Source: a virus (lineage: Duplodnaviria; Heunggongvirae; Uroviricota; Caudoviricetes). From it: a DNA stretch of 11,419 bases. The stretch lies in IMG/VR virus record IMGVR_UViG_2648501437_000008. The stretch is one strand, 5' to 3'. The notes under the pieces are model-generated. The model ran no database searches and was not told the origin of the DNA. It worked only from the letters and a program-made list of their open reading frames with translations. Positions within the stretch are counted from its first letter, which is position 1. Each line of letters starts with the position of its first letter. The translations under genes were made by a program, and so were the position numbers. Below are positions 1 through 11,419 of the stretch, piece by piece.

Positions 1-253
1 CCTGTGGGCCTGCCGGGCCTGCCGCACCGGTATCTCCCTTTGGACCCTGTGGACCTGCATTTCCCGTCAGACCGGTCTCTCCCCGCTCTCCCCTGTCACC
101 TTTCGGCCCCTGCGGGCCTGCCGGACCAGCATCACCTGCCGGTCCCCGCTCACCGGTTGCCCCGACAGGACCGGTGTCACCACGCTCTCCCTTATCACCC
201 TTCGGCCCCTGAGGACCCGCGGGCCCCGGTTCCCCCTTTGGCCCGGGAGGTCC
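1..253 (-). repeat. Collagen-like Gly-X-Y triplet repeat region inside stf (at least 28 consecutive triplets, continuing past the window edge)
   Basis: Minus-strand translation of 253..2 reads [84 protein letters not shown]. At DNA level this gives short direct repeats such as gggcctgccg gggcctgccg near 8..25. Confidence 0.8.
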
Positions 254-1003
254 CACCACGATGGGGATTCGGTTTACGGCCTCTTCCGCCGCTATCCTGC
301 TTTGTTCCGCTGACTGTGCGCTTTCTGCTGACTCCCGGGCTTTTTCTGCTGCGGTCGTTGCATCCCTGGATGCATTACCGGCTGCACTTTCTGCCGTCTT
401 TCTTGACAATTCAGCTTCTGCTGCACTTTGTGATGACTCACTGGCTTTTTGAGCGGCCGCAGAAGCCGAGGACGAGGACGCATCCTCTGACTGCTTTGCT
501 GAGGCTGCACTTTCTGCCGCCTGCCGGGCTGACTCCGATGCATCCCCTGCTGAAGTGTCAGCATTTGCAGCGCTCGCTTCCGCCTGACTGGCTGATATGC
601 CGGCATTCCTCGCTGACGTCTCCGCCTCTCCGGCATTCTTCTTCGCCTCCTCAGCGTGACGCGCCACCTCTTCCACCATCAGTTCAAAACGGCGCAGTGC
701 CTCCGGCCGGACATCATCCTCCGTCATTGCACCGAGGAAATCATTCAGTGTGCCCGGCTTTGAGTCCTCATACACGGTGATAATCCCGGCATGTGACGGC
801 GGAAATCCCTCCACCAACAGAATGACGCTGTACTGACCGTACTCAACGTCCATGCTGTAACGACCGGCTTCATCCGGATTTTCAGAGGCCACCGTGTTCA
901 CCACCACCGTGCTGCTGGTCCGTCTGGCCTTCAGCTGAATGGTGCAGTTCTCTACCGGTTTTCCTGTGCCGTCTTTCAGTACACCTGAAATCTTTACTGC
1001 CAT
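1..1003 (-). CDS. stf: Side tail fibre protein Stf, N-terminal ~334 codons; the 3' end of the gene lies beyond the window start
   Basis: ATG at 1003..1001 preceded by GGGGTGA Shine-Dalgarno-like motif. Manual translation of the minus strand gives [62 protein letters not shown]..., which matches my recollection of the lambda Stf N-terminus. It continues into an Ala/Ser/Glu-rich low-complexity segment and then uninterrupted Gly-X-Y triplets, open to the window edge. Absent from the ORF track because no stop lies inside the window. Confidence 0.85.
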
Positions 1004-1014
1004 ATTCACCCCAC

Positions 1015-1040
1015 AAAAAAGCCCGCCTGAACCGGCGGGC
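1015..1040 (-). terminator. Rho-independent terminator downstream of lom, between lom and stf
   Basis: Perfect 7-bp GC-rich inverted repeat: gcccgcc (1021..1027), 6-nt loop tgaacc, ggcgggc (1034..1040). On the minus-strand RNA the stem is followed directly by UUUUUU (plus-strand aaaaaa at 1015..1020). The plus-strand side has no U tract after the stem, so it is unidirectional for the minus strand. Confidence 0.75.
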
Positions 1041-1067
1041 TGTCATAACACTGTGTTACCTGGCTAA

Positions 1068-1667
1068 TCAGAATTTATAACCGACACCCACGATGAAACC
1101 GTCAGTGCGCCAGTCGCCACTGCCGGAGCCTTCATAAGCAATATCAACGGCCACGGATTCGGTCGGGTTAAACTGCACGCCAGCTCCCCACGCCAGAGAG
1201 GTGTCGCTGTGGCGACCGTCATCACTTCCGGTCAGCACATCGTGCGTTTTCCCCTTGTTGTCAGTTACGCGAAGATAATCCCCGGAGAAAGTCGACACAC
1301 GGCTGTAAGCCACACCCGCCATCGCATACGCGCTGAACCATTCATTCACGCGCACAGACGGCCCCGCCATTACGCTGAACCAGCGGTTACGCACGGAATC
1401 TTCATGCCAGCGGGTATCGCTGTAACGGGTAAGCTGGCGATTCTTGTCTCCTGCATAGCTGAATGACGTCACCAGCCCCAGCGTGTCCGTAAATTCATAA
1501 CGGTATTTCACGTTAATCCCGTTAAGATTATCGCTACCGGGAGCGTTCGTCCGGGCATGAAGATACCCCGCGCTCAGTGTGGACTGATGTTCAGACGCCC
1601 ATGCAGGCGCACCGGATACGGACAGACAGATGGCTGCGGACAAAATGGCTGCACAAACTTTACGCAT
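1068..1667 (-). CDS. lom: Outer membrane protein Lom (Ail/Lom/OmpX-family beta-barrel), a lysogenic-conversion moron
   Basis: 199-aa ORF with an N-terminal signal peptide ([24 protein letters not shown]) and C-terminus ...[25 protein letters not shown] ending in aromatic Phe, as expected for an outer membrane beta-barrel. Matches my recollection of lambda Lom. ATG at 1667..1665 with GAGAGG Shine-Dalgarno 5 nt upstream. Position immediately downstream of J is syntenic with lambda. Confidence 0.93.
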
Positions 1668-1695
1668 AATTACCTCTCGCTTTTCTGCAATAAAA

Positions 1696-1723
1696 AAGGC
1701 ACCATTCCTGACGCCACTTATAG
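1696..1723 (-). other. Weak hairpin plus U-tract in the J-lom spacer (possible leaky terminator or RNA structure)
   Basis: Minus-strand RNA reads GGCGUC-AGGAAU-GGUGCC-UUUUUUAUU: a 6-bp stem with two G-U wobbles followed by six U. Much weaker than the terminator after lom. Confidence 0.25.
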
Positions 1724-1737
1724 GGGTTATAAAAATT

Positions 1738-4700
1738 TCAACGAATACTGATGCCGGAAGCGGCTTTTTTGGTCACAATCACCGTACAGTCGGTGATATT
1801 ACCTGCCCACTGATTGCCTTTATGGAAAACCTTAAACTCCAGAGTGACGCTACCACCACCACTAGACATATCAATAACCGCACTGTAACTACCGGGAATG
1901 GCCCCTTTAGTTTCTCTGGATGCGATTAATACACCGTTTTTGCGAACTTCAAAACCATAACCCGTGTAACTTGTACCTCCCGGGTTATTACCACTTCCCG
2001 GATAGCTATACGCTATTCCGTTAAAGATAATGGGCGGAATAATGATTTGACGGTCAAAGTTATGATCATCACTGATGGTGACTGTAACCGTCCCGTTTGG
2101 TGTTTCCGTGTTACCCCACGTACCAGCCTGTTTCGGAAATGATTTGGATACAGCTTTAACGAAATCACCTCTGACCTGAGTCGCCTCCAGCATGCCCTTA
2201 ATCGTACAGTTTTCATTTACCGTGACATTGTTGAGCGTCCCGGCGTTCGCATTCACACTGCCACTGATATCCGCATTTTTAGCAGTCAGCTTTCCGTCTG
2301 ATGTCAGGGAAAATGCCGGTGGATTGCCACCGCTGGTAATGGTGGGGGCCGTCAGGCGCTTCAGGAACACGTCGTTCATGAATATCTGGTTGCCCTGCGC
2401 CACAAACATCGGCGTTTCATTCCCGTTTGCCGGGTCAATAAACGCGATACGGTTAGCGGCAACCAGAAACTGGCTCAGCTTGCCTTCCTCCGTGTCCTCC
2501 ATGCTGAGACCAATACCCGCGACATAATGTTTGCCGTCTTTGGTCTGCTCAATTTTGACGCCCCACATGGCATTCCACTTATCGTTAGCGTCCTTCCACT
2601 CTTTCGAAAACTCCTCCAGTTTGCTGGCGTTATCCTCCGTCAGCTCGACTTTTTCCAGCAGCTCCTTGCCGAGATGGGATTCGGTTATCTTGCCTTTGAA
2701 AAAATCCAGGTAACCTTCCGCATCATCGCTCGCCCGACCGACGGCCTCCACGAATGCCGATTTGCCAACGGTGTTCACACTGCGGATATAAAAGTAATAA
2801 TCATGGCCCGGTTTGATATTGATACTGGCGGCTATCCAGTACAGCCCCGTGCCAAGGTAGCGGGCTGTGGTTTCAACCTGCCTGATATCGGTAATCCGCT
2901 TTTCCGAGAACCAGAACTCAAACTGTACCGTCGGATCATAAACAGCAAGATGCGGCGTCGCAGTTATCTGAAAATAGCCCGGCGTCAGCTCAATAGTGAC
3001 AGGCGCTGCCGGTGCCGCAATCCGGAACGATACCGATGCCGGATCGCCCTGCTGCCCCCACGCATTTACCGCCCGGACTGTCAGCCTGTAACGCCCCAGC
3101 GCCAGTTGCGTGAAGCGGTATGTGGTTTCCGTCGTCCGGGCCGTGCTGACCAGCCGCTCACTGCCGTCATCCGCGGCCACGGTCAGACGAAGCAGAAAAC
3201 TCACCCCCTTCACCACCTTCGGCGTGTCCCAGCGCGCCAGCACCTGATACTCCCCGCTGTCTGCGGTGACTTCGGCAGTCAGGTGCTGCACCGCTGGCGG
3301 CGTGACACCATTCACCGTGCCACTCTGGTCGCCGTCAAAGTGCGCCCCGTTATCCACGATGGCCTCTTTTTCCGGCACATGCTGCACGGCGGTGACAGCA
3401 TACGTGCCGTCGTCGTTCTCACGGACACTCACGCAGCGGAACAGGCGCTGGCGCAACGTCGGCAGCTTCAGCCCCCATACGCTGTATTCAGCAACACCGT
3501 CAGGAACACGGCTCACTTTTACCTTCACGCCGTCGGTGACGGACTGAACCTCCACGCTGACCGGATTGCCACTTCCGTCAACCAGGCTTATCAGCGTGGT
3601 ACCGGAGGATGGCAGCGTGATTTCACGGTCGAGCGTCAGCGTCCGGGTCTGGCTGTTCACCGCCAGCACACGACCACCGGTGCTGATACCGGCATAGTCA
3701 TCATCACAGATTTCAATGACATCGCCCGGCACATGGCGAAGCCCTTCGGCACCCACGCAGAAGTCCACGGTCTGCGTTTCCAGCAGTTCTGTTTTAATCA
3801 GCCACAGCCCGGCGCGGTGCGCCTGCCCCCGGCTGGTACAGCCAAAAGCATCCATCTTCGTGACGTTACGACCGTAACGGACAATGGCCTGCGTATCCTC
3901 AACAAGCTCTGTCGCCGTCTCCCAGCCGTTATCCGGGTCAATCCAGTTCACCTCAACGGCATTATGGCGGTCTTTCAGGGCGCTAAAGCTGTAGCGGAAC
4001 GGCGCGCCATCATCCGGCATCACCACATTACTGCGGTTATAGGTCCACACCTTATCCGACGGCCGGTCCTGCACGAACGTCAGCGTCTGCCCGTTCCATA
4101 CCGGCATACAGCGCATCGCCGAGCAGAAATCACTGAGCACATCCCACGCCTTGCGCTGTGTGGTCAGGTACGCATTACAGGTGATGCGCGGCTCCGTGCC
4201 GCCAAAGCCGTCCGGCACCGACTGGTCGCAGTACTGGCCGATGACATACAGCGCCCATTTATCCACATCCGCCGCACCAAGACGTTTCCCCATGCCGTAG
4301 CGCGGGTGGGTCAGCATATCCCACAGACACCAGGCCATGTTGTCGCTGTACGCTGGCTTAAACGTTCCGTCCCAGATACCGCTGTATTGCCGCGTCTGCG
4401 GGTCATAGTTCGACGGCACCTGCAGAATGCGCCCGCGAAGATGATAATTACGGCTCACCTGCTGGCTGCCGAACTGCTCAGAGTCCACCTGCACGCCGAC
4501 CAGTGCCGTGTTCGGGTAGCACTGTTTCACATCGATGATTTCGGTATACGAGGACCAGATTGTTTTGTTCTGCAGCTGGTCTGTGGTGCTGTCCGGCGTC
4601 ATCCTGCGCATCCTGATACTGAACGGTCGCGGCGGCAGCTTATCCACCACCACCGAGGCCAGATACTGTGAGGTGGTTTTGCCCTTAATGGTGATGTCTT

Positions 4701-5151
4701 TTTCCGTCACCCAGCCACCATTACGTTGTATCTGAACCAGCAGGCGAACTTCCGACGGATTCCGGTCCCCCTTTGAAGTGGTTTCCACCAGTGCCTGCAC
4801 ACCGAAGGTCAGGCGCAGACGGTCGATGTTTGCCGACGTGATGGTCCGGGTGAGCGGATTGTCATATTTTAATTCTGCACCGATAACGGTTTCTGAACCG
4901 GAGGATTCAAATCCCTCCGGCGGTGTCTGCTCCTGCTCACCTGCCCGGAACACCACCGTGACACCGGAGATATTGGTATTCCCCTCACTGTCCAGCACTG
5001 GCGTACTGTTCAGCAGCACACTTTTTAATCCATCCACCGGACCTTCAATCGGCCCTTCACTGATGGCGTCTATCACGCTCAGCAGCTGGGATGATTTCAG
5101 GTTGTCCTTCGCTTCGCGCGGGGTATGCCCCTTACTGCTGCCTTTACCCAT
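1738..5151 (-). CDS. J: Tail tip / host specificity protein J (central tail fibre), about 1137 aa
   Basis: Translation from ATG 5151..5149 ([20 protein letters not shown]...) matches the lambda J N-terminus and most of its length as I recall it. GGAG Shine-Dalgarno 8 nt upstream. The track start at 5196 is a GTG further upstream and is rejected. Stop TGA at 1740..1738. The C-terminal ~150 aa differ from lambda J. Confidence 0.93.
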
Positions 5152-5173
5152 TCCTCTCGCTCCAGAAACGACA

Positions 5174-5193
5174 AAACCGCCCTGAGGCGGTTT
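5174..5193 (-). other. Perfect 8-bp stem-loop in the I-J intergenic spacer
   Basis: Plus strand aaaccgcc (5174..5181), loop ctga, ggcggttt (5186..5193); an exact inverted repeat. On the minus-strand RNA the stem is followed by UGUCGUUUCU and then the J Shine-Dalgarno and start codon. Confidence 0.4.
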
Positions 5194-5211
5194 CACATAA
5201 AACGTTTTTCA

Positions 5212-5883
5212 TCAACGACCAATCACCACAACCTGACCACCGTCCCCCTCGTCTGCCGTGCTAATCTCCTGAGAGACAACACGTGACCCCACGCGCATTT
5301 CACCGTACAGAACAGGCAGAACATTGCCCTGGGCAACCATGTTATCCAGTGACGAGAAATACGTGTTCTGCTTACCGTTATCCGTTGTTTGTGTGCGGGG
5401 AGTTCTTGGTTTAGGGGCCAGCATCTGCGCCACACCACCGAGCACCATACTGGCACCGAGAGAAAACAGGATGCCGGTCATACCACCGGCCCCAATGGCT
5501 GCCCCCCATGCTGCAAGGGTGGCTCCGGCGGTAAAGAATGATCCGGCAATGGCGGCTGCTCCCAGGACAATCTGGAATACACCACCTGACTTGGCCCCGG
5601 CGACTCTGGGAACAATATGAATCACAGCGCCATCAGGCAGAGTCTCATGTAACTGCGCCGTTAATCCGGACGTGCTGACATCCTGCCCGGCAATCCGTAC
5701 CTGATACCAGCCGTCGCTCAGTTTCTGGCGAAACGACGGAAGCTGCGTGGCCAGCGCCCGGATGGCTTCAGCCCCCGTTTTCACACGAAGGCCGATGCGG
5801 CGGCCAAATCGTTGTAAATCCCCGTAAAGGCAGATGCGTGCCATGCCCGGTGACGCCAGAGGGAGTGTGTGCGTCGCTGCCAT
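5212..5883 (-). CDS. I: Tail assembly protein I (tail tip assembly), 223 aa
   Basis: ATG at 5883..5881. Translation MAATHTLPLASPGMARICLYGDLQRFGRR...GGQVVVIGR is near-identical to lambda gpI as I recall it. Its start overlaps the 3' end of K by 103 nt in a different frame, as in lambda. Confidence 0.93.
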   Translation of the reverse strand: MAATHTLPLASPGMARICLYGDLQRFGRRIGLRVKTGAEAIRALATQLPSFRQKLSDGWYQVRIAGQDVSTSGLTAQLHETLPDGAVIHIVPRVAGAKSGGVFQIVLGAAAIAGSFFTAGATLAAWGAAIGAGGMTGILFSLGASMVLGGVAQMLAPKPRTPRTQTTDNGKQNTYFSSLDNMVAQGNVLPVLYGEMRVGSRVVSQEISTADEGDGGQVVVIGR

Positions 5884-6524
5884 TTGTCGGTATACCTCTC
5901 TCGTTTGCTCAGTTGTTCAGGAATATGGTGCAGCAGCTCGCCGTCACCACAGTAAATAGCGGCATGATTTGGCACCGATGAACCAAAACAGCACAGCAGC
6001 ACATCACCCGGTTGTACTGATGACAACGGCACCTGATACAGCCCTGTGGCCTCCAGATTATCCAGATAGAGATTCTGACCGTGACGCCACCAGTCATCCT
6101 CACGATGAAAATCCGGCATCTCAATCCCCGCCAGATGGTAAGCATCCCGGAACAGCGTGTAACAATCCGTCACCCCGTGCTCAAAGCGCCGCCCGGTGAG
6201 ATGTGGCACACAGCGGAACTTGTGAATCGCCCCCCGGCAGACCAGCCACCACGGCAAATCACTCTGCACCTGCAACCGCCGGTCAGCCTCACTCAGCCAG
6301 GGCAGACCACCGGGGTGGCTGTGGACCAGCGCCACAATCTCACCCTGCATCTCTGCCCGCAGCCAGTCCTCCGGCGACAGCCGGAAATAATCCTCCGGCT
6401 CACCGGAGATATTCACGCAGGGAAAATATCTTTCCCCCTCCGGCGTTCTCACCACGAAGCCGCACGACTCCGCTGGCGCACATCGCCGGGCGTGCGCCAG
6501 AATCGCTGATTCTGTCTCTGTCAT
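5781..6524 (-). CDS. K: Tail tip assembly protein K, with MPN/JAMM motif and NlpC/P60-like C-terminal region, about 247 aa
   Basis: Start chosen at ATG 6524..6522 (MTETESAILAHARRCAPAESCGFVV...), 4 nt after the L stop; the track start at 6566 is an upstream alternative. Intact JAMM motif H-x-H-x7-S-x2-D (HSHPGGLPWLSEAD) at about 6282..6323. Downstream Cys (..GVTDCYTLF..) and His (..NHAAIY..) residues consistent with an NlpC/P60-type fold. Matches lambda gpK. Confidence 0.9.
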   Translation of the reverse strand: MTETESAILAHARRCAPAESCGFVVRTPEGERYFPCVNISGEPEDYFRLSPEDWLRAEMQGEIVALVHSHPGGLPWLSEADRRLQVQSDLPWWLVCRGAIHKFRCVPHLTGRRFEHGVTDCYTLFRDAYHLAGIEMPDFHREDDWWRHGQNLYLDNLEATGLYQVPLSSVQPGDVLLCCFGSSVPNHAAIYCGDGELLHHIPEQLSKRERYTDKWQRRTHSLWRHRAWHASAFTGIYNDLAAASAFV

Positions 6525-6528
6525 GGAT

Positions 6529-7227
6529 TTACTGCGAAAGTTTGTTAATGGAAAGGAAACCGCCAAAGTTGCCGACGTTATTGCGAAACTTACAGCCGCT
6601 CAGGCATTTGCTGCATTTATCCTTCGTGATATCGGACGTCGGCTGGTCATATTCATCCGCGACCGCCGGACCGTGATAACCGCACTCATCACCGCGATAG
6701 GTCCAGGTACAGGTGTTGGCCAGCATGGTGCGCCCCGGAAAAACAGCGCCATCCGTTTCCGTCGGTGTGGACAGCACAAAGCTCGCGCTGACCGAGCTCA
6801 GTTCGCTGCACTGCTCAATGCGCCAGCGGCTGATCACCTCCTGCTCAGGATCGGCGTCACTGTTTCCGTTGACGAAATTCACCGCATCCAGAAAACGGGC
6901 GTAAACCTTACGCCTGACCACCGTTCCGCCGACCAGGCTCTGCAAATCTTCCACCATCCCGGTGACCATGCCGTGCAGATTAGAGACTTTCAGCGTTGGC
7001 CTGGCGCTGGCTCCTTTACCGTTCATCTCAAATCCGCTCCCCTGAATGGGGTACGCCTGATACTGTCGCCCCTGCCAGGTGACCGGCTCACCTTTTTCGT
7101 TCTGCTCATTGCAGAAAAAATAACGTTCTCCACCGACCTCTGTCAGATCGATTTCCCAGAGCACCACGCTGGCCGACTGCTCCGCACGGGTGCATTCATT
7201 CAGTGTTTCCTGCCGGATATCCTGCAT
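6529..7227 (-). CDS. L: Minor tail protein L (tail tip complex), 232 aa
   Basis: Translation MQDIRQETLNECTRAEQSASVVLWEIDLTEVGGERYFFCNEQNEKGEPVTWQGRQYQAYP... matches lambda gpL, including the Cys-rich C-terminus (CSKCLSGCKF). The ATG at 7227..7225 overlaps the M stop codon (ATGA). Confidence 0.93.
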   Translation of the reverse strand: MQDIRQETLNECTRAEQSASVVLWEIDLTEVGGERYFFCNEQNEKGEPVTWQGRQYQAYPIQGSGFEMNGKGASARPTLKVSNLHGMVTGMVEDLQSLVGGTVVRRKVYARFLDAVNFVNGNSDADPEQEVISRWRIEQCSELSSVSASFVLSTPTETDGAVFPGRTMLANTCTWTYRGDECGYHGPAVADEYDQPTSDITKDKCSKCLSGCKFRNNVGNFGGFLSINKLSQ

Positions 7228-7556
7228 CAGTTCACCACCTGTTCAAACTCTGCGCTGAACTCAACACGCAGCATACTGACCCGCGACGACCATTTTGCGC
7301 AGGTCACCTTTATCTGCCGCCACTCATAAGGCGGCGTCCACAGAAAGGCTTTCCAGCCCCCGTGCTCAGCCAGAAACGACTCCAGCGCCGTGGCCTCCCA
7401 ACGGGGAACAGAAAACGTCACGCTGTACGTTTTCAGGTTGGAATTCAGCCCGGCAGGCGCTCGCTGGGAATAGCCATCACCAAAGCGCACCTTTCTTACA
7501 GAAGGGGCCGAAGCCACATCCATACCGGGTTTCACTTTCCAGCGGAAGGTTTTCAT
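7227..7556 (-). CDS. M: Minor tail protein M, 109 aa
   Basis: Translation MKTFRWKVKPGMDVASAPSVRKVRFGDGYSQRAPAGLNSNLKTYSV... is near-identical to lambda gpM as recalled. ATG 7556..7554 overlaps the H stop (ATGA). GGAGG Shine-Dalgarno at 7567..7563, 6 nt upstream. Confidence 0.93.
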   Translation of the reverse strand: MKTFRWKVKPGMDVASAPSVRKVRFGDGYSQRAPAGLNSNLKTYSVTFSVPRWEATALESFLAEHGGWKAFLWTPPYEWRQIKVTCAKWSSRVSMLRVEFSAEFEQVVN

Positions 7557-10500
7557 CGTCCACCTCCGGAGAACAGGCCACCATCACGCATCTGTGTCTG
7601 AATTTCATCACGGGCACCCTTGCGGGCCATGTCATACACCGCCTTCAGAGCAGCCGGACCTATCTGCCCGTTCGTGCCGTCGTTGTTAATCACCACATGG
7701 TTATTCTGCTCAAACATCGCCATACCTGAACCACCAATATTTGCCACAACCCCCAGCTTACCGTCAGCACCACGGCGCAGTGGCAGAATGGCTTCAGGTC
7801 CCGCTTCCCCCATCACACCCGCGCCTTTTGCAAAAGCAAAAAACGTCGGTCGGTTAACCACCGTGCCGCTGTAGCGACTCAAATCAGCCGACTGATAAAC
7901 GCCACCATCAGCATTGGGCGTCACACTGGCAGCGGCAGCACTCCCCCAGCCAAACGCCGAACCAATCCCCTTCACCGCCTGCATCATGGCCATCTGCGCC
8001 ATAATTTTTGCCAGATCGGAAAGGAGTGAGGCGGTAAAAGATTTGAAGTTCAGTTTTCCGGTGGTACAGAAGGTCGCCAGTGCATTACCAGCACTGTTAA
8101 ATGCCGCTGTAAGCATCTGCTCAGCAGTGCCTGCCGCATTATCCGCATCTGCCGTGAAATTCTGAAACGCCCGCATGGCACCGTTTTTCCAGTTACCCTG
8201 AGCAATTTCAAGCTGTTGCCAGTAACGGCGATTCTCATTCAGTTGTCGGTTCAGGCTCTCCGTCAGCGCCTGCTCGGCCTTTCTGTAGTCATCCGTGTTA
8301 TATGTCCCTTTCTGCTCACTATCCCGCCTCAACTGCTCCAGCTGTTGCTGGTATTTCTGGCGAAGACTCAGTTGTACCTGATATCGCTGCCGCTGCTGAT
8401 CACCCATACCCACCGTGGCGATATCCAGGTCATGTTGCTGACGCTGAGCGCGCTCTTCTTCAGCCAGTTGACTGGTCAGCTGAATTGTTTTTTTCTTCAG
8501 ATCGTTGAGTGCCGTCTGTTTCTGAAGCTCCTGCTGTTTTACATCCAGCAGCGTCAGTGCCTGAATCAGTTCATCTTTACTGGCCAGCACACTCTTTTCA
8601 TCTGCCGTCAGTTTTTTCCCGTCCAGGTCGCTGATGCGCTGCTGCAGAGCCAGAAGCTGTTTATGCGCTTCTGTCATCCTTTCCGTGGCAATGCCTGCTG
8701 ACTGTCTGGCAGCAGCAATCTGTCCTTCCACCTGTGCCTGTTGCTGACTGTACTGCAGCAATAACCGGGTGGCCTCATCATTACGGGTTTCGCGTGTTTT
8801 TTTCTTACCGGATGCCAGGGCTTTCTCGTAACGTTCATTTTCACGTTGTATCGCCGCATCCCTGACAGCCTGATCGGCGTACTGCATGGCATTAATACGC
8901 GCAATTTCACGCTGATGTCGTGCTGCTTCCGTTTCATTCATCCGGTTCAGTGCAGCATTTTCAGCATTACGGCGTTTCTGTTGCTCCTGATAATTCCGCT
9001 CTGCCTGCTCTTTTGCATCCTGCAAATCCTTCTGGCGTTTTTTCTCCTGAAGATCGTTAAGACGCTGCTGATCGTATTCAACCTGAGAAGATGATGCCGT
9101 CCAGGGGAGTCTTTTCGCCCGCGACACTTTCTCCTGTAAAGCGGCAATCTGTTCATCCAGCGAGTCTTCACGACCAATATTCATGGCCGCATCCCAGAAA
9201 CGACTCCATAAATCAGACAGATACTTCAGCGTACTGCCCAGCGCATTGAGGTTATTATCAATATCCGCAGTACGCCGACCGGTTTCCTCTGCCAGTGCAG
9301 ACATGGCTATCCGTGCCGCATCACTGGACCGCCCCTGATCCCCAAGGACGCGTATCTGCTCAAGCTGAGTGGCAGTAAGAAAATGCAGCTCATTGTCCAG
9401 AGCCTTCGCGGCATTTACAGGATCATCCTTCAGCCGCTTAAACTGATTTATGGTATCGCTGACCGACTGGCCAACCGATCGCTCCATCTGTGCGGCAGCT
9501 CTCGCCACCATACCGATATCGTTTCCACGAAATGCACCACTCCCCACCACCTGAGCCAGCGCACCGGCTGCAGCATGTTGCGTGATACCATTCCCGGAAA
9601 TAGCACGACTGAGCGTCCACAGCTGCCCGGCAGTGACTCCGGCATAATGCCCCGTCAGTGATAGCTGGCGGTTAAATTCTTCCCCCTCCTTCTGACCGTC
9701 ATACCAGGCTTTACCCAGACCATAGACGGCCGCGGCAATACCGCCAATAACCGCTCCTGGCATCATGCCTTTCGGTGACATCAGTGTGTCTATCCATCCG
9801 GCACGGTTAGCCAGCGTTATCCCGGATCCCCTCAGCGCTCCTAAATTGCCACGGGCCAGTTCACCTATCAGAACGCCTATCTCCTGGCGGGCTGCTGCAC
9901 TTTTCAGACCCAGCGAATGCGTGGCTTTTCCTGCCTGCTCCATTTTGCGGATATACACTTCTGCAGCACTGCTTACCCCTAGCTGGGCTGCCCTGGCACG
10001 AAGCAACTCAGAAGATGAAAGATTCTGGCGGGTTGCCTGCTCTTTAAGCTGACGGATAAACGCCACTTTCTGTCGGGTAGCCTCTTCCTCAGCCTGTGTA
10101 AGAACACGGGTTTTCGCAGTAACCTCAGAAATCAGCGCCAGATAATCCTGCTGGCCAATCCCGCCACTGTTTCTGGCCTGTCGGATCTGCTGCTGAATAC
10201 GCTGTAATTCCTGTAGCCCCGCACTGGCCTGTTTCACACTGTCAATCTGACGATAAAACGCAGCAGCCGCTTTATCCTGAGCCTCCGCCAGAGCCATGGC
10301 CTGCGCCTGTTCCTCGCGCATTTTCTGGCTCAGTGCCTCCATGCGCTGGCGGGTTTTCTCCACCTCGCGGGCCATGCGTTCATGAGCCTGTGCGTTCTTC
10401 TCCACCGTCTGCGCATGGACGGATGCGGCTGTTGCAGCCGAAGAAGCCGCCTGCGTTGTCTGCCTGGCGGCCTGAGTCTGACGCTCCATAAAACGCTGCA

Positions 10501-10627
10501 TACGGGCAGAAGACCGTTCTGCATCGCTGGCTGCACCATTCAGAAGGTTTTTGATACGGGGAATTTCATTTTTAAACTCTGCCGCATCAATCCCCAAATC
10601 AATGACCAGGTTGGCTATCTGGTCCAT
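7553..10627 (-). CDS. H: Tail length tape measure protein H, about 1024 aa (longer than lambda gpH)
   Basis: Start assigned to ATG 10627..10625 (MDQIANLVIDLGIDAAEF...) because GGAGG sits 8 nt upstream at 10640..10636. The track start at 10657 is a TTG and is rejected. The C-terminus FEQNNHVVINNDGTNGQIGPAALKAVYDMARKGARDEIQTQMRDGGLFSGGGR matches the lambda gpH C-terminus as recalled. The long Q/E/R/A-rich N-terminal half is predicted coiled coil and diverges from lambda. Confidence 0.88.
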   Translation of the reverse strand: MDQIANLVIDLGIDAAEFKNEIPRIKNLLNGAASDAERSSARMQRFMERQTQAARQTTQAASSAATAASVHAQTVEKNAQAHERMAREVEKTRQRMEALSQKMREEQAQAMALAEAQDKAAAAFYRQIDSVKQASAGLQELQRIQQQIRQARNSGGIGQQDYLALISEVTAKTRVLTQAEEEATRQKVAFIRQLKEQATRQNLSSSELLRARAAQLGVSSAAEVYIRKMEQAGKATHSLGLKSAAARQEIGVLIGELARGNLGALRGSGITLANRAGWIDTLMSPKGMMPGAVIGGIAAAVYGLGKAWYDGQKEGEEFNRQLSLTGHYAGVTAGQLWTLSRAISGNGITQHAAAGALAQVVGSGAFRGNDIGMVARAAAQMERSVGQSVSDTINQFKRLKDDPVNAAKALDNELHFLTATQLEQIRVLGDQGRSSDAARIAMSALAEETGRRTADIDNNLNALGSTLKYLSDLWSRFWDAAMNIGREDSLDEQIAALQEKVSRAKRLPWTASSSQVEYDQQRLNDLQEKKRQKDLQDAKEQAERNYQEQQKRRNAENAALNRMNETEAARHQREIARINAMQYADQAVRDAAIQRENERYEKALASGKKKTRETRNDEATRLLLQYSQQQAQVEGQIAAARQSAGIATERMTEAHKQLLALQQRISDLDGKKLTADEKSVLASKDELIQALTLLDVKQQELQKQTALNDLKKKTIQLTSQLAEEERAQRQQHDLDIATVGMGDQQRQRYQVQLSLRQKYQQQLEQLRRDSEQKGTYNTDDYRKAEQALTESLNRQLNENRRYWQQLEIAQGNWKNGAMRAFQNFTADADNAAGTAEQMLTAAFNSAGNALATFCTTGKLNFKSFTASLLSDLAKIMAQMAMMQAVKGIGSAFGWGSAAAASVTPNADGGVYQSADLSRYSGTVVNRPTFFAFAKGAGVMGEAGPEAILPLRRGADGKLGVVANIGGSGMAMFEQNNHVVINNDGTNGQIGPAALKAVYDMARKGARDEIQTQMRDGGLFSGGGR

Positions 10628-10949
10628 AACGCACACCTCCGGAAATACCTTCCCCAAGATGCATCAGTTCTTCGTCCGTTCGCTCCGGTATCCCGTTCTC
10701 TTCCGGTAAAAGGCTGAAATCAGCCACCGCAGCATCACTGCTGCCGGACACCATTCTCACGATCAATGCCTTCAGCGAGGCAAACTGCGCATCCATCCAC
10801 ACATCACTGAAGCTCTGCATCCGGAAATAATCGCCCCACTCACCAAGCTCAGTGGCCGACATTTCCGACAGCATCCGCCGCCAGTCTGCCCGCCGGAACT
10901 CCCGGGCAAGCCGCATGACAAACTGCATTTCCCGCGTCAGGACTTTTCC
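10599..10949 (-). CDS. T: T-frame portion of the G-T tail assembly chaperone fusion, reached by programmed -1 frameshift from G (no independent start assumed)
   Basis: The ORF in the -1 frame relative to G is open from 10961 to the stop at 10601..10599. It overlaps the last 8 codons of G and overlaps the H start by 27 nt. The frame relationship and position between G and H are exactly as in lambda G/G-T. Translation ...VLTREMQFVMRLAREFRRADWRRMLSEMSATELGEWGDYFR... is consistent with lambda T as recalled. Confidence 0.75.
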   Translation of the reverse strand, partial: GKVLTREMQFVMRLAREFRRADWRRMLSEMSATELGEWGDYFRMQSFSDVWMDAQFASLKALIVRMVSGSSDAAVADFSLLPEENGIPERTDEELMHLGEGISGGVRYGPDSQPGH

Positions 10950-11323
10950 GGCGTCAGCACCTCATGCTCCAGATCCCCGGCATTCTCAATGGCTCCCATA
11001 CCGCTCAGCGACAGAACCATCTCCGCCCCCGCTCCCAGGGCATCATACGACCATGTTGTAATAACGGATGCGCAAAGCGTCTCAACATCCTGAGACTGTT
11101 CCGCATTCCACAGTGAGCGGGAAACCAGCCAGGCATTGATATCCATCCCCATCCGCAGAAAAGCAATCTGTCGTTCAGCCTCCGGCAGTTCTCCCTCTTC
11201 GGCATCAAACTTTGCCGTTCGCTGCTGAACAAACGCCAGATATTCAATTCTCTGCAGCCCGGACAGCTCACTGAGCACCACGGACTGCTTTTCATAATTA
11301 AACGTGCCCTGTTTCAGAAACAT
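10937..11323 (-). CDS. G: Tail assembly chaperone G, about 128 aa
   Basis: Start assigned to ATG 11323..11321 (MFLKQGTFNYEKQSVVLSELSGLQRIEYLA...), which parallels the lambda gpG N-terminus MFLKTESFEHNGVTVTLSELSALQRIEHLA as recalled. The ORF is open further upstream (track start 11407), but that would add 28 residues with no lambda counterpart. TAA TGA stops in another frame at 11417..11412 are consistent with the V stop at the window edge and a ~90-nt V-G spacer as in lambda. Stop TGA at 10939..10937. Confidence 0.7.
   Translation of the reverse strand: MFLKQGTFNYEKQSVVLSELSGLQRIEYLAFVQQRTAKFDAEEGELPEAERQIAFLRMGMDINAWLVSRSLWNAEQSQDVETLCASVITTWSYDALGAGAEMVLSLSGMGAIENAGDLEHEVLTPEKS
10943..10949 (-). 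promoter_or_regulatory. Candidate -1 programmed ribosomal frameshift slippery heptamer G_GAA_AAG (G/GT recoding site)
   Basis: Minus-strand mRNA reads ...CUG ACG CCG GAA AAG UCC UGA in the G frame; the heptamer GGAAAAG lies two codons before the G stop. The -1 frame is open through this site into T. Lambda uses GGGAAAG at the equivalent place. Confidence 0.55.
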
Positions 11324-11419
11324 CGTAAGCGTCGTCTCAGCACCGTCTGGCAGATCCTGAAATTCCTGAGAGAATAGTGGACACCAAATATGGTGGACGC
11401 TATCCATGAAATCATTAAC

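Follow-up and report, generated by a model that had tools for sequence, protein, structure and literature searches.

The left end of the window, that is, of the whole 11,419-nt stretch of DNA that was analysed, carries an open reading frame in which a lambda-like tail fibre N-terminus leads into a long collagen-like repeat and which runs out of the stretch without a stop codon. The question raised by this locus (1–1003, minus strand) is whether the frame encodes a new fusion protein, a decayed one or part of a known fibre. The gene is a collagen-like prophage side tail fibre gene of the EPclA type, which was characterised in 2012 (PMC3368898), and not a new fusion. Positions 1–1003 very probably represent the 5′ three-quarters of an EPclA-type stf from a lambdoid Escherichia coli prophage, truncated where the contig ends. 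This assignment is based on the open frame, on Pfam matches to PF08400 and PF01391 and on a nucleotide identity of 97.8% to a gene for a 437-aa protein.

The frame starts at an ATG (1001–1003) and continues for 334 stop-free codons to position 2. The window is the complete contig JHSO01000105.1 of the E. coli draft assembly GCA_001266005.1; stf is therefore cut by the contig end and not by a biological break. The interruption inside the collagen repeat is an assembly artefact, and it was apparently at this multi-copy tract that the short-read assembler broke the sequence. Of 5426 complete E. coli genomes, 4741 contain DNA related to positions 1–1100, at a median of two and a maximum of 16 places per genome; such DNA also occurs in 364 phage records, mostly those of Stx-converting phages. 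No exact copy of this segment was found, the closest match reaching 97.8% among the complete E. coli genomes and 97.0% among the phages searched; compared with the searched collections, the whole window is a mosaic of about 95% similarity. This copy of stf is a new allele, and nothing beyond that. Both ends of the contig lie within lambdoid tail genes, the left one in the stf collagen tract and the right one in the G/T region, and breaks of this kind are typical of assemblies split at multi-copy prophage sequence.

The same DNA contains a long ORF on the plus strand (4–780, 258 aa). Were this the true gene, the Gly-X-Y pattern on the opposite strand would be a by-product, but such a reading is scarcely credible. 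The plus-strand ORF has no Pfam match, as against an E-value of 1e-69 for the minus-strand frame, and annotated homologues by the thousand follow the latter. Antisense ORFs of such length are also to be expected in GC-rich coding DNA for Ala/Gly/Pro-rich proteins. The candidate was rejected as an antisense artefact without a family match.

The 437-aa gene belongs to the closest relative among complete genomes, NZ_CP066032 (locus L001), where it is annotated as a prophage tail fibre gene; the window copy differs from it at 24 of 1002 nucleotides, with no indels. Its product consists of an N-terminal phage_tail_N domain (PfN), a 116-aa Ala/Ser region, 37 Gly-X-Y triplets (111 aa) and a C-terminal Phage_fiber_C domain (PfC; PF06820, E-value 1.9e-36). 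These lengths and this domain order are the same as in the EPclA entries of Ghosh et al., who listed the 437-aa EPclA with a 116-aa coiled-coil region (PCoil) and a 111-aa collagen region (Col) for seven prophages of strain EDL933 and seven of strain Sakai (PMC3368898, Table 2). According to the same work, recombinant EPclA of O157:H7 Sakai is a trimer, its Col has a collagen CD spectrum and a melting temperature of 42 °C, PfC serves as a trimerisation module from which the triple helix is nucleated anew, and the molecule has the shape of a dumbbell with a hinged stalk (PMC3368898).

Directly downstream of stf in L001 is an 89-aa ORF that consists of a PF06820 domain (E-value 9.9e-35). A PfC-only ORF of this length is located 2 nt after the stf stop codon in all five EPclA loci examined (L001 5419–5688; L003 2654–2923; L004 1817–2086; L005 2717–2986; L006 2618–2887), and two 494-aa homologues, P0016 and P0018, are apparent fusions of stf to it. 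In L001 and three other lom-linked loci, the order lom–stf–89-aa ORF is followed by type III effector cargo; in L004, a short contig, stf and the 89-aa ORF are present while lom and cargo are missing. Four of the five EPclA loci thus have genes of type III secretion effectors shortly after the tail fibre genes (L001 1583–3967; L003 3100–4080; L005 3174–4215; L006 3103–4116). They include EspW, a DUF1076 protein, NleB/SseK, NleG, a Peptidase_M91 protein and a SopA-like protein.

An earlier note on this DNA, made from the sequence alone, had likened the first ~60 residues to lambda Stf and assigned to them the anchoring of the fibre to the tail. Both statements stand, and the likeness extends further than had been noticed. 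PfN (phage_tail_N, PF08400) spans aa 1–133 (605–1003, minus strand) and is matched over profile positions 1–133 of 134 with an E-value of 1e-69. Compared with the PDB 9e7m chain, the ‘Tail fiber protein’ of Ur-lambda, 56 of the first 60 residues are identical, as are 85 of the first 94 (90%). The latter region (722–1003, minus strand) corresponds to the StfN collar domain, with an E-value of 5.9e-53 to PDB 9e7m/9mgh. Residues 1–94 of Ur-lambda Stf were resolved by cryo-EM in 2025 (PDB 9E7M/9MGH) and comprise a six-stranded β-sheet and a helix (PMC12617516). In the Ur-lambda collar, 12 StfN copies from four trimeric fibres form a ring around the gpV/gpM junction; the β4–β5 loops touch E63 of gpV and K2, W6 and R80 of gpM, and the collar is followed by a linker of about 10 residues and a trimeric coiled coil (PMC12617516). 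The docking partner of the collar, tail tip protein M, is encoded in the window at 7227–7556 (minus strand; E-value 6.2e-68 to lambda gpM, 8iyk/9e7m), and it retains K2, W6 and R80 at the contact positions. The StfN of the window would dock at the gpV/gpM junction, a prediction that is well founded by homology.

The minus-strand gene order, G/T-H-M-L-K-I-J-lom-stf, is that of a complete lambda-type tail module, in which stf is directly downstream of J and lom and is the last gene of the tail operon. Gene J (1738–5151, minus strand), recognised by J-specific Pfam domains, encodes the 1137-aa central tail fibre, or tip attachment protein, and its product exactly matches E. coli WP_052924419.1. 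The mechanically delineated ORF of J starts at GTG 5196 (1152 aa), whereas the start in the record and in relatives is ATG 5151 (1137 aa, MGKGSSKGH...); no exact record of the 1152-aa form was found. The lom gene (1068–1667, minus strand; PF06316, E-value 2.7e-121) encodes an Ail/Lom outer-membrane β-barrel. Between the lom stop codon and the stf ATG, a terminator-like GC hairpin with a T-run (1020–1041, minus strand) was found by consensus match alone; it has an eight-pair stem with seven GC pairs and a TTTTTGTGGG tail and lies 16 nt before the stf ATG. A similar hairpin with a T-run matches the consensus between J and lom (1698–1715, minus strand). This suggests that lom is bracketed by putative terminators, which late antiterminated transcription must pass.

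The genetic context and the N-terminus also bear on a different view of the protein, namely that it is a bacterial surface adhesin or virulence factor in the manner of BclA from Bacillus or Scl from streptococci. In Gram-positive pathogens, proteins with collagen-like repeats attach to host cells and matrix, Ghosh et al. left a bacterial surface role open (PMC3368898) and, in relatives, genes of type III effectors lie just downstream. However, the visible N-terminus has neither a signal peptide nor an anchor and is instead a tail-collar domain, the gene closes a tail operon, and reported expression is tied to prophage induction. A surface adhesin is thus very improbable, and the protein is treated below as a side tail fibre.

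The Ala/Ser/Glu-rich region that the earlier note placed after the N-terminus was located at aa 134–249 (257–604, minus strand), with 33% A, 22% S and 12% E. Its 116 residues equal the length of the EPclA PCoil. Fourier analysis of residues 101–249 revealed a 3.5-residue periodicity with a power of 4.0–4.6, compared with 1.5–2.0 for the 95th percentile of shuffled sequences. The heptad register continues without a break over about 21 heptads and already includes the last ~30 residues of PfN. The EPclA PCoil has been shown by experiment to be α-helical and trimeric (PMC3368898); by analogy, the PCoil of the window would form a trimeric α-helical stalk. Shorter coiled coils are found in homologues P0027, P0040 and P0069, with Col beginning at residue 210, 224 or 188, compared with 251 in the window. 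PCoil is thereby shortened by deletions of 41, 27 or 63 residues. The last of these equals nine heptads but the first two are both 6 mod 7, so the length differences are not always multiples of seven, contrary to the statement in the 2012 paper (PMC3368898).

The collagen-like tract, Col, occupies aa 251–334 (2–253, minus strand) and runs off the contig. The earlier note had counted at least 28 uninterrupted Gly-X-Y triplets, and there are exactly 28 up to the contig end. The match to PF01391 has an E-value of 1.6e-14 and a score of 53.8 bits, against a Pfam gathering cut-off of 27.2. Elsewhere in the 11.4-kb window, in any of the six frames, Gly-X-Y runs reach at most four triplets, and the chance expectation for a 28-triplet run is below 1e-21. 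Pro occupies the X position in 14 of the 28 triplets, while the Y position is taken by A (seven), K and T (five each) and Q and R (four each); GPK, GPA and GPQ occur four times each and GER three times. The EPcl proteins have a similar makeup: their commonest triplets are GPK, GPQ, GPA, GER and GET, with about 48% Pro at X, K/R/A/T/Q at Y and a GP(Q/P)-GPK-G(D/E) motif (PMC3368898). The 28 triplets are identical in amino acid sequence to the first 28 of the 37 triplets of L001, and the visible Col probably represents the first three-quarters or so of the collagen shaft. A triple-helical shaft of the collagen type, as proposed in the earlier note, has been demonstrated by CD, SEC-MALLS, ultracentrifugation and electron microscopy for EPclA proteins with this domain arrangement (PMC3368898). 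By this analogy, the Gly-X-Y tract of the window is likely to be a genuine collagen triple helix.

Beyond the contig end, the gene in all likelihood continues as in EPclA and ends with PfC, as judged from sequence similarity. The last 120 nt of the tract are 98.3% identical to EPclA, compared with 86.7% (gapped) and 69.6% to two EPclD loci, and the best 25 E. coli DNA matches are all EPclA-like. A continuation of the EPclD type would instead provide a self-cleaving Peptidase_S74 chaperone end, and a separate Gp38_N-like adhesin would cap the tip. The highest-ranking protein matches include homologues with S74 ends (498, 486 and 468 aa), with 85–88% identity and 93–100% query coverage; in Shigella and E. 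coli, such forms are found at the J-lom-stf position with a 170-aa Gp38_N gene behind them, and recombination within Col could attach either ending. Their sequences read GDRGETGLT...GPAGAPGPK, while the PfN and collagen signatures of the window, the latter of the form ...GPAGPQ, fit the PfC-ended forms. Together with the similarity of the last 120 nt, this makes the EPclD-type ending quite improbable. The 170-aa Gp38_N gene is located at 1709–2221 in L007 and at 3993–4505 in L008, each time after an EPclD-type fibre gene, which suggests that in EPclD a detachable adhesin similar to that of T2/T6 caps the collagen shaft after S74 self-cleavage. One S74-ended homologue, P0028 (486 aa), is labelled ‘collagen-like surface-anchored protein SclE [Streptococcus pneumoniae]’ and comes from a 3.5-Mb contig; this record is almost certainly mislabelled or contaminated.

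A PfC-ended gene might still be a decayed copy of the kind denoted EPclA*, frameshifted or interrupted just past the contig end in a defective prophage. The survey of homologues and Table 2 of Ghosh et al. set a prior of about 10–18% for a frameshift beyond the contig end. Frameshifted homologues are frequent (P0099, P0102, P0106, P0112, P0085 and P0060), three of the 17 copies in Sakai and EDL933 are defective (PMC3368898, Table 2), and an IS2 element is found close downstream in L001. Nevertheless, all 334 visible codons are open, the amino acid sequence is conserved relative to intact copies, from which it is separated by the above nucleotide substitutions without indels, and the upstream tail module H-M-L-K-I-J-lom is intact. 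Decay of this copy is accordingly considered unlikely. There is also a small chance that the window copy bears a C-terminal tip of a kind as yet undescribed past the contig end.

Shaft length was surveyed in 120 cluster representatives from the protein search. PfC-ended forms account for 67 of them and have 5–37 triplets, with modes at 19 and 37; 28 representatives are Peptidase_S74-ended, with 7–38 triplets, and about ten are frameshifted inside the repeat. The copy number among relatives thus varies from 5 to 38 triplets and always in frame. Collagen lengths of 63, 78, 81, 111, 114 and 144 aa are listed for EPclA (PMC3368898). P0099, P0102, P0106 and P0112 are frameshift products in which the collagen DNA is read in another frame (…GGNRTSGTEGRPGG…), and one such product represents a cluster of 37 sequences. 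Loss of frame, or sequencing error, is therefore frequent in the G/C-rich tract as well.

As for the origin of this variation, the earlier note had suggested that the triplets create short direct DNA repeats open to slipped-strand or recombinational change. At the DNA level, the repetition is weak. Tandem Repeats Finder (TRF), run on 1–1100 with a minimum score of 30, reported two 9-bp repeats of two copies each, and there is an imperfect repeat with a 99-nt period (11 triplets) and 78–83% identity. Within the 333-nt collagen tract of L001, exact direct repeats reach at most 14 nt, and recurrences of a given peptide motif are encoded by different synonymous codons. Short direct repeats are thus present to a limited degree and a true tandem array is not; without such an array, the classical slipped-strand contingency mechanism is unsupported, and a contingency locus of this type was rejected. 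The recombinational part of the suggestion fares better. When four shorter alleles were aligned to the 37-triplet form, the deletions were 99, 162, 198 and 261 nt long, all multiples of 9, and their junctions fell within imperfect repeats of about 20 nt that code for GPQGPKGD or, in one case, GPxGATG. The breakpoints share 2–8 nt of exact sequence, an approximate figure, since each allele was compared with the 37-triplet form and not necessarily with its true parent. Junctions in dispersed imperfect repeats point to recombination or long-range slippage, and not to slipped-strand mispairing in a tandem DNA array.

It is conceivable, though improbable, that the collagen shaft serves as an evolvable ‘length ruler’, its reach being tuned to the thickness of the host O-antigen or capsule. 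Recombination between GPQGPKGD repeats might then add or drop in-frame blocks of triplets, possibly between co-resident prophages, and the range of 5–38 triplets would reflect selected host-range variation and not neutral decay.

The data are consistent with the following fibre architecture. Each fibre would be composed of three chains. The collar would be followed by a short linker and then by a coiled coil with heptad repeats, rich in Ala/Ser and some 150 aa in length (~20 nm). After a hinge, a collagen triple helix would follow, with 28 triplets visible and most likely 37 in total (~32 nm). A small C-terminal PfC trimerisation knob would nucleate and cap the helix and is presumed to contact the cell surface. 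The fibre may speed up reversible adsorption ahead of the binding of J to its receptor, as lambda Stf does. The trimeric state, the collagen and coiled-coil conformations, the dumbbell shape and the collar structure are attributed to the window copy by analogy with close relatives, and PfC presumably has a receptor-binding role in a fibre expressed on the virion. In the literature examined, there is no published micrograph that resolves EPclA-type fibres on virions of EHEC phages, and no receptor for PfC is reported.

The discovery value of the locus is small, since a 2012 study had already named and cloned the family and described its biophysical properties, and the N-terminal anchoring in lambda was solved in 2025. 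The locus exemplifies why short-read assemblies of E. coli with many prophages split inside the collagen tract, and an ‘stf’ gene that is cut short where a contig ends should not be taken for a pseudogene. The analysis also documents the range of shaft lengths, 5–38 triplets, and the location of breakpoints in short imperfect repeats.

Among known systems, the closest is EPclA (ECs2717, Z0982; PMC3368898), which shares with the window gene the order PfN-PCoil-Col, the 116-aa PCoil, the position in a lambdoid prophage, the preference for GPK, GPQ, GPA and GER, the GP(Q/P)-GPK-G(D/E) motif and, in the O157:H7 copies, about 97% of nucleotides. The window differs in having 28 of a probable 37 triplets and no PfC, owing to the contig end. 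EPclD and other S74-ended fibres resemble the window protein in PfN, PCoil and the N-terminal three-quarters of the collagen region (85–93% identity) and in their lom-adjacent locus; they differ in the S74 chaperone end, in the Gp38_N gene that follows and in diagnostic substitutions in PfN and Col.

Lambda Stf likewise has the collar, 90% identical over 94 residues, a linker and an Ala/Ser-rich trimeric coiled coil; its gene, too, follows J and lom, and it docks onto the same partner, gpM. Its coiled coil is much longer (residues 102–393) and is not followed by collagen, which EPclA relatives possess. Moreover, lambda Stf has Pf2 repeats, a distal OmpC-binding domain similar to T4 gp37 and a dependence on Tfa, all absent from EPclA relatives: the full-length relatives contain only PF08400, PF01391 and PF06820, with no Pf2 repeats or gp37-like domain, and no Tfa chaperone is found downstream of them, the EPclA loci having the 89-aa PfC-only ORF instead. 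More distant counterparts are Scl1/Scl2 of S. pyogenes and BclA of B. anthracis (BclA structure 1wck was matched with an E-value of 4e-8), in which a hydroxyproline-free Gly-X-Y helix is likewise nucleated by a globular trimerisation domain. Those proteins, however, belong to the cell surface or exosporium and have other terminal domains and Thr-rich triplets, whereas the protein of the window belongs to a phage tail and is rich in Pro at the X position.

Follow-up and report, generated by a model that had tools for sequence, protein, structure and literature searches.

A lambda-like tail operon with a phage 434-type J receptor-binding tip and OmpC as its predicted receptor

Introduction

Phage lambda recognizes its host through the C-terminal receptor-binding domain (RBD) of the tip attachment protein J (gpJ), which is Ig-like and docks by placing four bottom loops, L1 to L4, in the mouth of trimeric LamB; upon binding, the three RBDs spread apart, and a signal running up the fiber opens the tail tip (Ge and Wang, 2024; PMC11101478). 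The same part of the protein has been described as a 'specificity region' (lambda J residues 960-1132) that recombines independently of the remainder of J and shows gap and entropy peaks at lambda J residues 1012, 1048, 1077, and 1107 (Maddamsetti et al., 2018; PMC6646904).

Other members of the J family use OmpC. Lambda particles in which the 434 tail fiber gene replaces J bind OmpC, the receptor of 434 (Chatterjee and Rothenberg, 2012; PMC3509688), and the 434 central fiber has been described as OmpC-targeting (PMC12502783). The J proteins of A8 and phi330 are proven OmpC binders (PMC11338833, PMC12502783); for phi330, a long-tailed Stx2a phage, the need for OmpC was shown by Keio knockout and complementation (PMC12502783). 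Exchanging the J tip alone is enough to send lambda to OmpC, as in the A8 and 1A2 chimeras with a P2-derived side fiber (PMC11338833). Phage 21 is reported to be LamB-native, and one mutation in its J adds OmpC use (PMC11336670). Within this family, very few changes can be enough to decide which receptor is used.

Here, we analyze a J gene from a lambda-like prophage of the Caudoviricetes (IMG/VR record IMGVR_UViG_2648501437_000008), contained in a stretch of 11,419 nucleotides that we refer to as the window. Its C-terminal part is the tip allele of phage 434, and we predict that it binds OmpC.

Results

The window comprises the distal half of a lambda-like tail operon on the minus strand, in the order M-L-K-I-J-lom-stf (Table 1). 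By BLASTN, this gene order is collinear with 434, and with lambda as well except for the block 1203-2181. The I, K, L, and M proteins share 94-98% amino acid identity with both phages, whereas Lom matches that of 434 at 94.5% identity and lambda Lom at 45.9%. The N-terminal part of Stf has collagen-like Gly-X-Y repeats and is 94.6% identical to 434 Stf. Overall, positions 1-7651, which include M to stf, are collinear with the 434 genome (OL657226) at 94.6% nucleotide identity.

Table 1. Coordinates of the J gene, its receptor-binding tip, and neighboring features in the window.
Feature	Position	Strand	Details
Tape measure gene (H)	7553-10657	minus	
Tail tip genes	5212..7556	minus	I 5212-5883, K 5781-6524, L 6529-7227, M 7227-7556
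J (tip attachment / central tail fiber protein)	1738..5151	minus	1137 aa plus stop; single intact ORF
Conserved joint, central straight fiber/RBD	2206..2277	minus	J residues 959-982; divergence from lambda starts here
RBD (Ig_GpJ_C), 434 type	1744..2151	minus	J residues 1001-1136; Pfam PF12421, 88.5 bits
Variable loop 1	2095..2130	minus	residues 1008-1019; aligns with lambda hotspot 1012
Variable loop 2 hairpin	1969..2007	minus	residues 1049-1061; six residues longer than in lambda; aligns with lambda hotspot 1048
Variable loop 3	1888..1917	minus	residues 1079-1088; aligns with lambda hotspot 1077
Variable loop 4, HKGNQWAGN	1795..1821	minus	residues 1111-1119; shorter than in lambda; aligns with lambda hotspot 1107
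Terminator-like hairpin just 3' of J	1698..1715	minus	434 has an annotated terminator at the matching place
lom (Ail/Lom outer membrane protein), 434 type	1068..1667	minus	199 aa; Pfam Ail_Lom, 403 bits
Terminator-like hairpin 3' of lom	1020..1041	minus	matches an annotated 434 terminator
stf, 5' part (side tail fiber Stf)	1..1003	minus	N-terminal 334 aa, runs off the window; Pfam phage_tail_N, Collagen

The mechanically called ORF of J extends from 1738 to 5196 and begins with GTG; the start equivalent to that of lambda (ATG, MGKGSS) lies at 5151 and yields a full-length protein free of frameshifts and premature stops. All six Pfam gpJ domains (Phage-tail_3, FNIII-A_GpJ, Ig_J, Ig_J_second, Phage_Tail_Tip, and Ig_GpJ_C) score above their curated cut-offs, giving the lambda-type architecture of a hub (Phage-tail_3), FNIII/Ig domains, a tail tip fiber, and a C-terminal Ig RBD, and chain J of PDB 8iyk matches residues 16-1151 of the ORF (E=0). 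The body of J is of the lambda/434 type, with hub domains, FNIII/Ig domains, and a central straight fiber, and it meets the RBD at the conserved box NADISG...GTLNNVT...NC. Relative to J of phage 434, dN/dS amounts to 0.08 for the body and 0.12 for the RBD, values that indicate that purifying selection keeps J, including the RBD. The RBD-wide value of 0.12 gives no gene-wide signal of diversifying selection; the substitutions are too few for a site-wise analysis.

Global alignment with J of lambda (J02459) shows ~97% identity up to residue ~965 and ~35% over the last ~150 residues (1741-2200), where indels occur at four loops. An earlier reading of the sequence alone had described J as close to lambda J for most of its length and divergent over this same segment, and the peptides with which it marked the segment are present as written inside the range. 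Counted per 50 alignment columns, identities number 44-50 up to column 950 and then 37, 21, 13, and 13/43, with indels; the four indels align with the lambda peaks at residues 1012, 1048, 1077, and 1107. Ungapped nucleotide identity to lambda J is 0.91-0.99 up to codon 950, 0.79 over codons 951-1000, and random-like beyond.

While the divergence of the J tip itself was correctly seen, the differing block proved to be larger than that tip. The BLASTN alignment with lambda stops at 2182 (lambda J codon ~990) and restarts at 1202, inside the 3' end of lom. The intervening block of ~1203-2181 comprises the RBD, the intergenic terminator, and most of lom, and BLASTN to lambda finds just one fragment within it (1470-1528; 59 nt, 81%). 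Judged from these alignments, the fall from ~95% to undetectable DNA similarity inside a single ORF is a mosaic junction and not the product of chance, and the divergence from lambda reflects the replacement of one allele by another rather than decay. At the junction, joint positions G13, T14, L15, N16, N17, V18, T19, and C24 are invariant in all aligned RBD alleles, and the joint is likely the left-hand recombination site in RBD swaps. Relative to lambda, the exchanged module consists of the RBD plus lom, and it was most likely gained through homologous recombination, with crossovers in the conserved box on its left side and within the 3' end of lom on its right.

Compared with J of phage 434 (UMO75286.1), 1095 of 1137 residues are identical (96.3%), the proteins are equal in length, and the alignment contains zero gaps. 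Identity over residues 959-1137 is 93.3% (167/179), again gapless and with equal lengths of all four loops; a value below ~60% would have voided an assignment to this allele. At the level of sequence, it is essentially certain that the divergent C-terminus is the classical 434 ('h434') host-range allele. A comparison with J tips of known receptor, one of the checks proposed in the sequence-only reading, places 434 (OmpC) first with 167/179 identities, followed by phi330 (OmpC) with 90/182 and lambda (LamB) with 77/185; the high identity of the C-terminal 150 residues to lambda J ~980-1132 that this reading had named as contradicting its claim was not found.

The domain at residues 1001-1136 carries the Pfam name 'Tip attachment protein J, C-terminal receptor binding domain'. 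A second proposed check, structure prediction, gave for the last 179 residues an AlphaFold2 model (23 aligned homologues, mean pLDDT 81) in which the RBD is shown as an Ig-like beta-sandwich with four variable loops. Its best Foldseek matches in the PDB (E ~1e-15) are 8xck and 8xcj, the lambda gpJ RBD in its closed and LamB-bound states, together with 9wca and 9wcb, which are 'A8 gpJ 713' alone and bound to OmpC of E. coli EDL933, respectively. Both the Pfam assignment and the match to solved lambda and A8 domains support the earlier view that receptor binding resides in the last ~150 residues. Loop 1 is two residues longer than in lambda in our alignment and six longer than in phi330, and it also exceeds that of the A8 chimera; the corresponding loop of 434 is a predicted OmpC contact (PMC12502783).

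Within the allele, variation is narrowly placed. Among thirteen 434-type sequences, changes after residue 1000 are confined to positions 1004, 1008/1009, 1019, 1049, 1050, 1061, 1096, 1097, 1099, 1109, 1111, and 1115; most of these positions fall in or beside the variable loops, and loop 3 is invariant. The window differs from 434 at 1008, 1009, and 1019 in loop 1 and at 1049, 1050, and 1061 in loop 2, where D1050/R1061 and Y1050/S1061 co-vary. Charge-changing differences from 434 in or beside loops are D1049S, D1050Y, R1061S, and R1115W. At position 1115, the window and lambda h434 imm21 both carry W; 434 has R there, and phage 2851 and cdtI have G. The Y1050/S1061 pair was otherwise seen only in one database cluster (P0001, 330 members), with D/R found at these positions in nine other 434-type sequences and D/S in Ayreon and L008. 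P1096S is absent from every other sequence examined and affects a proline that at least 90% of all aligned J tips share. A scan of the GTDB representative genomes, one per species, for exact matches to a 30-mer across the P1096S codon gave no hit. Most hotspot states of the window are common to Ayreon, PhiR26_1, and phi458, phages isolated or propagated on E. coli K-12 whose RBDs are 96-97% identical to that of the window.

To place the host-range determinant, the lambda h434 imm21 hybrid (OM418627) was compared with both parents at informative sites. At 133 sites, the last of them at record position 17619, the hybrid carries the lambda state, and from 17637 to 18444, the end of the compared region, it carries the 434 state at 37/37 sites. 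The crossover from lambda to 434 thus lies at J codons ~705-711, so that the h434 host range goes with the last ~430 residues of J together with the downstream DNA. Given that the hybrid also has the 434 lom and stf genes, it alone cannot separate J from the side fibers. Two of the within-allele hotspots also distinguish the hybrid from the sequenced 434 (D1050N and R1115W), and J of the window differs from that of the hybrid by eleven RBD substitutions, mostly in the variable loops. The primary reference for the 434 receptor is Hantke's 1978 report, which names it protein Ib.

The 434-type tip is widespread. Using the 445-nt stretch without lambda homology (1738-2182) as query and a threshold of at least 80% coverage, we found it in 2092 of 5426 complete E. 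coli genomes (~39%), with at most 7 copies per genome and a best identity of 98.2%. A tblastn search of 50,697 phage records with the last 152-179 residues of J separated the matches into two bands: 74 records exceed 90% identity, zero lie at 60-90%, and the rest fall at 35-45%. The upper band includes the Stx2c phage 2851, O157 Stx1a and Stx2c phages, Stx2a_WGPS6, cdtI, Ayreon, Perceval, phi458, ev099/ev207/ev243/Evi/2B8, and several PhiR phages. Matches in the protein database are annotated as host specificity protein J and come from E. coli, E. albertii, and Shigella. For Ayreon, Perceval, phi458, the PhiR phages, ev099/ev207, 2851, cdtI, and the Stx1a/Stx2c phages, we found no receptor experiments in the literature.

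Discussion

We propose that the receptor of this J protein is probably OmpC and not LamB. OmpC is the most likely porin because the RBD aligns with that of 434 along its whole length at 93% identity and without gaps. The sequence-only reading had expected a receptor other than LamB, which agrees with the segment being the allele of 434, whose receptor is OmpC; it had also held that the receptor cannot be named from sequence, a position we do not share, since this same identity leads to OmpC as a prediction. Its premise that tip swaps change the receptor is one we retain, as the A8 and 1A2 tips redirect lambda to OmpC (PMC11338833). Phage 21, however, has an RBD 82% identical to that of the OmpC-dependent phi330 and is nonetheless reported as LamB-native, and because of this contrast we regard the OmpC assignment as likely rather than as settled.

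By analogy with the lambda-LamB and A8-OmpC complexes, the three RBDs at the fiber tip would put their loops into the extracellular mouth of the trimeric porin, and porin binding would trigger opening of the tail tip, followed by DNA ejection. The few differences from 434, located at within-allele hotspots in or beside the loops, may tune the recognition of OmpC variants.

In combination, Y1050/S1061 and P1096S could provide a specificity unlike that of classical 434, with restriction to certain OmpC variants or use of another porin, which we consider rather unlikely. In that case, positions 1008/9, 1049/50, 1061, 1096-99, and 1115 would serve to tune a single RBD allele naturally to polymorphic porins. 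We judge it quite improbable that S1049, Y1050, S1061, S1096, W1115, and QA at 1008-9 have together shifted or narrowed a 434-type RBD so that it accepts certain OmpC variants only, or for example OmpF. The differences from 434 after residue 1000 are mostly at the within-allele hotspots, and the pair Y1050/S1061 is not found in the K-12-propagated phages examined. The OmpC-binding chimeras A8 and 1A2 distinguish natural OmpC variants (PMC11338833), and few J mutations are enough to give lambda and phage 21 use of OmpF or OmpC (PMC6646904, PMC11336670). Nevertheless, the loop lengths equal those of 434 with zero indels, W1115 is shared with the laboratory h434 hybrid, and the QA, N, and S states at 1008, 1009, 1019, and 1049 also occur in Ayreon, PhiR26_1, and phi458. 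The low dN/dS argues in the same direction, with diversifying selection across the RBD not being seen.

That this J still uses LamB although it has diverged from lambda, a situation reported for phage 21, is very unlikely. Phage 21 lends the idea some weight, being described as LamB-native with an RBD that resembles those of A8 and phi330 (82%) and is far from that of lambda. However, the RBD of the window is just 46% identical to that of phage 21 and 42% identical to that of lambda (77/185 columns), all four LamB-inserting loops differ from those of lambda in both length and sequence, and the closest characterized relative, at 93%, is 434, an OmpC phage. That J resides in a decaying, non-infectious prophage, its C-terminal divergence having no present functional meaning, seems the most improbable reading of all: E. 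coli lambdoid prophages are often defective, allele-positive genomes hold 1 to 7 copies, and P1096S is a private change at a nearly invariant proline, but J is full length (1137 aa) with frameshifts and stops absent, dN/dS against 434 is 0.08-0.12, H, M, L, K, I, lom, and the N-terminus of stf are all intact in the window, and the divergence from lambda is due to allele replacement.

An OmpC-binding 434-type tip predicts an OmpC-dependent host range, and lamB mutants are predicted not to be resistant. The locus is a case of textbook lambdoid mosaicism, in which the receptor-binding tip of J is swapped as a cassette, here along with lom. The allele, its receptor, the cassette-like exchange of J tips, and the structural mechanism are already published, the allele, receptor, and swap mechanism having been known for decades; the feature is ordinary and very common, and it raises no new biological question. 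Its use lies in annotation and in the choice of natural J tips for retargeting lambda-based delivery particles.

Among the described systems, lambda shares with the window the Ig-like fold, the site of the RBD after the central straight fiber, the conserved N-terminal joint, and the C-terminal KK..GISI tail. In contrast, identity between the two RBDs is ~35-42% (77/185 over the 179-residue region), indels are present in all four LamB-inserting loops, and DNA homology is absent; the identity to lambda J ~985-1132 in sequence and in loops L1-L4 that is expected of a LamB-binding RBD was not found. A defense protein that senses J, HepS (PMC13043305), was also considered and set aside, as it concerns the central straight fiber and not the RBD.

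The allele of A8, phi330, and phage 21 likewise shares the fold and provides the nearest solved structure by sequence (144.8 bits versus 113-115 for lambda). At 48-50% identity (90/182 to phi330) and with other loop lengths, it is a separate allele; high identity to 9wca or to the C-terminus of phi330 J was not observed, and phage 21 stands at 46%. We did not take phi330 as direct evidence for OmpC use by the window: its nearest genome relative, WGPS6, has the allele of the window, but the phi330 RBD is of the A8 type. The OmpC-binding gpJ chimeras that Brodel et al. (2024) engineered were also compared and do not carry the allele of the window, A8 being 48-50% identical and 1A2 a different allele. 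The latter is a natural J C-terminus that, when grafted onto lambda J, sends lambda particles to OmpC (EDL933 type). Based on its supplementary sequence and the cluster representatives P0057, P0060, and P0061, the 1A2 allele (...MKKATAGITIS) is ~47-50% identical to the window.

Phage 434 is the closest of these systems. The similarity extends beyond J to lom (94.5%), the N-terminus of Stf (94.6%), and terminators at matching places. The two J proteins differ at 42 amino acids, 12 of which lie in the last 179 residues and cluster at the loop hotspots. The resemblance does not include the tape measure protein: that of the window is unrelated to lambda H (1034 aa versus 853 aa, 28% identity), and, given that 434 H is annotated as lambda-H-like and located at the lambda H coordinates, it is likewise unrelated to the tape measure of 434.

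Mosaicism of the tail genes

The block of the window without DNA homology to lambda reaches past the tip of J, the central tail fibre protein, and continues across most of lom. The encoded Lom protein shares 94.5% identity with its counterpart in phage 434, whereas identity to lambda Lom is limited to 46%. The receptor-binding tip of J and lom constitute a single inherited cassette in this lineage. The side tail fibre protein Stf carries collagen-like Gly-X-Y repeats, as does 434 Stf.

Homology to lambda DNA starts only at position 7718, which falls within the last ~165 nt of the tape measure gene (H). The encoded protein is longer than lambda H (1034 vs 853 aa) and shares just 28% identity with it. 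The 3' end of H therefore contains a second mosaic junction, and the tail of this phage is probably longer than that of lambda. The open reading frame antisense to J most likely represents a shadow ORF arising from codon bias, rather than a gene; lambda J carries a comparable antisense frame of 564 aa.

Features of the window discussed in the text
Feature	Position	Strand	Detail
Collagen-like Gly-X-Y repeats, Stf residues ~250-334	1-260	(-)	Pfam Collagen; continues beyond window edge
lom and J-lom spacer	1203-1737		Part of block without lambda DNA homology
J residue 1096	1864-1866	(-)	RBD alignment; Ser for Pro of IDMP motif
J residues 1050 and 1061	2002-2004 and 1969-1971	(-)	434-type alignment; flank loop-2 hairpin
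ORF antisense to J	2527-4671	(+)	714 aa
Tape measure protein gene	7553-10657	(-)	1034 aa

Variation within the receptor-binding domain

Residues 1050 and 1061 of J are Asp and Arg in nine of the 13 sequences carrying the 434-type receptor-binding domain (RBD; ten counting D/R-type), Asp and Ser in Ayreon and one further sequence (L008), and Tyr and Ser in the window and in the 330-member database cluster P0001. These states suggest a cross-strand pair, forming a salt bridge in one case and a neutral pair in the other, albeit on the basis of only one apparent evolutionary event. Ser1096 stands in place of the IDMP-motif proline, a residue kept in at least 90% of all aligned J RBDs and in all other 434-type sequences examined; this substitution may be rare but neutral, may be destabilising, or may stem from an error in sequencing.

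The RBDs of phage 21 and phi330 align without gaps at 82% identity, providing a useful natural pair to map the residues that switch between LamB and OmpC use. The native receptor of phage 21 is reported as LamB, and phi330 is reported to require OmpC.

Compared with J of the sequenced phage 434, that of the laboratory hybrid lambda h434 imm21 (OM418627) carries the substitutions D1050N and R1115W. Both fall at hotspots, positions in or beside the variable loops that also vary among natural 434-type alleles; even in laboratory stocks, therefore, loop positions of the h434 host-range allele have undergone drift or selection.

What the first reader, a model, noticed from the sequence alone, without database searches (positions are those of the whole stretch)
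10937..10961. G/G-T recoding site uses GGAAAAG rather than the lambda GGGAAAG heptamer
G and the -1-frame T ORF share only a 25-nt window (10937..10961) before the G stop, so any frameshift must occur there. The only slippery-like element is G_GAA_AAG. The A-site A_AAG to AAA slip by tRNA-Lys is the efficient half in E. coli. The P-site codon changes from GAA to GGA, which requires tRNA-Glu to re-pair with a mismatch at the middle position, unlike lambda's GGA to GGG. This predicts a functional but possibly different G:GT ratio, which matters because that ratio is tied to tail assembly.
Basis: partly seen in the sequence, partly recalled or inferred. Interest (0 to 1): 0.5.

Follow-up and report, generated by a model that had tools for sequence, protein, structure and literature searches.

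The report
Known GGAAAAG frameshift site in tail genes
The G/T tail-chaperone genes of this lambda-like prophage overlap at a GGAAAAG slip site that is real and conserved, but it is a common form in this gene family, already annotated in phage N15, and this copy sits next to an IS insertion that removed the start signals of G.

Summary
On the minus strand, G (PF06894) stops at 10939..10937. The -1 frame carrying T (PF06223) opens at 10961. The only in-phase slippery motif in that overlap is G_GAA_AAG (10949..10943).

It is not unusual. The N15 GenBank record annotates GGAAAAG, at the homologous position, as the -1 slippery sequence. Among 39 lineage representatives, 28 use GGAAAAG, 9 use lambda's GGGAAAG and 2 use AAAAAAG. 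The sample was seeded with GGAAAAG-type queries. The heptamer always lies 13 codons before the LAREF motif. The T frame has no conserved start codon. So T is most likely made as a G-T fusion by a -1 slip: tRNA-Lys moves AAG to AAA, and tRNA-Glu moves GAA to GGA with a G·U pair.

Published in vitro work shows G_GAA_AAG is less slippery than G_GGA_AAG. The window's clade conserves a Shine-Dalgarno-like GAGG exactly 10 nt upstream, the dnaX spacing, and has no 3' structure. This is a candidate compensating stimulator and is inferred only.

In this copy an IS66-family element abuts G at 11325. It removes G's ribosome-binding site, so expression here is doubtful.

Verdict: already known, low interest.

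The parts
11325..11419 (+). End of an IS66-family insertion sequence. The terminal repeat GTAAGCG... starts at 11325. The first transposase ORF starts at ATG 11406 and runs off the window. It replaces everything upstream of G.
   Evidence: 100% match over 98 nt to IS66-family elements in Stx2a phages (H18-H20). Annotated context. The alignment with intact phages Ayreon and mEp460 shows the breakpoint ...CGCTTAC|GATGTTT.
10937..11323 (-). G, tail assembly chaperone, 128 aa. The ATG at 11323 is the second ATG of the native ATGATG start. The stop TGA is at 10939..10937.
   Evidence: PF06894 Phage_TAC_2, E = 3e-39. 98-99.6% DNA identity to mEp460, Ayreon, phi458 and cdtI. Native start and SD shown.
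10958..10963 (-). Shine-Dalgarno-like GAGGTG inside G. Its GAGG core ends 10 nt before the heptamer. It is a candidate 5' frameshift stimulator (inferred).
   Evidence: Anti-SD duplex of -9.2 kcal/mol. 12 of 15 lineages of this clade have an element of -5.5 kcal/mol or stronger at 6-11 nt spacing. The clade mean is -6.84 against a null of -2.9 +/- 0.7.
10962..10964 (-). TGA in the -1 frame that closes the T frame upstream. It sets the 5' limit of the overlap.
   Evidence: Translation of the -1 frame.
10943..10949 (-). Slippery heptamer G_GAA_AAG, the site of the programmed -1 frameshift.
   Evidence: Only in-phase A_AAG in the overlap. Identical heptamer annotated as the slippery sequence in N15. 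Fixed position relative to the T domain in all lineages.
10599..10943 (-). -1 frame part of the GT fusion (T domain). Base 10943 is read twice. The first -1 codon is GTC at 10943..10941 and the stop is at 10601..10599. The predicted GT protein is 241 aa.
   Evidence: PF06223 Phage_tail_T, E = 5e-15. The -1 frame protein aligns without gaps from the heptamer across all lineages.
10926..10928 (-). ATG used by database annotators as the start of a separate T gene. It is probably not a real start.
   Evidence: Annotated as the T start in mEp460, Tritos and RefSeq E. coli. Not conserved in relatives. Best anti-SD pairing is -4.3 kcal/mol at 0 nt spacing.
7553..10627 (-). H, tape measure protein, the binding partner of G and GT. 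It starts at ATG 10627 and overlaps the end of T by 29 nt.
   Evidence: PF06791, PF24622 and PF09718. GGAGGTG lies 7 nt upstream of the ATG. Gene order as in mEp460.

Best explanation
This is the G/GT programmed -1 ribosomal frameshift site of a mEp460-type lambdoid prophage. It is homologous in position to lambda's G_GGA_AAG and differs by one base.

Most ribosomes read ...CCG GAA AAG TCC and stop at TGA, giving G (128 aa). With GAA in the P site and AAG in the A site, a minority slip back one base. tRNA-Lys (anticodon mnm5s2UUU) re-pairs from AAG to its preferred AAA. tRNA-Glu (mnm5s2UUC) re-pairs from GAA to GGA with a G·U pair at the middle position. Reading then continues GTC CTG ACG..., giving a 241-aa G-T fusion with junction ...LTPEK|VLTREMQ.

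By analogy with lambda, G and the G part of GT coat the tape measure protein H. The T part recruits the major tail protein.

G_GAA_AAG is intrinsically weaker than G_GGA_AAG. I therefore infer that the conserved GAGG(TG) 10 nt upstream pairs with the 3' end of 16S rRNA in the translating ribosome and raises slippage, as in dnaX.

- Shown here: the anatomy, the homology, and the conservation of the heptamer and of the SD-like element.
- Inferred: that slippage occurs, its rate, the tandem versus single-tRNA mode, and the SD-like effect.

In this copy the IS66 insertion at 11325 has removed G's SD, its first ATG and its link to the upstream V gene. The site is intact but probably poorly expressed here.
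For: - G is PF06894, the -1 ORF is PF06223, and H follows.
- The overlap is limited to 25 nt and holds a single in-phase A_AAG.
- N15 record AF064539 annotates GGAAAAG as 'slippery sequence for -1 translational frameshift' at the homologous place. The Gifsy-2 record, with the same CCG GAA AAG TCC TGA, annotates T as part of a frameshift hybrid.
- All 255 loci have exactly one in-phase A_AAG in the overlap. Of 39 lineage representatives, 28 have GGAAAAG, 9 GGGAAAG and 2 AAAAAAG.
- The C-terminal P-E-K of G is invariant down to 54% identity, while the preceding linker varies.
- The -1 frame protein aligns without gaps from the heptamer (GK[VA][LF]xxExxF..LAREF). There is no conserved start codon.
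- Viable phages carry the identical junction: mEp460, Ayreon, phi458, cdtI, Tritos, N15, HK225, mEp213 and Gifsy-2.
- Literature: A_AAG is the best -1 tetramer in E. coli (PMC4066793). The G·U penalty is modest (PMC6787027). G GAA AAG shifts, though less than G GGA AAG (PMC6924986).
- SD-like element. The 10-nt spacing matches dnaX (PMC6924986, PMC5009743).
Against: - No protein or reporter data exist for this heptamer in any phage that I could read. Xu 2004, Levin 1993 and Licznar 2003 are not held.
- In vitro, AUG GAA AAG gave mainly 0-frame product at all EF-G concentrations (PMC6924986). The A_AAG tetramer alone is near background in vivo (about 0.15%, PMC4066793). Adequate GT synthesis is therefore not guaranteed without a stimulator.
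- The SD-like conservation cannot be fully separated from conservation of a Glu residue. N15-type GGAAAAG phages lack it.
- The lineages compared are related, so the permutation P-values are optimistic.
- In this copy the IS insertion makes any expression uncertain.
Confidence: 0.78

Rival explanations
1. Single-tRNA slippage. Only tRNA-Lys slips on A_AAG, as in the tetramer or hexamer type seen in IS1222 (G_CGA_AAG) and B. subtilis cdd. The P-site tRNA-Glu does not genuinely re-pair on GGA. The conserved G at heptamer position 1 would then matter for some other reason.
For: A_AAG alone can drive -1 shifts, and natural sites with a non-re-pairing 5' codon exist (PMC5009743). One natural variant, L209, has G_GCA_AAG, where P-site re-pairing is worse still. 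The peptide product would be identical.
Against: GAA, never GAG, appears in all 28 GGAAAAG lineages, and G ends the preceding codon whether it is Pro, Ala or Leu. That points to selection on the P-site codon and its -1 partner GGA. The known A_AAG-only sites use strong 3' pseudoknots or hairpins (PMC4066793), and none is present here.
Confidence: 0.25
2. T is translated on its own from ATG 10928, as database annotation implies, and no frameshift is needed.
For: GenBank and RefSeq annotate T from this ATG in mEp460, Tritos and E. coli genomes.
Against: The ATG is specific to a sub-lineage. The first in-frame ATG is at codon 4, 7, 10, 11, 17 or 25 in relatives. Residues encoded between the heptamer and the ATG (V-L-x-x-E) are conserved in the -1 frame. 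There is no properly spaced SD. In lambda, T is made only as GT (PMC5009743, citing Levin 1993).
Confidence: 0.04
3. In this particular genome the site is an intact but silent relic. The IS66 insertion between V and G has cut the tail operon, so neither G nor GT is made in useful amounts and the prophage cannot build tails.
For: The native terminator hairpin, the GGTGGAG SD and the first ATG upstream of G are replaced by IS sequence. The IS transposase genes point away from G. No complete E. coli genome among 5,426 contains this IS/G junction, while 1,837 carry the uninterrupted G/T. The insertion is therefore rare and probably recent.
Against: The G, T, H, M, L, K, I and J reading frames in the window are all still open. 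Read-through transcription across the IS, and translation from ATG 11323 or from the chimeric ATG 11407, cannot be excluded.
Confidence: 0.55
4. The shift happens at the RNA level, by transcriptional slippage on the A run, rather than on the ribosome.
For: None specific. The motif contains four consecutive A residues.
Against: By general knowledge, four A residues are far below the run length at which bacterial RNA polymerase slips. The phase-specific conservation of G_GAA_AAG, including AAG rather than AAA, fits tRNA re-pairing rather than run length.
Confidence: 0.01

Closest known systems
Phage lambda G/GT -1 programmed frameshift (G_GGA_AAG; Levin, Hendrix and Casjens 1993; Xu, Hendrix and Duda 2004, 2013, as summarised in PMC5009743)
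   Same: Homologous G (PF06894) and T (PF06223) proteins and the same G-T-H order. The slip site is at the same position, 13 codons before LAREF/LAREM in the -1 frame. The A-site half A_AAG is the same. T has no start of its own.
   Different: Heptamer base 3 is A, not G. The P-site tRNA is therefore tRNA-Glu re-pairing GAA to GGA with a middle-position G·U, instead of tRNA-Gly GGA to GGG. G ends one codon after the heptamer instead of five. There is an SD-like GAGG 10 nt upstream, which lambda lacks. The possible 3' structure seen in the lambda/N15 clade is absent.
Phage N15 genes 14/15 (GenBank AF064539), slippery sequence annotated as GGAAAAG
   Same: Identical heptamer G_GAA_AAG in the same phase and homologous position in a G/T pair of the same Pfam families.
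   Different: G proteins are about 36% identical. In N15 the preceding codon is GCG (Ala), not CCG (Pro). The G stop lies five codons downstream. There is no SD-like element, and a possible 3' long-range stem starts 7 nt downstream.
E. coli dnaX -1 frameshift (A_AAA_AAG with internal SD 10 nt upstream and 3' stem-loop)
   Same: The A-site codon AAG and tRNA-Lys slip are the same. An SD-like element lies at the same 10-nt spacing: AGGGAG+10 nt in dnaX and GAGG+10 nt here (PMC6924986 mRNA sequences).
   Different: The P-site codon is GAA rather than AAA, so re-pairing is imperfect. There is no 3' hairpin. The expected efficiency is a few percent rather than 50-80%. The product is a fusion extension, not a truncation.
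A_AAG tetramer or hexanucleotide -1 sites (IS1222 G_CGA_AAG, B. subtilis cdd A_CGA_AAG, IS3)
   Same: They rely on A_AAG and tRNA-Lys with a 5' codon that cannot re-pair canonically (PMC5009743, PMC4066793).
   Different: Here the 5' codon can still form three pairs (G-C, G·U, A-U) after the shift. Those IS sites use strong 3' structures, and this one has none.

Membership tests
Lambda-type tail assembly chaperone G/GT -1 frameshift | Upstream ORF is a gpG-family chaperone | tested here: met
   PF06894, E = 3.3e-39, residues 29-141 of the 156-aa ORF. Homologues are named phage tail assembly chaperone G.
Lambda-type tail assembly chaperone G/GT -1 frameshift | A gpT domain is encoded in the -1 frame, overlaps the end of G, and has no conserved start of its own | tested here: met
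   PF06223, E = 5.1e-15. The -1 phase was verified from the sequence. The position of the first ATG varies among relatives.
Lambda-type tail assembly chaperone G/GT -1 frameshift | Located between the major tail gene and the tape measure gene | tested here: inconclusive
   The tape measure gene H follows directly. The major tail gene lies upstream in intact relatives. In the window it is replaced by an IS66 end.
Lambda-type tail assembly chaperone G/GT -1 frameshift | Slippery sequence in the overlap at the conserved position | tested here: met
   G_GAA_AAG lies 13 codons before LAREF, in the same register as lambda's G_GGA_AAG. It is annotated as slippery in N15.
Lambda-type tail assembly chaperone G/GT -1 frameshift | A G-T fusion protein is actually produced at a few percent of G | not testable with these tools
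   This needs a reporter assay, western blot or mass spectrometry.
Canonical X_XXY_YYZ tandem-slippage heptamer | Bases 1-3 are identical, so the P-site tRNA keeps two Watson-Crick pairs after the shift | tested here: not met
   Bases 1-3 are G, G, A. The P-site re-pairing GAA to GGA needs G·U at the second codon position (PMC6924986).
Canonical X_XXY_YYZ tandem-slippage heptamer | Bases 4-6 are identical with a permissive base 7 (A_AAG) | tested here: met
   AAA G at 10946..10943. A_AAG is the most shift-prone tetramer in E. coli (PMC4066793).
dnaX-type stimulated -1 frameshift | Internal Shine-Dalgarno-like sequence about 10 nt 5' of the shift site | tested here: met
   GAGGTG at 10963..10958, with a 10-nt spacer after GAGG and -9.2 kcal/mol against the anti-SD. 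It is conserved in 12 of 15 clade lineages. Its function was not tested.
dnaX-type stimulated -1 frameshift | Stable stem-loop 5-9 nt 3' of the shift site | tested here: not met
   Single-sequence fold z = -1.77. RNAalifold on 15 clade members gives -1.97 kcal/mol and no compensatory pairs.

The most novel reading that the evidence does not exclude
One homologous recoding site has swapped its helper signals during evolution. The mEp460/Gifsy-2 clade, which includes this window, pairs the weak heptamer G_GAA_AAG with a dnaX-like internal Shine-Dalgarno element exactly 10 nt upstream and has no 3' structure. The N15/lambda/CP-1639 clade lacks the SD-like element. Instead it conserves a long-range stem that starts 7 nt after the heptamer. 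Close relatives of the window's clade with the strong heptamer G_GGA_AAG (Serratia and Symbiopectobacterium prophages) have neither the SD-like element nor a need for it. If true, the G:GT ratio is held constant by compensating changes in heptamer and stimulator.
Probability: 0.3. Interest if true: 0.5.

Novelty: already known. Interest (0 to 1): 0.2.

Why it matters
The value is mainly practical.

- **Annotation.** RefSeq and most GenBank records, including copies in 1,837 of 5,426 complete E. coli genomes, annotate T as a separate gene from a non-conserved ATG and do not join G to T. Motif finders restricted to X_XXY_YYZ miss this site.
- **Natural evidence for a weak site.** The family survey shows that a heptamer with a middle-position G·U in the P site is used across many lineages of viable phages. 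That complements in vitro work that treats G GAA AAG as the 'poor' control.
- **A simple experiment.** The SD-like element at dnaX spacing offers a direct test of stimulator compensation.

None of this changes the picture of G/GT frameshifting established for lambda.

Tried and rejected
- **3' stimulatory structure in the window's clade.** The single-sequence fold is not significant (z = -1.77). RNAalifold on 15 lineages finds nothing. The structure conserved in the N15/lambda clade is not kept here (51.6% of cells paired, like the slid controls).
- **Rfam.** No family matches anywhere in the window.
- **Terminator-like sites in 10400..11419.** None found. The 'terminator' annotated inside T in the mEp460 record therefore got no support.
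- **Single-ORF G-T proteins in the database (P0032, P0049) as natural mimics of the frameshift product.** They are internal in-frame deletions, not 1-nt changes at the heptamer, so they say nothing about the junction.
- **Literature.** Searches for GGAAAAG or G_GAA_AAG with phage and slippery terms found only Peng et al. 2019. Xu 2004 and Licznar 2003 could not be opened. Levin 1993 was not looked up and is known here only through the review PMC5009743. I therefore could not check whether GGAAAAG is listed or measured there.
- **Source genome.** No complete E. coli genome or phage record contains the IS66/G junction.
- **Independent T initiation and transcriptional slippage.** Both were considered and rejected (see rival explanations).

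Full report
**1. What is in the sequence**

The tail genes lie on the minus strand.

- The frame one base behind has a TGA at 10964..10962. It is then open to a stop at 10601..10599, reading GADAGKVLTREMQFVMRLAREF....
- The two frames therefore share 10961..10937, which is 25 nt, as stated.
- The only in-phase slippery element is G_GAA_AAG at 10949..10943.
- Pfam identifies the upstream protein as lambda gpG (PF06894, E = 3e-39) and the -1 ORF as gpT (PF06223, E = 5e-15). The next gene is a tape measure protein.
- M, L, K, I, J and Lom homologues follow.

**2. A correction at the 5' end**

Megablast against phage records matches window 11324..10560 at 98-99.6% to mEp460, Ayreon, phi458, cdtI and Tritos. 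Window 11419..11322 instead matches IS66-family elements at 100%.

An alignment with the intact phages shows their native sequence upstream of G. It consists of a terminator hairpin after the major tail gene, a GGTGGAG ribosome-binding site and ATGATG. In the window all of this is replaced by the IS end ...CGCTTAC, joined directly to GATGTTT.

The first IS transposase ORF starts at 11406 on the plus strand and points away from G. So the ATG at 11407 that opens the 156-aa ORF is IS sequence. The phage part of G starts at ATG 11323 (128 aa) and has lost its SD.

No complete E. coli genome or phage record contains this junction, while 1,837 of 5,426 complete E. coli genomes carry the uninterrupted G/T at 95% identity or more. 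This copy is probably a recently disrupted prophage.

**3. Is GGAAAAG unusual? No.**

The N15 GenBank record (AF064539) carries a misc_feature 'slippery sequence for -1 translational frameshift'. The bases under it are GGAAAAG, in the same phase and position. The Gifsy-2 record, whose junction is the same CCG GAA AAG TCC TGA, labels T as part of a frameshift hybrid protein.

I collected 358 loci from IMG/VR, GTDB genomes, GenBank phages and assemblies.

- In the 255 loci of the first three scans, every one has exactly one in-phase A_AAG in the G/-1 overlap.
- Among 39 lineage representatives, 28 have G_GAA_AAG. These include mEp460, Gifsy-2, N15, HK225, mEp213, Eeyore, a Symbiopectobacterium prophage and many uncultured contigs.
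- Nine have G_GGA_AAG: lambda, Turner, PhiR5_1, Stx2a phages, and Serratia and Symbiopectobacterium prophages.
- Two have A_AAA_AAG: CP-1639 and an Stx1a phage.
- One contig has G_GCA_AAG.
- A scan seeded with lambda G returned 79 loci, all at 96% identity or more and all with GGGAAAG.

Both forms are therefore abundant by copy number. My lineage sample is biased by the seeds I chose. Even so, GGAAAAG spans more and deeper lineages, with three different preceding codons (CCG, GCG, CTG).

**4. Evidence that it is the functional site**

- The last residues P-E-K of G are invariant down to 54% identity, although the 20 residues before them vary freely.
- At the DNA level, AAG (not AAA) is used in 39 of 39 lineages, against 42% AAG elsewhere in these genes. 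GAA (not GAG) is used in all 28 GGAAAAG lineages. The preceding codon always ends in G, whatever amino acid it encodes.
- The -1 frame protein aligns without gaps from the heptamer in all lineages (GK[VA][LF]xxExxF[VA][ML]xLAREF), with the heptamer always 13 codons before LAREF/LAREM.
- The first in-frame ATG wanders (codon 4, 7, 10, 11, 17 or 25).
- The ATG at 10928 that annotators use for T has no properly spaced SD. Its best pairing is -4.3 kcal/mol at zero spacing. The H start, by contrast, has GGAGGTG 7 nt upstream.
- Plaque-forming or inducible phages carry exactly this junction. Under the lambda paradigm GT is essential for tails (PMC5009743).

I could not open the primary papers. The functional claim therefore rests on homology, conservation and established lambda biology.

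**5. Mechanism**

After a tandem -1 slip, tRNA-Lys moves from AAG to AAA. This is the favourable half in E. coli: A_AAG is the best tetramer in PMC4066793, and the G·S to A·S change gains about 2.9 kJ/mol in PMC6787027.

tRNA-Glu moves from GAA to GGA. It keeps G-C and A-U and forms G·U in the middle.

Peng et al. 2019 (PMC6924986) used exactly AUG GAA AAG as their 'less slippery' control beside AUG GGA AAG. With wild-type EF-G it gave mainly 0-frame product, and it shifted more when translocation was slowed. The A_AAG tetramer alone is near background in vivo and needs a stimulator (PMC4066793).

The intrinsic rate here should therefore be lower than lambda's.

**6. Possible stimulators**

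No 3' structure was found. The single-sequence fold is unremarkable (z = -1.77). RNAalifold on 15 lineages of the window's clade finds essentially nothing (-1.97 kcal/mol, no compensatory pairs).

On the 5' side the window has GAGGTG at 10963..10958. This is a perfect 6-mer match to the SD consensus, and the GAGG core ends 10 nt before the heptamer. That is the spacing of the dnaX internal SD (mRNA sequences in PMC6924986; PMC5009743).

- Across 15 lineages of this clade (G ending PEKS*, PEKP* or AEKY*), 12 have an element of -5.5 kcal/mol or stronger at 6-11 nt spacing, although the surrounding residues differ.
- The clade mean is -6.84 kcal/mol. Random positions give -2.9 +/- 0.7 in the same G genes and -3.7 +/- 0.6 in the same acidic linker. 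None of 20,000 resamplings reached the observed mean.
- Where the codon supplying GAG encodes Glu, it is always GAG. The background is 46% GAG.
- N15-type, lambda-type and Serratia-type sites lack the element.

This is suggestive of a dnaX-like stimulator. However, the lineages are related, a conserved Glu could explain part of the signal, and nothing was measured.

**7. Noticed in the sister clade**

In the N15/lambda/CP-1639 clade, RNAalifold predicts a -24.3 kcal/mol structure. Its outer helix starts 7 nt after the heptamer (columns 15-22 with 78-85). Of all cells, 97.7% are paired, against 27-43% for slid controls. There is one compensatory A-U/G-C pair, most likely a single event.

The same pairs are only 51.6% formed in the window's clade. 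Most pairs are invariant because the region encodes LAREF..DWR, so this is a lead and not a finding.

**8. Comparison and verdict**

The site works like lambda G/GT and belongs to that family by every criterion I could test, apart from two gaps. The canonical X_XXY_YYZ rule is tested and not met. Production of the fusion protein cannot be tested here.

The exact heptamer at the homologous position is already annotated in N15. The finding is therefore already known.

The added points are:
- the prevalence of GGAAAAG across lineages;
- the candidate SD-like stimulator;
- widespread mis-annotation of T as a separate gene;
- the IS66 disruption of this copy.

Interest is low (0.2).

Noticed in passing
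window 11325..11419 (+), junction at 11324/11325: An IS66-family element abuts the G start. It replaces the native terminator hairpin, the GGTGGAG SD and the first ATG of G. The 156-aa 'G' ORF from ATG 11407 is a chimera of IS and phage sequence. No complete E. coli genome or phage record searched has this junction.
   Followed up: yes
L098:699-798 (N15), L005:610-709 (lambda) and 19 other loci; alignment A6, columns 15-22/78-85 and 41-50/67-76: The N15/lambda/CP-1639 clade conserves a possible long-range RNA structure that starts 7 nt after the heptamer (-24.3 kcal/mol consensus, 97.7% of cells paired, one compensatory A-U/G-C pair). It is not kept in the window's clade. Coding constraint (LAREF..DWR) confounds it.
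   Followed up: partly
window 10926..10928 (-); L001, L003, L004 annotations: GenBank and RefSeq annotate T as a separate CDS from a non-conserved ATG and do not join it to G. This appears in mEp460, Tritos and E. coli genomes. Ayreon starts T at yet another codon.
   Followed up: partly
L209 (IMGVR_UViG_3300048929_000058), G/T junction: A single N15-like contig has G_GCA_AAG instead of G_GAA_AAG. This is either a tolerated weaker site, a defective copy or a sequencing error.
   Followed up: no
L014, L015, L016 (Serratia marcescens and Symbiopectobacterium prophages): Distant relatives with the short G C-terminus (…TPGKS*) use lambda's G_GGA_AAG and lack the upstream SD-like element. The two heptamers therefore interconvert within both clade types. 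In L016 the T frame is only 87 codons in the overlap-based count (81 from the heptamer) and may be truncated.
   Followed up: partly
proteins P0032, P0049, P0001, P0003 (homologues of G): The database holds G-T single-ORF proteins made by internal in-frame deletions. It also holds a G with an internal duplication and a G fused to an upstream ORF. These are probably decaying prophage copies or assembly artefacts.
   Followed up: partly
window 4..780 (+): A 258-aa ORF on the opposite strand, beyond the lom homologue, has no Pfam match.
   Followed up: no
window 2899..2905 and 9925..9931 (-): Two further GGAAAAG copies lie inside J and H. I did not check their phase or whether a -1 ORF follows. 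The heptamer count in the window (3) is not above chance.
   Followed up: no
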